DNA of 59,460 bases from Bacilli bacterium (GTDB taxonomy: Bacteria; Bacillota_I; Bacilli_A; RFN20; UBA1709). The stretch spans positions 1 through 59,460 of the forward strand of contig JAZRXY010000005.1 of assembly GCA_045600465.1 (NCBI GenBank). Reading direction: 5' to 3'. Positions 1 through 59,460 of this stretch are shown here, in pieces. Within the stretch, counting starts at the first letter, position 1; every line of letters begins with the position of its first letter. The notes under the pieces are model-generated. The model worked only from the letters and a program-made list of their open reading frames with translations. It was not told the origin of the DNA and made no database searches. A program made the translations under genes and the position numbers.

Positions 1-89
1 GACACGTTGATTTATTCAACAATCTTGGCATTAGCTTAATAGATGAAATTTCAAGATTTAATGAACTATACAGAGAAACAATCCAATGA
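1..89 (+). CDS. 3' end of an unidentified gene truncated by the window edge (...HVDLFNNLGISLIDEISRFNELYRETIQ*)
   Basis: Open frame from base 3 to TGA at 87-89, followed by AT-rich spacer and a hairpin; no family recognisable. Confidence 0.4.
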   Translation, partial: HVDLFNNLGISLIDEISRFNELYRETIQ

Positions 90-171
90 CAATTTTCTAT
101 TCGTATACCTAATAATTGCATTTGTAGTGATATATATATAAGATAATGCAAATAGTCTTTATACTACTAAA

Positions 172-203
172 AAGATGTTTCTTAGCATTTAAAGAAACAT
201 CTT
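172..203. terminator. Hairpin between convergent genes, possible terminator
   Basis: AAGATGTTTCTT-8 nt-AAGAAACATCTT perfect 12-bp stem. Confidence 0.5.
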
Positions 204-215
204 CAATAAAATTAT

Positions 216-989
216 CTATGGTCGATACTTTTCAAAAATCATACAATCATATAATTTTCTTATTTTTTCTTCTTCCTTTTTAGACCTTAGCGTCCATGCA
301 AATAACGTGGCTCCTAAAAACTTTTGAAGTCTAAGAGATAAATCACTGCTATATTGATGCTCATAAGCAACAAAATCTGGACGACACATAAAGTTAAGTA
401 AAAAAGATCTTAAAGTAATGTTTTTAATAAAATTCCCTGCTGAATTCTTTTTAGAAAATCTTGATGAAAGAATTCCTCTTACTACATTAGATCTATTATC
501 TTTAAACCATTTAACATAAAACGGATTAAATGATTCTACACACCACTTACCTTGATACTTATCAAGTGTTTTAGCAGCAACTTCACATACTTTAGTATCT
601 TTAGACTCTCCTTTTATTTCTACTAGTAATGGTGTTTTACCATCTACAAGTTTTAATACTTGTTCTAATGTTGGTACGCCAATTTTATTTAATTCTTTAG
701 CGCTTAGGCTAGATACTTTCTTATCAATATTAAAAACTCTTTTTAAAGAATAGTCATGATTAATAACCGCGATATTATCTTTAGATAATTGAACGTCAAA
801 TTCCATGCCATAATTGTTCTCTACAGCCTTTTTAAAAGCTTCTAGCGTATTTTCTATTACGCCATCGCCATGTAATCCTCGATGAGCAAAATAAATGCCT
901 TTAAAAGCATTTGCACGCTTGCTAGTGCTTGGAAATATCATAAATAAATATAATGCGATAAGACCAATTACAATAATAACAATAGCCAT
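216..989 (-). CDS. Glycerophosphodiester phosphodiesterase (GDPD) family protein with N-terminal membrane anchor
   Basis: FAHRGLH, ENTLEAF, EFDVQLSKD, HD, LLVEIK motifs; hydrophobic N-terminus. Confidence 0.9.
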   Translation of the reverse strand: MAIVIIVIGLIALYLFMIFPSTSKRANAFKGIYFAHRGLHGDGVIENTLEAFKKAVENNYGMEFDVQLSKDNIAVINHDYSLKRVFNIDKKVSSLSAKELNKIGVPTLEQVLKLVDGKTPLLVEIKGESKDTKVCEVAAKTLDKYQGKWCVESFNPFYVKWFKDNRSNVVRGILSSRFSKKNSAGNFIKNITLRSFLLNFMCRPDFVAYEHQYSSDLSLRLQKFLGATLFAWTLRSKKEEEKIRKLYDCMIFEKYRP

Positions 990-1040
990 AATATCAATCC
1001 TTCTAATCCAATATAATAATATGCTTTTTTATGACATTAA

Positions 1041-1067
1041 AAAAGGCCCAATTTTTTTGGACCTTTT
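1041..1067 (-). terminator. Intrinsic terminator after hppA
   Basis: AAAAGGCCCA-loop-TGGACCTTTT stem with U-tract on minus strand. Confidence 0.5.
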
Positions 1068-1082
1068 ATAATAGTTATTTAA

Positions 1083-3128
1083 TTAACCAATTAAGCCAGC
1101 ACCACTGTTGATTAAAACAAATAGTGGAATGAAGACTAGTGAAACAACACTCATAAGCTTGATTAGAATGTTGATTGATGGACCTGATGTATCCTTGAAT
1201 GGATCACCAACAGTATCTCCAACAACTGCAGCTTTGTGTTCGTTGCTTCCCTTACGTCCGCTTGCTTCGATGTATTTCTTAGCATTATCCCATGCTCCTC
1301 CTGAGTTAGACATAAAGATTGCTAGTAAGACACCAGTTACTAGTGAGCCAGCTAGTAATCCAGCTAATCCTTCATAACCTAGAATAATACCAATAACAAC
1401 TGGGCTTAATACAGCGATAACGCCTGGGATAATCATTTCATGTAAAGCAGCCTTTGTTGAAATATCAACACATCTAGCATAGTTAGGTTTGCTTGTTCCC
1501 TTCATAATGCCAGGATCTGCTTTGAATTGACCTCTAACTTCTTCAATCATTTCGAATGCAGCTTTACCAACTGAATCCATTGTTAATGCTGAGAAGATGA
1601 ATGGTAGCATACCACCAATTAATAGACCAACGACTACTGATGGAGAAGCTAAGTTAAGTTCTGATGTAATATCAACACCAGCAATAGCGTTATTCATATT
1701 CATAATGAATGTAACGAATAATGCAAGTGATGTTAATGCTGCACTACCAATAGCGAAACCTTTACCCATAGCAGCTGTTGTATTACCAACTGAGTCAAGT
1801 TTATCTGTAATTTCACGAACTGTTTCTGGTAGTTCACTCATTTCAGCGATACCACCAGCGTTATCAGCAACAGGGCCATAAGCATCAACAGCAACTGTGA
1901 TACCTGTAGTTGATAGCATACCAACAGCAGCTAGAGCGATACCATAAACTCCACTGAAAACGTAAGCGACAATAATAGCAACTGAGATTAATAGGATAGG
2001 AACTAATGTTGATAACATACCAACTGATAGACCTGAAATAATTGTTGTTGCTGCACCTGTTTCAGATTGTTTAGCAATTTTCTTAACAAATCTGTAATCT
2101 CCAGATGTAAAGATTTCTGTAACTGTACCAATAGCGATACCAACGATTAGACCAACAAGAACTGCAAAGAATGTCTTGTACCAATCGCCTTGGAAGTAAA
2201 CGATACTAAATACTAATGCTGCAATAACAACGATTGCGCTTGCAACATATGTTCCTAGGTTTAGAGATTTTGCTGGGTCCTTGTCCCCCTTAACAAATCT
2301 ACTACCAACGATAGCAGCAATGATACCACATGCTGATAGAATCATTGGGAATAAAATACTTTCTTGAGGCATTGTAGCATAAGCCCCTAATGAAACTGCT
2401 GAAACAATAGCTCCAACGTATGATTCAAATAAGTCTGCACCCATACCTGCAACGTCACCAACGTTATCGCCAACGTTATCAGCAATAACAGCTGGGTTTC
2501 TTGGGTCATCTTCAGGAATACCTGCTTCAACTTTACCAACTAAGTCTGCACCAACGTCAGCAGCTTTTGTATAAATTCCACCACCAACACGGCTAAATAA
2601 AGCGATAGATGAAGCACCGAAGCTAAATCCTGTAATAATGTCTGTTAATGAAACAAAGTCTGTTCCTGTTCCTAAACTAAATAGATAAGTAACTAAACTT
2701 AATCCTCCTAAGCCAAGACCAACAACGCATAGTCCCATAACAGCTCCGCCTGAGAATGCTACTTGTAAAGCAGCGTTCATTCCGCCTTTAGCAGCAGCTT
2801 GTGTAGTTCTACCATTTGCAGATGTTGCTGAACGCATACCAATGAATCCAGCTAAACCAGATAATACAGCACCTAGTAAGAAGCAAATTGCTGTACCCCA
2901 GTTAATTGCAATTAGAATAACTACAAAGATAACTGCAACGACGATAGCTAGAGTTTTGTACTCTCTTTTTAAGAAAGCCATAGCTCCTTCTCTAATGTAA
3001 GATTGAATTTCTTTTAGTCTTGGATTTTCAATTTGAATTTTATCTGTTTTATTTTTTAGATAAAATGCGAATAAAATGCCAAGAATGCTAACGACTGTAA
3101 CAATCAAGATCATAATTAATGATTTCAT
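1083..3128 (-). CDS. hppA: Membrane-integral pyrophosphatase (K+-dependent, probably Na+-translocating)
   Basis: [58 protein letters not shown] motifs; start reassigned to ATG 3128 behind GGAGGT RBS. Confidence 0.96.
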
Positions 3129-3233
3129 ATAAATTACCTCCAAATCTTGTTTACGCAAAAGATATTATAGTATTACAACATCTTTTATGCAAGTTACTTA
3201 AGTAACTTTTTACTTTTTTTACAAAAAACAAAC

Positions 3234-3260
3234 AAAAAAGCAGCCATATTTATGGCTGCA
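3234..3260 (-). terminator. Intrinsic terminator after ferredoxin
   Basis: GCAGCCATA/TATGGCTGC stem with U-tract on minus strand. Confidence 0.7.
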
Positions 3261-3272
3261 ATTCTTTTGTTT

Positions 3273-3470
3273 CTATTCTTCTTCGATTGCTTGAACTGGG
3301 CAAGATGATTTTGCTTCTTCTGCTGCAGCTACTAGATCATCAGGTACTTCTTCACCTAAGACGTTTTCTGCTAAGCCATCACTTGCTAGTGCAAATACTG
3401 CTCCTGCAACACCTGCACAGACACCGCAACCAATGCAAGTATCTTTTTTAACTCTGAATTTTTTTGCCAT
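3273..3470 (-). CDS. Single-cluster [4Fe-4S] ferredoxin
   Basis: CIGCGVC ... CPVQAI motif, 65 aa, GGAGG RBS. Confidence 0.92.
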   Translation of the reverse strand: MAKKFRVKKDTCIGCGVCAGVAGAVFALASDGLAENVLGEEVPDDLVAAAEEAKSSCPVQAIEEE

Positions 3471-3662
3471 AATAATAGCCTCCTACTTAACATTTTTATT
3501 ATTAATAGAATTAATAATGACACACTAATTATATATGAATATCCCTTCGTTATCAAATATTTATTATTTTTATTAACTACAAAGTAGTTAATAAACTTTT
3601 TTACAAATATGTAATGATTTTACAATATATGTTATAATTAACTAGCAAGCGGAGGTGGCAAT

Positions 3663-4331
3663 ATGAAAAAATTAATAATTGCAATTGATGGACCTGCTGG
3701 TAGTGGAAAATCTTCCATTGCTAAGTCTTTAGCTAAAAAAATAAATTATGACTATCTTGATACTGGAGCAATGTATCGTTGTTTAACCCTTGCAGCAATA
3801 GAAAAAGACCTTGATGTTTACAACGAAGATGCAATCAATAAATTGCTTGTTGAAACTAAATTAGACATCAGAGATTCAAAATTCTATGTTAATGATAAAG
3901 ACGTTACAAGTTTAATTAGAACTCCCGCTGTTAATGATAATGTTTCTATTGTCTGTGCCTACCCTAATGTTAGAAATGGTATGGCTGATATTCAAAGAGA
4001 AATTGGTAAAAAAGGTGGTTATGTCTTAGATGGAAGAGATATTGGTACTTTTGTCTTTCCTAACGCAGATATTAAGATTTTCCAAACTGCTGATGTAGAA
4101 GTAAGAGCAAAAAGACGTTTCTTGCAACTAAAAGATTTAGGAACACCTCAATCATTTGAAGAAGTATTAGAAAATGTAAAAACAAGAGATAAAATTGATT
4201 CTTCTAGAGCTCTAGCACCTCTTAAAAAAGCCGATGACGCTATTGAACTTGATACTTCAAACTTAACTAAAGAAGAAGTTGTAGATAAAATTATTGAAAT
4301 TATTGAAAATAAAGTAGGAGACGCTTACTAA
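3663..4331 (+). CDS. cmk: Cytidylate kinase
   Basis: IAIDGPAGSGKSS, DTGAMYR, DGRDIGT, RDKIDSSR motifs. Confidence 0.97.
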   Translation: MKKLIIAIDGPAGSGKSSIAKSLAKKINYDYLDTGAMYRCLTLAAIEKDLDVYNEDAINKLLVETKLDIRDSKFYVNDKDVTSLIRTPAVNDNVSIVCAYPNVRNGMADIQREIGKKGGYVLDGRDIGTFVFPNADIKIFQTADVEVRAKRRFLQLKDLGTPQSFEEVLENVKTRDKIDSSRALAPLKKADDAIELDTSNLTKEEVVDKIIEIIENKVGDAY

Positions 4332-5641
4332 TGATTGAAGGGAAAGTTGCTATTGTTGGTAGAGCTAACGTTGGTAAATCAACAATCTTTAATAGAATAG
4401 TTGGTTCCCGTTTATCAATTGTAAGTGATGAACCTGGCGTAACTAGAGATAGATTGTATGGTAAAGCCATGTGGTTAACCAAAGAATTTTCAGTAATTGA
4501 TACCGGTGGAATTGAAATCAAAGATGCCCCATTCCAAACACAAATTAGGGCACAAGTCGAGATTGCAATTGAAGAAGCCGATGTCATCGTTTTAGTATGC
4601 GATGCCCGTGTTGGGGTTAGTGATGAGGATAAGTTTGTATCTAGACTTATTCAAAAAAGTGGTAAACCTTGCATAGTTGCTGTTAATAAAATTGATGAAG
4701 GTCATATGCAACAAGATATTTATGATTTTTACTCACTTGGTGTTGGTGATCCAATTGCGGTAAGTGGACTTCATGGTATTGGTATTGGTGATATGTTAGA
4801 TGCCATCATTAAAAACTTCCCTAAAAAAGAAATAGAAGAAGAAATAGAAGGTGAAATTAAGTTTTGCTTAATTGGTAGACCTAATGTTGGTAAATCTAGC
4901 CTTGCTAATTCAATCCTAAATCAAGAAAGAGTAATCGTATCCAATATTGAGGGAACAACAAGAGACTCTATTGATACTCCTTTTATAAAAGAAGATAGAC
5001 AATATGTTGTTATTGACACTGCTGGACTAAAAAAACGCGGAAGAATATATGAAGCAGTCGATAAATATGCTGCATTGCGTGCTTTAAGCGCCATTGATAG
5101 AAGTGATGTTGTACTTTTATTAATTGATGGTGATGTTGGTATTAGAGAACAAGATAAAAATGTCGCAGGATATGCTATCGATGCTGGTAAAGCAATTGTC
5201 GTTGTTGTCAATAAATGGGACTTAGTTAAAAAAGATGAAAAAACTATGTCTAGTTTTGCCAAAAAGATTAAACAAGAGTTTAAGTTCATTGATTATGCTC
5301 CAATTGTTTTCTGTTCTGCATTAACTAAATCCAGAATTAATACAATTTTTGAAGCAATAGATATCGCATATGATAGTACAACTAAACACGTATCTACTTC
5401 TGTGTTAAATGCTATTATCATGGATGCTCAAAGAATTAATCCTGCCCCAGATTTCAATGGTGGTAGAATTAAAATCAAGTATGCTAACCAGGTTGCAATA
5501 AAACCTCCAACATTTGTGTTATTTGCAAATGATCCTGATTTCTTACATTTTAGTTACAAACGTTTTATCGAAAATAAGATAAGAGAAGCTTTCGGATTTG
5601 AAGGAACTCCTATCAAGATAATTTGCAGAAAAAGTGAATAA
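4331..5641 (+). CDS. der: Ribosome biogenesis GTPase Der (EngA)
   Basis: Two GTPase domains (GRANVGKS, GRPNVGKS, DTGG/DTAG, NKID/NKWD) plus KH-like C-terminus. Confidence 0.98.
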   Translation: MIEGKVAIVGRANVGKSTIFNRIVGSRLSIVSDEPGVTRDRLYGKAMWLTKEFSVIDTGGIEIKDAPFQTQIRAQVEIAIEEADVIVLVCDARVGVSDEDKFVSRLIQKSGKPCIVAVNKIDEGHMQQDIYDFYSLGVGDPIAVSGLHGIGIGDMLDAIIKNFPKKEIEEEIEGEIKFCLIGRPNVGKSSLANSILNQERVIVSNIEGTTRDSIDTPFIKEDRQYVVIDTAGLKKRGRIYEAVDKYAALRALSAIDRSDVVLLLIDGDVGIREQDKNVAGYAIDAGKAIVVVVNKWDLVKKDEKTMSSFAKKIKQEFKFIDYAPIVFCSALTKSRINTIFEAIDIAYDSTTKHVSTSVLNAIIMDAQRINPAPDFNGGRIKIKYANQVAIKPPTFVLFANDPDFLHFSYKRFIENKIREAFGFEGTPIKIICRKSE

Positions 5642-5643
5642 TT

Positions 5644-5664
5644 AAGCCCATAAGGGCTTTTTTT
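5644..5664 (+). terminator. Intrinsic terminator after der
   Basis: AAGCCC-ATAA-GGGCTT followed by T-tract. Confidence 0.7.
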
Positions 5665-5743
5665 ATCTACTAAATACCCCGTTTTCTTGCATATTCTCTC
5701 CTTTATTGGTATAATAAGGCAAATATTCAGGAGGTATTTAATT

Positions 5744-6013
5744 ATGAATAAAGCTGAATTAATCGAAAAAGTTGCAGAAAAAAGAAACGTTACTAAAAAA
5801 GAAGCAAACGTTTGCATCGACACAGTATTTGAAGTTATTGCTAAGGCTTTAGCAAATGGCGATGAAGTTAAAATCAGTGGATTTGGAAACTTCAAGGTTA
5901 AGAAAATTGCTGCTAGAACAGCTAAGAACCCTATGACAAAGGAAATTGTAAAAGTTCCAGCATCAAAGAAAGTCGCTTTCAAACAAGCAACAGCTTTAAA
6001 AGAAATGTTATAG
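5744..6013 (+). CDS. hup: HU family DNA-binding protein
   Basis: MNKAELIEKVA...GFGNFKV...KNPMT...VAFK; true start ATG 5744 behind GGAGGT. Confidence 0.96.
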   Translation: MNKAELIEKVAEKRNVTKKEANVCIDTVFEVIAKALANGDEVKISGFGNFKVKKIAARTAKNPMTKEIVKVPASKKVAFKQATALKEML

Positions 6014-6017
6014 TTTT

Positions 6018-6045
6018 AAAAAAGGAACCGCACGGTTCCTTTTTT
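6018..6045 (+). terminator. Intrinsic terminator after hup
   Basis: AAAAAAGGAACCG-loop-CGGTTCCTTTTTT. Confidence 0.8.
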
Positions 6046-6127
6046 GTTGCGCTAGTTTTAGCTTTGTTATAAAATAACTTTAATAAATTAAAGTTCTTAT
6101 CATTATAGTAATAAACGAGGTGATTCT

Positions 6128-6802
6128 ATGTATTGGCTTTTATTCCTTTTATGCATATTAATTTCTTTAGGTGCTCAATCTTTAGTCCAAAAAGCTTATA
6201 ACAAATATATAAGTGTTAATGCCTCTTGTGGATTAAGTGGCGCTGAAGCTGCAAGTAAGTTTATGAGAGACAACGGCGTTTATGATGTAATAATTGAACT
6301 AGGTAGTTCTAGTTCTTTAAGTGATGCCTATGATCCAACAAGAAAAACTATTAGACTTTCTAGAGCAGTATATAGCGGAACTTCTATTGCTGCTATTGCA
6401 GTAGCATGCCATGAAGCAGGTCACGCTATTCAACATGCTAAAAACTATAAAGCTCTTGTTGTTAGAAATAAAATGCTCCCTATAGTTAATATTTCTAATA
6501 GATTTTGCTGGTTAATTCTTCTAGTTGGAATTATATTTTCAATCATTGATTTTATTAACATTGGTTTGATTCTTTTTGGTGTTGTAGCTTTATTCCAATT
6601 AGTTACACTACCCGTAGAATTTAATGCTTCAAATAGAGCGCTAAATTACTTAGAAAATGAAAGTTATATTTTAAATAAAGAAGAAACTGATGGCGCCCAA
6701 AAAGTTTTAACAAGTGCTGCTTTAACTTATGTGGCTTCATTACTAGTTTCTTTAATTCAACTATTTAGATTAGTCTTAATTTTTGGAGGACGTAGAAGAT
6801 AA
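6128..6802 (+). CDS. Membrane zinc metallopeptidase (YugP-like)
   Basis: HEAGHAIQH (HExxH), LPVEFNASNRA, AALTYVA motifs. Confidence 0.9.
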   Translation: MYWLLFLLCILISLGAQSLVQKAYNKYISVNASCGLSGAEAASKFMRDNGVYDVIIELGSSSSLSDAYDPTRKTIRLSRAVYSGTSIAAIAVACHEAGHAIQHAKNYKALVVRNKMLPIVNISNRFCWLILLVGIIFSIIDFINIGLILFGVVALFQLVTLPVEFNASNRALNYLENESYILNKEETDGAQKVLTSAALTYVASLLVSLIQLFRLVLIFGGRRR

Positions 6803-7479
6803 TGAAGTATACCTTCGATGACGTTAAAGATATATTAAAAACTATCAATGATGCCGGATTTATTGCTTATCTAGTCGGTGGTAGCGTTAGAGATTATTTG
6901 ATCTATAACAACTTTAATGATATCGATATTGCAACTGATGCAAAAGTCGAAAATCTTTCAACAATCTTTAATATCCCCCGCTACGATAAATTTGCCGCAA
7001 AATTCGGTACTTTTAAGGCTGTCATTGATGGTAAAAAAGTCGAAATAACAACACTAAGAAAAGAAGGGGCTTATGAAAAAAGAAGACACCCTTATGTAAG
7101 TTTTGTAAATGACCCTAAAATTGATGTTGAACGTCGAGACTTTACTATGAATGCTATTTATATGGACCAATTTAAAAATGTCCTCGATTATTACGATGGT
7201 CAAAAAGATATCGCTAATCGCACTATTAGGTGCATTGGTGATGCAGACAGCAAAATTAAAGAAGATCCTGTTAGAATATTGCGCGCAATTAGATTTAAAA
7301 TGACACTAGATTTTTTACTAGATTCAGAACTTGAAAAAGCGATAAAAGATAACGTAAACTTAGTTGATTCTATCTCTACAGAACGTCAAAAATTAGAATT
7401 AAGCAAATTTATTAAAATTGCTCCTGTAAGTGAAATTAAAAAAGTGCTAGACTTCTATAACATAAATCTTGATAATTAA
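6802..7479 (+). CDS. cca: Class II CCA tRNA nucleotidyltransferase-like protein, unusually short (225 aa)
   Basis: LVGGSVRD, DIDIAT, RRDFTMNAI, EDPVRILRAIRF motifs; C-terminal body/tail largely absent. Confidence 0.85.
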   Translation: MKYTFDDVKDILKTINDAGFIAYLVGGSVRDYLIYNNFNDIDIATDAKVENLSTIFNIPRYDKFAAKFGTFKAVIDGKKVEITTLRKEGAYEKRRHPYVSFVNDPKIDVERRDFTMNAIYMDQFKNVLDYYDGQKDIANRTIRCIGDADSKIKEDPVRILRAIRFKMTLDFLLDSELEKAIKDNVNLVDSISTERQKLELSKFIKIAPVSEIKKVLDFYNINLDN

Positions 7480-7503
7480 TTATAATAAGTTGGGTGAATA
7501 AAT

Positions 7504-8169
7504 ATGCAAGTTAACAAACAATTATTAAAAACATTAAACTGGAGACATTTACTTCTAGAAAACTATCGTGACTTACTTTTAGATGAAAATCAAGTCATGA
7601 TTATTTTGATGTGTGATTATTGCATTAGTAATGGTGAGAAACTTGTAACACCTGAAATTTTAAGCCTCAAAATGTCTTTAAAATATGATGAGATTGATAA
7701 ATTATTAACAGGGCTTATGTCTAAAGGTTTCATTTTAATTAAAGAAGATGAAAATGGACATATGTATACTAGCCTAGATAAACTTGTTGAAATATTAAGT
7801 GATTCATTTGTTTCTAGTTTAGCTAAAAGCGATAAGTTAGAAAGAAATGGAAATGATGATAAAGAAATCTTTGATCTATTTGAAAATAAATTTGGTAGGC
7901 CATTATCATATATCGAACTTCAAACTATTCAAGCCTGGCTTGATGAAGGTTGTTCTAAATCATTAATTGTTAACTCATTAAACGAGGCCCTAGTTAAAAA
8001 AGCCTTCAATATTAGATATGTTGATCAAATTATTCTTAATAGAAAAAAAGAACAAGAAGCTAAAAACGAAGGTTACTCCACAATTAGTGATGACTGGAGA
8101 CATGACATCGAAGAAACAATAAAAATTTCTTCATTGGATTGGATCGATGAAGATGACGAAAATAAATAA
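7504..8169 (+). CDS. dnaD: DnaD domain replication protein
   Basis: FENKFGRPLSYIELQTIQAW...NIRYVDQIL DnaD/DnaB_2 domain; dnaD-nth synteny. Confidence 0.85.
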   Translation: MQVNKQLLKTLNWRHLLLENYRDLLLDENQVMIILMCDYCISNGEKLVTPEILSLKMSLKYDEIDKLLTGLMSKGFILIKEDENGHMYTSLDKLVEILSDSFVSSLAKSDKLERNGNDDKEIFDLFENKFGRPLSYIELQTIQAWLDEGCSKSLIVNSLNEALVKKAFNIRYVDQIILNRKKEQEAKNEGYSTISDDWRHDIEETIKISSLDWIDEDDENK

Positions 8170-8782
8170 GGATGCCATTTTAAATTATTTTAATGAAATA
8201 GTTCCTGACGCTAAATGTGAACTTGATTTTAATAATGACTACGAATTATTAATTGCAGTAGTTTTATCTGCTCAAGCAACAGATAAAAGTGTAAACAGAG
8301 CCACTCCTTCCCTTTTTGCTAAATATCAAGATTTTAATGCTCTAGCTAAAGCTAAAGTTGAAGATGTTGAAAACATTATTAAATCACTAGGATTATCTAA
8401 AATAAAAGCTAAAAGAATTATTGATATTGCTAATACTATTGTTAATAAATTTAACGGAGTCATTCCTAATGATTTTGACACTCTTACTTCTATAAATGGA
8501 ATTGGTAGAAAAACTGCCAATGTGATTTTGATTGAGCTTTATCATATTAAAGCTTTCCCTGTTGATACTCATATCAACAGACTAGCCCATCGATTTGCTA
8601 TTGCTAGTTTCAAAGATGACATTGTTAAAGTTGAAAAGAAATTAGCAAAATTCTTTGAAGGAGAAGACTTTCATAAACTTCATCATCAACTTATTGCTTT
8701 TGGTCGTTATTATTGCACAGCAAAAAATCCAAAGTGTGCTGAATGTAAATTAAAATGTAGCAAGAAATCCGCTACATTTTAA
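8147..8782 (+). CDS. nth: Endonuclease III (alternative start 8153)
   Basis: LLIAVVLSAQATD, HhH LTSINGIGRKTANV, VDTH, C-terminal Cys cluster. Confidence 0.95.
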   Translation: MKMTKINKDAILNYFNEIVPDAKCELDFNNDYELLIAVVLSAQATDKSVNRATPSLFAKYQDFNALAKAKVEDVENIIKSLGLSKIKAKRIIDIANTIVNKFNGVIPNDFDTLTSINGIGRKTANVILIELYHIKAFPVDTHINRLAHRFAIASFKDDIVKVEKKLAKFFEGEDFHKLHHQLIAFGRYYCTAKNPKCAECKLKCSKKSATF

Positions 8783-9351
8783 AGATTATATAGTTTATCT
8801 ACTGCTTTTAAATAATCAATTCTTATAATATATCCTTGAGGGACTTCTATCCCTCTTTTTTTAAATTCTTCATAAGGTATTGATCTTTTTGTTAAATTGT
8901 TAAATTCTTCTAAATCATCAGCATCAAGAATGTATACTTCATTTAATGTTTTAAAGTGCACAATGATAAAAGCAATACCGCCTTGTTTTTTTATTCTAAT
9001 CAAATGATCAATTTGGTGAGCGTGAATATTTGCTAAAGGGAATGATGTTTTATTCAAGGTTTCTTTAGCTTCAAAATCTATATATTTAGCCTTGTAAATT
9101 CCATTATAATCTGTTGTTGAAGGTTGCTCAAAATAAGCTTCACTTATCTTTCCTTGTTTAAATCCGCCATTTTCAATATGAACAACTTTTATTGGTGTTG
9201 GTTTTTTATAAATGATTGCTTTATTTTCTCTGCGGTAGGCCTCGTTAGAGATATTTATTTCCTCTTCGAAAGCCATTCCCCTATTTCTGCTACCATCATT
9301 TGCTTTAATAACAATTTTGCTAGCCTTTATGCCATTTGGGTAATTTATCAT
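8779..9351 (-). CDS. recU: Holliday junction resolvase RecU
   Basis: NRGMAFE, KKPTP, STTDYNGIY, DFEAKET, HQIDHL motifs. Confidence 0.96.
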   Translation of the reverse strand: MINYPNGIKASKIVIKANDGSRNRGMAFEEEINISNEAYRRENKAIIYKKPTPIKVVHIENGGFKQGKISEAYFEQPSTTDYNGIYKAKYIDFEAKETLNKTSFPLANIHAHQIDHLIRIKKQGGIAFIIVHFKTLNEVYILDADDLEEFNNLTKRSIPYEEFKKRGIEVPQGYIIRIDYLKAVDKLYNL

Positions 9352-9430
9352 TCTTTACTCCTCTTTAATATATTTTTATTATACCATAATAACTCTTTAC
9401 AATTTAGCTTTATTTTGGCAAAATGTATAT

Positions 9431-9762
9431 GCGGTTCTGGTAATCGCTACATTTGTAGAGGAAAGTCCATGCTCGCACTAGCTGTGATGCTAGTAGTGTT
9501 TGTGCCAGTTTAAAAAATAAAACTGGGTAGGTAGCAGTACCTAACGGCGAGAAAATACCTAAATTGTAAAACATGGTTAATTCTTGTAACGTGCCACAGT
9601 GACGAATCTATTAGAAATGATAGAATGCAACGCGGTAAACCCCTCAAGCGAGAAATCCAAATTTGGTAGGAGAATTTTGGAAGGAGAAACGAATCTATTC
9701 CAAAAATGTGCTTGCACATAGATAAATGATTACCTAATACAGAACATGGCTTATAAAACCGC
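9431..9762 (+). ncRNA. rnpB: RNase P RNA, bacterial type B
   Basis: GAGGAAAGTCCATGCTCGCAC, GTGCCACAGTGACG, AACGCGGTAAACCCCTC, AGAACATGGCTTA conserved segments; P1 GCGGTT/AACCGC closes the ends. Confidence 0.97.
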
Positions 9763-9768
9763 CACTTT

Positions 9769-9796
9769 ATAAAAGAGCTTTTGCTCTTTTATTTTT
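9769..9796 (+). terminator. Intrinsic terminator after rnpB
   Basis: ATAAAAGAGC-loop-GCTCTTTTAT followed by T-tract. Confidence 0.7.
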
Positions 9797-9841
9797 GTAT
9801 ATGCGCATGTTATAATTATAGGGTACAAAGAAGGTGCAACT

Positions 9842-10441
9842 ATGAAGTGGTTTCTAAAATTAAACTTGCCTAACAAAATCACCCTAGCAAGAATGATTAT
9901 CGTTGTTTTTGTTATTTTGGTTGCTTTACTTCCTGATGCATTAAATTGGGCTTGGCCTAGTTATAATATCTTCGGACTAGAATATAGCTTACAAAGAATA
10001 ATCCTACTTGCCTTATTTGTAATTGGTTCTATTTCTGATTTCCTTGATGGAAATATCGCAAGAAAAAGAGGAATCGTTACAACATTTGGTAAGTTCCTTG
10101 ATCCTATCGCTGATAAATTACTTGTTAATGTCTTATATATGATTCTTGCTTTTTGGCATGAAGTTCCGGTAATTGTAATAATTGTCTTCATCGTAAGAGA
10201 TACCATTGTTGACGCAATAAGATTAATTGCAAGTGAAAAGAAAGTTGTTATTGCTGCTTCTATTTGGGGAAAAGCAAAAACTGTTGTTCAAATGGTAGCA
10301 ATGATTGTAATACTACTACAAATTCCATATGCAGTAATTCTTGCTTACATCGCAGGTGTTATATCATTAATTTCTGGTATTGATTATTTTATCAAAAACA
10401 GAAAGTTTATCTTAGAGGGTGCAGATTACAATGGAAAATAA
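9842..10441 (+). CDS. pgsA: CDP-diacylglycerol--glycerol-3-phosphate 3-phosphatidyltransferase
   Basis: NLPNKIT, DFLDGNIARK...FGKFLDPIADK CDP-alcohol phosphotransferase motif. Confidence 0.95.
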   Translation: MKWFLKLNLPNKITLARMIIVVFVILVALLPDALNWAWPSYNIFGLEYSLQRIILLALFVIGSISDFLDGNIARKRGIVTTFGKFLDPIADKLLVNVLYMILAFWHEVPVIVIIVFIVRDTIVDAIRLIASEKKVVIAASIWGKAKTVVQMVAMIVILLQIPYAVILAYIAGVISLISGIDYFIKNRKFILEGADYNGK

Positions 10442-10889
10442 CATTGTAGAATTGCTTACTAACAAACACCTTTCTCTTGGTGCTAGTGAAAGCTTTAGCG
10501 GCGGAGGTTTTGCTAACTACATTACAAACATCCCTGGTGCAAGCAATGTATTTAAAGGAAGTTTAGTTACTTACTCAAACGAAATGAAAAACATGCTTCT
10601 AAAAGTAAATGCCTCTACCCTAGATAAGTTTGGTGCCATTTCAAAAGAATGTGTTTATGAAATGGTTAAAAACACTAAAGATATTATGGGAGTTGATGTT
10701 GCAGTAGCTTTCAGCGGTAATGCTGGACCCGGAGTTAGCGAAAATAAGGAATGCGGATTAATTTATATCGGCTTTGCTTATAAAGATCAAATTTTAGTAG
10801 AAGAACACGTTATTAAAAAATCTCGATTAGAAGTTAAAAACTGGGCAATTGAATATGCTATTAACAAAATAATCGATTTAATAAAATAG
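10431..10889 (+). CDS. cinA: CinA C-terminal domain protein (PncC-like nicotinamide-nucleotide amidohydrolase)
   Basis: [28 protein letters not shown]; pgsA-cinA-recA synteny; start reassigned to ATG 10431. Confidence 0.85.
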
Positions 10890-10902
10890 AAGGGGTGAAA
10901 TT

Positions 10903-11916
10903 ATGAAAGAAACAAAAGTCACTACAAGTAATGACGAAAAATTAAATGAAACCTTAAAGAATATTCAAAAACAATTCGGTGATGGAGCCGTTATGAAACT
11001 TGGAGAAAGAACTTCAATCAAGGCTGATACTGTCTCAAGCGGTTCTATTGCTCTAGACTATGCTCTTGGCGTTGGAGGTTATCCTCGCGGAAGAGTTATT
11101 GAAATTTATGGTCCTGAATCAAGTGGTAAAACAACAGTTGCGCTACACGCAATTGCTGAAGCACAAAAAGCAGGAGGAAAAGCTGCATTCATTGATGCTG
11201 AACATGCTATTGATCCTGTTTATGCAAAAAATCTTGGTGTCAATATTGATGAGTTAATTCTTTCCCAACCTGACTCAGGAGAACAAGCAATGGAAATTGC
11301 TGATATGTTAGTAAAAAGCGATGCAATCTCATTAATTGTTGTTGACTCCGTTGCAGCTCTTGTTCCTCAAGCAGAACTAGATGGGGAAATGATTGATGCA
11401 CAAATGGGTTTACAAGCTAGACTTATGTCAAAAGCTTTAAGAAAATTAACAGGTAATTTAAACAAAACAAATTGTACAATTATCTTCATTAATCAAATAA
11501 GAGAAAAAATTGGCGTTATGTTTGGAAATCCTGAAACAACAACTGGTGGAAGAGCATTAAAGTTCTACTCCACTATTAGACTTGAAGTAAGACGTAGTGA
11601 AGCAATTAAGCAAGGTAGCGAAATTATTGGTAACTTAGTAAATATTAAATGTGTTAAAAACAAAGTTGCTCCACCATTCAAAACTGCTCAAGTTGAAATC
11701 CTATATGGTAAAGGGATTTCTAAAGAAGCTGAAATACTCGATATGGCTGTCAACTTCGACATTGTTCAAAAATCAGGAGCTTGGTATGATTACAAAGGTG
11801 ATCGTATTGCTCAAGGAAAAGATAATGCTAAAAAGTGGTTACATGATAACCCAACAATCTTTGAAGAAGTTAAATCTGCTGTCAAAGAAAAAATGTACAA
11901 TAACGAACACGAATAG
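10903..11916 (+). CDS. recA: Recombinase RecA
   Basis: [38 protein letters not shown]. Confidence 0.99.
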
Positions 11917-11943
11917 AAAAGAACGGATTTTCCGTTCTTTTTT
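11917..11943 (+). terminator. Intrinsic terminator after recA
   Basis: AAAAGAACGG-loop-CCGTTCTTTTTT. Confidence 0.8.
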
Positions 11944-12080
11944 CTTGCCACAGTAATTTTCTTTTTATAGTTGAGATTATATTTTAAAAGGATTAAAATA
12001 TAGGTATGCGAGAAGATGAATAATTCTTCACGCTTCGTATATATAAATACGAAAAAAAGTTTTAATAGGAGGAAATTAAA

Positions 12081-13652
12081 ATGATACTAGCAGAATTTAG
12101 TAGTATCGCGCTTCCTCTTATCGGTGGTATAGTAGGCGGAATTGTTGTTGGGATAATAATTATGAACATCATCCCACAAAGTAGCGTCAAAAAATCAAAA
12201 GATCTTGCTGATAAACTTGCTAAAGAAGCAGAAGCTAAAGCAGATCAAATTATTCGTAATGCTCAATTAGATGCAAAAACTGCAGCATACGAACAAAAAA
12301 TTGAAGCTGAAAAAGAATTAAAAGAAAGTAGACAAGAAATATCTAATTTAGAGAACAAGCTTTTACAACGCGAACAAAATATTGATCGCCGTGATTTGGC
12401 TTTGCAATCTAAGGAAGAAGCTCTTGAATCAAAACAAACACAATTAAACCAAAAACTACAAGACCTCGATAAAAAAGAAGCCGATTTAGACTCACGTATT
12501 GAGTCAATCATTGCCGAACTTGAGAAAGTTGCATCAATGTCTTCTCAAGAAGCAAAAGACGAGTTATTTAAACGTGTTGAAGAAAAGTCAGCATTAGAAT
12601 TTGCTGCTTACATCAAAAACGCAGAAGAAGAAGCTAAAGCAACAGTTAACGAGAAAGCTCGTGAACTTTTAGGCTTTGCAGTTCAAAAATTTGCCCAAGA
12701 TGTAAGTAACGAAAGAACAGTTTCTGTTGTCGCATTACCTAGTGATGATCTAAAAGGAAGAATCATTGGTCGTGAAGGAAGAAATATTAGAACAATTGAA
12801 CAACTTACAGGTGTTGATTTAATTATTGATGATACACCAGAAGTTATCACTGTTTCCTGTTTTGATCCTATTAGACGTGAAACAGCAAGACTATCTCTTG
12901 AATATCTAATCAAAGATGGACGTATTCAACCTGGAAGGATTGAAGAAGTTGTCGAAAAAGCAAAAGCTGAAATTCAAGAAACAATTAATAAGGCTGGAGA
13001 AGAAGCTTTATTTAAAGTTGGCATTTCTAAAATCAACCACGAACTTGTTAACCTACTTGGTAGATTAAGATATCGTACAAGTTATGGACAAAACGTTTTA
13101 CAACACTCAATGGAGGTTGCTTTCCTAGCAGGAACAATGGCTTCAGAATTAGGCCTTGACCAACACCTTGCAAGACGTGCTGGTTTATTACATGACTTAG
13201 GAAAAGCTCTTGACTTTGAAATTGAAGGTAGCCACGTTGAAATTGGTGTAAGATATGCTAAAAAATATGGCGAAAATAAAGTGGTATTAAATGCTATTGA
13301 ATCTCACCATGGTGATGTGCCTCCTACAAGTGTATATGCTCAACTAGTTGCAGCAGCTGATGCATTAAGTGCTGCTCGCCCTGGTGCAAGAAGCGAATCA
13401 CTAGAAAAATATATTCAAAGAATTGAAGAACTAGAAACTATCGCTAAAAGCTTCGACGGTGTTGAAAGTGCATTTGCAATTCAAGCAGGCCGTGAAGTTA
13501 GAGTTATGGTAGTTCCTGATAAAGTTGATGATCTAAGCGCATTTAAACTTGCTAGGGAAATCAGAGAAAGGATTGAAAAAGATTTAACATATCCTGGACA
13601 AATAAAAGTTACAGTTATTCGTGAAACTAGAGCAAACGAAATTGCTAAATAG
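12081..13652 (+). CDS. rny: Ribonuclease Y
   Basis: N-terminal TM, coiled coil, KH ([13 protein letters not shown]), HD domain (LLHDLGK). Confidence 0.98.
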
Positions 13653-13668
13653 ATTTGAGATGAATTAA

Positions 13669-14457
13669 ATGAAGTTTTTGTTTTTAGGAGATATTGTCTC
13701 CAAACCAGGAAGAGAAATAATTCACGAATATCTTCCTAAAATAAAAGAAAGATATAAGATTGATGTTGTTATCGCAAATGGTGAAAATGTTGCACATGGC
13801 AAAGGTATTAGCCCTTCTACTTATCAAGAACTTGATGAGTTAGGAATTGATGCAATAACATTAGGTAACCATTTCCTTTTTGGAAATCAATCCAATGCTT
13901 TCTGGGAAAAAAGTAATAAAATTGTTCGGCCACTAAATCTTCATCCTAGCAGTGCTGGATTTGGAAGTAGAGTTTTCGAACATAATGGCATTAAATATCG
14001 CGTAACAAATATTCTTGGTCGTGCATTTATCAATGCTGGCAATCCAGCAAACCCTTTTGATGCACTAGATGATGTTATTGCAAAAAACAATGAAGTAATT
14101 CACATCGTTGATTTCCATGCAGAAGCAACAGGTGAAAAAATCGCCCTCGGTTGGAATTACGATGGTAAAGTTAGTGCCTTATTAGGAACACATACCCATG
14201 TCCCTACATTAGATTATAGAATCTTACCTAACGGAACAGCATTTTGTAGCGATGTTGGAATGTGTGGACCATACAATGGTGTCTTAGGTGTTGATAAAGA
14301 TATTATCATTCACCGTACTAGATTCGGAGTTTCAAATAGGTTTGAAATTGCTGATGGTCCTGCCCAACTTTGTGGCCTAGTCCTTGATATTGATGAAACA
14401 ACTGGAAAAACAAAAACTATCGAAAGAGTATATATTAATCCAGATCATCCATTTTAG
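13669..14457 (+). CDS. ymdB: YmdB family metallophosphoesterase
   Basis: GDIV, NGEN, TLGNH, DFHAEATGEK, GTHTHV motifs; follows rny. Confidence 0.95.
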   Translation: MKFLFLGDIVSKPGREIIHEYLPKIKERYKIDVVIANGENVAHGKGISPSTYQELDELGIDAITLGNHFLFGNQSNAFWEKSNKIVRPLNLHPSSAGFGSRVFEHNGIKYRVTNILGRAFINAGNPANPFDALDDVIAKNNEVIHIVDFHAEATGEKIALGWNYDGKVSALLGTHTHVPTLDYRILPNGTAFCSDVGMCGPYNGVLGVDKDIIIHRTRFGVSNRFEIADGPAQLCGLVLDIDETTGKTKTIERVYINPDHPF

Positions 14458-14459
14458 TT

Positions 14460-14486
14460 AAAGATGGCTTTATGCCATCTTTTTTT
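14460..14486 (+). terminator. Intrinsic terminator after ymdB
   Basis: AAGATGGC-loop-GCCATCTT followed by T-tract. Confidence 0.75.
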
Positions 14487-14528
14487 GTAATTAATAAAAT
14501 AAAAGTGTATAATTTCTTTGGTGATTAA

Positions 14529-15974
14529 ATGAAAGATTATGGAAAAGACTTCAGCATGCCTTGTATTAAAGATGCAGGACAAAGAAGCAAAGAAAGAAGC
14601 GAAATCATAAGAGCAAAAATAGAAATACCAGAAAGACTTTCTATTGTTGCTAAAAATAGAACATATCATGTTCATACTTTTGGCTGCCAAGCAAACGAAA
14701 GAGATGGAGAAATGATTGCTGGTATTTTAGAAAAGATTGGTTATACTTATGAAGCTGATGCTAGAAAAGCTGATGTCGTTATTCTAAACACTTGTGCTGT
14801 TAGAGAAAATGCAGAAGAAAAAGTTTTTGGTGCAATTGGAAATTTAAAAGCTATCAAAAAACTAAATCCCAATTTTATCTTTGGCATTTCTGGATGCATG
14901 GTTCAACAAGAAGTTATTGTTAATAAAATCATGGAAAAGCATCCACAAACAGATTTAATTTTTGGTACTCATAATATTGCTAATCTTCCTACCCTTTTGG
15001 ATGATGTAATATTTAATAACAAACGCACAACAATTCAAGTCTTCTCAAAAGAGGGGGAAATTTATGAAAACCTTCCTTCTAAAAGAGATGATGGTCTTAA
15101 GGCTTGGGTTAATATAATGTATGGTTGCGATAAGTTCTGTACTTATTGCATAGTCCCTTATACTAGAGGTAAAGAACGAAGCCGTTTAAAAGAAGATATT
15201 TTAAATGAAGTTAACGATCTAATTAAACAAGGTTATAAAGAAATAACTCTTCTTGGTCAAAACGTTAATGCTTACGGTAATGATCTAGGTTTAGGTTATA
15301 ATTTTGCAACACTATTAAATGAAGTTGCTAAAACTAATATTCCTAGAATTAGATTTGTTACTTCCCACCCATGGAACTTTACTAAAGAAATGTTAGATGC
15401 CATTTGTAATAATCCTAATATCATGCCTTATATTCATTTACCAGTTCAAAGTGGTGATGATGAAGTTTTAAGAAAAATGGCAAGACGCTACACCATTGAA
15501 GAATACAAAACTTTAGTAGATGAAATGAAAAGAAGAATTCCTAACCTTTCTTTAACTACTGATATTATTGTTGGTTTCCCTAATGAAACTGAGGAACAAT
15601 TCCAACACACATTAGATATTTTTAATTATTGTAAATACGATAATGCTTTTACTTTTATCTACTCTCCTAGAGAAGGAACTCCTGCTGCAAGAATGGTAGA
15701 TGAAGTTAGTTTTGAAGAAAAGCATGATAGACTTATGAGACTAAATAAATTAGTTGATAAATACGCTCTAGAAGCGAATAAAAACTACGAAGGTCAAATT
15801 GTTAAGGTTCTTGTCGAAGGACCTTCAAAGCGCAATAAAAACATCCTAACAGGCTATAGTGAAAATAATAAGTTAGTTAACTTCAAAGGAGATCCTAGCT
15901 TAGTTGGAAAAATAGTCAATGTTAGAATTGATGTTGCTAAAACTTATACACTAGAAGGTGAAGTAGTTGAATAA
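14529..15974 (+). CDS. miaB: tRNA methylthiotransferase MiaB
   Basis: TFGCQAN, NTCAVRENAE, radical SAM CDKFCTYC, C-terminal TRAM domain. Confidence 0.96.
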   Translation: MKDYGKDFSMPCIKDAGQRSKERSEIIRAKIEIPERLSIVAKNRTYHVHTFGCQANERDGEMIAGILEKIGYTYEADARKADVVILNTCAVRENAEEKVFGAIGNLKAIKKLNPNFIFGISGCMVQQEVIVNKIMEKHPQTDLIFGTHNIANLPTLLDDVIFNNKRTTIQVFSKEGEIYENLPSKRDDGLKAWVNIMYGCDKFCTYCIVPYTRGKERSRLKEDILNEVNDLIKQGYKEITLLGQNVNAYGNDLGLGYNFATLLNEVAKTNIPRIRFVTSHPWNFTKEMLDAICNNPNIMPYIHLPVQSGDDEVLRKMARRYTIEEYKTLVDEMKRRIPNLSLTTDIIVGFPNETEEQFQHTLDIFNYCKYDNAFTFIYSPREGTPAARMVDEVSFEEKHDRLMRLNKLVDKYALEANKNYEGQIVKVLVEGPSKRNKNILTGYSENNKLVNFKGDPSLVGKIVNVRIDVAKTYTLEGEVVE

Positions 15975-16293
15975 AGAATTAGAAAATTTAATATCAACTT
16001 TTAGAGAACAAATTTCTTCCCTTCCTTTAGTAAAAGAATTTAATACTATCTCAAAAGAATTTAATGAATCTAGTGAGATTAAAAAATTGCAAGAAGATTT
16101 AAAAAAATTACAAATACAATTAACTAAATTAAAGGCTGCTAACAAGGAAGAAGAATATTTGCAGTTAAAAGAAAAAATAACAAATCTAAAAGATAAGTAT
16201 TTTACTAACCCACTTGTTAATAACTATTTTACGCTAAAAGATGAAATAGAAGATTTAATTTCTCAAATTAGTTTTATTCTCAACAATCTGTAA
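15967..16293 (+). CDS. YlbF/YmcA (RicA-like) family protein, TTG start
   Basis: Helical 108-aa protein with NPLVNNY motif directly after miaB, as in the Bacilli miaB-ymcA arrangement. Confidence 0.7.
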   Translation: MNKELENLISTFREQISSLPLVKEFNTISKEFNESSEIKKLQEDLKKLQIQLTKLKAANKEEEYLQLKEKITNLKDKYFTNPLVNNYFTLKDEIEDLISQISFILNNL

Positions 16294-16298
16294 TTATT

Positions 16299-16319
16299 AC
16301 CGGCTATGGCCGGTTTTTT
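16299..16319 (+). terminator. Terminator at the convergence of the plus-strand block and mfd
   Basis: ACCGGC-TATG-GCCGGT followed by T-tract. Confidence 0.75.
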
Positions 16320-16353
16320 ATAGCTAAAAAAAGACCAATTGATAACAATTGAT

Positions 16354-19300
16354 CTATTTCTTTGTTTTATTTAGTACTATTTTTAACTTTTCTAAGACTG
16401 AAATCGTATGATCTAACCATAATTCATCCTTCTTAGAAATAGTCATTTTAATTTTGTTTGCTCTAAATGATAATTTAATGTGCGGTGAAGTCTCTCCTGT
16501 TATCTTAAATAAATCAATACCAATTCCATCGATATGAGCAAACTCCTCACTAAAGATGATTTCATAATCATCTAAGGAATCTTTTGTCTCACTTACAATA
16601 TCATCAGTCTCAAATAATTCTAATCGACGTTTCTCTAATAAAAGTTTGACATTTTTTGGAAGCTTTCCATAAATATCTTTCATGTCTTTTTCTAGACTTA
16701 ATAATTCATCAACAGAATTAACCTCATCAATCTTTTGATACAAATTAATCTTGTCTAAATCATCATTGGTAAATCCCTTATTAATGTAGGCATCGATATT
16801 AAGCGGTTTATGAATTTCAATTTCAGGAGTAGGAACTCCACTTTTACGTTCCTCAATAGCTTCATTTAATAATCTAATGTAAGTATCAATACCTACCATA
16901 TCAATAAAACCAGATTGTTCTGCTCCTAAAATATCGCCTGCACCTCTAATAGTTAAATCTCGCATTGCAATCTTGTAACCTGATCCAAGTTCTGCAAACT
17001 CCTTAATGGCACGCAATCTCTTTGTAGCTATTTCACTTAGTTGCTTTCTAGGAGTGTATAGTAAATAAGCGTAAGCCAATCTATCTCCTCTACCAACTCT
17101 TCCCTTTATTTGATAAAGTTGCGATAATCCAAACTTGTCTGCATCTTCTACAATGATAGTGTTTGCATTTGGAATATCAATGCCGTTTTCAATGATTGAT
17201 GTACAAACCATAACGTTAGCTTCTTGGTTATTAAAACGATACATTGCTTCTTCTACATCATCTCTATTCATTTGTCCATGAACGCAAATTACCTTAGCGC
17301 CTTTTACGCTTTTTTGAATGCTAGAAGCAATACTATTGATGCGATCAACTCTATTATATAAATAGAATACTTGACCATGTCTAGCTAGTTCTCTTTCGAT
17401 TATCTCTTTAATCATTTTGTCATTCTTTTCAATAACATAAGTTTGAACTGGCATTCTTTTTTCTGGTGGTGTATCTAATTGTGATAAACTTCTTATTCCA
17501 ATTAATGCCATTTGCAATGTTCGAGGAATTGGCGTTGCAGAAAGTGTTAGAACATCAACAGAGTTTTTCATTTCTTTAATAATCTCTTTATGCTCTACCC
17601 CAAAACGTTGTTCTTCATCAACAATAAGTAATCCTAAATCTTTAAACTTAACATCCTTTGATAATAATCTATGGGTTCCAATTAAAATATCAAGGCTTCC
17701 ATCTGTAGCAGCTTTTAAATATTTATTTTGTTCTTTTTCGCTAACAAATCTATTAAGTACTCCAATACTTATTGGGTAATTTTTAAATCTATCTAGTGCA
17801 TTGTCAAAATGTTGTTTTGCAAGTAATGTAGTTGGGCAAAGAAGTGCGACTTGTTTCCCAGACATAATTGCTTTAAAAGCAGCAATCCAAGCGACTTCTG
17901 TTTTACCAAAACCAACATCACCACAAAGTAGTCTATCCATAGGATAAGGGCTTTCCATATCTTTTTTTATTTCTTCAACAGATCTAGCTTGATCTTTAGT
18001 TAATTCAAATGGGAACGAAGCTTCAAATGGAGCTTGCCATTCACTATCTTTTGCAAAAGCATAACCTTGTTTTTCTACTCTATTAGAATATAAGACCATT
18101 AGTCTATCTGCGATATCACTAATTCTTGCTTTGATTTTGGCTTTGGTTTTCTTCCATTCATCGCTACCTAACTTATTAAGTCTAGGTTCGTTTCCTTCTT
18201 TAGCAACATATTTTCTAATAAGCCTGAATTGTTCTAATGGAACATATAAGACTCCATTGTTTCGATATCCAATATGAAGATAGTCTCGATGAATTCCATT
18301 TGTTTCAATACTTTCAATACCTAAAAATTTACCAATACCATGAACTTCATGAATAACAAAATCACCGATTGATAAATTCTCATATGATTGAAGTGCTACG
18401 CTGCTTCTATATCTTGATACATTACTTTTATTAACACTTCTAGTTCCAAATAATTCATGAGCACCAATGTAAACAAGTTTTTGCTTAGGTAATTTGAAAC
18501 CATCTTTTAGTGCATACTCAACATAAGTTAGTTGTTTTTTAGGTAGTTCATCATAATTTCCATATTCCATTTTTAAGCCATAATCTTTAGCCCAAGATAG
18601 TAAACAATCTAGTTGGTTTTTATTTTCAACACATAAAACAACTTTGTTTCCTTCTTTCAAATATTCATTAACAATTTCATAGATAACTTTGGTATTTCCA
18701 TAAGCGCTTTCCACCCCTTGAATTGGGCTTTCAACATCACTATCTTTTTTTCTAAATTCATTGATAAATGACATGTTTGTTTTCTTATTTAAGACGCTTA
18801 ACAAGTCCAAGATAATTTGTTTTACATAACCCTCTTCGCTTTCTAAATAATCAAAACTTTCTTCATACAGAAGCTTATAATTTTCTTTGATATAATCTAG
18901 GTTTGATAAAATAAGTAAAGTATCATCGCTAACATAATCAACAATAGATTCGATGTTATCTTGGAAATATGAATAATATTTGTATAATAATGTTTCGTTG
19001 TGAGTCTCTTTTAAGGCTAATAAATCTTGACTAACTTTTTCGTTATGAGTTTCACTAACTAATTTCTCTAAACGTTTTTCATAATCACTCTCTAATAGCA
19101 ACTCACTAGCAGGAGCAATTGTTACATCTTTAATTTGTTTGATTGTCTTTTGACTATCTAAATTAAAGAAACGAATACTATCAATTTCATTTCCAAATAA
19201 TTCTATTCTTATTGGATTTTCGTAGTTAACACTATAAATATCGATTACTCCTCCACGTCTAGCAAATTGGAGTGAGTGTTCTATTTTATTAACTCTTTCA

Positions 19301-19767
19301 TAACCTACACTAGTTAAGTATTTAATAAACCCTTCATCATCAATAACGTCGCCTAATTTTAAATCTAACATCTGCCCTTTGAACAATTTAAATGGTGGTA
19401 AAAATCTTACAATACTTGCAGTGTGTGCGATAATTACTGCGTTTTTATTTGAGGCTAGACTAGACATTACATATAGTCTTTGCGCGATTAATTCTTTTGA
19501 TGCAGCCATTGCTTCAATTCTAAACGATTCGTCACTTGGGAAGAATAAACATTCGTCTGGTTTTAATAACCCACTTAATCGCTCATATAACCCTTGGGCT
19601 GCGTATAAGTTATTTTCTACTACTAAAATTGGTTTGTTATAACGCCTAAAAGCACTAGCTATAACTAGTGCCTCATCTTGATTGTCGCTACAAACAATTG
19701 TCTTATTTTTACTAAGTAATGTAGTAACAACTTTTTCATCTTTTAACAAATCAATTATTGCTTTCAC
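16354..19767 (-). CDS. mfd: Transcription-repair coupling factor
   Basis: CarD/RID domain, DRLLCGDVGFGKTEVA, DEEQRFGV, TATPIPRTL-like motif, QIKGRVGR, TRCF C-terminus. Confidence 0.98.
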   Translation of the reverse strand: MKAIIDLLKDEKVVTTLLSKNKTIVCSDNQDEALVIASAFRRYNKPILVVENNLYAAQGLYERLSGLLKPDECLFFPSDESFRIEAMAASKELIAQRLYVMSSLASNKNAVIIAHTASIVRFLPPFKLFKGQMLDLKLGDVIDDEGFIKYLTSVGYERVNKIEHSLQFARRGGVIDIYSVNYENPIRIELFGNEIDSIRFFNLDSQKTIKQIKDVTIAPASELLLESDYEKRLEKLVSETHNEKVSQDLLALKETHNETLLYKYYSYFQDNIESIVDYVSDDTLLILSNLDYIKENYKLLYEESFDYLESEEGYVKQIILDLLSVLNKKTNMSFINEFRKKDSDVESPIQGVESAYGNTKVIYEIVNEYLKEGNKVVLCVENKNQLDCLLSWAKDYGLKMEYGNYDELPKKQLTYVEYALKDGFKLPKQKLVYIGAHELFGTRSVNKSNVSRYRSSVALQSYENLSIGDFVIHEVHGIGKFLGIESIETNGIHRDYLHIGYRNNGVLYVPLEQFRLIRKYVAKEGNEPRLNKLGSDEWKKTKAKIKARISDIADRLMVLYSNRVEKQGYAFAKDSEWQAPFEASFPFELTKDQARSVEEIKKDMESPYPMDRLLCGDVGFGKTEVAWIAAFKAIMSGKQVALLCPTTLLAKQHFDNALDRFKNYPISIGVLNRFVSEKEQNKYLKAATDGSLDILIGTHRLLSKDVKFKDLGLLIVDEEQRFGVEHKEIIKEMKNSVDVLTLSATPIPRTLQMALIGIRSLSQLDTPPEKRMPVQTYVIEKNDKMIKEIIERELARHGQVFYLYNRVDRINSIASSIQKSVKGAKVICVHGQMNRDDVEEAMYRFNNQEANVMVCTSIIENGIDIPNANTIIVEDADKFGLSQLYQIKGRVGRGDRLAYAYLLYTPRKQLSEIATKRLRAIKEFAELGSGYKIAMRDLTIRGAGDILGAEQSGFIDMVGIDTYIRLLNEAIEERKSGVPTPEIEIHKPLNIDAYINKGFTNDDLDKINLYQKIDEVNSVDELLSLEKDMKDIYGKLPKNVKLLLEKRRLELFETDDIVSETKDSLDDYEIIFSEEFAHIDGIGIDLFKITGETSPHIKLSFRANKIKMTISKKDELWLDHTISVLEKLKIVLNKTKK

Positions 19768-20350
19768 TCTTAGGTTCTTCTTTCTTTTTTGTTTTGTTAT
19801 ATTTTGTCATTAAATTTTGAAATGTATAATCGAATGAATCAATTAATGCATCACATATAGTTAGCGCTACTTGCTCTAACTCTTTTAATTCTTCTTTAGA
19901 AAATTTAGATAGAACGTAATCGACTTTGCATTCTCTTGGGGGTCTGCCAATTCCTACTCTAAATCTTTTGAAATTTTCTCCACCAAGACTTGCGATAATG
20001 CTTTTAATGCCATTATGCCCTGCGCCACTACCACCTTGTCTTAATTTAAAACTTCCCACTCCAAAATCCATATCATCATGGATTACAAACACATCTTCAA
20101 TATCGATCTTGTAATAATCACAAACTTCTCTAACTGATAATCCAGAAGAGTTCATATATGTAAGAGGTTTTAATAAAATGACATCTTCATTCTTTATTTT
20201 TGTTTTTACTACAAGCCCGTTGAACTTTTCTTTTTGATCATCTAGCACATTAAGTTTATTCATTAAAGTGTCCATCACCATGAATCCAATGTTGTGTCTA
20301 GTTTTTTCATATTCTTTTCCTGGGTTTCCTAGTCCTACAAATAACTTCAT
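19751..20350 (-). CDS. pth: Peptidyl-tRNA hydrolase
   Basis: GLGNPG, TRHNIGF, KPLTYMN, HDDMD, GHNGIKS. Confidence 0.97.
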   Translation of the reverse strand: MKLFVGLGNPGKEYEKTRHNIGFMVMDTLMNKLNVLDDQKEKFNGLVVKTKIKNEDVILLKPLTYMNSSGLSVREVCDYYKIDIEDVFVIHDDMDFGVGSFKLRQGGSGAGHNGIKSIIASLGGENFKRFRVGIGRPPRECKVDYVLSKFSKEELKELEQVALTICDALIDSFDYTFQNLMTKYNKTKKKEEPKSESNN

Positions 20351-20351
20351 T

Positions 20352-21068
20352 TTATTTAACCTCCTTTTTTAATTTTTCAATTTCTTTATCAGTAAGTTTT
20401 CGATACTCACCTTGTTTTAAATTTCCATAATTTAACCCACATATACTATAACGATCTAAGCTTGTTACTTTATATCCTATTGCTTCAAACATTCTTTTTA
20501 CTTGATGATATCTTCCTTCGTGAATTGTTAAGGAAACTATTGATTCGCTGTTTTTTATATCATAGCCAAGAAGTGTTGTTTTAGCAGGATAGCTCATCCC
20601 ATCATTTAGTAAAACTCCTTTTTCTAGTTTTGCTAATTCTTCTTTACTTATCTTTGCTTTGATATGCGTAATATAAGTTTTATTTATTTCTTTGCTTGGG
20701 TGCATTATTTTGTATGCTAAATCACCATCATTACTAAATAGTAATATTCCTGTTGTATCAAAATCTAATCTGCCGATTGGATAGATTCTTTCTTTAACAT
20801 CTTTAAAGCAAGACATAACAGTTGGTCTATTTTTAGTATCGCTAAGTGTTGTAATTGTATATTTAGGTTTATTAAGCATGTAATAAACTTTTTCTTCTTT
20901 AAGTAATGGCTTATCATCAAGAAAAATTTTATCTGTATCTGAAACTGTTGTACCTAGTTTTGTTACAACTTCCCCATTAATTTTTATTCTTCCCTCTTGA
21001 ATCAATATCTCAGCGTGTCTTCTAGAACACACTCCCATTGACGCTATTACTTTTTGAAGTCTATCCAT
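20352..21068 (-). CDS. rluB: rRNA pseudouridine synthase, RsuA/RluB family
   Basis: S4 domain (RLQKVIA..SRRHAE), GRLDFDTTG, EGRYHQVKRM. Confidence 0.88.
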   Translation of the reverse strand: MDRLQKVIASMGVCSRRHAEILIQEGRIKINGEVVTKLGTTVSDTDKIFLDDKPLLKEEKVYYMLNKPKYTITTLSDTKNRPTVMSCFKDVKERIYPIGRLDFDTTGILLFSNDGDLAYKIMHPSKEINKTYITHIKAKISKEELAKLEKGVLLNDGMSYPAKTTLLGYDIKNSESIVSLTIHEGRYHQVKRMFEAIGYKVTSLDRYSICGLNYGNLKQGEYRKLTDKEIEKLKKEVK

Positions 21069-21069
21069 G

Positions 21070-21897
21070 TTAATCTTTAATAATCTTATCTAAGATGTTT
21101 TTTAGTTCTTGTTCATCTTTGAAGTTAATCTTAATCGATTTTTCATCAATCTTAACTTTAGTATCTAAATAATTTGCTAAAAGTTCAGTTTCTTTTAGAT
21201 AAACTTCTACTTTACGTTTTTTAATGACATTTACTTTCTTTTCTACTTCTCTAACACTAATCTTGTTCTTTGTTATTTCTTTAGCCATTGCAATTATTTG
21301 ATCATTTGGCAATCCAATAAGAGTTCTAGCTGCTGCTGGAGCAAGACTATTGTTTGAAATCATTTCTTGTACTTCTTTAGGTAATACAAGTAGTCTCAAA
21401 GTATTGGCAATATAAGGTCTAGTTTTACCAATCTTAAAAGCTAATTCTTCTTGAGTTAAATTGCTTGTCTTCATTAAATTAGAATATGCTAGCGCTTCTT
21501 CCATCGCATTTAAATCTTCTCTTTGAATATTTTCGATCAAAGCAATTTCTGCCATATCTTGATCATTAAATTTTTCAACAATAGCAGGTACTTCTTCTAA
21601 CTTGCAAATTTGAGCTGCTCTAAAACGTCTTTCACCTGCAACAATTTCATAGTGATCATTAACCTTTCTCAATAGAATTGGTGTAATGATGCCTCTTTCT
21701 TTAATTGATGAAGCAAGTTCGTTTAGTTTTTCTTTATCAAACTCGATACGTGGTTGATATGGATTTGGTTTAATTTCTTTAATATTAATATAAGTCTTTA
21801 CTCTATTTTGGTCTTTTTGAATAAAGTCGATTTGGTCAGGTAGATTAGATTGTAATAAATCTGCCAACCCTTTCCCTAATCTTTTATCGTTTTTCAT
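21070..21897 (-). CDS. parB: ParB/Spo0J partition protein
   Basis: LGKGL, NPYQPR, GERRFRA, ENIQREDL; start reassigned to ATG 21897. Confidence 0.95.
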   Translation of the reverse strand: MKNDKRLGKGLADLLQSNLPDQIDFIQKDQNRVKTYINIKEIKPNPYQPRIEFDKEKLNELASSIKERGIITPILLRKVNDHYEIVAGERRFRAAQICKLEEVPAIVEKFNDQDMAEIALIENIQREDLNAMEEALAYSNLMKTSNLTQEELAFKIGKTRPYIANTLRLLVLPKEVQEMISNNSLAPAAARTLIGLPNDQIIAMAKEITKNKISVREVEKKVNVIKKRKVEVYLKETELLANYLDTKVKIDEKSIKINFKDEQELKNILDKIIKD

Positions 21898-22651
21898 TCT
21901 TAATGACCTCCCTTGCAATCTCTAGATATGCTTTAGCACCACTTGCTTTTATATCGTATTCAATGATGCTTTTACCTCTAGATGATGCTTCTACTAATTT
22001 AATATTTCTTGGAACACCAACATGGTATACCTTATCTTTAAATGTTTGTCTAACATCTTGTTGAACTTCAACAGCAAACTTTGTTCTAAAGTCACACATT
22101 GTAAGTAAAATTCCTTCAATCTCAATATGTGGGTTACTTGTTTGTTGAATTTTTCTAATGTTATTTAGTAGCATGACAAGTCCTTCCATTGAATAGTATT
22201 CACATTGCATTGGAATCATTGCACTATTAGCAGCATTTAAGGCGTTGACGTTTAATAGTCCAAGTGATGGTGGGCAGTCAATTAAAACATAGTCATATTT
22301 ATCCTTAATAGGTTCCAAAACATTTTTTAATAGCAATGTTGCATTTGGATATTTGTACAAATCAATTTCTGCCATTGCCATATTTAAAGAGCCTGAAAGA
22401 AGGTGAAGTTTTGGAGTTGATGTTTGAATAATCGCATCCTTCATTTCACATTTTTTGGTAATTACTTCATAAATAGTTTTATCAAGTAATGATGAATCAA
22501 ATCCTAAACCCGCTGATGAGTTACATTGTGGGTCTATATCGATAACTAATACTTTCTTGTTATAGTAAGCTAATGATGCTGCTAAATTAACAGCTGTGGT
22601 TGTTTTCCCAACGCCACCTTTTTGGTTACATATTGCAATAATCTTTCCCAT
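21884..22651 (-). CDS. parA: ParA/Soj ATPase
   Basis: NQKGGVGKTTT, DIDPQ, DCPPSLG, QCEYYS. Confidence 0.96.
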   Translation of the reverse strand: MGKIIAICNQKGGVGKTTTAVNLAASLAYYNKKVLVIDIDPQCNSSAGLGFDSSLLDKTIYEVITKKCEMKDAIIQTSTPKLHLLSGSLNMAMAEIDLYKYPNATLLLKNVLEPIKDKYDYVLIDCPPSLGLLNVNALNAANSAMIPMQCEYYSMEGLVMLLNNIRKIQQTSNPHIEIEGILLTMCDFRTKFAVEVQQDVRQTFKDKVYHVGVPRNIKLVEASSRGKSIIEYDIKASGAKAYLEIAREVIKNEKR

Positions 22652-22663
22652 AACATCCCTCCT

Positions 22664-23359
22664 CTACAATGGTTTATTTTTTATCTTAGAATAACTTCTA
22701 GGATATTTCGTTTCATGTTGTTTAATTTTTTGTAGGCACATGTTAAAGTGCGTAACATTTGCTTTAGTAAGTTTGACTTCTTGCACTCTAATTATCTTAT
22801 AACCTAGTGTGTCTAGCGCATGAGCAGCTTCAGTGATTTCTCTTTGATAATTTGTGCCCTTCATAATAACTAGATATCCTTTTGGTTTAATTAGGTTGCA
22901 AGCTAACTCTAATAAAATGTTTAATGATGCAACCCCTCTAGCAACACAAATATCAAATTTTTCACCTTTGTATTCTTCAGCTCTAGCAACAATTGTCTTA
23001 ACATCCTTTAATCCCAACTTTTTAGCAAGGTTATCTATAAACATCATTCGCTTACCAGTTGAATCTAGCGCTGTAGCTTTAATTGAATCATCAATTATTT
23101 TTAAAGGGATTAATGGAAATCCTGCTCCACTACCTAAATCAACAACGCTCTTATTAGTAAAATCTTCTGCGTTAATTAGTGAGATGCAATCAAAGAAATG
23201 TTTTTCATATACTTCTTCTTCATCAACTATACTTGTTAAATTGTATTTCTCGTTTTCACTAACTAGATATTCATAATATGTCTTGAATTTATCTAGTTGA
23301 TCTTCATTAAGGGTAATACCTAAACTTGCTACATCATTTATAAAATCATTAATGTTCAT
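22664..23359 (-). CDS. rsmG: 16S rRNA m7G527 methyltransferase
   Basis: NLTSI, HFFDC, DLGSGAGFP, ARAEE. Confidence 0.96.
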   Translation of the reverse strand: MNINDFINDVASLGITLNEDQLDKFKTYYEYLVSENEKYNLTSIVDEEEVYEKHFFDCISLINAEDFTNKSVVDLGSGAGFPLIPLKIIDDSIKATALDSTGKRMMFIDNLAKKLGLKDVKTIVARAEEYKGEKFDICVARGVASLNILLELACNLIKPKGYLVIMKGTNYQREITEAAHALDTLGYKIIRVQEVKLTKANVTHFNMCLQKIKQHETKYPRSYSKIKNKPL

Positions 23360-25214
23360 TTTTCTTCCCCCTTAATCTTAGATTCATTATTAGAATGCCA
23401 ATATCACTAGGATTTACTCCTGATATTCTTGAAGCTTGTCCTATTGTTCTAGGCTTTACTAGCATCAATTTTTGTTTAGCTTCTATTGCAATATTATCCA
23501 TATGTTCATAATCCATGTCTTCAGGGATAACCTGTTCTTCAAGATGCTTTCTATTTTCGGCCTCTTCTTTTTGCTTGCTAATATAGCCTTCGTATTTTAT
23601 GTTTATTTCAACATCTTTTAAAACTTCTTCACTATAAATATTCCTTAAATATTTAGTAATATCTTCGATTGAAATAAGAGGACGTTTTAAAAGCAAGTAT
23701 CCATTCACACCTTTAGTTAGTGCTTCATCTCCTCTAGAAATAAGTACACTATTTATTTCGTGTTTTACTCCAAATTTAGTATTTTTTAATTCTTCTTTTA
23801 ACCTTTCAATATCTTGTTGTTTATTTAAAAATTGATTATAAGTCTCTTTGCTTACTAAACCGATTTCATAGCCGTATTTTCTAAGTCTAGCATCAGCATT
23901 ATCGTGTCTTAGTAGTAATCGATATTCAGCACGGGATGTAAGAAGTCTATAAGGTTCCTTTGTCCCTTTAGTTACTAAATCATCAATCATAACACCGATA
24001 TACGCTTCATCTCTTCTTAAGACTAAAGGCTCTTTCCCTTTTAATTTATTAATGACATTGATTCCTGCCATTAGTCCTTGCCCTGCCGCTTCTTCATAAC
24101 CACTTGTCCCATTTATTTGACCTGCGCAGAACAAGTTTTCTACAGGTTTAGTTTCTAGACTTGGTTTTAATTGCAATGGATCTATTGCATCATATTCAAT
24201 AGCGTAAGCATATTTTTTTACTTTACAATTTTCAAAACCTGGAAGAGTTCTAATCATTTTTTCTTGAATCTCTTCAGGCATTGATGTTGAAAATCCTTGT
24301 AAATAAATTGTATCCAAACTTGCTGACTCTGGTTCAACAAACAATTGATGTTGATCCTTGTCGGCAAATTTAACAATCTTATCTTCGATTGAAGGACAAT
24401 ATCTAGGCCCTACTCCTTCAACCATTCCTCCATACATTGCTGATTCTTTTAAGTTATCTTGAATAACTTTTTTAGTTTCTAGCGTTGTATGGATTAAATA
24501 ACAAACTCTTTGTTCTTCTAAAGGTATAAATCTAGTCGTTGAATAAGAGAAAGCTAAATTACCTTTAGTTCCTGGTTGAATACTCATCTTAGAATAATCA
24601 ACACTATCTTGATAAATTCTAGGAGGTGTTCCAGTTTTTAATCTTTGGATATTAAAGCCGTTTGCTTTTAAAGATTCACTTATCCCAATCGCACTTCTTT
24701 GTCCGTCTGGACCCTCTAATTTAAAGGTGTGACCTCTTAATATTTTAGAGTTAGGATATGTTCCTGTTGTTAAAATTACGGCATCTGCTTCAAGCTTTCT
24801 ATTATCCTCTAAAATAACACCTTTGCAAACTTTGTTTTCCACAATTAGTGAAGTAGCCATGCTTTCAATTATTTCTATATTCTTTTCACTTTGTAAAACA
24901 TTTTGCATATATTTTGCATATTCTAATTTATCGGATTGAGCTCTTAAGCATTGAACTCCTGGGCCTTTACCAGTATTCAACATTTTTAATTGGAAATAAG
25001 TAGCATCGCTTGCTTTTGCCATTTCTCCGCCAAGGGCATCTATCTCTCTTACAACCACTCCTTTAGCAGGTCCCCCAATAGATGGATTACATGGCATACT
25101 TCCAATATTAGTGATATCTAGGGTAATTAAAGTCGCAGTAAAACCAGCTCTAGCAACCGCTAGGCTAGCTTCTATTCCAGCATGACCGCCACCAACAATA
25201 ATTACTCTTCTCAT
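23349..25214 (-). CDS. mnmG: tRNA uridine modification enzyme MnmG (GidA)
   Basis: GGGHAG, MPCNPSIGGPAKG, GPRYCPSIEDK, GQINGTSGYEEAA. Confidence 0.98.
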   Translation of the reverse strand: MRRVIIVGGGHAGIEASLAVARAGFTATLITLDITNIGSMPCNPSIGGPAKGVVVREIDALGGEMAKASDATYFQLKMLNTGKGPGVQCLRAQSDKLEYAKYMQNVLQSEKNIEIIESMATSLIVENKVCKGVILEDNRKLEADAVILTTGTYPNSKILRGHTFKLEGPDGQRSAIGISESLKANGFNIQRLKTGTPPRIYQDSVDYSKMSIQPGTKGNLAFSYSTTRFIPLEEQRVCYLIHTTLETKKVIQDNLKESAMYGGMVEGVGPRYCPSIEDKIVKFADKDQHQLFVEPESASLDTIYLQGFSTSMPEEIQEKMIRTLPGFENCKVKKYAYAIEYDAIDPLQLKPSLETKPVENLFCAGQINGTSGYEEAAGQGLMAGINVINKLKGKEPLVLRRDEAYIGVMIDDLVTKGTKEPYRLLTSRAEYRLLLRHDNADARLRKYGYEIGLVSKETYNQFLNKQQDIERLKEELKNTKFGVKHEINSVLISRGDEALTKGVNGYLLLKRPLISIEDITKYLRNIYSEEVLKDVEINIKYEGYISKQKEEAENRKHLEEQVIPEDMDYEHMDNIAIEAKQKLMLVKPRTIGQASRISGVNPSDIGILIMNLRLRGKKNEH

Positions 25215-25215
25215 T

Positions 25216-26802
25216 TTATCCTTTAAAACTATTTGCTAAATATTCTGTTTCCTTTGCAACATCAAGTCTTGGGAAAATGTTTTCTCCTTTTGTAACAATC
25301 TTATTATCCATACCATGGAAATCTAAGATTGTATCGTATTCAATTTCTTCTAATCCTAGTTGAGTTAAAACTTTTGGATATGTATTAACTAACATTGGTT
25401 TTAACATAACGCTTGCTTCTTTTAAGACTAACATTAAGTGAGTCATTACTGATCCTAATTCATCTTTTTTTGCTTCGTCTTTAGCAAGTTCCCAAGGTTT
25501 TGTATCATCAATATATTTGTTAGCTTTGCTTAATAAGTCAAATACTTCTCTAAAGCCTTGATCAACATAGAATTTATCCATTTTGTCTTCATAATGCTTC
25601 TTGGCATTTTCTAAAGCTATTTCTAAATCTTTGTCAAAGTTTCCGATAGCGCCTTTATATTCTGGAATGTTGCCTCCAAAGTATTTAGTTACCATTGAAA
25701 TACTTCTAGATAATAAGTTTCCGTAGTTATTAACTAAATCATTATTAACGTTTTCAACAAATAATTCTGGAGTGAATGTTCCATCTTGTCCAAATGGGAC
25801 ACATGTTGTCATGTAATAACGAAGTGTATCTAGACCATATTTTTCAATAATTGGTTCTGGATAAATTACGTTCCCTTTAGATTTTGACATCTTTCCGCCA
25901 TTCATTAGTATCCAACCATGAGCAAAAATCTTAGTTGGTTGGCTTAGACCTAATGCTTCTAGCATGATTGGCCAATAGATCATATGGAATCTAATAATTT
26001 CTTTTCCTACTACGTGTAGGACTTCATGATCTTCATCATTGTGCCAATATTTTTTAAATAACTCATCGTTATCTTGTTTGTAACCTAAAGCTGTGATGTA
26101 ATTTGATAAAGCATCAATCCAAACATAAATGACGTGTTTTGGATCTTCTAAGATTGGAACTCCCCAATCGAAAGTGGTTCTAGAAACACTTAGATCACCT
26201 AGTCCTGGTTTAATAAAGTTATTAACCATTTCATTTTTTCTAGAAATAGGTTCAATAAAACTTGGATGTTCATCATAATATTTTGTTAACCAATCAACAT
26301 ATTTTGACATCTTAAAGAAATATGATTCTGATGTTGTCTTATGAACTTCCCTACCACAATCAGGGCAACGATGATCTTCCCCAACTTGTGATTCTGTCCA
26401 ATAAGATTCACATGGTGTGCAATACCACCCTTCATATGATCCTTTATAAACATCCTCTTTTTTATAATAGTCGCTAAAGATTTGTTGAACTGTTTTAACG
26501 TGGTAGTCATCTGTGGTTCTAATAAACTTATCGTATTGAATGTCTAGTCTCTTCCACAAATCTTTAATACCATCAACAAGTTCATCAACAAATTGTTGTG
26601 GTGTTTTTCCTGCTTCTTTTGCTTTTTCTTGAACTTTTTCGCCATGTTCATCAGTACCAGTTAAAAAGAAGACATCGTATCCTCTTAGTTTTTTGTATCT
26701 TGCAATTGCGTCGCAAATTGTTGTAGTGTAAGTGTGCCCGATGTGCAAGTTACCTGATGCATAATAAATTGGTGTTGTAATGTAAAATGTTTTCTTTGCC
26801 AT
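25216..26802 (-). CDS. metG: Methionine--tRNA ligase, short form without C-terminal tRNA-binding domain
   Basis: LHIGH, GTDEHG, CTPC/CPDC knuckle, YVWIDAL, KMSKS. Confidence 0.97.
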   Translation of the reverse strand: MAKKTFYITTPIYYASGNLHIGHTYTTTICDAIARYKKLRGYDVFFLTGTDEHGEKVQEKAKEAGKTPQQFVDELVDGIKDLWKRLDIQYDKFIRTTDDYHVKTVQQIFSDYYKKEDVYKGSYEGWYCTPCESYWTESQVGEDHRCPDCGREVHKTTSESYFFKMSKYVDWLTKYYDEHPSFIEPISRKNEMVNNFIKPGLGDLSVSRTTFDWGVPILEDPKHVIYVWIDALSNYITALGYKQDNDELFKKYWHNDEDHEVLHVVGKEIIRFHMIYWPIMLEALGLSQPTKIFAHGWILMNGGKMSKSKGNVIYPEPIIEKYGLDTLRYYMTTCVPFGQDGTFTPELFVENVNNDLVNNYGNLLSRSISMVTKYFGGNIPEYKGAIGNFDKDLEIALENAKKHYEDKMDKFYVDQGFREVFDLLSKANKYIDDTKPWELAKDEAKKDELGSVMTHLMLVLKEASVMLKPMLVNTYPKVLTQLGLEEIEYDTILDFHGMDNKIVTKGENIFPRLDVAKETEYLANSFKG

Positions 26803-26824
26803 AATTAATCACGCTCCGACAATT

Positions 26825-26848
26825 TATTTTATCACAATTGATAAAATA
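26825..26848. promoter_or_regulatory. Perfect 10-4-10 inverted repeat upstream of metG RBS
   Basis: TATTTTATCA-CAAT-TGATAAAATA. Confidence 0.35.
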
Positions 26849-27006
26849 ATAATAGTACACGCATATTAGATATAAATACATATTTATACACCTTTTTATT
26901 CCATTCCTCATACTTTTCCCTCTTTTTGTCCCACTTTGTATCACTTTTTACCGTTTTATCAATGTTTTTTTAATATTTTATCAAAACGTAAATTTTGTTT
27001 TTTTAT

Positions 27007-27035
27007 TTTACCAAACCATAAATTTGTGTTATAAT
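27007..27035 (+). promoter_or_regulatory. SigA-type promoter of the XRE gene
   Basis: TTTACC-17 nt-TATAAT with extended -10 TGnTATAAT (27027-27035). Confidence 0.6.
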
Positions 27036-27051
27036 ATGTTTGGGTGATATT

Positions 27052-27798
27052 ATGTACGATAAAAAAGTATGTATCAATAACATAAGATTTCTAGCTAAAA
27101 ATCAAAACATTAAACTTGGTTCTTTGGAAAAATCAATAGGTGTTAGTCCTGGCTATTTTTCAAAACTTGAAAAAGAAGGAAATTTAGCAAATCCCACAAT
27201 TGACCTTATTGTTAAAATATCAGAAATTTTTAAAGTTTCTGTGAATTCTATTATAGGGCCTTCTCTTACCGACCTAAATGCAAAAGAGTTAATTGTTCTT
27301 AAATTTCTATCTGCTTTAATCAAGGATTCGGAAGAATCCAAATTTCTGTGGATAAAAGATATAGAACCACACTTATCTGGTTCCAATTTTTTTGATGTCT
27401 TGGATGATTCTCCATACGCAGGGATCCTTAATAAAACAAGCATATATACAGGGGATTGTTGGATAAAAAAGTCCTCATGCATTTCCAAATTTAGAAAGGG
27501 AGAAACATCTATTGTCACCGGGGCTTGTTGCCGTTGCAATTTTGATGCAAATAAAACAATTCTTATTATTCCACTCTCAACTTATGAAGAGAATACTTTT
27601 TCATTTACTCATCCACGAATTGAAATTTATTTGCTTAATCCTTTTTGTTCGCCACTATGTGCTACAGGAGAAGAAACCTCTCCTGCAATAGTAGAATTAA
27701 TTGAAGTATTGTATAAAAAAGCGTGCGAATCTACAAAAAATATTATGCTAGATTCAAAATTAGAAAAAGATATTGTTTCTTATCTTAATAATAAATGA
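27052..27798 (+). CDS. XRE/Cro-family HTH regulator with large uncharacterised C-terminal domain
   Basis: N-terminal IRFLAKNQNIKLGSLEKSIGVSPGYFSKLE...IVKISEIFKVSVNSII matches HTH_3 pattern; ATG 27052 behind GGGTGA. Confidence 0.8.
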   Translation: MYDKKVCINNIRFLAKNQNIKLGSLEKSIGVSPGYFSKLEKEGNLANPTIDLIVKISEIFKVSVNSIIGPSLTDLNAKELIVLKFLSALIKDSEESKFLWIKDIEPHLSGSNFFDVLDDSPYAGILNKTSIYTGDCWIKKSSCISKFRKGETSIVTGACCRCNFDANKTILIIPLSTYEENTFSFTHPRIEIYLLNPFCSPLCATGEETSPAIVELIEVLYKKACESTKNIMLDSKLEKDIVSYLNNK

Positions 27799-27824
27799 TT
27801 ATATCATTTGTTATATATAACAAA
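27793..27824. promoter_or_regulatory. Tandem palindromes, candidate operators
   Basis: AAATGAT-TAT-ATCATTT (27793-27809) overlapping perfect 18-bp TTTGTTATATATAACAAA (27807-27824), abutting an RBS. Confidence 0.5.
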
Positions 27825-27837
27825 AGGAGGTGATTTC

Positions 27838-27978
27838 ATGAAAAGAGAAAAAAATCTTGCTTATTGTTGGCCCAACAAGCAAGATACACTTACAGATTTT
27901 GCATCTGTTAAACGTAACTTCATTATGCATCATTCTGTAAAGTTTGACAAGTCTTACTTATTATTTAAAGGAGAGTGA
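27838..27978 (+). CDS. Small 46-aa protein of unknown function (MKREKNLAYCWPNKQDTLTDFASVKRNFIMHHSVKFDKSYLLFKGE)
   Basis: Near-perfect RBS AAAGGAGGTGA just upstream of ATG; stop lies 4 nt before the next start; below the ORF-track length cutoff. Confidence 0.7.
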   Translation: MKREKNLAYCWPNKQDTLTDFASVKRNFIMHHSVKFDKSYLLFKGE

Positions 27979-27982
27979 TGCA

Positions 27983-28642
27983 ATGAGTAAACTTAATGCA
28001 TCTAGAAACGGATGCAAAGACGTTTTTAAAGCGTTTCTCGTTAAAAACGCTTATTATGATGGAAAGCTTGAGATTCCTGTATGTGCGTCTTGTAATTATA
28101 TTCCAAACAAATTAATCTCTTTTTCAAAGTGTCTTTCCACCACCGATTATGACCAATGGGTTCATTTCTATGAGGACGATTGTCAATTTGAAAGGGTTTG
28201 GAACAACCCGGAAAGATATTTACCGATTCTCAAACGATTTAAAGGAGTTATTGCTCCTGATTTCAGTGTTTATAGAGATTTTCCTTTAGTACTGCAAGCC
28301 TGGAATTGTTACAGAAATAGAGCGATTGCTTTTTGGCTTCAAGAGCATGGTATAAATGTAATTGTTAACGTGAGATGGGCCGACGAAAGAAGCTATGATT
28401 TTTGTTTCAGTGGTATCTCAGTTGGCTCAACAATAGCAGTCGGATCATACGGAAATATCAAAGTAAAAGATGACAGATTTTATTTTGAGCAAGGATTCAA
28501 GAGGCTCGTAGATATTACTCGTCCAAAGACTATTATATCTTATGGGCAATTGCCATTAAATTTGTTAGAGTTCTGCAAAGAAAGAGACATCAATGTTGTT
28601 TGTTTTAAACCGGAATTTGTTGTTTCAAGGGAGAATTTATAA
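27983..28642 (+). CDS. DUF4417-like domain protein
   Basis: VHFYEDDCQFERVWNNP, GVIAPDFSVY, WNCYRNRA, G+NVI.NVRW, STIAVGSYG pattern recognised as DUF4417; start reassigned to ATG 27983 behind AAGGAG. Confidence 0.8.
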   Translation: MSKLNASRNGCKDVFKAFLVKNAYYDGKLEIPVCASCNYIPNKLISFSKCLSTTDYDQWVHFYEDDCQFERVWNNPERYLPILKRFKGVIAPDFSVYRDFPLVLQAWNCYRNRAIAFWLQEHGINVIVNVRWADERSYDFCFSGISVGSTIAVGSYGNIKVKDDRFYFEQGFKRLVDITRPKTIISYGQLPLNLLEFCKERDINVVCFKPEFVVSRENL

Positions 28643-29046
28643 TGGGCGGCGGTTATTTTGGTGGTTTCGGGCACACAAAAGGAAGTAATTTATCGATTAA
28701 GCTTCCTTCTAAAACTAGTTATGATTCTTCTCCGTTGGAAAAAAGCGAATTGCCAACCTCCTCATCACAATTAAACCATATCTTTAGAAACAAGGAGGGT
28801 CATCTTCCAAAAACGGCGGAAAATATGGAAAAAATCTTGAAACTTGCTAATGACCCTTCAGCAATAAGAAGAAAAGATGCTAAAGGAAATGTGTGGGTGA
28901 CAAAAGAAGAAAATGGGCAACAATTATGGGCGCGAATAAGAAATGGCATTATAAACAATGCCGGTATCAATAAAAAGCCTAGATCTTGGGACTCATCAAC
29001 AGGTTTAAATAAAAATCCTTTTAAAAATAAAAAGGGAGGTAAATAG
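28642..29046 (+). CDS. Putative toxin: Gly-rich N-terminal leader, Ser-rich linker, basic nuclease-like C-terminal domain
   Basis: MGGGYFGGFGHTKGS leader; HIFRNKEGHL...GQQLWARIRNGIINNAGIN..PRSW pattern recalls polymorphic-toxin C-termini; TAATG coupling to upstream gene; function inferred. Confidence 0.55.
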   Translation: MGGGYFGGFGHTKGSNLSIKLPSKTSYDSSPLEKSELPTSSSQLNHIFRNKEGHLPKTAENMEKILKLANDPSAIRRKDAKGNVWVTKEENGQQLWARIRNGIINNAGINKKPRSWDSSTGLNKNPFKNKKGGK

Positions 29047-29047
29047 T

Positions 29048-29368
29048 ATGTTTAGTAAAAAAGACTTATTTATAATGTTGTTTTATTGTTTTGATTCTTT
29101 GAGTGAAAGTCACAACGATGAGGAATTAAATGAATTTCTAAGTGATGCAAACCCTTTTGTTTTCACCGATCGATGTTCAGCCGACCCTTCAATTTATGAA
29201 GAATTTGACAAAGCTATTACCCAATTGTCTTTTATAGATTTTGGATATTCTAATGTAAAAAGTTTTCTTGAAAAGCACCACCCTAATTTAGTAAAAATCT
29301 TTTTAGAAACAAACGAGGATAACTGGCAAGCAGCCTTTAAAGAATACTTAAACTCAAAAGATAATTAA
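29048..29368 (+). CDS. Putative immunity protein (acidic, 106 aa)
   Basis: Starts 1 nt after the putative toxin stop, strong RBS; FLSDANPF..SADP motif; acidic composition; function inferred. Confidence 0.5.
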   Translation: MFSKKDLFIMLFYCFDSLSESHNDEELNEFLSDANPFVFTDRCSADPSIYEEFDKAITQLSFIDFGYSNVKSFLEKHHPNLVKIFLETNEDNWQAAFKEYLNSKDN

Positions 29369-29380
29369 TTGGTAAAAACT

Positions 29381-29436
29381 AAAAAGCGAGGTTGCTTGAA
29401 ATTGTTTTGTTATCAACAGTTTCTCCTCGCTTTTTT
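29381..29436. terminator. Composite bidirectional terminator between cassette and aminopeptidase gene
   Basis: AAAAAGCGAGG ... CCTCGCTTTTT outer stem enclosing GAAATTGTT/AACAGTTTC inner stem. Confidence 0.7.
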
Positions 29437-29446
29437 GTCTTTTTAT

Positions 29447-30691
29447 TTAAAATACAAAGTTTCCGTTTTTGAATACTGGTACTTCTTTACCATCAAATGT
29501 AATTCCAGTGATTTCTAAGTCTTTTGTCCCAATCATGAAATCAACATGTGTATTTGATGCATTTAGTTGCGCTTTTGCTTGTTCTTCAGGGCTCATATCT
29601 GTTCCCTTTTTTAGACAAGTTGGATATGCTCTACCTAGTGCTAAGTGACATGAAGCATTTTCATCAAATAGTGTCTCGTAGAACAAGATTCCACTATTTC
29701 TAATTGGTGAATCATATGGTACTAAAGCAACTTCACCTAAGTAGTGGCTTCCTTCATCAGTTTCGATAACATTTTTTAGTGTATCTAATTCTTTTTCAGC
29801 ACCATAGTTAACTACTCTGCCATTCTTAAATTCAATCCAGAAACCTTCAACAAGTTTCCCTGATGTGAATAATGGCATTGATGCGTAAACTTTTCCATTT
29901 GCGCCACTTTTAGCAGGAGCTGTAAAGACTTCTTCGGTTGGCATATTAGGATTATAGTAAATGCCTTTTGTTGTCTCTTCTCCACCTGCTGCCCAAATAT
30001 GATTAACGATTAAATCAACCGTAAAATCGGTACCTAGAGAGTTTTTATAGTGTAATGATTTTAAATTAAGTTCATTTAATTTATCTCTCCGTTTTGCCAT
30101 GTTAGCATTATGTTCATCCCAAGCTTTTAATGGATCACCATTAGGATCAATTCTTGTTGTTTTTAAGATAGCATCAAATAGTTTTTCATAAGCTTCGTCC
30201 TCGTTTAAGTCTGGGAAAACCTTTTTAGCCCAATCTTTGTTTGGATATGATGCTACTAACCATTGACCTTCATTAGCCATAGAATAGTTCATGATTTTCA
30301 TGAATTTTGGATTTTTTGTCATAGCAATTTGTTGTATTTGCATTTTGTTAGCATCAACTTCTTTCATTGCCTCTGGATGAGGTGAAAGAATTGCCATTTG
30401 TGCTCTCCCGTCTTCAATACTTGCTAGGTTCTTATCATAAACCCATTCTTTAATTGTTGCTAATTGTTCATCGCTTTGATAGATATAGTCATACTTTGTT
30501 GCATGTGGATCACTATAATTTACTTCAACATAGCTTGCTCCATTTTCATAAGCAACCTTTACTATTTCTCTAACAAGGTCAACACATTCAATGTCCGCTT
30601 TAATAACTAGAGGTTGTCCTTTTTGAAGGTTAACGCCTCTTTTAACAAATGCTAATGCCATCTTTTTAATGGCTAATTCTTTATTAATCAT
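29447..30691 (-). CDS. Aminopeptidase, M29 (AmpS/PepS) family
   Basis: NMPTEEVFTAP, LGEVALV, FYETLFDENASCHLALG, HVDFMIG. Confidence 0.95.
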   Translation of the reverse strand: MINKELAIKKMALAFVKRGVNLQKGQPLVIKADIECVDLVREIVKVAYENGASYVEVNYSDPHATKYDYIYQSDEQLATIKEWVYDKNLASIEDGRAQMAILSPHPEAMKEVDANKMQIQQIAMTKNPKFMKIMNYSMANEGQWLVASYPNKDWAKKVFPDLNEDEAYEKLFDAILKTTRIDPNGDPLKAWDEHNANMAKRRDKLNELNLKSLHYKNSLGTDFTVDLIVNHIWAAGGEETTKGIYYNPNMPTEEVFTAPAKSGANGKVYASMPLFTSGKLVEGFWIEFKNGRVVNYGAEKELDTLKNVIETDEGSHYLGEVALVPYDSPIRNSGILFYETLFDENASCHLALGRAYPTCLKKGTDMSPEEQAKAQLNASNTHVDFMIGTKDLEITGITFDGKEVPVFKNGNFVF

Positions 30692-30713
30692 TTTAATTAC
30701 CCCCTTTATTTTA

Positions 30714-30735
30714 AAGGCTAGCTTATGCTAGCCTT
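30714..30735 (-). terminator. Hairpin after EF-G paralogue
   Basis: AAGGCTAGC-TTAT-GCTAGCCTT. Confidence 0.65.
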
Positions 30736-30741
30736 ATTCAT

Positions 30742-32823
30742 CTATTTTGCGTTAGCTTCTGCTTCAGCTTTTGCTGCTGCTACAATCTTATCAACTAAGT
30801 TTGCAGGAACTTCATCATAACGTAAGAATTTCATTGTGAATGTTGCTTGTCCTTGTGTCATTGTCTTTAAGTCAATGATATAAGTTGCAAGTTCACTTTG
30901 TGGACATTCAGCTGTAATGTATTGTTCATCACCAACTGGTTCAATACCCATGATTAATCCTCTACGTTTGCTTAAATCACCCATGATGTCACCAACATAT
31001 TCATTTGGTGCAACAACAACGATTTGCATAACAGGTTCAAGTAGTGTAGGCTTTGCTAACTTACATCCATCTTTGAATGCAAATGATGCAGCCATCTTAA
31101 ATGCTAATTCACTTGAGTCAACTGGGTGGTATTTACCATCATGTAGTCTTGCTTTAATTCCTATTACTGGGAACCCTGCTAGAATACCTGTCTTCATTGC
31201 ATCTTCTAGGCCTTTTTGAACCGCTGGGATAAAGTTTGTTGGAACTGCTCCACCAAAGATATCATTTATGAATTCAAAGTCTTTATCTTTACATGGTGAG
31301 AATTCAATATTAACAATACCATATTGCCCTGAGCCGCCTGATTGTTTGACATAACGGCCTTCAACATCGCTTGTTCCTTTAATTGTTTCTCTATATGAAA
31401 TCTTTGCTTCTTTTAATGTTACATCAATATTGTAAACTGTTTTTAGTTTTGCAATAACATTATCGATTTGAGGTTGTCCTTGACAGCCAACTAGTAGTTG
31501 CTTTGTTTCAACGTTACGTGATGATGTAATTGATAAGTCTTCTGAGCAAATTCTACGTAATGATTCAGTAATCTTACCTTCATCGTTCTTGTTTTTAACT
31601 TCTAAGGCATAGAAGATAGTTGGTTCGATAACCTCAACACTTTGATATTTGATTGGGTTTGCTGGATCACAGATTGTGTCGCCTGTTTCTAATGAATCAA
31701 GTTTTGTAACAATACCGATATCTCCTGCTGTAATTTTTGAAGTTTCGATTTGTTTATTACCTCTCATAAAAGCAATAGCCCCAACTCTTTCTTTTGTATC
31801 TTTTGTTGAGTTTAAGATATTTTGATCTTTTGCGATGCTTCCTGATCTTACTTGAATAAATGAAATCTTCCCTACAAATGGGTCAACAATTGTTTTGAAG
31901 ACATATGCTGAGAATGGTTCATTAACATCAACTTTACGTTCAATAATTTCTGTTTTATCTGCCGCTTCACCAAATGGAGTTCTTAGATCTGCTTCACTTG
32001 GGAAGTAGTTAACGATTTGTCTCATTAATGTTCTAACGCCAACATCTTTTGTTGCACTACCAACGATAACTGGAACTAATACACCAGCGTTAATAGCTTT
32101 CTTTAAACCTTTTTTGATTTCTTCATCACTAACTGGTTGTTCTTCTAGAACTTTCATCATGACGTCATCATCAACGTTTGCGATTGATTCAACAATCATG
32201 TCTTTTAATTTTTGAGCTTGTTCTTTTCTTTCTGGCCAAACTTCATCATCGTGTGATTCTTTACCATCATAAATTCTTGCTTTATTTTCAACTACATTAA
32301 CAAAACCTTCGAATGCGCTCCCGTGTCCGATTGGCCAACATAGTGGAACTGCGTGTTTTCCTAGTTTTTCACGAATTGAATCAACTAGTTCATCAAATTT
32401 AATATTATCTTTATCCATCTTATTGATGAAAACAATTGATGGGATTGAATGACTTCTAATATATTTCCAATTCTTTAATGTTCCAACTTCAACACCTCTT
32501 TCTGCATCAACAACTAAGATTGCTGTTCTAGCTACCTTACATGCACAGTTAATTTCTTGTTGGAAATCAAAGAACCCTGGAGTATCAATAAAGTTTAGTT
32601 TGCAATCTTCAAACTCTACTGGAAGAACAGCATTATAGAATGAAGCTGTTGCTGCTTTTTCTTCTTTTGTAAAGTCAGAGACTGTATCTCCTTTTTCTAC
32701 GCTCCCTTTGTTAGCGATTGCTCCGGTAACTTTAAGTAGTGACTCAACTACTGAGGTTTTACCGCTACCTTGGTGGCCTAGTACAACAACATTACGGATG
32801 TTGCTAGGAGTGTATTCTTTCAT
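30742..32823 (-). CDS. Elongation factor G paralogue (EF-G2-like)
   Basis: Full EF-G domain layout (NKMD, KQSGGSGQYG, YHPVDSSELAF, LLEPVM) with divergent G1/G2/G3; start reassigned to ATG 32823 behind GGAGG. Confidence 0.92.
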   Translation of the reverse strand: MKEYTPSNIRNVVVLGHQGSGKTSVVESLLKVTGAIANKGSVEKGDTVSDFTKEEKAATASFYNAVLPVEFEDCKLNFIDTPGFFDFQQEINCACKVARTAILVVDAERGVEVGTLKNWKYIRSHSIPSIVFINKMDKDNIKFDELVDSIREKLGKHAVPLCWPIGHGSAFEGFVNVVENKARIYDGKESHDDEVWPERKEQAQKLKDMIVESIANVDDDVMMKVLEEQPVSDEEIKKGLKKAINAGVLVPVIVGSATKDVGVRTLMRQIVNYFPSEADLRTPFGEAADKTEIIERKVDVNEPFSAYVFKTIVDPFVGKISFIQVRSGSIAKDQNILNSTKDTKERVGAIAFMRGNKQIETSKITAGDIGIVTKLDSLETGDTICDPANPIKYQSVEVIEPTIFYALEVKNKNDEGKITESLRRICSEDLSITSSRNVETKQLLVGCQGQPQIDNVIAKLKTVYNIDVTLKEAKISYRETIKGTSDVEGRYVKQSGGSGQYGIVNIEFSPCKDKDFEFINDIFGGAVPTNFIPAVQKGLEDAMKTGILAGFPVIGIKARLHDGKYHPVDSSELAFKMAASFAFKDGCKLAKPTLLEPVMQIVVVAPNEYVGDIMGDLSKRRGLIMGIEPVGDEQYITAECPQSELATYIIDLKTMTQGQATFTMKFLRYDEVPANLVDKIVAAAKAEAEANAK

Positions 32824-32910
32824 ATTTTTCCCTCCATTATTATTAATGATATATTTTATTCGCTTATACTTATATTCTAACATTTAATGTTAGAATTTTC
32901 ATTACAATTT

Positions 32911-33741
32911 TTATATTTGTTGATGAAATAAGCGATACACTACGTTTTTCTTTATTTTTGCATCAATGGATACTTGTTTAATTGCATCACTTGCACTCAA
33001 ACCTTGACTAATTAATTCATTTACCTTTTTCATGATTTCGTTATCTGATAAAGTTGCGACATTTTCTTTGTCTGCTCCTTCAACAACTACTACCATTTCA
33101 CCCTTAAGTGGGTTTTGCTTTATCCTTAGAAGAATCTCAGAAATATTACCTCTAATATGTTCTTCAAATTTTTTAGTAAGTTCCCTTGCAATTGAAATTC
33201 TTCTATCTCCTAAAACCTCTTTTAAATCTTCTAACATTTCTTCAATTCTATGAGGAGCTTCATAGAAGACTAAAGTGTCTTCAAATTTAACATACTTTTC
33301 TAGTTCTCTTCTTCTTTCTCCTTTTTTAGGAGGTAAGAAACCATAGAAATAGAAATGCGTTGTATCTAGTCCAGAAGCAACAACTGCATTGATAATTGCA
33401 CAAGGCCCTGATACTACTTCTATTTTGATTCGATGCTCGATAGCTTTTTCTACCACTCTACTGCCCGGATCTGAAATTCCAGGATAGCCAGCATCTGTTA
33501 CGATTGCAACATTTTCACCATTTTTTAGTATTTCAATAATCTTATCTGAGACAAAGAATTCGTTATGTTCATGGCAAGATATTAATGTTGTATCAATATC
33601 GAAATGACTACATAGTTTTTTTGTTTCTCTTGTGTCTTCACAAGCAATAATACTTACTTCTCTTAAAGTTTTAATTGCTCTTGGTGACATCTCTTCAAGA
33701 TTGCCAATAGGAGTTGCAACTAAATATAGTGTGCCATCCAT
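32911..33741 (-). CDS. rsmI: 16S rRNA C1402 2'-O-methyltransferase
   Basis: LYLVATPIGNL, ACEDTR, DAGYPGISDPG, ARELTKKFEE; start reassigned to ATG 33741. Confidence 0.96.
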   Translation of the reverse strand: MDGTLYLVATPIGNLEEMSPRAIKTLREVSIIACEDTRETKKLCSHFDIDTTLISCHEHNEFFVSDKIIEILKNGENVAIVTDAGYPGISDPGSRVVEKAIEHRIKIEVVSGPCAIINAVVASGLDTTHFYFYGFLPPKKGERRRELEKYVKFEDTLVFYEAPHRIEEMLEDLKEVLGDRRISIARELTKKFEEHIRGNISEILLRIKQNPLKGEMVVVVEGADKENVATLSDNEIMKKVNELISQGLSASDAIKQVSIDAKIKKNVVYRLFHQQI

Positions 33742-33742
33742 A

Positions 33743-34639
33743 TTAGTTTTCCTCCGAGTTAGATGATTCTCTTGGAGCAATCTTTTTTAATTCATCAATA
33801 CTAATTGTTAAAATGTTTTCTTTATTTTCAATTCTTGCAATCTTAGTTAGAACGTTCACGCTAGTAACTCGATATTGTTCTTTTTCGTATACAATTTTTT
33901 GCCCGAGTTTTGGTAATCCTTTTCTTAGTTCTGTATAATCTGTATCCTCGTATTTTAAACAACAAATTAATTTGCCACAGTGCCCTGATAGCTTTTGAAT
34001 GTTTAAAACTAAGAATTGATTCTTTGCGATATTAATTGAGATGCCATCAAATTCTCCTAAGAATGTATTACAGCATAATGGAAGTCCACATACTCCTAAT
34101 CCACCAATAATCTTTGATCTATCTCTAGTTCCTATTTGTCTTAATTCAATTCTACAGTGTAACTTCGCTGCTAGTTCTTTTAATAATTCTCTGAAGTCTA
34201 CTCTGTTTTCTGCAGCATAGACGATTGTCACTTTGCTGCTATCAAGCGTATAGTCTGCTTTTAGTAGTCTCATTTCTAGGCCAAGTCTATCAACAGCTTC
34301 TTGAGTAATAGCTAGTGATTCTTTTGATTTTTCAATATTCTTTTTAAATGTCTTTAAATCATTTTCATCAGCAACTCTAATAATAGGTCTTAGTAACATA
34401 CCTTGTTTAAAGTTAGAAATTGGTGTTGATCCTTTAGAAACTGTTCCTAACTCTAAGCCATGAATTGTTTCAACTACAACTGGTGTTTTCTCTACGATAT
34501 CTTCAATATATGTATGGAAGTAATATGGCTTTGAATTCCCTAAGAAAACAACACTAGCGATAAAACCATCATCGTAAACTTTCCCTTGATCTTCGCTCTT
34601 GTTATCTTTTCTTTCTATTTCTTGGTTAAAGTTTTGCAT
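33743..34639 (-). CDS. yaaT: PSP1 domain protein YaaT (RicT)
   Basis: RVDFRELLKEL, RIELRQIG.RD, GVCGLPLCC, KLSGHCGKLICCLKYE. Confidence 0.9.
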   Translation of the reverse strand: MQNFNQEIERKDNKSEDQGKVYDDGFIASVVFLGNSKPYYFHTYIEDIVEKTPVVVETIHGLELGTVSKGSTPISNFKQGMLLRPIIRVADENDLKTFKKNIEKSKESLAITQEAVDRLGLEMRLLKADYTLDSSKVTIVYAAENRVDFRELLKELAAKLHCRIELRQIGTRDRSKIIGGLGVCGLPLCCNTFLGEFDGISINIAKNQFLVLNIQKLSGHCGKLICCLKYEDTDYTELRKGLPKLGQKIVYEKEQYRVTSVNVLTKIARIENKENILTISIDELKKIAPRESSNSEEN

Positions 34640-35645
34640 AATCACTTACTTCCTTTCTTAATTTATAAAATATGTTGTCCAATATTAGACTAGCATTTAC
34701 ATGCCTATTTAATTTAGATTTACTTAACATAATATCTTCAATAATTTCTGGTAATACTTTTTGATATTTACTAAGTTTTTCTATATCTTCTTTTTGAGTT
34801 TTAAATGTGACATCTTGCTTTAATGAAAATTTTATCACATCTTGTAAAACTATTCCTAACAAATCAAGATATAAATTCATCTTGCTTGCTGGTTCGATTT
34901 CTTTATTTTCAATAAAAGGTTCTAATTCATTCATTACAAAGAAATTAATTCCTTTTATGTTATTAGCAAGAATGTTCAGTGTTTTGATAACAAGTTCTTT
35001 AGTTTGTAAATAAAATGGATCTTCATATATACTTAATATTTCTTCTTCCTTGTTATAACGTTCCGCTAAAATTAATGCATCGTCTTTGTTAATTCCTTTT
35101 TCAATTAGCTTTTTTGCCAATTCTTTTTTATCTAAAGGTTTTAAGTTTAGTACTTGGCAACGAGATACAATGGTTGGAAGTATTGCGCTAATGTTTTCGG
35201 TGGTAAGAATTGCTACAACTTTTTCGCTAGGCTCTTCCAAGAATTTAAGTAGTAAATTTGCTGCCTTAGTTGAAGCGACATTTTCAAACAAATGAATAAT
35301 ATAGATTTTATATCCGCTACTTTCTAGCGAAACTCTTGATAGTCTACTCTCGATATCTTCTAAAGCGTTCTTATCAATTTTATCACTAGAGCCATCAACA
35401 AAAATAAAATCACTATATGTCCCATCTTGAAGTCTTACACAACTTAGACATTCTTCGCATGCTAGATTGTCTTTTCTATTATCACAGACAAAACTTTGGG
35501 CAAGGAAAAAGGCCAACTCTTTTGTTGGAGTTCCTTTTTGCCCACTTACTAGATAAGCATGACTTGTTTTGCCTTCTTTAAATGATCTAGCAAGTGTTTG
35601 CATGATAATTGGTTGAGTTTCCTCTAGCATCTTTCTTACTTGCAT
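34626..35645 (-). CDS. holB: DNA polymerase III delta' subunit (start may be 35630)
   Basis: SHAYL, C-x7-C-x2-C-x2-C zinc module, ANLLLKFLEEP, LPTIVSRCQ; tmk-holB-yaaT synteny. Confidence 0.9.
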   Translation of the reverse strand: MQVRKMLEETQPIIMQTLARSFKEGKTSHAYLVSGQKGTPTKELAFFLAQSFVCDNRKDNLACEECLSCVRLQDGTYSDFIFVDGSSDKIDKNALEDIESRLSRVSLESSGYKIYIIHLFENVASTKAANLLLKFLEEPSEKVVAILTTENISAILPTIVSRCQVLNLKPLDKKELAKKLIEKGINKDDALILAERYNKEEEILSIYEDPFYLQTKELVIKTLNILANNIKGINFFVMNELEPFIENKEIEPASKMNLYLDLLGIVLQDVIKFSLKQDVTFKTQKEDIEKLSKYQKVLPEIIEDIMLSKSKLNRHVNASLILDNIFYKLRKEVSDYAKL

Positions 35646-36283
35646 GGTTTTATTTTAAATTCCTCAATTTTATCCTTTACTAATTTCTTTAATTCATTAT
35701 ATACTCCATCTTCATCTAGCCCTGCATTTATTGGTTTGATTCTTTCTGGGCATCTTTTTAATAGTTCTTCATATCCTGCACAAACAAGATGATGGAATTC
35801 TACTTTTTCTAAATCTAACCTATTAACTTCTCTTCCTGTATTTTTAGCAATTCTAGCAAGACCCTGTTCTGCTTCAAGGCTAAAATAAACAGTTAGGTCT
35901 GGTAGTTTACCTTCAGTAGCGAATAAGTTAACATTTAAAACGTTATCGATCCCTAGTTTTCTAGCATAACCTTGATATGCTAAAGAACTATCAATGAATC
36001 TATCACAAACAACAATTTTACCTTCTTTTAACGCTGGTAAAACTATTTCAACTAAGTGTTGTCTTCTTGATGCTGCAAAAAGCAGTGCTTCCGCGTTTTT
36101 ATCTAAGGCTGTGTTTTCTTTTTTCAAAATAACATTTCTTATTTCTTCTGCAATCTTAGAGCCACCAGGTTCTCTAGTTAGTATTGCATCATAACCTTCG
36201 TTTTTTAATTCTTCAATAAGTCTTTGAGCGGCGGTTGTTTTACCACTGCCCTCAGGCCCTTCAAGTGTTATAAAAAGTCCCAT
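35636..36283 (-). CDS. tmk: Thymidylate kinase
   Basis: EGPEGSGKTT, TREPGG, CDRFIDSSLAYQG. Confidence 0.97.
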   Translation of the reverse strand: MGLFITLEGPEGSGKTTAAQRLIEELKNEGYDAILTREPGGSKIAEEIRNVILKKENTALDKNAEALLFAASRRQHLVEIVLPALKEGKIVVCDRFIDSSLAYQGYARKLGIDNVLNVNLFATEGKLPDLTVYFSLEAEQGLARIAKNTGREVNRLDLEKVEFHHLVCAGYEELLKRCPERIKPINAGLDEDGVYNELKKLVKDKIEEFKIKPCK

Positions 36284-36292
36284 AGTAGCCTC

Positions 36293-36889
36293 CTAAATCT
36301 TTCTTCGTCCTTCTAATGCTTTTAACAATGTGTATTCATCAGTATAATCTAGATTTCCCCCTACTGGTAAACCGTAAGCAAGTCTAGTTACAGTGATGTT
36401 ATATTTTTCTAATAATTTAGCAATATATTGTGCTGTTGTTTCGCCCTCAACATTAGGGTTGGTTGCGATAATAACTTCTTTAACGTTACCCTCTTCTATC
36501 CTTTTTAAAAGTGAAGTAATATTAATGTCTTCTGGTCCTGTTCCTCCTGTTACAGAGATAACACCATTTAATACATGATATTTACCTTTGAATTCTCTAG
36601 CTCTTTCTAAAGCAAAAGCATCCTTTGGTGTTTGCACAACACAAATTATTGATCCATCTCTTGAATCATCTTTACATACTTCACATATTTCATCTTCACA
36701 AATTTGACCACAAATCTTACAATGATGAAGTTTTGTTTTACAATCAATCAAACTATCTGCTAGTTCTTGTAAATCTTCAATATCCATTTCAATGATTTGG
36801 TAAGCCATTCTTTCAGCAGATTTTGTACCAATCCCTGGAAGTTTTTTTAGTGAATCAACAAGTTTTTCAAATGTTAATGGATGTCTCAT
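36293..36889 (-). CDS. recR: Recombination mediator RecR
   Basis: LPGIGTKSAER, C4 zinc finger, Toprim ATNPNVEGETTA. Confidence 0.97.
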   Translation of the reverse strand: MRHPLTFEKLVDSLKKLPGIGTKSAERMAYQIIEMDIEDLQELADSLIDCKTKLHHCKICGQICEDEICEVCKDDSRDGSIICVVQTPKDAFALERAREFKGKYHVLNGVISVTGGTGPEDINITSLLKRIEEGNVKEVIIATNPNVEGETTAQYIAKLLEKYNITVTRLAYGLPVGGNLDYTDEYTLLKALEGRRKI

Positions 36890-36893
36890 TTTA

Positions 36894-38750
36894 TCACTCG
36901 TTTCTTAATAATGCCCCAAAAATGTTTTGACCATACTCTTTAGCTTCATCAATTTGAGGTTCTTCTTCTACTTCTTCTTTTGCCACTTCGTGGGTGCCAT
37001 TGTATTCTAGCGGTTCAACCTCTTGTAGTCTTGGCCCTTCTATCTCTTTTGGAATAGGTAGCGCTTTTCTTGTTCTTAAATCAATAAATTTAATTTTGTA
37101 TTCTTTAAAGTCTTTATCTTGCATTGCAAAAACTGCAACTTCTCTACCTAGTAATTCTTTAACAAATTCTTTTACACAAGTATAGTTAGTGTTTCTAGAA
37201 AGTAGTCTTACTTGAGGTGCATCTACAAAGCCAATAACAATACCCTTATGTGCTGCTGCCATTGGTTTAGCATCGATTAATAATCTTGCTGCTTTAGCAT
37301 ATTTAGGATTTGTCATATATCTAGAAATTAGTTGCCATCTAACTTTTAGTTCATTTAACTCTTCAATCTTGGCTTGAACTAAAACATTCATAACATCGGC
37401 GTCGTTAAATACTACTTGTCCTTCAATAACTGCAATCTTAACTTCGCCTTCTGCGTTTTCACTTAAGACAACTTTTTGTTGGTCTTCAACTACTTCTGGT
37501 TCTGTTTTTTCTTCTTGTTTTGGTTCTTCTATTATTTCTTGTTCAACCACAGTTTCAATCTTAGGTTCTTCTTTGATTTCAACTTTTACCTCTTGTTTTA
37601 CTTCTTCAACAGGCTTACTTACTTCTACCTCTTTAATAACTTCTTTGATGATTACTTTAGGTTCCTGTACCACTTCGTTTTTGTCAACATTGCACATTTT
37701 TAATACTGCAAGTTCAAAGAATGATTTTGGAATAGAAACCTTATAGAAGTTGTTTAAAGTGTCTAGCAAAATATCAATGTAATTAAATGCCGTTTTTGTT
37801 GAAACAAATCCACTTAATTCTTTTAGATATTCACCATTTATTGTTCCTTGATATTTTACTGAGTTATTGTAAATTATTACTTCTTTTAAAATGTTAATAA
37901 GTGTTTGCGCAAATCTATTTAAATCTAAGCCTCTTCTATTAAAGTCATTTACTTTAGATAATGCATTTTCTGCTTGCTCATTTGCTAAAGACATAATAAA
38001 ATCAATTGCTTCCTTAGTGGAAACAACGCCATAGATATCTCTTATGTGTTGTGCTTTTAAATCATTACCTGCATAAGCAATTGCTTGATCAAGAATGCTA
38101 ATTGCGTCTCTTGCTCCCCCGTCTGCTAGTTCAGCAATTAATCTTATTGCTTCTTCTTCATATGTAACATTTTCTTTTTCTAAAATCTCTTTAATTCTTC
38201 CTTGTAAATCTTGAGATGGTATTTTATTAAAATCAAATCTTTGGCAACGAGAAACAATGGTTGGTAAAACTTTATGAGCTTCTGTTGTTGCTAAAATAAA
38301 GATTACATGTGCTGGTGGTTCTTCAAGTGTTTTTAAAAGAGTGTTAAAAGCACTTTGAGTCATCATATGAACTTCATCAATAATATAGACTTTATATTTA
38401 CCTTGGATTGGTGAGAATTTTACTTTCTCAATAATGTCTCTTACGTTATCAACACCATTGTTACTTGCAGCATCTATTTCAATAACATCTGGATGAGTTC
38501 CATTTGCTACTGCAAGACAGTTTTCACATGTTCCACAAGGGCGGTTTTCATTACAAGTACAGTTAACGGCTTTGGCTAATAGTTTGGCAATTGTTGTTTT
38601 TCCTGTTCCTTTTGGACCAGCAAAAAGATACGCATGAGCGATTTTATCATCTTTAATTGCGTTTTTTAATGTTTGAACAATATGCTTTTGTCCTACTACC
38701 TCATCAAATGTTTGAGGGCGATAGATTCGATATAATGCCTTGTATGCCAT
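36894..38750 (-). CDS. dnaX: DNA polymerase III gamma/tau subunit
   Basis: ALYRIYRPQTF, GPKGTGKTT, EIDAASN, DEVHM, SRCQ; start reassigned to ATG 38750. Confidence 0.97.
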   Translation of the reverse strand: MAYKALYRIYRPQTFDEVVGQKHIVQTLKNAIKDDKIAHAYLFAGPKGTGKTTIAKLLAKAVNCTCNENRPCGTCENCLAVANGTHPDVIEIDAASNNGVDNVRDIIEKVKFSPIQGKYKVYIIDEVHMMTQSAFNTLLKTLEEPPAHVIFILATTEAHKVLPTIVSRCQRFDFNKIPSQDLQGRIKEILEKENVTYEEEAIRLIAELADGGARDAISILDQAIAYAGNDLKAQHIRDIYGVVSTKEAIDFIMSLANEQAENALSKVNDFNRRGLDLNRFAQTLINILKEVIIYNNSVKYQGTINGEYLKELSGFVSTKTAFNYIDILLDTLNNFYKVSIPKSFFELAVLKMCNVDKNEVVQEPKVIIKEVIKEVEVSKPVEEVKQEVKVEIKEEPKIETVVEQEIIEEPKQEEKTEPEVVEDQQKVVLSENAEGEVKIAVIEGQVVFNDADVMNVLVQAKIEELNELKVRWQLISRYMTNPKYAKAARLLIDAKPMAAAHKGIVIGFVDAPQVRLLSRNTNYTCVKEFVKELLGREVAVFAMQDKDFKEYKIKFIDLRTRKALPIPKEIEGPRLQEVEPLEYNGTHEVAKEEVEEEPQIDEAKEYGQNIFGALLRNE

Positions 38751-38782
38751 ATTAACCACCTCGTAATTAATATTGTATCATA

Positions 38783-38803
38783 TAAGTGAATATTATTCAC
38801 TTA
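38783..38803. promoter_or_regulatory. Perfect 10-1-10 palindrome between divergent dnaX and azlC
   Basis: TAAGTGAATA-T-TATTCACTTA. Confidence 0.45.
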
Positions 38804-38865
38804 GTTTTAATTGAACAACTGCTTGTTTAGGTGTTAAGATATATCTATATTTAAGGAGAAATGAC

Positions 38866-39588
38866 GTGGAATCAAAAAGAAAAGTTATTTTAAAAGCTTT
38901 AAAAGTCGCTTTCCCATTAACCCTTCCTGTCATGGCAGGTTATGCCTTTTTGGGTCTTTCTTATGGAGTCTATTCTAGCCTGGCTGGACTTTCTCCTTTG
39001 TACCCATTTATCCTAGCTATTTGCATTTTTGGAGGATCAATGCAATTCGCAAGTGTTGCTATGCTTTTGTCCACTTTTGCCCCATTAGAAACCTTGGTTA
39101 TTACCATTGCTATAAATATAAGATATTTGTTTTATGGCATTCCAATGATAGATAAATATAAAAACGCAAAATGGAAGAAACCTTTTTTAATTCATGAGTT
39201 AACTGATGAAACTTTTTCTATTACTTATGCTAATGATCCCCCAAGTGGTGTTGATGCTAAATGGTTCTACTTCTTTATTTCCTTTTTAGATCATATCTAT
39301 TGGATTGTTGCAGCCACTTTGGGTGGTGTTTTAGGTAGCGTTCTTAATATCTCTATTAAGGGTGTTGAATTTGTTTTAGTTGCGCTATTTGTTTGTATTT
39401 TTATTGATCAACTAAGAAAAGATAAAAATCCCGGCCCAGAAATTATTGGACTAGTTGGTTCTATTGCTTGTTTATCAATTTTTGGTAAAGACAATTTCTT
39501 AATACCTACAATGATATTTATCGTTGCTTGTTTATCAATATTTATGATTCCTTTTGAAAGGTGGCATCAAAAAAATGACCATCGTTGA
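38866..39588 (+). CDS. azlC: AzlC family branched-chain amino acid exporter permease (GTG start)
   Basis: FGGSMQF, NIRYLFYG, LTDETFS, YWIVA motifs. Confidence 0.9.
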   Translation: MESKRKVILKALKVAFPLTLPVMAGYAFLGLSYGVYSSLAGLSPLYPFILAICIFGGSMQFASVAMLLSTFAPLETLVITIAINIRYLFYGIPMIDKYKNAKWKKPFLIHELTDETFSITYANDPPSGVDAKWFYFFISFLDHIYWIVAATLGGVLGSVLNISIKGVEFVLVALFVCIFIDQLRKDKNPGPEIIGLVGSIACLSIFGKDNFLIPTMIFIVACLSIFMIPFERWHQKNDHR

Positions 39589-39907
39589 GATCATTATTAC
39601 TTGTGCCATAATTGCTGTTACAACCTTTGTAATTAGAGGGCTTCCTTTCTTGCTATTTGATCATAAAAAAGAGCCACCAAAATACGTTAAATATTTAGGT
39701 TGGGCTTTACCTCCTGCCGCATTTGCAATGCTAGTTGTATTTAGTTTAAAAGATAGCGTTATTACGGCTTATCCTTATGGTATACCAGAAGCTATAAGTT
39801 TAGTTGTTATTGTTTTACTTCACTTATGGAAAAAACAATTCATTTTATCTGTCGGTGTTGGTCTAACACTATATCTTGTTTTAGTTAATTTAGTTTTTGT
39901 TGTTTGA
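39575..39907 (+). CDS. azlD: AzlD family small exporter subunit
   Basis: TFVIRGLPF, LPPAAFAMLVV, LHLWKK; follows azlC; start reassigned to ATG 39575. Confidence 0.88.
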   Translation: MTIVEIIITCAIIAVTTFVIRGLPFLLFDHKKEPPKYVKYLGWALPPAAFAMLVVFSLKDSVITAYPYGIPEAISLVVIVLLHLWKKQFILSVGVGLTLYLVLVNLVFVV

Positions 39908-40438
39908 TTTAAAGTTTCGTTTATCCAAGATCATAACTAAAATTGGAATTAAAATAATTTGTAAAATGATTCCTGGTATTGCGTTAGTTAATGCTCCTGC
40001 AATAAAAAGTTTCATTGTAAATTCATAATTTCCAATTCCTAATAAAACAAATCTAGTTATTCCCCAAACAACTCTACCTACAATCATTGCACTAATTAAG
40101 GATACATAAGTGTATCCTTTTTTCTTAGGAAATAACATATATAGTAATCCTGAAATTAATCCGTATGTTGCTAATTCTGCTGCCATCCCTACTGCGTTAG
40201 GTAACATGTTTGGCATTGTAAATAATGCTGACCTTAATAATGGTGCGCATAGCCCGACCAAAAATCCCCATAAAGGTCCACAAATAAATCCACATAGTAA
40301 AACCGGAATATGCATTAAGCAAAGTGCGTTACCAATTTCTTTTAATTGTGCGCTCAAAAAAGGAAGCACAATTGCTAAGGCTAGCATCATTGCGCTTAGT
40401 ATCATTTTATATACTTTACTTCTTTTTTGGTTTTTCAT
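39890..40438 (-). CDS. ECF transporter S component, substrate unknown
   Basis: MHIPVLLCGFICGP, MAAELATYG, PGIILQ pattern; ~6 TM segments. Confidence 0.8.
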   Translation of the reverse strand: MKNQKRSKVYKMILSAMMLALAIVLPFLSAQLKEIGNALCLMHIPVLLCGFICGPLWGFLVGLCAPLLRSALFTMPNMLPNAVGMAAELATYGLISGLLYMLFPKKKGYTYVSLISAMIVGRVVWGITRFVLLGIGNYEFTMKLFIAGALTNAIPGIILQIILIPILVMILDKRNFKSNNKN

Positions 40439-40884
40439 TTGTTTCTTTTTCCTTTAAAGTAGTTTGTTAGTATCTCGCTACATTCTTTTTCTTTTATTCC
40501 GCCAATAAAGTTAGGATAAAATCCAAGGTTTTTTACACTTTTAATATCAAGGTTTGATACTAGTGCTCCCCCGCTTTTATCATATGCCCCAAAATAAACA
40601 TTTTTAATACGATAATTGATGATCGCACCGACACACATTAAACATGGCTCAAGAGTGACATACATTTCACAATCATCTAATCGCCAATCTTTTGTCTTTT
40701 TGGCTGCTTTTATTAGGGCGTTTATTTCAGCATGATAAATTGATGATTTATGCTTTTCTTTAGTGTTATGTGCTTTAGCGATTATCTTATTATTTCTAAC
40801 AATAACACAACCGACAGGAACTTCATCTTTAGTCACTGCTTTTGTTGCTTGGTTAATTGCTTCTAGCATAAATTTTTCATTCAT
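40435..40884 (-). CDS. tadA: tRNA adenosine deaminase
   Basis: EVPVG, HAEI, VTLEPCLMC. Confidence 0.93.
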   Translation of the reverse strand: MNEKFMLEAINQATKAVTKDEVPVGCVIVRNNKIIAKAHNTKEKHKSSIYHAEINALIKAAKKTKDWRLDDCEMYVTLEPCLMCVGAIINYRIKNVYFGAYDKSGGALVSNLDIKSVKNLGFYPNFIGGIKEKECSEILTNYFKGKRNK

Positions 40885-40906
40885 TGTTTCTTTCTCCTAA
40901 TAAAAG

Positions 40907-40985
40907 TGCCATATCACATCTTGAACTACTTAAGGCTGCTACCTTCCGGCCCTGACCTGGTTCATAGCCAACAATTGATATGGCA
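40907..40985 (-). ncRNA. ffs: Small bacterial SRP RNA (4.5S type, ~79 nt)
   Basis: Minus strand CCAGGTCAGGGCCGGAAGGTAGCAGCC domain IV signature; closing stem TGCCATATCA/TGATATGGCA. Confidence 0.93.
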
Positions 40986-41022
40986 TAATTAGTATACATA
41001 ATTTTATTAAATTATGCAAATT

Positions 41023-41045
41023 AAAACAGGGAAATTTCCCTGTTT
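41023..41045 (-). terminator. Intrinsic terminator after prs
   Basis: AAACAGGGA-AATT-TCCCTGTTT. Confidence 0.7.
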
Positions 41046-41048
41046 CTA

Positions 41049-42005
41049 TTACATGTTATATAGATCGTAAACAATGCTTAAAGGTAAACCTAATTCAATG
41101 TGTTCAATTGCTTTTGCAATCATTGGTGCCATTGATAATACCTTAATTTTGCTTGATTGTTTTTCTTTTGTTAGTGGGATTGTATCAGTTGTTACAACTT
41201 CACAGAATTCAGAGTTCTCTAGTTTTTCAATTGCGTTACCTGAGAATACTGCGTGGCTGCATGCTGCGTAAACTCTTGTTGCGCCCGCTTCTTTTAAAGC
41301 TCCTGCTCCTGCAGTAATTGTTCCGCCTGTATCAATCATATCATCAATCATGATTGCAACTTTTCCTTTTACATCACCGATAATTCCCATAACTTCTGCT
41401 ACATTAGGTCTAGGTCTTCTTTTATCGATGATAGCGATAGGTGCATTTAAGATTTCTCCTAATCTTCTTGCTCTAGTTGCTCCACCATGGTCTGGAGAAA
41501 CAACTACGATATCTTCATCTTTACCAATTTCTTTTCTAAAATATCTTCCGAATAGAGGAATTGCAGATAAATCATCAACTGGGCAATCAAAGTAACCTTG
41601 AATTTGTGGTGCATGTAAGTCTACTGTGATGACTCTATGAATACCAGCTGTTTGTAATAAGTCTGCAACAAGTTTTGCCGTTATTGGTTCTCTTGCTTTT
41701 GCCTTTCTATCTTGTCTTGCATATCCATAATATGGAAGCACGGCATTAATTTCTCTTGCTGATGCTCTTTTTAATGAATCTGCAAATACTAATAGTTCCA
41801 TTAATCTCTCTGTAACTGGGTTACATGTTGATTGAATAATATAAACATTTTTTCCACGAACTGAATTGATGGTATCTGCCATGATTTCTCCATCAGCGAA
41901 GTGCTTAACTTCATTTTCTCCAAGTTCTAGTCCTAATTGTTTACAAACATCCATTGCCATTTCTTTATTGGCTGTTAAGGCGAAAACCACTGTTTTTTCA
42001 AGCAT
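41049..42005 (-). CDS. prs: Ribose-phosphate pyrophosphokinase
   Basis: FADGE, PYYGYARQDRK, VSPDHGG, DDMIDTGGT. Confidence 0.98.
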   Translation of the reverse strand: MLEKTVVFALTANKEMAMDVCKQLGLELGENEVKHFADGEIMADTINSVRGKNVYIIQSTCNPVTERLMELLVFADSLKRASAREINAVLPYYGYARQDRKAKAREPITAKLVADLLQTAGIHRVITVDLHAPQIQGYFDCPVDDLSAIPLFGRYFRKEIGKDEDIVVVSPDHGGATRARRLGEILNAPIAIIDKRRPRPNVAEVMGIIGDVKGKVAIMIDDMIDTGGTITAGAGALKEAGATRVYAACSHAVFSGNAIEKLENSEFCEVVTTDTIPLTKEKQSSKIKVLSMAPMIAKAIEHIELGLPLSIVYDLYNM

Positions 42006-42067
42006 AAACGCTACCCCCTGAGTTATTTAACTTGTAACAATAATATAATACCACTTTTTGCGTGTTA

Positions 42068-42910
42068 TTAGTATACTTTTTCAACTAAGGTTGAAAATAA
42101 GCCTGCTTTTTTAAAGTGTTCAACAACTTTACTTGCAAGTTCTTTATCTTGAGTTAATCCAAAGAATGTTGATCCACTCCCTGATAGCATTACAAAGTCT
42201 AATCCTTGTTCTAACATTTCTTGTTTTAGTTTCTTTAATTCTGGTTTCATTTCTAAAACAGGATATTCTAAATCGTTACTCATTTTGCTAATAGCTTCTT
42301 TGTAATTGTTTGTTCCTAAATCATCGATGATGCTTTTATCTGCCGTTTCATCAAAACCTATTTTATCATAAACATCATAAGCTTCTTTTGTGGAAACCCC
42401 AAAGTTTGGTTTAACTAAGACAATATAATCTTGTAGGTTATTTGGTGTTAGATGAATAATCTCTCCTTCTCCTTCAATTACAACGCTTGACTTAAAGAAG
42501 AATTGAGGAATATCTGATCCAATTCCTTTAGAAATTTCAATTAGTGTTTTTGTTGAGTAATTTAAATTTACTAATTTACAAGCTTCAACTAGTGCTGTGG
42601 CAGCATTACTACTTCCTCCCCCAAGTCCTGCTTGTAAAGGAATGTTTTTCTTAATCTCAACATCATAACCTTGATCAATGTTTGCATAAGCGTTAAGTGC
42701 TTTTAAGATTTTGTAAACTGTATTTGTGCTGCCTGTAGGAACTTCTTTGTTATCACATTTGATGTTGATTTCTCCACAATCATTAAGAGAGACATTTACT
42801 TCATCTGCTAAAGATACTTTGTTCGCAATTGAAAATATCTTATGATAGTGTTCGTGTGTTTTAGGAAATACCGATAAAATTAAATTGATTTTTGCATAAC
42901 TTTTTGCCAT
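42068..42910 (-). CDS. ispE: 4-(CDP)-2-C-methyl-D-erythritol kinase
   Basis: AKINL, KKNIPLQAGLGGGSSNAA, GSDIP, LSGSGST; follows rsmA. Confidence 0.93.
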   Translation of the reverse strand: MAKSYAKINLILSVFPKTHEHYHKIFSIANKVSLADEVNVSLNDCGEINIKCDNKEVPTGSTNTVYKILKALNAYANIDQGYDVEIKKNIPLQAGLGGGSSNAATALVEACKLVNLNYSTKTLIEISKGIGSDIPQFFFKSSVVIEGEGEIIHLTPNNLQDYIVLVKPNFGVSTKEAYDVYDKIGFDETADKSIIDDLGTNNYKEAISKMSNDLEYPVLEMKPELKKLKQEMLEQGLDFVMLSGSGSTFFGLTQDKELASKVVEHFKKAGLFSTLVEKVY

Positions 42911-42911
42911 T

Positions 42912-43748
42912 TTATATTACCTCCTTTATTTTTTTAATTAACAATAATATTTCGTCTTGATTTAAAGTTTCTGATCTAATCGATAAATCAAGATTGCAAT
43001 CATTTAAAAGTTTAATTGCTTTTTCTTTTTCCATTACTTCGGAAAGATTATTATAGATAGTCTTTCTTCTATTTGCAAATAAAACTTTTATTCCTTTTGC
43101 ATAATCCTCTCCACTAATTGGAGTTTCCTTTATATTAAATTCAATAACTATTGAATCTATTTGCGGTCTTGGTAAAAAATCGTTTTTTGATACATATTTT
43201 ACAACTTTCATATCGCTACAAAAATTACTGATAAGTGTAAGCTCGTTTTTGTCTTTATTACTGTTTTGTTTTAATAATCTATTTCCAACTTCTTTTTGCA
43301 TCATTGCAACAATCTTTGTTATTTTAACGTTGCAAATAAATAGTTTTTTCAAGATTTCACTAGTAATGTAGTAAGGTAAATTTGATATTACATAAATCTT
43401 TTCATCTTTATAATTTTCTAATAATTTTTCTAAATCAACTTTCAAAAAATCTTCGTTTATTACTTCTAAATTATCATCTTTAATTTCTTTTCTTAATAAA
43501 GGTGCTAGATCTTTATCAATTTCATAGGCGATAACTTTTTTAGCTAACTTTACTAACTCTTCGCTAAGTGCTCCTAGTCCTGCCCCTATTTCGATAACGA
43601 TAGTTTGTTTATCAATACTGGCTCCTTTGACAATATCTTCAACAACTTTACTATTAATGATGAAATTTTGACCAAATGATTTTTTGGCATTTAAACCATT
43701 AAGTCTGAGTAATTCATCGGTCTTTTTTAGACTTGCTATTTGACCCAC
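42912..43748 (-). CDS. rsmA: 16S rRNA dimethyladenosine transferase
   Basis: KKSFGQNF, EIGAGLG, EIDKDL, SNLPYYITS. Confidence 0.97.
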   Translation of the reverse strand: MGQIASLKKTDELLRLNGLNAKKSFGQNFIINSKVVEDIVKGASIDKQTIVIEIGAGLGALSEELVKLAKKVIAYEIDKDLAPLLRKEIKDDNLEVINEDFLKVDLEKLLENYKDEKIYVISNLPYYITSEILKKLFICNVKITKIVAMMQKEVGNRLLKQNSNKDKNELTLISNFCSDMKVVKYVSKNDFLPRPQIDSIVIEFNIKETPISGEDYAKGIKVLFANRRKTIYNNLSEVMEKEKAIKLLNDCNLDLSIRSETLNQDEILLLIKKIKEVI

Positions 43749-44284
43749 TATTTCATCTCCTTTAACAGTTTTGTTAATTTTTCTTTATCCATATTAATAA
43801 GATTTAAACGCTTTAAAAATGTCTTCCCACTACCGTGCCCTATTCTTAATTTTTCTTCTAAGATAAGTCTATTTTTAGCAGAGTTTTCATTCCCTAGTAA
43901 GCCTAATTCAAATAAATCTGTTGTGTTTAAATTTTCGCTTTGGTTAGAAAAATCGATTAAGTTATTAAGTGCACTTAAAACTTCTTCTTTAGTAGTGTGT
44001 TCTACCCCAACTTTATTTTTGTATTTAGCTTTTTTTACATTAATGAATGCATGTCTTGCATTAGGAATTAATTCTTGTAATTCTTTTCTTATTTTTTCCC
44101 CTGGACTATCTGGATCTGTAAGAATTATAAACTCTCTTGTCTTGGATAGTGTTTTAATATAATCTTTTGTCTTATTAGGAAGACTTGTTCCATCTGTTTT
44201 AATAAAATCGGCATGCAAAAATGTTGATAAAAAATCAATGTCGTGTTTTCCTTCTACAATGATCACTTGTTTAATCTTCTCCAT
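43748..44284 (-). CDS. rnmV: Ribonuclease M5
   Basis: IIVEGKHD, LTDPDSPGEKIR Toprim, GVEH; tatD-rnmV-rsmA synteny. Confidence 0.92.
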   Translation of the reverse strand: MEKIKQVIIVEGKHDIDFLSTFLHADFIKTDGTSLPNKTKDYIKTLSKTREFIILTDPDSPGEKIRKELQELIPNARHAFINVKKAKYKNKVGVEHTTKEEVLSALNNLIDFSNQSENLNTTDLFELGLLGNENSAKNRLILEEKLRIGHGSGKTFLKRLNLINMDKEKLTKLLKEMK

Positions 44285-45053
44285 TTTGTATTCCGTACAC
44301 TTTCTTTGCGTTATTTAACGTTATGTTTGCTAATTCTTCTTTATCCATATTTTTAATATCAGCGATACATTCTGCAGTAAATCTTACATAAGATGGTTCG
44401 TTTAATTTTCCTCTATAGGGAACAGGAGTAAGATAAGGTGCGTCTGTTTCAACTAAAAGTTTATCTAAAGGAATGTTTTCTGCCACTCTTTTTGGCTCTT
44501 TAGCGTTTTTAAAAGTAACAGTTCCTGATAAAGAAATATAAAATCCTAAATCAATAAACTTTTCTGCCATTTCCAAAGAATAAGAGAAACAGTGAATAAT
44601 TCCTGTTGTTAAATATTCTTTGTTGTTCTTTAAAAGCTCATAAGTGTCATTAGCAGCATCTCTAGAATGAACAATTATTGGTTTTTCATATTTGTAAGCA
44701 AGTTTTATTTGCTCTTCAAAAAATTTCTTTTGCAAATCATGATCAACATTTTCTTGATTGTAATAATCTAGTCCTATTTCTCCGATTGCTACAACTTTAT
44801 CTTCTTTTAATAATTCTTCGATTTGTTTTAAGTCATCTTTTTTTGCCCTTAATATCTCATTAGGAATGATTCCAACCGCCGCAAAAACATTATCGTTTTC
44901 TTTAGCAATATTAACAGCATCTATTGATGATTTTAAATCGTATCCTATAACACACATATATTTAACGCCATTATCGTGTGCGTTTTTTATTAGTACGTCC
45001 TTGTTATTAATTAAATCAGGATCATTTAAATGACAATGTGTATCAAATAACAT
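44271..45053 (-). CDS. tatD: TatD family hydrolase
   Basis: DTHCH, GEIGLDYY, VHSRDA, HCFS, ETDAPYL. Confidence 0.95.
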   Translation of the reverse strand: MLFDTHCHLNDPDLINNKDVLIKNAHDNGVKYMCVIGYDLKSSIDAVNIAKENDNVFAAVGIIPNEILRAKKDDLKQIEELLKEDKVVAIGEIGLDYYNQENVDHDLQKKFFEEQIKLAYKYEKPIIVHSRDAANDTYELLKNNKEYLTTGIIHCFSYSLEMAEKFIDLGFYISLSGTVTFKNAKEPKRVAENIPLDKLLVETDAPYLTPVPYRGKLNEPSYVRFTAECIADIKNMDKEELANITLNNAKKVYGIQNGED

Positions 45054-45060
45054 ATTATTC

Positions 45061-46392
45061 CTACTTTCCTAAACAAAATCTTTTAAAGATTTCTTCATCA
45101 AGATGTTCTTTATATACTTCCCCTAATAATTCTTGAATAGAATTCAACGCTTCTTTGATATCTATTTCAATAATGTCAATTGGTTGCAAATTATCACAAA
45201 GTTTAATAGCGTCATTTAAGTTTTCTTTTACTTTTTCCATTAAACCTTTTTGTCTTGCACTAGATAGTAATGGTTTGTTTTGATAATCACTAATATTAAT
45301 GCCTACAACTTTTACCATTTCTTTAATTAGTGGTTCTATTTGTTTGTTAGCCGCTGAAATCACTACGCCTTTTGTAGCATTAGTTAAATCAACTTTGTTA
45401 TAGACTTCAATATACTTTTTTTCTTTAATTAATTCTTTTAATTCTAAATCTTCTTTATTTAACTCTTTTTGATCTGTAACTAATAATATTAAATCAGCTT
45501 TGTTAAAAGAGTCTTTAGCTTTATCAATACCAATCTTTTCTACAAAGCCGGCATCTTTTCTAATACCCGCTGTATCTAAAAAATTAAAGCAAATACCATT
45601 AATGATTGTTGAGCCTTCAACAATATCTCTAGTTGTTCCTTCATATTCACTTACAATAGCCTTATCTTCTTTTATTAATGTGTTTAAAATTGAAGATTTA
45701 CCAACATTAGGTCTACCAATAATTGCAACATTAATTCCGTTTTTAATTACACTACCTACTTCAGCATCTTTAACAATTTGTTCTACTTTGTTTTTTAAGT
45801 TGTTAATTAATGGTTTTAATGTTTTATTTGTTAATTCTTCAATATCGTCATATTCAGGATAATCAATATTAACTTCGATATGAGATAAAATATCTAAAGT
45901 TTCTTTTTTTAGCTCACTAATTGATGAGGAAAGTTTTCCATCTACTCCCGATAATGCTACACTTGCAGCGTCGCTAGTTTTTGCAACAATTAAATCGTTA
46001 ATTGATTCTGCTTGTAGTAAGTCGATCTTCCCATTATAAAATGCGCGTTTAGAAAATTCTCCACGCTCTGCCATTCTAGCACCTTTAGAAATAAGTAATG
46101 ATATGATTTTATTAATTACTATAAGCCCGCCGTGACATGATATTTCAATTAAATCTTCTCCTGTAAATGAATATGGATTTTTATAAGCAAAAATAACCAC
46201 ATCATCAATTTCTTTTTTGTTATCTATAATGTGTCCGTGAATTATTTTGTTTCTTTCTTTAACTTCTATTTTCTTATCAAAAACTTTTGACATTATTTCA
46301 AAAGAGGAATTTCCACTTAGTCTAATTAAAGCTAGCGCACTTTGCATACTTGGTGTTGCTAAAGCTACTATTGTATCGTGTAAGTTTTCCAT
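45061..46392 (-). CDS. mnmE: tRNA modification GTPase MnmE
   Basis: IRLSG, SFTGED, GRPNVGKSS, GTTRD, DTAG, terminal FCLGK. Confidence 0.98.
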   Translation of the reverse strand: MENLHDTIVALATPSMQSALALIRLSGNSSFEIMSKVFDKKIEVKERNKIIHGHIIDNKKEIDDVVIFAYKNPYSFTGEDLIEISCHGGLIVINKIISLLISKGARMAERGEFSKRAFYNGKIDLLQAESINDLIVAKTSDAASVALSGVDGKLSSSISELKKETLDILSHIEVNIDYPEYDDIEELTNKTLKPLINNLKNKVEQIVKDAEVGSVIKNGINVAIIGRPNVGKSSILNTLIKEDKAIVSEYEGTTRDIVEGSTIINGICFNFLDTAGIRKDAGFVEKIGIDKAKDSFNKADLILLVTDQKELNKEDLELKELIKEKKYIEVYNKVDLTNATKGVVISAANKQIEPLIKEMVKVVGINISDYQNKPLLSSARQKGLMEKVKENLNDAIKLCDNLQPIDIIEIDIKEALNSIQELLGEVYKEHLDEEIFKRFCLGK

Positions 46393-46454
46393 ATAACAAT
46401 TCCTCCTTTAAGATAACACCATTATAGCACATGTTAAGTTATGTGATAACTTAA

Positions 46455-46489
46455 TAAAATTAAAACCGGGGTGTCCCGGTTTAATTTTA
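46455..46489 (-). terminator. Terminator after jag
   Basis: TAAAATTAAAACCGGG-GTGT-CCCGGTTTAATTTTA. Confidence 0.65.
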
Positions 46490-47086
46490 GTCAACGTAAT
46501 AAATTGTGATTTGGCGTTTATAACCTTGCCCGCTACTTTCGGTTTTAATGTGCTCCATGTTTCCTAATGTGTTGTGAATGACTCTTCTTTCGTCAGAAGT
46601 CATTGGATCTAGCGTAACATTAACTTTTGTTTTTTGAACTTCTCTAGCAAGTTTATGTGCCATTCTTATTAGTTTTTCATACTTTTCATCTTTGTATGCA
46701 TTGATATCAACAAGGATTCTGTAGTGTCTTTTGAATCTATGTGAACAGGCTTGTCTTACAAGGCTGTTGATTGCTTGTAATGTTTGTCCATTTTTACCAA
46801 TTAAAACAGAATTGTGTGAAGTATTAAGAGTTAATTTAATAACACCGTCTTCTAATTTTGGTGAAATTTCAATTGTTAATCCTAAATCTTCAACAATCTT
46901 TTTAATGTATTCTTGACAGAAATCTACAACATCTGCAAAAGTGAAAACTTCAATTGCAACCTTTTTAGAAAAAAGTTTCTTTTCTTCTAATGTAACAATA
47001 TAGTTTAAATCCTCTACAGGAACATTAAGTTCATTACTTGCTTGATTTAATGCTTCTTCAAGAGTTTTTCCTACATATTCTGCCAT
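46487..47086 (-). CDS. jag: Jag/EloR (KhpB) RNA-binding protein
   Basis: Jag_N (GKTLEEAL), KH (LIGKNGQTLQA), R3H (ERRVIH); ATG 47086 overlaps yidC stop (TAATG). Confidence 0.92.
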   Translation of the reverse strand: MAEYVGKTLEEALNQASNELNVPVEDLNYIVTLEEKKLFSKKVAIEVFTFADVVDFCQEYIKKIVEDLGLTIEISPKLEDGVIKLTLNTSHNSVLIGKNGQTLQAINSLVRQACSHRFKRHYRILVDINAYKDEKYEKLIRMAHKLAREVQKTKVNVTLDPMTSDERRVIHNTLGNMEHIKTESSGQGYKRQITIYYVD

Positions 47087-48183
47087 TACCAAGAATGCCT
47101 CTTTTCTATTCTTTCTTTCTCTTGTTGCTTACGCATTAATTGTGTTGTGATTAACGTTTGTAAACAAGAGAAACCAGATGATGCTAACCAATAAACTGAC
47201 ATTGAAATTGGTAACATCCATCCAACGACAACAACCATGATTAACATAACATATGTGAATGTCTTTGTTTGGTTGCCAGCTTTCTTTTCTTTTGCGTCAA
47301 GCTTGCTATATTTATCTTTATTTAATAATTCTGGTAGTTTCATTGTTAAATATTGTAATCCAATCATAACGATGAAAATAACGATTGCCAAAATATTAAA
47401 TGATAAAACTCCAGTACTTAGTTTTTGAGATAAATCAAGACCTAAAATAACATCTTCTTTTAAAACTAGACATGCTCTAACCGCACCATAAACACCAATG
47501 AAAATTGGTAGTGTGATAAATGGCATAATTAATGAAGAAATAGGGTTAATCTTGTTCTTCTTATATAAAGCCATTGTTTCTTGAGCTTGTTTTTGTTTTA
47601 AAACAGGATCTTGAGTATTTCCATATTTTGCTTGGATCTTAGCCATTTCTGGTTGTAACAATGTCATTCTTTGTTGTGCCATTGTTGGTTTCCAAGTTAA
47701 TAAAACTACTGCAAGTCTAATGATGAATGTAACAATAATGATTGAGAAGAATTGTCCCCATCCATTTAGTCCAAACCCTCTTGCTAGTTTGTCCATTAAG
47801 AATCCAAATGGATAACTTAATAAACCATCAAAGAATCCATAACTAAATGCTTCGCCCCATGTTTTAACTTCAACAGGAATTACAGCTGTTCCGTCTGTCT
47901 TTTCGATGTTGATTGTATCCTCTTCGAAAGTTAAGCACGCAACTTTAGCTCCGCTTTTTAAAATTTTATTAATGTATTCTTCTTTTTGTGCTTCTGTTTG
48001 TGTATCCCAGTCAGCTGGAGTTGCAAATTCTCCAAGCCCTGTTTCTTCATCTAGCATTATTCTTATTTCTTGTGTGATTTGTTCAGTTTCTTTTGTTGAA
48101 CAGAATGTTGCGTTACATGCTGTCACAGAAACCATCAATACTAGACCCACAATACAGGCAGCTAATGCTTTTAATAATTTCAT
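47086..48183 (-). CDS. yidC: Membrane protein insertase YidC (lipoprotein type)
   Basis: Lipobox VTA-C, QPEMAKIQAKY, Q.PI-like LPIF, LSVYW-like MSVYW; rnpA-yidC-jag synteny. Confidence 0.93.
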   Translation of the reverse strand: MKLLKALAACIVGLVLMVSVTACNATFCSTKETEQITQEIRIMLDEETGLGEFATPADWDTQTEAQKEEYINKILKSGAKVACLTFEEDTINIEKTDGTAVIPVEVKTWGEAFSYGFFDGLLSYPFGFLMDKLARGFGLNGWGQFFSIIIVTFIIRLAVVLLTWKPTMAQQRMTLLQPEMAKIQAKYGNTQDPVLKQKQAQETMALYKKNKINPISSLIMPFITLPIFIGVYGAVRACLVLKEDVILGLDLSQKLSTGVLSFNILAIVIFIVMIGLQYLTMKLPELLNKDKYSKLDAKEKKAGNQTKTFTYVMLIMVVVVGWMLPISMSVYWLASSGFSCLQTLITTQLMRKQQEKERIEKRHSW

Positions 48184-48197
48184 ATGTCGTCACCTCT

Positions 48198-48524
48198 TTA
48201 GTGTGAAATTTTTTTGTAAAGATATTCTAGTTCTTTTTCGTTTTCAGAATAATCTTTAAATTTAAATTCGTTTTTAATGATGATTACATAATCTTTGCTT
48301 TGATTTAAATCAAAGATTTTCCCTACCATCATTCTGATTTGTCTTTTTGCTTTGTTTCTTTCTACTGCGTTGCCTACTTTTGCACTGATTGTTATGCCTA
48401 CTCTTGCATGATCTAAATTGTTTTCGATTGAGCAAAGAGTAAGGCCTTTTGTTCCCGCGCTATGATGTGCGTTTAAAACTTTTTTGAAATCAGTGTTTTT
48501 TAATAATCGATATTCTTTTTTCAT
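48198..48524 (-). CDS. rnpA: RNase P protein component
   Basis: RLLKNTDF, RVGITISAKVGNAVERNKAKR RNR motif. Confidence 0.96.
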   Translation of the reverse strand: MKKEYRLLKNTDFKKVLNAHHSAGTKGLTLCSIENNLDHARVGITISAKVGNAVERNKAKRQIRMMVGKIFDLNQSKDYVIIIKNEFKFKDYSENEKELEYLYKKISH

Positions 48525-48538
48525 TTAGTAAAAATGAC

Positions 48539-48567
48539 AAAAAACCACTGGGGCAATCCCTGTGGTT
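48539..48567 (-). terminator. Intrinsic terminator between rpmH and rnpA
   Basis: Minus strand AACCACAGGG-ATTGC-CCCAGTGGTT followed by T-tract. Confidence 0.65.
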
Positions 48568-48569
48568 AA

Positions 48570-48704
48570 TTAAGCAGATAATTGTTTTCTGCCTTTCTTA
48601 CGTCTTCTTGCTAAAACTTTACGGCCACCAACTGTAGCCATTCTAGCACGGAAACCAGCAACTGCAGCATGTTTACGTTTGCTTGGTTGATAAGTTCTCT
48701 TCAT
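48570..48704 (-). CDS. rpmH: 50S ribosomal protein L34 (44 aa, absent from ORF track)
   Basis: Hand translation [44 protein letters not shown]; GGAGGT RBS. Confidence 0.98.
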
Positions 48705-48839
48705 AATAACACCTCCACGAATATAGATTAATACGCAAGATTGATTATAAGACTTAACTAAGTTTATGTCAATAAAATATATTATTTATAATAATATGTT
48801 TTCTTTTTATTTTTTGTGAATTTTACCTTTTTTAAATTT

Positions 48840-49045
48840 TGGGGATAAATTGCTTTTTTATTGAAAAAACTAATAAAAATCATGTGGATATCTTTGTGGA
48901 TAACTAGGTGATTTTACCATGTTTTCCACACTAAAAATATTTTTTATTCACTTTTCAACAAATTATCCCCAAACAAACTTTGTGGATAAGTGGACAGAAC
49001 ACGACAAAACCCTAGAATTTACCTATAAATATTATGTGTGGATAA
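48840..49045. promoter_or_regulatory. oriC, DnaA-box cluster upstream of dnaA
   Basis: Perfect TGTGGATAA at 48895, 48981, 49037; one-mismatch boxes at 48840, 48883, 48922, 48963. Confidence 0.92.
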
Positions 49046-49135
49046 GTGGTGGAAAACGAAAATTAGATAAAATTTATGTAGATTTTATATAGTATATATA
49101 ATATAATTGTCTCAACAAGTTAGGAGAGAGTTTGT

Positions 49136-50500
49136 ATGGTTCTAGATACTTCAACGTTTGCAAGTATTTGGGATACTGTTCTATCGAGGATTGAGAGAGA
49201 AATCAACGATAGAGTTATTTATAATGCTTATTTTGAATCTTCTTATATAAAAAGCATTGAAAATAATAAGTTCATTGTGGTCGCACCATCTAGGTTTGCT
49301 GCTGTAATGATTAATTCCAAGTATTACACAATGATTAAAGAATTCTTGTCTGATGTTACTCAGACTAATTTTGACATACAAATAATAGATGAAGCTACAG
49401 CAAACAGCTTTAATGAAAACCTACACATGCAAGGCTTAGAAAATAAAGAAAAGCCTTTTGAAAGCAATTTAAATCCAAAATTTAATTTTGAATCTTTTGT
49501 TGTAGGTCCTTCAAATAGAGAGTGTTATACTGCAGCCCTTTCAACTGCCATGAATCCCGGCAATTTCTTTAACCCATTATTTATTTTTGGTAAATCAGGA
49601 TTAGGAAAAACTCACCTACTTCACGCTATAGGTAACTATGTTAAAGACAAAAACCCTGGCGCTAAAATTTTATATTTAACAACCGAAGATTTCTTAATTA
49701 ATTATATTAAAGCTATTAAAGAAAAATCTTGGGAAGTTTTAAGAGATAAATATAAAGAAGTTGATGTCTTTTTATTGGATGATGTTCAATTCTTATCTAA
49801 AAAAGATAAAACAAAGGAAGCTTTCTTCCATATCTTTAATATGTTAATTAATGATAATAAACAAATCGTTTTAACAGCAGATAGACCTCCAGAAGAATTG
49901 AAAGATCTAGAAGCTAGACTTGTTGGTCGCTTCTCTAGTGGTTTAAGTATTGAGATTCAAGCTCTTGAATATGAAACTGCTTTAAAAATCTTAAAAAAGA
50001 AAGTTGAAAATGCAAATATCAACGATGGAAAGATTGATGATGATGTTTTAGAGTTTGTTGCTAAAAACTATTCTAGTGACGTAAGACAACTTGAAGGAGC
50101 TTTAAATAAATTATTATTCTTTGCAATTACATATAATGAAAAAGAAGAAATTGATATGAACGTTGCAATGTCTGCATTTAAACCAAGTTTAGTTAGAGAA
50201 GATATAAATCCTGTTACAATTGAAAAGATTAAATACACTGTTGCAGAATTTTATAATATTTCAGTTTCACAACTAACTTCTAAGATTAGACAAAATAATT
50301 TAGTCATCCCTAGACATGTTGCAATGTATCTATGTAAAGTTATGTTAGATCCTACCTGGGCTCAAATAGGAATGGAGTTTGGTGGAAAAGATCATACAAC
50401 TGTTATTAACGCATACAATAAAGTGGATAAAATAATGAAAAAAGATCCAGGATTTATTGATGTAATTAATAAGTTAAAAAATATAATTTCTGGTAAATAA
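49136..50500 (+). CDS. dnaA: Chromosomal replication initiator DnaA
   Basis: NPLFIFGKSGLGKTHL, LLDDVQF, TADRPP, FGGKDHTTV. Confidence 0.99.
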   Translation: MVLDTSTFASIWDTVLSRIEREINDRVIYNAYFESSYIKSIENNKFIVVAPSRFAAVMINSKYYTMIKEFLSDVTQTNFDIQIIDEATANSFNENLHMQGLENKEKPFESNLNPKFNFESFVVGPSNRECYTAALSTAMNPGNFFNPLFIFGKSGLGKTHLLHAIGNYVKDKNPGAKILYLTTEDFLINYIKAIKEKSWEVLRDKYKEVDVFLLDDVQFLSKKDKTKEAFFHIFNMLINDNKQIVLTADRPPEELKDLEARLVGRFSSGLSIEIQALEYETALKILKKKVENANINDGKIDDDVLEFVAKNYSSDVRQLEGALNKLLFFAITYNEKEEIDMNVAMSAFKPSLVREDINPVTIEKIKYTVAEFYNISVSQLTSKIRQNNLVIPRHVAMYLCKVMLDPTWAQIGMEFGGKDHTTVINAYNKVDKIMKKDPGFIDVINKLKNIISGK

Positions 50501-50553
50501 TAAACATATAATGTTTATCTTAAAGTATTTTTATGTTATAATATATTTGTGAG

Positions 50554-50625
50554 TTATCCACAAAAATAACAAAATTCACACACTATATTACTATAAATAT
50601 TAGCTAATTATTTAATTAATAAAAA
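50554..50625. promoter_or_regulatory. oriC unwinding region (DnaA box, DnaA-trio-like tract, AT-rich DUE)
   Basis: TTATCCACA at 50554-50562, degenerate box AAATTCACA, CACTATATTACTAT at 50581-50594, then near-pure AT tract. Confidence 0.8.
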
Positions 50626-50651
50626 ATAAAAAAAGAAAGAAGGAATAAAAT

Positions 50652-51770
50652 ATGAAATTTGTTATCTCTAAAAATTATTTACTTAACGCTTTAAATACTA
50701 CCCTTAGAGCAATTTCGCCAAGAAATCCAAATCCAATTTTAACTGGAATTAAATTTGAGTTAAATCAAAATGGATTATTTCTAACAGGTAGTGATTCAGA
50801 TATTTCAATTCTTACAAAAATACCTTTAACAATTAATAGTGAAGTTGTTATTAATCCAAGTGAAGATGGTGTTGTTGTTTTATCTTCTAAGTTTGTTGGA
50901 GAAATTGTTAGAAAACTTGAAGGTGATAATGTTGAAATTGAAACTTTTGATAACATTGCAATGATTAGAGATAATATTTCAGAATTTAAATTAAACTGCA
51001 TGAATGCAGAAGAATATCCTCCGCTAGATTTAGGTGAAGCTGGTGTAGGCTTCTCAATTGAAGCTGATTTGATTAAACAAATTGTTGATCAAGTTGGTTT
51101 TGCAGCTTCAACACAAGAAAACAGACCAATGCTAACAGGTGTTAATTTTAATTCAGATGGATCAAGCCTTATTTGTGTTGCAACAGATTCATTTAGATTA
51201 GCTAGAAAAACAATTTCAATTAATACAAAAGAACCATTTAATGTAACAATTCCTGCAAAAACATTAATGGAAATTGGTAGAAGTTTAGAAAATGAAAAGA
51301 ATGTTGAAGTAAACATTTCTGATAAGAGAGTTTGTTTTAAAATGGCAAGAACAATTATTATTTCAAGAGTTATTTCAGGAACATATCCAGATACATCAAA
51401 AATAATTCCAACACAATATATTTATGAACTTGCGACATTATCACAAGGATTATGTAACGCAATTGATAGAGCATCATTACTTGCAGTTGAAAGAATTAAT
51501 ATTGTCCAATTATCAATGAGTAATGAAAAAATATCAATTAGTTCAAAAAGCCAAGAAATTGGATCAGTTGTTGAAAAACTTCAATCATATCAATTTAATG
51601 GTGAGCCTTTATCAATTTCCTTCTCAGCAAAATATGCATTAGAAGCAATTAAAGCTGTCGGAAGTAATGAAATTATTATCAAATTTAATGGCGACATGAA
51701 ACCATTTGTTATTATAAACAAAGAAGACCCAACACTAGTTCAATTAATATTACCAGTCAGAACCTATTAA
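50652..51770 (+). CDS. dnaN: DNA polymerase III beta clamp
   Basis: PILTGIKF, GSDSDISI, ATDSFRLA, GTYPDTSK, QLILPVR. Confidence 0.98.
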   Translation: MKFVISKNYLLNALNTTLRAISPRNPNPILTGIKFELNQNGLFLTGSDSDISILTKIPLTINSEVVINPSEDGVVVLSSKFVGEIVRKLEGDNVEIETFDNIAMIRDNISEFKLNCMNAEEYPPLDLGEAGVGFSIEADLIKQIVDQVGFAASTQENRPMLTGVNFNSDGSSLICVATDSFRLARKTISINTKEPFNVTIPAKTLMEIGRSLENEKNVEVNISDKRVCFKMARTIIISRVISGTYPDTSKIIPTQYIYELATLSQGLCNAIDRASLLAVERINIVQLSMSNEKISISSKSQEIGSVVEKLQSYQFNGEPLSISFSAKYALEAIKAVGSNEIIIKFNGDMKPFVIINKEDPTLVQLILPVRTY

Positions 51771-51793
51771 ATCGGCTTATAACAAAATAAAAT

Positions 51794-51829
51794 AACCTCG
51801 GTTGATGAAATATTCATTTCGAGGTTTTT
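51794..51829 (+). terminator. Terminator after dnaN
   Basis: AACCTCG ... CGAGGTT followed by T-tract. Confidence 0.55.
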
Positions 51830-51937
51830 GTTTGTAGAAAGGTAAAAAAAGGGCTAAAAAAGCAAATAAAACTTGATAAAAAAACAACACCTATGGTAGA
51901 ATATATTTATAATATATTCTAAATGGGGTGTTGTAAA

Positions 51938-52156
51938 ATGCAAGTCATAAAAATAAAAACAGAGTATATTAAGTTGGGTCAATTATTAAAATTTGCCGAC
52001 GTCATTTCTAATGGTGGTCAAGAAAAAGAATTTATCGCCAATCACAAAATTAAAGTTAATGATGTGGATGAAAATAGACGCGGGAGAAAACTCTATCCAG
52101 GAGATGAAGTTAGAATTGATTCAATCTTAGTTAAGGTTTCAAAAGATGAAGATTAA
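51938..52156 (+). CDS. yaaA: S4-domain RNA-binding protein YaaA
   Basis: EYIKLGQLLK..SNGG..K, ENRRGRKLYPGD; start reassigned to ATG 51938. Confidence 0.92.
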   Translation: MQVIKIKTEYIKLGQLLKFADVISNGGQEKEFIANHKIKVNDVDENRRGRKLYPGDEVRIDSILVKVSKDED

Positions 52157-53237
52157 TAATATCAAACTTCTTAATTTTAGAAATTATGAAAATTTAAATT
52201 TAGATGTAAAATCTCCTTCTAGTCTTCTACTTGGAAGTAACGGACAAGGTAAAACAAATTTATTAGAAGCAATTAAGTTTGTTTCAGTTCTTAAATCCTT
52301 TAGAGAAGATGAAAGAATAAATTTGATTAAATTAGGAAAAGAAAGTGCCGCAATCTTGATTGAAGAAGAAAATTTAATTGGGAAAAAGAAATTGAAATGT
52401 GTTTTAAATGGAAACAAACTCGATTTATTTATAAACGACAAACACATCAAATCCCACAATGATTTTATTGGACAATTAAATGTTGTTAGTTTTACGCCAA
52501 GGGATGTTTTTTTATTTAAAGATTCTAGAGCAACAAGACGCTATTTTATTGATGAAGAACTTTCTAAACTATCTCCTGCCTATTCCTTGGCAGTTAAAGA
52601 TTTTTCAAAAGTTCTAAAAGAAAGAAACGAATTATTAAAAAAAGAAACACTAGACGAAACCCTTCTAGAAGTGTTAACGAAAAGACTTGCAAAACTAAAT
52701 AGAGAAATAAGCGTTAGAAGAAATGCGTTTATAAATGAGTTAAACAAAGATTTATCAAACAAGTTTTCTTCAATAACAGGAGAAGAAAGAAAACTTAATC
52801 TAGAGTATCGCACTAGCTTATTAAATCTAAGCGAAAATGAAATTTTTGAAAAAACAATGGAATATCTTAATGAAGATAAAAGAAGAGAATCCACTCATAT
52901 CGGAATTCACCATGATGACATAATGGCTTATATCGATGATAAAGACGTTTCAATCTTTGCATCTCAAGGACAACAAAGAGCGGTTGTTATTACATTGAAG
53001 TTGGTTTTAATCGAAAACATTAAAAAATCTATCGGAGAAGAACCAATCGTATTATTAGATGATGTCTTTTCCGAATTAGACATAAAGCATCAAAAAAACT
53101 TATTGAATTATTTAAAAAACAAAAATCAGTTATTTATTTCTATCGCTTCAATTGATGAAGAGATAAAAAAAGATATCGCCAAAGATTCAGATATCTTGAA
53201 AGTGATAAATGGTCAAATACAAAGGGAGGTTAATTAA
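52146..53237 (+). CDS. recF: DNA replication/repair protein RecF
   Basis: NFRNY, GSNGQGKTNLLEAI, SQGQQR, LLDDVFSELD. Confidence 0.97.
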   Translation: MKINNIKLLNFRNYENLNLDVKSPSSLLLGSNGQGKTNLLEAIKFVSVLKSFREDERINLIKLGKESAAILIEEENLIGKKKLKCVLNGNKLDLFINDKHIKSHNDFIGQLNVVSFTPRDVFLFKDSRATRRYFIDEELSKLSPAYSLAVKDFSKVLKERNELLKKETLDETLLEVLTKRLAKLNREISVRRNAFINELNKDLSNKFSSITGEERKLNLEYRTSLLNLSENEIFEKTMEYLNEDKRRESTHIGIHHDDIMAYIDDKDVSIFASQGQQRAVVITLKLVLIENIKKSIGEEPIVLLDDVFSELDIKHQKNLLNYLKNKNQLFISIASIDEEIKKDIAKDSDILKVINGQIQREVN

Positions 53238-53239
53238 AG

Positions 53240-55168
53240 ATGGAAGAATTAGAAAAAAGAAATCGAGAAGTTGAATATACCGAAAAAGATATTCAGGTTC
53301 TTGAAGGATTAGAAGCAGTTAGAGTTCGTCCAGGAATGTATATTGGATCAACTTCTGCAGTTGGATTACACCACTTAGTTTGGGAAATTGTTGATAACGC
53401 AATCGATGAAGTTCATGATGGTGGTTGTGATCATATTATTGTTACACTTTTTGAAGACGATTCAGTACAAGTTGAAGATAATGGTAGAGGAATTCCTACA
53501 GGTATTAATGAAAAATCAGGAATTTCTACACTTGAAACGGTTTTCACAGTTTTACACGCAGGTGGTAAATTTGGTGGAAATGGTGGATATAAAGCAGCTG
53601 GAGGGTTACATGGCGTTGGAGCATCTGTAGTTAACGCACTAAGCATTAAGTATGAAGCATGGGATAAGCATGCAGGAAAAGAATATTACTTTGCTTGTGA
53701 AAATGGCGGCCAAATTAGTCAACACATCAAAGAAATAGGGCCTGCAACAACTACAGGTACAACAGTTAAATTCAAACCAGACCCAACTATCTTTAAAGAA
53801 ACAACCCACTTCGAATATACAATCGTAAGAGATAGAATTAGACAACTTGCTTTCTTAAATAAAGGATTAAAAATAACTTTAATTGATAAAAGAGATAACA
53901 CAACTGAAGAGTTCTGTTACGAAGGTGGTTTAAGAGAATATATTGCTTTCTTAAATAACACCAAAGAAAAAGTTCACGAAGGAGTAATTTATGTTGAAGG
54001 AGCGGAAAACAACATTGAAGTTGAAATTGCTGCTCAATACAACACAACTTACAACTCAACAATTTATTCTTATTGCAACAATATCAACACTCCTAATGGA
54101 GGAACTCATGAAGAAGGATTTAACCTTGCTTTCTCAAAGATTATTAATAAATATGCTAGAGAAAAGAAATTATTAAAAGATAACGAAGACCCTTTAACAA
54201 AAGAAGATATTAGAGAAGGTTTAACAGCGGTTATTTCTGTAAAGCATGAAAACCCAGAATATGAAGGTCAAACAAAAGGCAAGTTAGGAAATAGCGACAT
54301 TAGACCGGTTGTTAATAAAATTCTAAGCGAACAACTAGAAACATTCCTTCTAGAAAATCCAAAAGAAGCTCAAGCAATTCTTAACAAAATTGTCTTAGCA
54401 TCTAAGGCAAGAATTAGTGCAAGAAAAGCAAGAGAAGCAACCAGAAAATCTGCTCTAGGGTTTACATCACTTCCTGGAAAATTAGCAGATTGTTCTAGAA
54501 AAGATCCAACTAGAAGCGAAATCTTTATTGTTGAGGGTGACTCTGCTGGAGGGAGTGCTAAAGAAGGTAGAAACAGAGAGTTCCAAGCAATTTTACCTCT
54601 TAGAGGTAAAATTCTAAACGTTCAAAAAGCAAGTGAAAATAAAATTTTTGATAACGCAGAAATCAACACAATGATTACCGCTTTTGGAACAAGTGTTGGT
54701 TCAGAATTCGATATTGAAAAACTAAGATATCACAAGATCATTATCATGACCGATGCTGATGTTGATGGCGCTCATATCGCAGTTCTATTATTAACATTCT
54801 TCTATAAATTTATGAGACCTTTAATTGAAGGCGGTTATGTCTATATTGCTCAACCACCTCTATACAAGGCAGTTCAAGGCAAACAAACTAGATATGCTTA
54901 TAGCGAAGAAGAAATGATGCAAATCCATAAAGAATGGGATCCTAACGGCAAAATTAATTTACAACGTTATAAAGGCCTTGGTGAAATGGATAAAGAACAA
55001 CTTTGGGAAACAACAATGGACCCAGAGACAAGAGTATTAAAACAAGTTAAAGTTGAAGATATTATTGAAGCAGACGGCGTATTTGAAATGTTAATGGGCG
55101 ATGAAGTAGAACCAAGAAAAGAATTCATCGTATCAAACGCAAAGTTTGCTACAAATATTGACTTCTAG
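53240..55168 (+). CDS. gyrB: DNA gyrase subunit B
   Basis: RPGMYIG, EIVDNAIDE, GGLHGVG, EGDSAGG, PLRGK, RYKGLGEM. Confidence 0.98.
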   Translation: MEELEKRNREVEYTEKDIQVLEGLEAVRVRPGMYIGSTSAVGLHHLVWEIVDNAIDEVHDGGCDHIIVTLFEDDSVQVEDNGRGIPTGINEKSGISTLETVFTVLHAGGKFGGNGGYKAAGGLHGVGASVVNALSIKYEAWDKHAGKEYYFACENGGQISQHIKEIGPATTTGTTVKFKPDPTIFKETTHFEYTIVRDRIRQLAFLNKGLKITLIDKRDNTTEEFCYEGGLREYIAFLNNTKEKVHEGVIYVEGAENNIEVEIAAQYNTTYNSTIYSYCNNINTPNGGTHEEGFNLAFSKIINKYAREKKLLKDNEDPLTKEDIREGLTAVISVKHENPEYEGQTKGKLGNSDIRPVVNKILSEQLETFLLENPKEAQAILNKIVLASKARISARKAREATRKSALGFTSLPGKLADCSRKDPTRSEIFIVEGDSAGGSAKEGRNREFQAILPLRGKILNVQKASENKIFDNAEINTMITAFGTSVGSEFDIEKLRYHKIIIMTDADVDGAHIAVLLLTFFYKFMRPLIEGGYVYIAQPPLYKAVQGKQTRYAYSEEEMMQIHKEWDPNGKINLQRYKGLGEMDKEQLWETTMDPETRVLKQVKVEDIIEADGVFEMLMGDEVEPRKEFIVSNAKFATNIDF

Positions 55169-55185
55169 GAAAGGAGGAACTCGAA

Positions 55186-57702
55186 ATGACAGATTATAAA
55201 GATAGAACAGAATTTAAATCAGATGACGATATTGATCGCACCGAACCCGTTGATCTTTCTAAAGAAGTTAAAGGCTCCTTCCTAGCTTATGCAATGTCAG
55301 TTCTAGTTGCTAGAGCTCTTCCAGATGTAAGAGACGGATTAAAACCAGTTCATAGAAGAATTATCTATGGAATGAACGATCAAGACTTTACTTACAAAAA
55401 CCCACACAAAAAATCAGCAAAAATTGTTGGTGATGTTATGGGAAAATATCACCCACATGGTGACTCATCAATTTACGGCGCATTAGTAAGACTTGCCCAA
55501 CCATTCAACACCCGTTATTTACTTGTTGATGGACACGGAAACTTTGGTAGTATTGATGGTGATGGCGCAGCAGCTATGCGTTATACAGAAGCAAGACTTT
55601 CAAAGATTGCAAACGAACTTGTTAGAGATATCAAGAAAGATACAGTTAATTTTATTCCAACATATGATGGAGAAGACCAAGAACCTGAAGTATTACCTTC
55701 AAGAATTCCTAACCTTCTTATCAACGGTAGTGACGGAATTGCTGTTGGTATGGCAACAAAAGTTCCACCACACAATCTAGGCGAAGTTATTGATGGAACG
55801 CTAGCATTAATTGAAAATCCAGAACTAACAACAACAGAATTAATGCAATATATTCCTGGGCCAGACTTCCCTACAGGCGGAACAATTTTAGGAAAAACAG
55901 GAATCAAAAATGCCTACGAAACAGGAAGAGGATCAATTGTTATTCGTTCTAAATATGAAATCGAAGAAACAGAAAGCGGAAAACCTAGAATCGTCGTTTA
56001 TGAAATCCCATATGGCGTTAACAAAGCGGAAATGATTGAAAGAATTGCAAGCTTAGTTAAAGATAAAATTGTTGATGGAATTACAGATCTAAGGGATGAA
56101 ACAAACAAAGAAGGTATTCGTGTTGTTATCGAACTTAGAAAAGATGTAGTTCCTGAAGTTATTCTTAACCAACTATTTAAATATTCACAATTACAAACTA
56201 GCTTTGGTGCAAATCTTGTAGCGCTTGTTGATAACACCCCAATGGTTTTATCTTTAAAAGAAATTTTACAATGTTACATCAATCACCAAATCGATGTTAT
56301 TACAAGACGTTCAAAATTTGATTTAGATAAAGCTGCAGACAGACTTCACATTTTAGAAGGTTTAAGTATCGCAGCAAGAGATATCGATAAGATTATCGAA
56401 ACAATCAAAACATCTAAAACAAACGAATTAGCGCAACAAAACTTAATGGAAAAATTCCAATTAAGTGAAAGACAAGCTAAAGCAGTTCTTGAAATGCAAT
56501 TACAAAGATTAACGGGAATTCAACAAGAAAAGCTACAACTCGAAATTAATGATATTCATAAAAACGTTGAGGAATTAAACAAGATTCTTTCAGACCGCGG
56601 AGAATTAATGAATTTAATCAAGAGAGATTTACAAGAAATAAAAGACAAATATGGTGACGAAAGAAGAACAGACTTCTCGGATGATTCTTCAACAATCGAA
56701 GACGAAGAATTAATTCCAAAGGAAGACATTATTATCACATTAACTCATAACGGTTATGTAAAACGAGTAAATGTTGACACATATCGTTCACAAAATAGAG
56801 GCGGAAAAGGAATTAAAGGTATCACAACAGCTGATAACGACGTTGTTGAAAATATGTTAGTAACAACCACACACACCGATATCTTATTCTTCACAAACCT
56901 TGGAAAAGTCTATAGATTAAGAGGTTATCAAATCCCTGAATATTCTAGACAAGGAAAAGGGCTTCCAATTGTAAACAAATTAGCTTTGGAAGATAACGAA
57001 AAAGTAAGAGCAGTTATCGACGCTGATGAATATGGAGACAACCATAATTTAATCTTTATTACAAAACAAGGCGTAGTAAAACGTGTTAATATCGCAGAGT
57101 TTGAAAACATCAGACAATCAGGCAAAATTGCGCTATCTTTACGTGAAGGCGACGAACTATTTGATGTTAAACACACGTCGGGTAACGATGAAATCTATAT
57201 TGCAGCTTCAACAGGAAAATGCGTAAGATTCAACGAACAAGACGTAAGAATCATGGGCAGAAACGCTGCTGGCGTTATGGGTATTGATATTGCTGAAGGT
57301 ACTAATGTTGTTGGCGCAACAACTTCAAAAGAAGGAAACTTAATCCTTGCAGTCACAACAAAAGGATACGGCAAGATGTCAGACCGTGAAGATTATCGTT
57401 TAACAAAACGTGGCGGAAAAGGCGTTGTTACAGTAAACGTTACTGAAAAGAACGGAAACCTTGTTGCTTTAAGAGCGGTTAACGGAAACGAAGATCTATT
57501 AATAACAACAACAAAAGGAACAGTCATTAGACTTCCATTAAGCCAAGTTAAGATTGCGGGTAGAAACACACAAGGGGTTAGAATTATTAACCTTGATGAA
57601 AAGCACGAAATTGCTTCAATCGCAGTTACTGAACACGAAGAAGAGATTGTTGAAGAAGAAAATAGCAAAGCCGCTATAGAAACTAACGAAAATCAAAATT
57701 AG
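55186..57702 (+). CDS. gyrA: DNA gyrase subunit A
   Basis: RDGLKPVHRR, HPHGDS, AAMRYTE, GyrA-box-like QNRGGKG, beta-pinwheel repeats. Confidence 0.98.
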   Translation: MTDYKDRTEFKSDDDIDRTEPVDLSKEVKGSFLAYAMSVLVARALPDVRDGLKPVHRRIIYGMNDQDFTYKNPHKKSAKIVGDVMGKYHPHGDSSIYGALVRLAQPFNTRYLLVDGHGNFGSIDGDGAAAMRYTEARLSKIANELVRDIKKDTVNFIPTYDGEDQEPEVLPSRIPNLLINGSDGIAVGMATKVPPHNLGEVIDGTLALIENPELTTTELMQYIPGPDFPTGGTILGKTGIKNAYETGRGSIVIRSKYEIEETESGKPRIVVYEIPYGVNKAEMIERIASLVKDKIVDGITDLRDETNKEGIRVVIELRKDVVPEVILNQLFKYSQLQTSFGANLVALVDNTPMVLSLKEILQCYINHQIDVITRRSKFDLDKAADRLHILEGLSIAARDIDKIIETIKTSKTNELAQQNLMEKFQLSERQAKAVLEMQLQRLTGIQQEKLQLEINDIHKNVEELNKILSDRGELMNLIKRDLQEIKDKYGDERRTDFSDDSSTIEDEELIPKEDIIITLTHNGYVKRVNVDTYRSQNRGGKGIKGITTADNDVVENMLVTTTHTDILFFTNLGKVYRLRGYQIPEYSRQGKGLPIVNKLALEDNEKVRAVIDADEYGDNHNLIFITKQGVVKRVNIAEFENIRQSGKIALSLREGDELFDVKHTSGNDEIYIAASTGKCVRFNEQDVRIMGRNAAGVMGIDIAEGTNVVGATTSKEGNLILAVTTKGYGKMSDREDYRLTKRGGKGVVTVNVTEKNGNLVALRAVNGNEDLLITTTKGTVIRLPLSQVKIAGRNTQGVRIINLDEKHEIASIAVTEHEEEIVEEENSKAAIETNENQN

Positions 57703-57709
57703 AAAAGCT

Positions 57710-57730
57710 GGGTTCGAAAGAGCCCTTTTT
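57710..57730 (+). terminator. Intrinsic terminator after gyrA
   Basis: GGGTTC-GAAA-GAGCCC followed by TTTTT. Confidence 0.75.
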
Positions 57731-57731
57731 C

Positions 57732-57759
57732 TTGCAAGAAAACAAACTTGTGCTATAAT
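57732..57759 (+). promoter_or_regulatory. SigA-type promoter of serS leader
   Basis: TTGCAA-16 nt-TATAAT with extended -10 TGC-TATAAT. Confidence 0.7.
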
Positions 57760-57769
57760 TAAATACGTA

Positions 57770-57985
57770 AAACGAAGAACAAGAAAAGTAGTTAAAAAAT
57801 TAAGTCGTAGAGATTTGTTGGCTGGTGAAAAACAAAACTTAAAATTAACGAATCCACTTGTGAGTGAGACTAATAATCTTCGGGTGTGCCCGTTATAGCT
57901 AAAACGAGGTAATTGTTTCACGTGAAACATTACGAACAAGGGTGGCACCACGAGCAAATCGTCCCTAAAACAGGGGCCTTTTTTA
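57770..57985 (+). promoter_or_regulatory. T-box riboswitch (Ser, specifier UCC) upstream of serS
   Basis: AGAGA and GCTGGTGAAA stem I motifs, GAA-TCC specifier loop (TCC at 57853-57855), T-box AAGGGTGGCACCACG at 57938-57952, terminator with T-tract. Confidence 0.93.
57914..57929. promoter_or_regulatory. parS: parS centromere site
   Basis: Perfect consensus palindrome TGTTTCACGTGAAACA, ~7 kb from oriC, parAB present in window. Confidence 0.92.
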
Positions 57986-58000
57986 TTGGGAGGAATTAAT

Positions 58001-59284
58001 ATGCTAGATATTAAATTAATTAGAGAAAACACACAAGAAGTTATTGAAAGACTCGGCCGTAGAGGAAAAGATTTTAGCAAAAACATTAAAGAAATCTTAG
58101 ATTTTGATGAAAAACGTAGAGAGATTATTCAAAAAGTTGAATCACTAAAACAATTTAGAAACGAACAATCAAAAATGATTGGACAACTAGTCAGAGAGAA
58201 TAAGCAAGACGCAATTGCCGCAATTAAAGAAAAAGTTGCTGGTATTGGAGAAGAAATCGCTGAACTAGATGCTAAACTTACAGAACTAGAAGAAAAGCAA
58301 AAATCAGCAATTGCAGTCTTGCCTAACCTACCTAACCAAAACACAGTTATTGGTAAAGACGAAACAGAAAACAAAGAAATAAGAAAATGGGGAACTCCAA
58401 GAAAGTTTGATTTTGAACCAAAGGCTCACTGGGATTTAGGTGTAAATCTAGACATTCTAGACTTTGAAAGAGCAACAAAAATTACGGGAACAAGATTTGT
58501 TGTTAATAAAGGGCTTGGAGCAAGACTTGAAAGAGCTGTTATGAATTTCATGCTTGATACTCATACTCAAGAACATGGAATTAAAGAAATTCTTCCTCCA
58601 TTCATGGTTAATGCACAAACAATGTATGGAACAGGACAACTTCCTAAATTTGAAGAAGACTTATTTAAAATTCCGGCATGGGGATATTATTTAATTCCAA
58701 CTGCAGAGGTTCCTGTAACAAACTTACATGCAAACGAAATTTTAGATGTAAAACAATTACCAATTAAATATTGTGCTTATACACCTTGCTTTAGAAGTGA
58801 AGCTGGCGCTGCAGGAAGAGATACAAGAGGAATCATTAGACTTCACCAATTTAACAAAGTTGAATTGGTAAGATTTACTACACCAGAATCCTCATATCAA
58901 AACCTAGAAGAATTAACTCATGATGCAGAAGATATTCTTCAAAAACTAGAATTACCTTATAGAGTAATTATGTTATGCACAGGAGATATTGGGTTTGGAG
59001 CAGCAATGACTTACGACATTGAGGTTTGGCTACCATCATATGGAGCATACAAAGAAATCTCATCATGCTCTAACTACGAAGATTTCCAAGCTAGAAGAGC
59101 TAACATCAAATTCAAAAGAGATCCAAAAGGTAAAGCAGAATTTGTTCATACATTAAACGGATCAGGATTAGCAATTGGTAGAACTGTTGCGGCAATCATT
59201 GAAAACTATCAAAATGCCGACGGAAGCATTACAATTCCTAAAGCATTAAGAAAGTATTTCAATGGTGAAGAAGTTATTAGATAG
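58001..59284 (+). CDS. serS: Serine--tRNA ligase
   Basis: [46 protein letters not shown]; start reassigned to ATG 58001. Confidence 0.99.
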
Positions 59285-59293
59285 ATAAAAAAT

Positions 59294-59323
59294 AATAAGG
59301 CGTCCAAAAGGGCGCTTTTATTA
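59294..59323 (+). terminator. Terminator after serS
   Basis: AATAAGGCGTCC-AAAA-GGGCGCTTTTATT. Confidence 0.65.
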
Positions 59324-59458
59324 TGTAACTCGAAGAGTAACATAAAACCGCCTTCTTTGAGGGCGAGAAATGAATAAGCAAGAGCGATAGGCAAAATAAA
59401 ACCTTCCGGTGTATAATGGTAATGCTCAATTGCCAAGGCACAGAAAGGAAGGTTTTAT
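59323..59458. repeat. Cluster of inverted repeats downstream of serS, function unknown
   Basis: Hairpins at 59323-59343, 59349-59365 and a nested one closed by perfect 12-bp ATAAAACCTTCC/GGAAGGTTTTAT (59396-59458). Confidence 0.5.
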
Positions 59459-59460
59459 GC

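Follow-up and report, generated by a model that had tools for sequence, protein, structure and literature searches.

What is the small accessory operon at positions 27040–29436 of the window (the whole 59,460-nucleotide stretch of DNA analyzed here), carried by a gut-type genome of roughly 1 Mb? It encodes an XRE regulator, a DUF4417 protein, a basic protein of 134 aa, and an acidic protein of 106 aa, co-oriented and tightly coupled. In the original prediction these genes were interpreted as a compact toxin-immunity module. The features of the locus are as follows.

27007..27035, plus strand: sigma-70-type promoter of the cassette, TTTACC-17-TATAAT with TG (10/12 matches)
27052..27798, plus strand: XRE-family HTH regulator, 248 aa (HTH at residues 9–70)
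27838..27978, plus strand: 46-aa ORF with a strong RBS; not conserved, probably not a component of the system
27847..27950, minus strand: predicted antisense small-RNA gene with promoter, hairpin, terminator, and covariation; predicted RNA of about 65–70 nt
27983..28642, plus strand: DUF4417 protein, 219 aa, constant partner of the cassette (PF14386, E 4.6e-62; phrog_8680, phrog_940)
28642..28683, plus strand: toxin leader MGGGYFGGFGHTKG, residues 1–14; its ATG overlaps the DUF4417 stop (TAATG)
28684..28746, plus strand: Ser/Pro/Lys-rich low-complexity linker, residues 15–35, predicted disordered (AF2 pLDDT <50 for residues 1–29)
28747..29046, plus strand: C-terminal toxin domain (residues ~36–125) and basic tail; putative metal-independent RNase
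29048..29368, plus strand: predicted cognate immunity protein, 106 aa, pI 4.4, motif LSxANPFxFxDxxSADP, assigned by locus comparison
29378..29438, plus strand: rho-independent terminator closing the operon, stem GCGAGG...CCUCGC followed by U6 (−21.4 kcal/mol, z −4.8)

All five ORFs, including the 46-aa one, are on the plus strand, and the flanking genes, mnmG/metG on one side and pepS/EF-G-like genes on the other, are on the minus strand. Relatives keep the order mnmG-metG ... pepS, and the gap there is occupied either by a gene for an alpha/beta hydrolase or by an ABC operon of the pot type; the metG-pepS interval is a variable slot that holds the cassette. The cassette genes are non-core, since relatives with this arrangement carry other genes in the gap, which bears out the original description of five co-oriented non-core genes interrupting a minus-strand housekeeping run. 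The tight linkage claimed for the last four ORFs was also found (in succession, neighbors lie 4 nt apart, overlap at TAATG, and lie 1 nt apart), and the announced strong ribosome-binding sites (AAGGAGG, AAGGAGAG, AGGGAG, and AGGGAGG), palindromes (26824–26849 and 27788–27814), and terminator were all located. The promoter listed above is the sole strong plus-strand match in the region, and the words TTTTA(T/C)C(A/G)AA repeated around it are possible operators. The genes for the XRE regulator, the DUF4417 protein, the toxin, and its cognate immunity protein form one promoter-to-terminator unit, in which the last three are translationally coupled. Searches against Pfam, NCBIfam, PADLOC, and PHROGs revealed no integrase, transposase, LXG, WXG, RHS, or MuF domains in the five products, and no signal peptide or trafficking domain was found in the cassette products, in line with what had been read from the DNA.

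The window DUF4417 protein is 51%–61% identical to those of 80 genome loci. The downstream ORF starts with the leader consensus MG[AGT]G[FYI][HYF]GGFGxTxG in 79/82 loci of this DUF4417 subfamily, and in 79/82 loci the start of this ORF shares one base with the DUF4417 stop. The statement, offered earlier as unverified, that short MGG/MGA-type ORFs often follow DUF4417 genes was therefore correct, with an MG.G..GGFG.T.G ORF at 79 of the 82. More distant DUF4417 genes precede ORFs starting with MGSGISG, MGGRG, or MGRGS (9/9 loci of the same order and ~20/38 viral contigs), and the class of leader tracks the DUF4417 subfamily. The window leader is off-consensus at position 6, having F, not H. The leader is conserved as a protein: all four Gly codons occur freely at each leader Gly position among the 79 loci. 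The linker behind it varies in length and sequence among homologs. Beyond the leader, the C-termini of 74 complete toxins fall into 11 unrelated clusters, which track 11 clusters of third genes almost one to one; a constant Gly-rich N-terminus with variable C-termini and co-varying third genes is what the original prediction had proposed to look for. In loci that are 93%–97% identical over the XRE, ImmA, and DUF4417 genes, homology is lost 29–47 nt into the toxin ORF and regained past the immunity gene. One locus (L014) still has an orphaned immunity gene belonging to the displaced type, and another (L124) has a frameshifted toxin without DUF4417. Dozens of genera share the six-part layout, with modules being actively swapped, and cassettes are carried by the cultured strains Pseudobutyrivibrio xylanivorans DSM 14809, Allobaculum stercoricanis DSM 13633, Hominifimenecus microfluidus, and Mogibacterium kristiansenii. 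Locus comparison thus supports the idea of a fixed DUF4417 partner and a leader carried on an exchangeable toxic domain with its immunity gene: DUF4417 and the leader are constant, and the toxin domain and immunity gene are exchanged as one block by recombination at the leader end.

In the 134-aa product (28642–29046, pI 10.2), the Gly-rich leader of 14 residues is followed by a disordered linker and then by the C-terminal toxin domain, which is the exchangeable part. Residues H46, H54, N61, D79, W85, Q94, W96, N110, and T120 are invariant in this domain. A profile search with it yielded 1458 representatives at E<=1e-3, among them the C-terminal tips of RHS, PT-HINT, PT-VENN (CdiA-type), PAAR, and MuF proteins and in-frame fusions to DUF4417. 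The carriers among 104 longer relatives were RHS_repeat (10), PT-HINT (5), PT-VENN (2), and PAAR, DUF4280, and Phage_Mu_F (1 each). Three natural in-frame DUF4417-toxin fusions (P0033, P0011, and P0066) keep a "GMG" junction. This company argues that the window C-terminal domain is a genuine polymorphic-toxin tip. Pfam contains no model for it, and a PDB sequence search with the single toxin sequence gave no match; a 104-sequence toxin profile matched only RHS cores in PDB. The core of the AF2 model (pLDDT 85–95) comprises two helices and a 4-strand sheet. Its best Foldseek matches were HigB (E 0.19), colicin E5 CRD (E 0.35), RelE, and CdiA-CT, all non-significant (E 0.19–1, TM 0.3–0.4); on these weak matches, the modeled fold looks like an RNase of the RelE/colicin-E5 type.

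The 106-aa protein found only itself in a word search, and its relatives were recovered via locus context. It is 30% identical (E 4e-18) to the gene product at the same position in one related locus (L001). Its cluster, I4, pairs exclusively with the window toxin type (5/5 loci), and in 31/35 metagenome loci a HIF..GH toxin domain is encoded directly upstream of a window-type immunity gene. The two isoelectric points are complementary (10.2 for the toxin vs 4.4).

The original label "DUF4417-like" was right about the relationship but too cautious in suggesting a mere likeness, since the 219-aa protein is a full member of PF14386, scoring 209.2 bits vs a gathering cut-off of 28.9 bits and covering positions 3–170 of the 183-position profile. 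D66, D93, S95, Y97, D99, and R111 are kept in at least 93% of 58 diverse DUF4417 domains, and D66, D93, and S95 are invariant among them. The AF2 model (pLDDT 82) has a TIM-barrel-like alpha/beta fold with no significant Foldseek match to any solved structure; a search of BFVD returned DUF4417 homologues and, apart from these, only faint TGT/DpdA-like matches (E 0.05–0.25). Matches of residues 116–163 to designed "Pizza" beta-propellers in PDB (E down to 3e-8) were discarded as repeat-driven, the model being alpha/beta with no propeller. A weak match to R.HinP1I (E 0.19) and phage "nuclease" labels were not accepted as evidence for nuclease activity.

DUF4417 is a phage family. In phages its gene normally lies just ahead of the terminase genes, and phage DUF4417 is often fused to ParB and located before terS. 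Gene 1 of mycobacteriophage L5 (gp1) belongs to the family; L5 gp2 was rejected as a leader protein, since 200 nt separate its start from gp1 and an MG leader is absent. In the small-genome order of the host, DUF4417 is present in 68/201 genomes, often in multiple copies. The host itself has a second copy, truncated and degenerate, on contig C8, where it adjoins an AAA_21 and RloB pair. Such a pair is typical of defence islands.

The regulator probably starts at the ATG at 27052, an alternative start being located at 27040. It matched Pfam HTH_3 (E 5.7e-5), phrog_8 (E 2.2e-9), and the PADLOC model HTH_VI (E 2.5e-6). Its 174-aa C-terminal domain has no Pfam match and no relative in the related loci or in its own genome; its interpretation as a degenerate ImmA was rejected, since similarity, an M78 match, and an HExxH motif are all absent. 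Most related loci (e.g., L015 and L008) open with genes for HTH_3 and Peptidase_M78 (ImmA/IrrE) proteins directly upstream of the toxin operon. Pairs of XRE and M78 peptidase are classic induction switches of phages and ICEs and predicted partners in three-component TA systems. The window has the HTH_3 protein alone, without an ImmA/IrrE peptidase partner, and so does not show this feature of the Xre-COG2856 pairs.

How would the toxin leave the cell? No exporter, holin, or ABC gene, nor anything else conserved, was found after the immunity gene in 74 loci. The host genome (88% complete) contained no match to WXG100 (PF06013), which the control genomes did match, and no HK97-type capsid gene. 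A T7SS or an own prophage was therefore rejected as an evident delivery route. PADLOC-DB 2.0 did not match the DUF4417, toxin, and immunity proteins, giving generic HTH matches for the regulator only, and no published description of a DUF4417-linked leader-toxin-immunity cassette was found in the literature searched.

We consider it probable that the locus is an intact member of a widespread class of DUF4417-linked polymorphic toxin-immunity cassettes working as a whole in the following way. The toxin domain would be a two-histidine, metal-independent RNase of the RelE/colicin-E5-like (BECR) fold, which the acidic immunity protein would neutralize by tight binding. Removal of Met would leave a leader with a free N-terminal glycine. 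DUF4417, with the enzyme-like residues listed above, would recognize this leader and process, modify, or dock it, a step that would make the toxin competent for release or delivery. Before any stress or phage-type signal, the operon would be kept off by the XRE regulator and the antisense RNA, with the ImmA/IrrE protease aiding XRE control in most relatives. The activity of DUF4417 is a guess, and its predicted fold had no significant match to a solved structure. Antagonism between bacteria is the favored biological role.

A bolder reading, which we hold tentatively and think rather less probable than the cassette itself, is that DUF4417 and an N-terminal Met-Gly-x-Gly leader constitute a phage-derived cargo-tagging system, a new mode of trafficking for polymorphic toxins that would direct the downstream protein to the outside of the cell or into phage particles. 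DUF4417 would then be an enzyme or adaptor acting on the exposed N-terminal glycine leader of the protein encoded next. Phage-borne DUF4417 would serve the particles of the phage itself, stand-alone cassettes would use those of a visiting or helper phage, and the XRE/ImmA switch and antisense RNA would make toxin production coincide with lysis.

It is unlikely, in our estimate, that the cassette acts only inside its producer, as intracellular defence, abortive infection, or a three-component TA system. The XRE (ImmA) switch or DUF4417 would in that case sense phage or DNA damage, and the toxin would be freed within the cell and stop its growth with no export. The failure to find an export signal or exporter, a T7SS marker, or an HK97-type capsid gene is consistent with such a role, and so are the status of DUF4417 as a phage family, the location of its degenerate second copy beside AAA_21 and RloB, and the XRE and M78 pairs of related loci, which resemble induction switches or TA partners. 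However, the toxin-domain families are common to exported RHS, CdiA-type, PAAR, and MuF toxins. The immunity gene shares a transcript with the toxin gene and is coupled to it in translation, nothing suggests a labile antitoxin, and PADLOC models do not recognize the three core proteins. Moreover, orphan immunity genes are retained after cassette displacement, which fits protection from the toxins of neighbors and not self-killing.

The preferred reading, antagonism by a four-protein cassette, leaves out the 46-aa ORF, which the original prediction had counted as part of the system. The ORF and its RBS are real, and this RBS (AAGGAGG, 6 nt before the ATG) is the best of the cassette; the ORF also ends 4 nt from the DUF4417 start, as might suit a genuine fifth component such as a small co-regulator, chaperone, or leader peptide. 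We find this improbable: none of the 80 related loci has a homologous ORF at the same position, most have no ORF there at all, and no family matches were found (Pfam, NCBIfam, PADLOC, PHROGs). It was rejected as a gene for want of conservation. Its DNA holds instead a conserved minus-strand unit with a −35 box (27950–27945), a −10 box (27927–27922), hairpin 1 (~27909–27891), a terminator stem (27885–27854), and a T-run (27853–27847). The predicted RNA folds with −24.7 kcal/mol (z −6.0), and the promoter-hairpin-terminator unit is present in 51/66 aligned loci. Compensatory changes occur in 13/15 pairs of the terminator helix, and 91.8% of its cells are paired vs 72% in shuffles and 33%–49% when the helix is slid. 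Rfam gave no match at 27847–27950, even at E<=1. Covariation thus supports the presence of a conserved gene for an antisense small RNA in the interval from the regulator to DUF4417.

A selfish addiction module whose loss kills the cell, or a decaying fragment of a phage packaging-gene neighborhood with no present function, is very improbable: the usual place of phage DUF4417 just before terminase genes, the location of the cassette in a variable slot without an integrase, and the degenerate copies (on C8 and in L124) would fit, but all four genes are intact in the window, purifying selection acts on the protein sequence of the leader, the six-part layout with actively swapped modules spans dozens of genera, DUF4417 recurs across a third of the genomes of the order, often in several copies, and a plain addiction module would need neither DUF4417 nor a conserved leader.

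If the preferred reading, a polymorphic toxin-immunity cassette used in antagonism, is true, it provides the first functional context for DUF4417, a family found in hundreds of phage genomes and in 68/201 genomes of the order, and adds a class of polymorphic toxins in Gram-positive gut and rumen bacteria, with a 14-residue leader in place of a trafficking domain. It would also define an unmodeled toxin-domain family (about 1,500 representative sequences) with an immunity family and add an extra layer of control via antisense RNA. Leader-tagged toxins without a known secretion system raise a concrete question of delivery, and since cassettes occur in cultured strains, these questions are directly testable.

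Among known systems, T7SS LXG/WXG toxins carry an LXG or WXG100 domain, and the 134-aa toxin has neither. Modules of Xre and COG2856 are reportedly induction switches of ICEs and phages and predicted three-component TA systems (Bose et al. in 2008; Makarova et al. in 2009). Most related loci likewise begin with HTH_3 and Peptidase_M78, whereas the window XRE stands alone, fused to a unique C-terminal domain, and the toxin/immunity part behaves as a polymorphic module and not as a fixed pair.

With RNases of the RelE/HigB/colicin E5 type (BECR), the predicted toxin shares a small basic domain, modeled as alpha+beta with two helices on a 4-stranded sheet, two invariant His, and an acidic partner encoded downstream as a putative neutralizer. 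Unlike them, it has no sequence match to a Pfam or PDB family, and its structural matches are below significance. A 2026 bioRxiv preprint on BECR RNase classification mentions DUF6883 and DUF4926.

S8-PTS, found in Gram-positive bacteria, is a polymorphic toxin system with three components (Li, Tan & Zhang 2022, PMC9424270; Mwangi et al. 2026, PMC13556192). Its toxins, many of which are BECR RNases, bear a signal peptide together with a BetaH domain, the latter cleaved by a secreted subtilase (PMC9424270, PMC13556192). Both systems combine a constant accessory protein and an immunity protein with a polymorphic toxin whose N-terminal part is constant. The accessory enzyme of S8-PTS acts on the constant part; the accessory protein of the cassette is DUF4417. 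Unlike S8-PTS, the cassette lacks an S8 peptidase as well as a signal peptide and a BetaH domain (Pfam).

MuF polymorphic toxins, reportedly treated by Jamet et al. in 2017, resemble the cassette in joining a phage-derived constant partner to swappable toxin domains and immunity genes. One relative of the window toxin domain is on a MuF protein, and phage DUF4417 lies in the packaging-gene neighborhood. MuF polymorphic toxins belong to temperate phages (PMC12226406). They are fusions to a head-morphogenesis domain inside prophages, whereas in the cassettes, which are free-standing, the partner is in most cases a protein of its own; no cassette protein matched PF04233 (Phage_Mu_F).

The closest comparison is with polymorphic toxin systems in general, reportedly described by Zhang, de Souza, Anantharaman, Iyer, and Aravind in 2012. 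As in these, a constant N-terminal part is followed by variable C-terminal toxin domains, the downstream cognate immunity gene co-varies, toxin domains are common to several delivery types, and displaced modules leave orphan immunity genes. Unlike in these, the constant part is ~14 residues without a recognizable trafficking domain or signal, the role of the constant "domain" falls to DUF4417, a protein of its own whose translation is coupled to that of the toxin, and an XRE/ImmA switch and an antisense RNA would gate the operon, with no linked secretion system.

The cassette at positions 27040–29436 of the window and its surroundings contain the following features:

23349–25214, minus strand, mnmG, flank of the cassette
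25216–26802, minus strand, metG, flank of the cassette
27007–27035, plus strand, strong promoter match, the sole strong one on this strand in the promoter scan
27052–27798, plus strand, XRE-type regulator of 248 aa (alternative start TTG at 27040)
27838–27978, plus strand, 46-aa ORF
27847–27950, minus strand, predicted antisense small-RNA gene (−35 box 27950–27945, T-run 27853–27847)
27983–28642, plus strand, DUF4417 protein of 219 aa (PF14386)
28642–29046, plus strand, 134-aa protein (predicted toxin)
29048–29368, plus strand, 106-aa protein (predicted immunity protein)
29378–29438, plus strand, stem-loop with U-run (fold −21.4 kcal/mol, z −4.8)
29447–30691, pepS-like aminopeptidase gene, the other flank together with an EF-G-like gene

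ORF calls reproduced the five plus-strand ORFs of the original prediction together with their spacing (a TAATG overlap between gaps of 4 nt and 1 nt); the ribosome-binding sites described as strong were also found, a Shine-Dalgarno sequence preceding every start. The GC content of the cassette did not differ from that of its flanks. The host genome (927 kb in 35 contigs, 88% complete) shares the mnmG-metG and pepS neighbours with same-family relatives, in which the content between metG and pepS changes. Comparison of this gap (window positions 26803–29446) with loci L101–L104 showed an alpha/beta hydrolase gene in the relatives' genomes G002, G008, and G011 and a pot-type ABC operon in G001. 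Since the gap carries other genes in relatives, the slot is variable and the cassette is accessory cargo.

The 219-aa protein is a full member of the DUF4417 family (PF14386, E = 4.6e-62; phrog_8680 and phrog_940). In 58 diverse DUF4417 domains from cassettes, viral contigs, and the phages L5, IPP52, and proPhi6, residues D66, F69, P92, D93, S95, P101, G144, and P181 were invariant, and Y97, D99, and R111 were 93%–97% conserved; together they look like a candidate active or binding site. AF2 modelled the protein (pLDDT 82, pTM 0.80) with a TIM-barrel-like alpha/beta fold. The PDB matches of this model were weak (transaldolase, MTHFR, and EAL domains, E ≥ 0.011), and its BFVD matches were faint (phage queuine-tRNA-ribosyltransferase-like models, E 0.05–0.25). 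Phmmer matches of residues 116–163 to designed "Pizza" beta-propeller proteins in PDB (E down to 3e-8) are probably a repeat-driven artefact, the predicted fold being alpha/beta. DUF4417 was present in 68 of 201 genomes and 22 of 52 genera of the same order, with up to five copies per 1–2 Mb genome, and in 0 of 14 control genomes.

The statement in the original prediction that DUF4417 genes are often followed by short ORFs with an MGG or MGA start proved sound. After alignment of 16 DUF4417 proteins of the window's subfamily, 80 loci were fetched from one-per-species genomes, mostly of gut and rumen Clostridia, with DUF4417 51%–61% identical to that of the window; the window and the related locus L001 brought the census to 82. 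In 79 of them, the downstream ORF started with a 14-residue Gly-rich leader, M-G-[AGT]-G-[FYI]-[HYF]-G-G-F-G-x-T-x-G, and in nearly all of the 79, this start shared one base with the DUF4417 stop (TAATG or TGATG). The leader is conserved at the protein level, since its glycines use all four codons. The ORFs following distant DUF4417 genes of the same order started with MGSGISG.Y.GT, MGGRGA, or MGSRG (9 of 9). In about 20 of 38 IMG/VR contigs, a DUF4417 protein, often a longer one (350–475 aa), was followed by an MGGRGS, MGRGSS, MGRGKS, or MGSGRS start, and the few viral DUF4417 proteins 46%–48% identical to that of the window had leaders of the GGFG.T.GS type. The leader class therefore tracks the DUF4417 subfamily. 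DUF4417 and the toxin domain also occur in single chains, namely proteins P0033 (DUF4417 at residues 20–193, toxin domain at 229–321), P0011, P0052, and P0066, with an "...EKGMG..." junction in all except P0052. DUF4417 and the leader appear to belong together.

In the IMG/VR viral contigs L152, L154, L156, L157, L159, and L161, DUF4417 is followed by a conserved 134–145-aa ORF with the motif ...EKHFFRI.EYRQKH... and no MG leader. In Streptococcus phage IPP52 (locus L086, 3120–3866), the product of the gene after a ParB-DUF4417 fusion has a presequence of ~65 residues ending with ...NFTL, then GGGRG, and a JAB-like HNHP...S..D motif near the C-terminus. This presequence suggests that in phages the tag may be exposed through cleavage.

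The predicted combination of a Gly-rich N-terminus, variable C-termini, and co-varying third genes was also found. Beyond the leader, 74 complete leader proteins of 113–188 aa formed 11 unrelated clusters, and the third genes formed 11 clusters matching them nearly one-to-one; the exceptions were one toxin cluster spread over two third-gene clusters and two toxin clusters with a common single-linkage third-gene cluster. A minority of the C-terminal domains were recognizable: DUF6883 (with DUF4926-like partners), SprT/HExxH-like metallopeptidase, JAB-like, and C80-like peptidase. In 5 of 5 loci, T6, the toxin type of the window, was paired with I4, the window's third-gene family. Locus L001, a 3.2-kb assembly contig reached via a toxin homologue, has the full order XRE, ImmA-like protein, DUF4417, toxin, and immunity; its DUF4417 is 51% identical to that of the window, its toxin about 49%, and its immunity protein 30%. 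In the converse test, 31 of 35 metagenome loci encoding a protein of the 106-aa type had the window-type toxin domain (HIF..GH) directly upstream, and most of these 31 also had the leader and DUF4417. Cultured strains with such cassettes include Pseudobutyrivibrio xylanivorans DSM 14809, Allobaculum stercoricanis DSM 13633, Hominifimenecus microfluidus, and Mogibacterium kristiansenii.

The 46-aa ORF and the 134-aa and 106-aa proteins had no significant match in Pfam, NCBIfam, PADLOC, or PHROGs. Five close relatives of the 134-aa protein were found among 5.8 billion sequences, and a profile built from them retrieved 1,458 representatives at E ≤ 1e-3, of which 973 reached E ≤ 1e-10. Profile positions ~28–122 matched the extreme C-terminus of proteins of up to 1,229 aa. 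A Pfam scan of 104 longer relatives identified RHS repeats in 10, PT-HINT in 5, PT-VENN, the pre-toxin domain of CdiA type, in 2, PAAR, DUF4280, and Phage_Mu_F in 1 each, and DUF4417 within the same polypeptide in 3, while the toxin domain itself matched no Pfam model in any of the 104. Since it occupies C-terminal sites in RHS, PT-HINT, PT-VENN, PAAR, and Phage_Mu_F proteins and has no Pfam model, the C-terminus of the window's protein is, as judged from these sequences, a genuine, unmodelled polymorphic-toxin tip. In window numbering, the invariant residues of the domain are H46, H54, N61, G92, W96, and G108; I47, F48, D79, G82, W85, Q94, N110, P113, and T120 are nearly invariant. The AF2 model (pLDDT 85–95 over residues 30–120) comprises a four-stranded sheet with two helices packed on it, preceded by ~30 disordered residues. 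Its best structural neighbours were HigB, the colicin E5 ribonuclease domain, RelE, and CdiA-CT, all non-significant (E 0.19–1); the modelled domain is probably a metal-independent RNase of the BECR/RelE kind.

Some locus pairs have XRE, ImmA, and DUF4417 DNA 93%–97% identical and toxins of different types. In such pairs, homology breaks where the leader ends, 29–47 nt inside the toxin ORF, and returns after the immunity gene. In locus L014 (2818–3648), the T2-I2 pair is followed by an orphan immunity gene left by displacement, recognizable from its match to the I6 gene of L029. Locus L031 has an I3 gene fragment after a T1 cassette, and L124 (3627–4336) contains a frameshifted leader-toxin and an immunity gene beside cobalt-transporter genes, without DUF4417. 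CdiA and Rhs loci are known for the same behaviour. The window's own genome carries a second, degenerate copy on contig C8 (~13006–13646; L003, 1444–2084), consisting of an 87-aa DUF4417 N-terminal stump and a 126-aa acidic ORF weakly resembling I6 immunity proteins (E = 0.004). The window cassette, from its sequence, is intact, with a toxin domain and an immunity family that are both unmodelled.

The window regulator has a Cro/C1-type HTH, and no relatives of its 174-aa C-terminal domain were found in Pfam, in related loci, or elsewhere in the same genome. Most related loci have HTH_3 and Peptidase_M78 (ImmA/IrrE) genes upstream of DUF4417; in the window, the XRE protein is encoded there alone, without an ImmA gene. 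In L010, L012, L017, L035, L044, L059, L062, and L073, a gene of ~350–390 aa replaces XRE and ImmA; that of L010, the sole one scanned with Pfam, encodes a Fic/DOC and HTH protein. The cassette promoter and the stretch just before it (26940–27035) contain three or four copies of the word TTTTA(T/C)C(A/G)AA, and positions 26824–26849 form a perfect 11-nt inverted repeat; both are candidate XRE operators.

The original prediction counted the small ORF among the cassette components; the 46-aa ORF is probably not one, having no counterpart in 80 related loci. A promoter and terminator scan revealed a minus-strand terminator inside it. Minus-strand alignment of the ImmA-DUF4417 spacers of 66 loci revealed a conserved unit in 51. 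It has a −35 box (TTGACA/TTGAAA) separated by 17 nt from an extended −10 box (TGnCATAAT or TATAAT), then a short hairpin, and then a long one followed by a T-run; at least L010, L012, and 11 other aligned loci had a spacer without this unit. Compensatory changes were found in 13 of 15 pairs of the long helix (37 distinct sequences), and 91.8% of its cells were paired versus 72% in column shuffles and 33%–49% with partners slid; the observed covariation was reached by 0 of 500 shuffles. G-U pairs are far more numerous than A-C mismatches, which, with the promoter and the T-run, suggests the minus strand for the RNA. The window's RNA, predicted to be about 65–70 nt long (fold −24.7 kcal/mol, z −6.0), had no Rfam match at 27847–27950. 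Since the sole good plus-strand promoter precedes the XRE gene, the RNA would be antisense to the XRE-DUF4417 intercistronic transcript; such pairing and any regulatory effect are putative.

Several findings argue against an exported toxin, and the cassette may instead have an intracellular, abortive-infection-like role. The cassette has no signal peptide or trafficking domain, no conserved gene follows the immunity gene in 74 loci, and neither a WXG100 nor an HK97-type capsid gene was found in the 88% complete host genome. Moreover, the degenerate C8 copy directly follows an AAA_21 ATPase and RloB gene pair, and such pairs are of a kind found in defence islands. However, we give this role less weight than an exported toxin, since exported toxins carry the same toxin domains and since orphan immunity genes have been kept.

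The observation at 27040–29436 was thus confirmed and its toxin-immunity reading supported. PADLOC had no match for the DUF4417, toxin, and immunity proteins. The literature searched describes DUF4417/PF14386 as a hypothetical phage gene and as a phage-enriched partner fused to ParB-CTPase folds, with no mention of toxins, and no relevant paper linking polymorphic toxins with ImmA was found there. In MuF toxins, too, swappable toxins are joined to a constant part derived from phages. S8-PTS likewise has three components, with an accessory enzyme acting on the constant N-terminal part (PMC9424270). Xre-COG2856 modules are also among the closest described systems. For each of the three, at least one defining feature is absent from the cassette, and the interpretation of the latter as a new form of polymorphic toxin system is supported.

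Follow-up and report, generated by a model that had tools for sequence, protein, structure and literature searches.

A DUF4417 protein as candidate tag-recognising partner of exchangeable toxins in a polymorphic-toxin-like cassette

What does a DUF4417 protein do when its gene lies directly in front of a small toxin gene? This question is raised by a 59,460-nucleotide stretch of a Bacilli bacterium genome (contig JAZRXY010000005.1 of assembly GCA_045600465.1; hereafter the window), in which positions 27983..28642 of the plus strand encode a protein of 219 aa. An earlier note on this DNA suggested that the product is a DUF4417-like enzyme, possibly with a barrel fold and acting on nucleotides or nucleic acids, that modifies the leader of the neighbouring toxin, activates the toxin or marks self DNA or RNA. 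We followed up these suggestions with profile searches, locus comparisons and structure prediction.

The family assignment made in that note was confirmed. The Pfam search that it had called for returned PF14386 (DUF4417) with E = 4.6e-62 and 209.2 bits (cut-off 28.9), the window protein covering model positions 3-170 of 183, and PHROG families 8680 and 940 matched at 2e-62 and 5e-53. NCBIfam and PADLOC held no match to the protein. A ParB/Srx-like N-terminal domain is absent, as Pfam gives DUF4417 alone, with 24 residues preceding the domain. We take the ATG at 27983 as the start codon because homologues begin at the same place, opening with MSK.N.TRSGCKDVF (compare MSKLNASRNGCKDVF in the window); a longer, TTG-started open reading frame from 27944 was rejected on the same ground. 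Together with the alignment and the AlphaFold2 model described below, these matches identify the gene as the putative constant partner gene of a cassette.

A word-indexed protein search gave 724 relatives at E ≤ 1e-5 among 786 candidates scored. The closest (53-59% identical) belong to Clostridia of the gut and rumen and to other Bacillota, and DUF4417 matches occur in 503 phage records, including well-studied mycobacteriophages and streptococcal phages. Some matches in related small genomes (three were noted) contain in-frame TGA or TAA codons, and these may be either pseudogenes or signs of an alternative genetic code. The two motifs picked out from the letters alone, HFYEDDCQF (residues 61-69) and PDFS (residues 92-95), proved to lie within columns that are invariant family-wide. 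All 24 listed family-wide invariants are kept in the window protein (H61, F62, D65, D66, F69, E70, P76, P92, F94, S95, D99, P101, Q105, N108, Y110, R111, Q120, G123, G144, G157, G171, P181, Y187 and G188), and the extended motifs HF[YF].DD..FE and PDFS.Y.D.P...Q.WN.YR are retained across an alignment of bacterial, streptococcal, lactococcal and mycobacteriophage members. The window copy is nevertheless an outlier of its own clade, with Y156 and N158 where 63 of 64 cassette-clade relatives have H and C.

The next gene (28642..29046, plus strand) encodes a protein of 134 aa, and the proposed translational coupling to it was borne out. At the junction, TTA TAATG (TTATAATG), the ATG at 28642 shares one base with the DUF4417 stop codon, and this one-base overlap recurs in 59 of 80 genomic DUF4417 loci (59 of the 72 in which the next gene carries the tag described below). 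Homology likewise upheld the suspicion that the downstream product is a toxin. An exhaustive HMMER search found 945 relatives, and residues of about 33-128 (28738-29025; invariant H46, H54, N61, D79, G82, Q94 and W96) align with the extreme C-terminus of far longer proteins that carry Rhs repeats, PT-HINT or Phage_min_cap2 (MuF). Such placement is the signature of the C-terminal domain of a polymorphic toxin, as read from sequence. The domain itself had no match in Pfam, nor in the PDB by sequence, and Pfam placed no Phage_Mu_F or Phage_min_cap2 domain in any of the five cassette proteins. What the earlier note called the leader of the toxin is a conserved element, an N-terminal tag of 14 residues (MGGGYFGGFGHTKG, 28642..28683) for which a consensus could be drawn across 68 distinct cassettes.

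The third gene (29048..29368, plus strand) encodes a protein of 106 aa. We assign it as the cognate immunity gene because it is homologous to genes that follow toxins with the same domain: a gene directly after a MuF toxin (E = 1e-16), a gene directly after an Rhs toxin (E = 1e-4, that gene being cut by the contig end) and a gene of a DUF4417 cassette of a second clade with the same toxin domain (E = 3e-12). Across cassettes the immunity gene co-varies with the toxin class. These homologies leave the putative toxin and immunity assignments well supported.

The complete cassette is a plus-strand insert of five open reading frames between two minus-strand genes, metG and one for an M29 aminopeptidase, and related cassettes occupy unrelated chromosomal contexts. 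Between the cassette and the convergent aminopeptidase gene lies an inverted repeat (AAAAACTAAAAAGCGAGG / CCTCGCTTTTTTGTCTTT, 29374..29442) that is likely to be a bidirectional terminator. Taken as a whole, the cassettes have a constant N-terminal region followed by unrelated C-terminal domains, a toxin domain common to other delivery classes and a co-varying immunity gene directly downstream, as polymorphic toxins do. An N-terminal domain tied to a delivery machine was not found; the constant region is the 14-aa tag only, and it contains no Pfam domain.

The association between tag and DUF4417 was close in both directions. We fetched 80 genomic loci solely by their DUF4417 similarity, and in 72 of them the gene that follows is tagged. 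The tagged genes encode proteins of 113-186 aa whose C-terminal parts fall into at least 11 unrelated classes, and behind each class stands a small gene of its own; the tag consensus is MG[AGT]G[FYI]HGGFG.T.G (68 distinct cassettes). In the reverse test, a scan of metagenomes for the DNA pattern of the tag, 70 of 82 matches lay within 60 nt after a DUF4417 open reading frame. Five others had DUF4417 elsewhere in the locus (for example, in tandem cassettes) and three had no room upstream, so that 70 of the 79 matches with room upstream lay directly after a DUF4417 gene. DUF4417 was missing from four of the 82, three of which were truncated toxin stubs of 29-35 aa.

The tag appears to be selected as a peptide. 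In 68 distinct tag DNAs the encoded residues G2, G4, F9 and G10 never vary, and H6, G7, G8, T12 and G14 hardly do (residue 6 is H in 62 of 68, and F in the window). Third codon positions have an entropy of 0.8-1.8 bits, and first and second positions are invariant at the invariant residues. Because third positions are free and the amino acids are fixed, selection acts on the peptide and not on DNA or RNA, and this synonymous variation led us to reject the idea that recombination or coupling maintains the tag as a DNA element.

The toxin domain of the window is found both behind the tag described here and behind a second tag, ..SGLFHGTSGSP, that follows a different DUF4417 clade. By this comparison of loci, the tag stays with DUF4417 and not with the toxin. 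When the three tag types are mapped on a FastTree tree of 243 DUF4417 sequences, two changes suffice, the minimum possible; label shuffles on the same tree required 55-63 changes in five printed of 200 run. With non-random sampling, the tree shows co-inheritance of tag and DUF4417 while toxin domains move, a result that speaks of descent and not of contact. Further tag variants, MATKGASYRYGNTKGSNH, MGRYKNSGLAHGTIGSPQ and MMGGGAGGNFGNTYG, follow other DUF4417 clades at six loci, some of them from relatives of the genome that holds the window, and their sequences suggest that the variants share a common core, [FYH]-G-x-[TS]-x-G.

A zinc site formed by C11, C142, H156 and C158, which are conserved in the cassette clade and missing from the phage clades, and pairing with His6 of the tag was considered and rejected for lack of consistent covariation: H156, C158 and His6 are all lost in the window, and other cassettes with Tyr6 retain H156 and C158. 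We count the loss of H156/C158 and the F6 of the tag in the window copy against tag recognition by DUF4417. The cassette-clade motif G-S-H-G-C (DUF4417 residues 153-158) resembles the G-F-H-G-G of the tag, both being specific to the same clade, and MAFFT placed short tag fragments on this motif; the likeness is probably due to chance.

No fusion of DUF4417 to a tagged protein was seen despite the gene overlap, and the longer database entries that looked like natural DUF4417-toxin fusions were set aside as artefacts of upstream start codons. At one locus (L027), the DUF4417 stop and the toxin ATG are in frame and 18 nt apart, so that reading the TAA as Gly gave a tethered fusion of 340 aa with a 7-residue tether. 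AlphaFold2 folded both domains of this fusion well and gave residues 216-241, including the tag, pLDDT < 50 (about 30 for the tag). The alignment comprised DUF4417 homologues, two further in-frame fusions and toxins of the same class, was unpaired and shallow for the tag, and yielded a monomer model judged by its pLDDT, which as weak evidence gives no support for a stably docked tag. The earlier suggestion that the protein acts on the toxin leader thus stands as a near-obligate association in both directions that is clade-specific and under peptide-level selection; what failed to appear was a docked tag in the tethered model.

Structure prediction gave the protein itself an enzyme-like appearance. 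The AlphaFold2 model (47 sequences) had a pLDDT of 88.8 and a pTM of 0.87, and consists of seven alternating beta-alpha units in which the conserved motifs directly follow strands. TIM and Rossmann-type folds usually have their active site on this side, just after the strands. In the model, these post-strand polar residues are H61, D65, D66, E70, D93, S95, D99, Q105, N108 and R111, of which D93 is replaced by N in one phage. The model looks like a TIM barrel without known relative, and it agrees, as a prediction, with the barrel-like alpha/beta fold and enzyme-like invariant polar residues anticipated in the earlier note.

Structure searches gave this fold no significant neighbour outside its own family. 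Foldseek against the PDB returned no match with E < 0.009, and its weak matches were TIM barrels (transaldolase, HpcH aldolase, RPE and EAL). Against BFVD, significance was confined to DUF4417 homologues; phage TGT/DpdA-like proteins appeared with E = 0.017-0.06 and TM scores of 0.37-0.49. TGT was absent from the PDB structure matches and from a profile search of PDB sequences with DUF4417, which gave noise only. The similarity to the TIM barrel of TGT is therefore not significant and does not place DUF4417 among the TGT/DpdA base-exchange enzymes. Of the modelling proposed in the earlier note, a confident barrel-like model was obtained and a significant neighbour among solved structures was not. 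Its suggestion of a nucleic-acid enzyme found no significant match, either to a solved structure or to a known nucleic-acid enzyme.

Phage relatives show a related arrangement. In phages, the DUF4417 gene is often fused to ParB and immediately precedes terS and terL. Of 80 viral loci, 69 have one to three genes behind DUF4417 whose products start with MGGRG[AS]SSG, and second and third tagged genes stand in tandem behind a single DUF4417, which indicates that one DUF4417 can serve several tagged genes. Some phage tagged proteins have a Prp-type pre-leader (NLQFF|GGRG..., for example MKLNIQLF|GGRGASSG), and cutting these proteins at that point would leave the GGRG N-terminus that removal of Met also gives. 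A MuF-family protein is encoded in 27 of 34 fairly complete DUF4417 phage records, the published base rate being 611 of 1845 phage genomes (PMC5576092). A complementary distribution of DUF4417 and MuF was rejected, given that these 27 phages have MuF, including long forms. The link is not obligate either, because mycobacteriophages lack MuF.

The repertoire behind the tag is varied. Pfam searches with ten toxin classes gave only DUF6883 (two classes) above the gathering score, and SprT-like and JAB matches fell below the cut-off. A JAB/MPN-like HxHx7Sx2D motif was observed in several genes downstream of DUF4417, including ORF29 of Streptococcus phage MM1 and toxins of two further types, and HExxH metallopeptidase motifs occur in others (for example, in Bactobuster gp2 and the 'AHELNHARS' class), so that nuclease-like proteins make up only part of the cargo. 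The Prp-type cleavage motif LNLQFF|A is found in ribosomal protein L27 of Firmicutes. It stands just behind the tag in the toxin class 'LNLQFFA..VF.KGGH' (six loci), where host Prp could remove the tag. The motif thus lies before the GGRG tag in phages and behind the tag in one cassette toxin class.

No delivery machine is evident in the host, because the genome bin (0.93 Mb, 88% complete) contains no match to Phage_portal, TerL_ATPase (PF03354) or WXG100. The bin does contain a decayed second cassette (contig C8, 13006-13650, equivalent to 1444-2084 of locus L176), in which an 87-aa DUF4417 stub with a basic tail is followed by an open reading frame of 126 aa. The latter bears a weak resemblance to the immunity proteins that go with '..VHVKEK' toxins (E = 6e-5 against a small database) and has the appearance of an orphaned immunity gene. 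Its survival in the absence of a toxin may be a hint, and only that, of toxins arriving from outside. The decayed copy adjoins a defence-like pair consisting of an AAA-ATPase gene and a gene for a 211-aa partner.

Two elements upstream of DUF4417 may control the cassette. The first gene (27040..27798, plus strand) encodes an XRE-HTH regulator of 252 aa (HTH_3, E = 5.8e-5; PHROG 8, transcriptional regulator, 2e-9; PADLOC matches HTH_VI and capH-like) whose C-terminal domain of about 180 aa is without assignment. In related cassettes this position holds HTH_3 or HTH_31 proteins with or without Peptidase_M78 (ImmA), and in other loci unknown proteins. Direct repeats (TTTTTACCGTTTTATCAA / TTTTTAATATTTTATCAA) and inverted repeats (TTGATAAAAT...ATTTTATCAA) at 26945-26984 and 26838-26859 lie just upstream of the promoter-like site of the XRE gene (27007-27035) and are possible operators.

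The second element is a predicted cis-antisense small RNA of about 70 nt (27845..27950 on the minus strand with its promoter, the RNA itself running from 27915 to 27845), complementary to the 5' leader of the DUF4417 mRNA and recognised by its promoter, terminator and conservation. In the window its promoter has a -35 element TTGTCA at 27950-27945 and a -10 element CATAAT at 27927-27922, and its terminator is a 13-bp hairpin at 27885-27854 followed by a T-run. At 61 of 64 related loci the minus strand carries a hairpin with a T-run, located 100-150 nt before the start of DUF4417. Besides the -35 element, the aligned minus strands share an extended -10 element, a first hairpin and a terminator whose loop is conserved. 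Compensatory changes occur in 13 of 14 terminator pairs, and Rfam has no family for this RNA. A 46-aa open reading frame with a strong Shine-Dalgarno sequence (27838..27978, plus strand) overlies this region and has no family match. Among 64 related loci plus the window, an open reading frame of at least 25 aa ending near the DUF4417 start is absent in 28, and the rest have mostly unrelated sequences there. The 46-aa frame is thus probably not a conserved protein gene, and we rejected it as a conserved leader peptide, the conserved element being the RNA hairpin. From these sequence features, the putative antisense RNA and the XRE regulator would together control the operon.

We compared the cassette with known systems. 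Polymorphic toxin systems include Rhs, CdiA, LXG and MafB (Zhang et al. 2012, PMC3482391, as cited in PMC5576092). Like these, the cassette combines a constant N-terminal part with swappable C-terminal domains and a downstream immunity gene, occurs in orphan and tandem forms, and has its toxin domain and immunity family in common with Rhs and PT-HINT toxins. It differs from them in that the constant part is 14 residues long, without signal peptide or known trafficking domain, that the conserved partner is a separate, translationally coupled DUF4417 protein, and that no linked secretion system was found. The MuF toxins of temperate phages (Jamet et al. 2017, PMC5576092) are similarly phage-linked and mostly from Firmicutes and have the same toxin-immunity pair (one locus encodes a Phage_min_cap2-toxin protein followed by an immunity homologue), and the packaging and head gene block is also where the DUF4417 modules of phages are found. 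Unlike MuF toxins, the cassette toxin is a free, small, tagged protein unfused to a head protein, and chromosomal cassettes are without surrounding phage genes. That paper does not mention DUF4417, ParB or the glycine tag. ParB-DUF4417 fusions, described as enriched in phages and prophages (bioRxiv 10.1101/2025.10.10.680097), have the DUF4417 domain in common with the window protein, which differs in having no ParB domain; the preprint gives no DUF4417 function and no toxin or tag link. Our literature search found neither a link of DUF4417 to toxins or the tag nor a description of the cassette, which is widespread and apparently undescribed.

Effector adaptors of type VI and type VII secretion systems (Eag/DUF1795, DUF4123 and Lap) are the products of small conserved partner genes and recognise a conserved N-terminal element of their effectors. 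The DUF4417 gene resembles them as a small conserved partner gene beside polymorphic toxins with a conserved N-terminal element. It differs in having no sequence or fold relation to Eag/DUF1795, DUF4123 or Lap, in its enzyme-like character and in the lack of a linked secretion apparatus.

We favour, with about as much doubt as belief, a reading in which DUF4417 is the tag-recognising constant partner, as adaptor or enzyme, of a new class of polymorphic-toxin cassette. The proposed cassette has three genes, in the order DUF4417, tagged toxin and immunity protein, and would be controlled by the XRE-type regulator and the cis-antisense RNA. The 14-residue glycine-rich tag stays with DUF4417 while unrelated toxin domains, with their own immunity genes, are swapped in behind it. 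DUF4417 and the tag fill the place that in other toxins with this toxin-immunity pair is taken by Rhs shells, by PT-HINT regions or by MuF, a phage head protein, and for this reason we infer that DUF4417 physically recognises the tag. It would bind or chemically process the tag, probably at a free N-terminal glycine, and thereby route, load or mature the toxin, presumably for delivery. The invariant H, D, D, E, S, D, Q, N and R at the strand ends of the TIM-barrel-like model point to a possible enzyme; we consider it equally likely that DUF4417 serves as an adaptor or loader.

Three other explanations have to be set against this reading. DUF4417 could be a nucleic-acid enzyme, such as a nuclease or a base-exchange or DNA/RNA-modifying enzyme, with the DNA of phages or of the cell as its substrate. 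The tagged proteins would then be recruited to this nucleic acid or simply be operon-mates, and the marking of DNA or RNA would be the real function. Its phage relatives are often fused to a ParB-like domain and lie beside terminase genes, PHROG 940 is labelled nuclease, the weakest but recurrent structural matches include phage TGT/DpdA-like and other TIM-barrel nucleotide enzymes, and the conserved acidic and Arg residues would suit phosphate or metal chemistry. However, the TGT-like matches were not significant (E ≥ 0.017, TM ≤ 0.49), no PDB match passed the E-value given above, and the nuclease label stems from the ParB part that the window protein does not have. The idea of marking self DNA or RNA draws its sole support from the ParB fusions in phages. 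Nor would a nucleic-acid enzyme by itself explain a tag that is near-obligate and clade-specific, and we regard this explanation as possible but unlikely. The idea that the tag is no protein-level signal but a DNA or RNA element, kept as a recombination site or for coupling while DUF4417 has an unrelated role, agrees with a tag that starts exactly at the overlap with the DUF4417 stop codon and with exchange breakpoints just behind it. We consider it highly improbable given the almost saturated third codon positions of an otherwise invariant peptide; moreover, phages also make the GGRG N-terminus behind Prp-type leaders, away from the start codon, and second and third tagged genes in tandem do not overlap DUF4417.

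The cassette might instead be an inducible intracellular defence of the abortive-infection or toxin-antitoxin type, in which DUF4417 senses or regulates and holds or releases the toxin through its tag, with no delivery to other cells. The XRE regulator with or without ImmA and the cis-antisense RNA resemble control regions of defence systems and of type I and III toxin-antitoxin systems, secretion or virion genes were not found in the genome bin, and the decayed second copy adjoins the AAA-ATPase defence-like pair. Yet this toxin-immunity pair also travels with Rhs and MuF delivery proteins, a diverse toxin and immunity repertoire and a toxin-less immunity-like gene are both typical of toxins that act between cells, and the phage versions lie in a packaging module; we judge this explanation unlikely. 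A more specific and quite unlikely form of the tag-recognition reading makes DUF4417 a protein-processing enzyme of a new kind. Once Met removal or Prp-type cleavage has freed the N-terminal glycine of the tag, the enzyme would use this glycine to link exchangeable toxins covalently to a carrier, for instance a virion component, DNA or an envelope molecule. If this were true, ligation-based toxin delivery would be common to cassettes of gut Clostridia and to streptococcal, lactococcal and mycobacterial phages, and chromosomal cassettes might hitch-hike on helper phages when the XRE/ImmA switch fires.

Tag recognition by DUF4417, the reading we favour, would give a large family without assigned function a testable role, through a transferable tag that is found on dozens of toxin and enzyme families. 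It would also define a compact class of polymorphic toxins in gut bacteria. The comparison newly annotates a putative toxin domain and immunity family common to Rhs and MuF toxins, together with a predicted, conserved antisense small RNA. Should the tag prove to be a handle for loading or ligation, it may provide a simple genetic tool for directing cargo.
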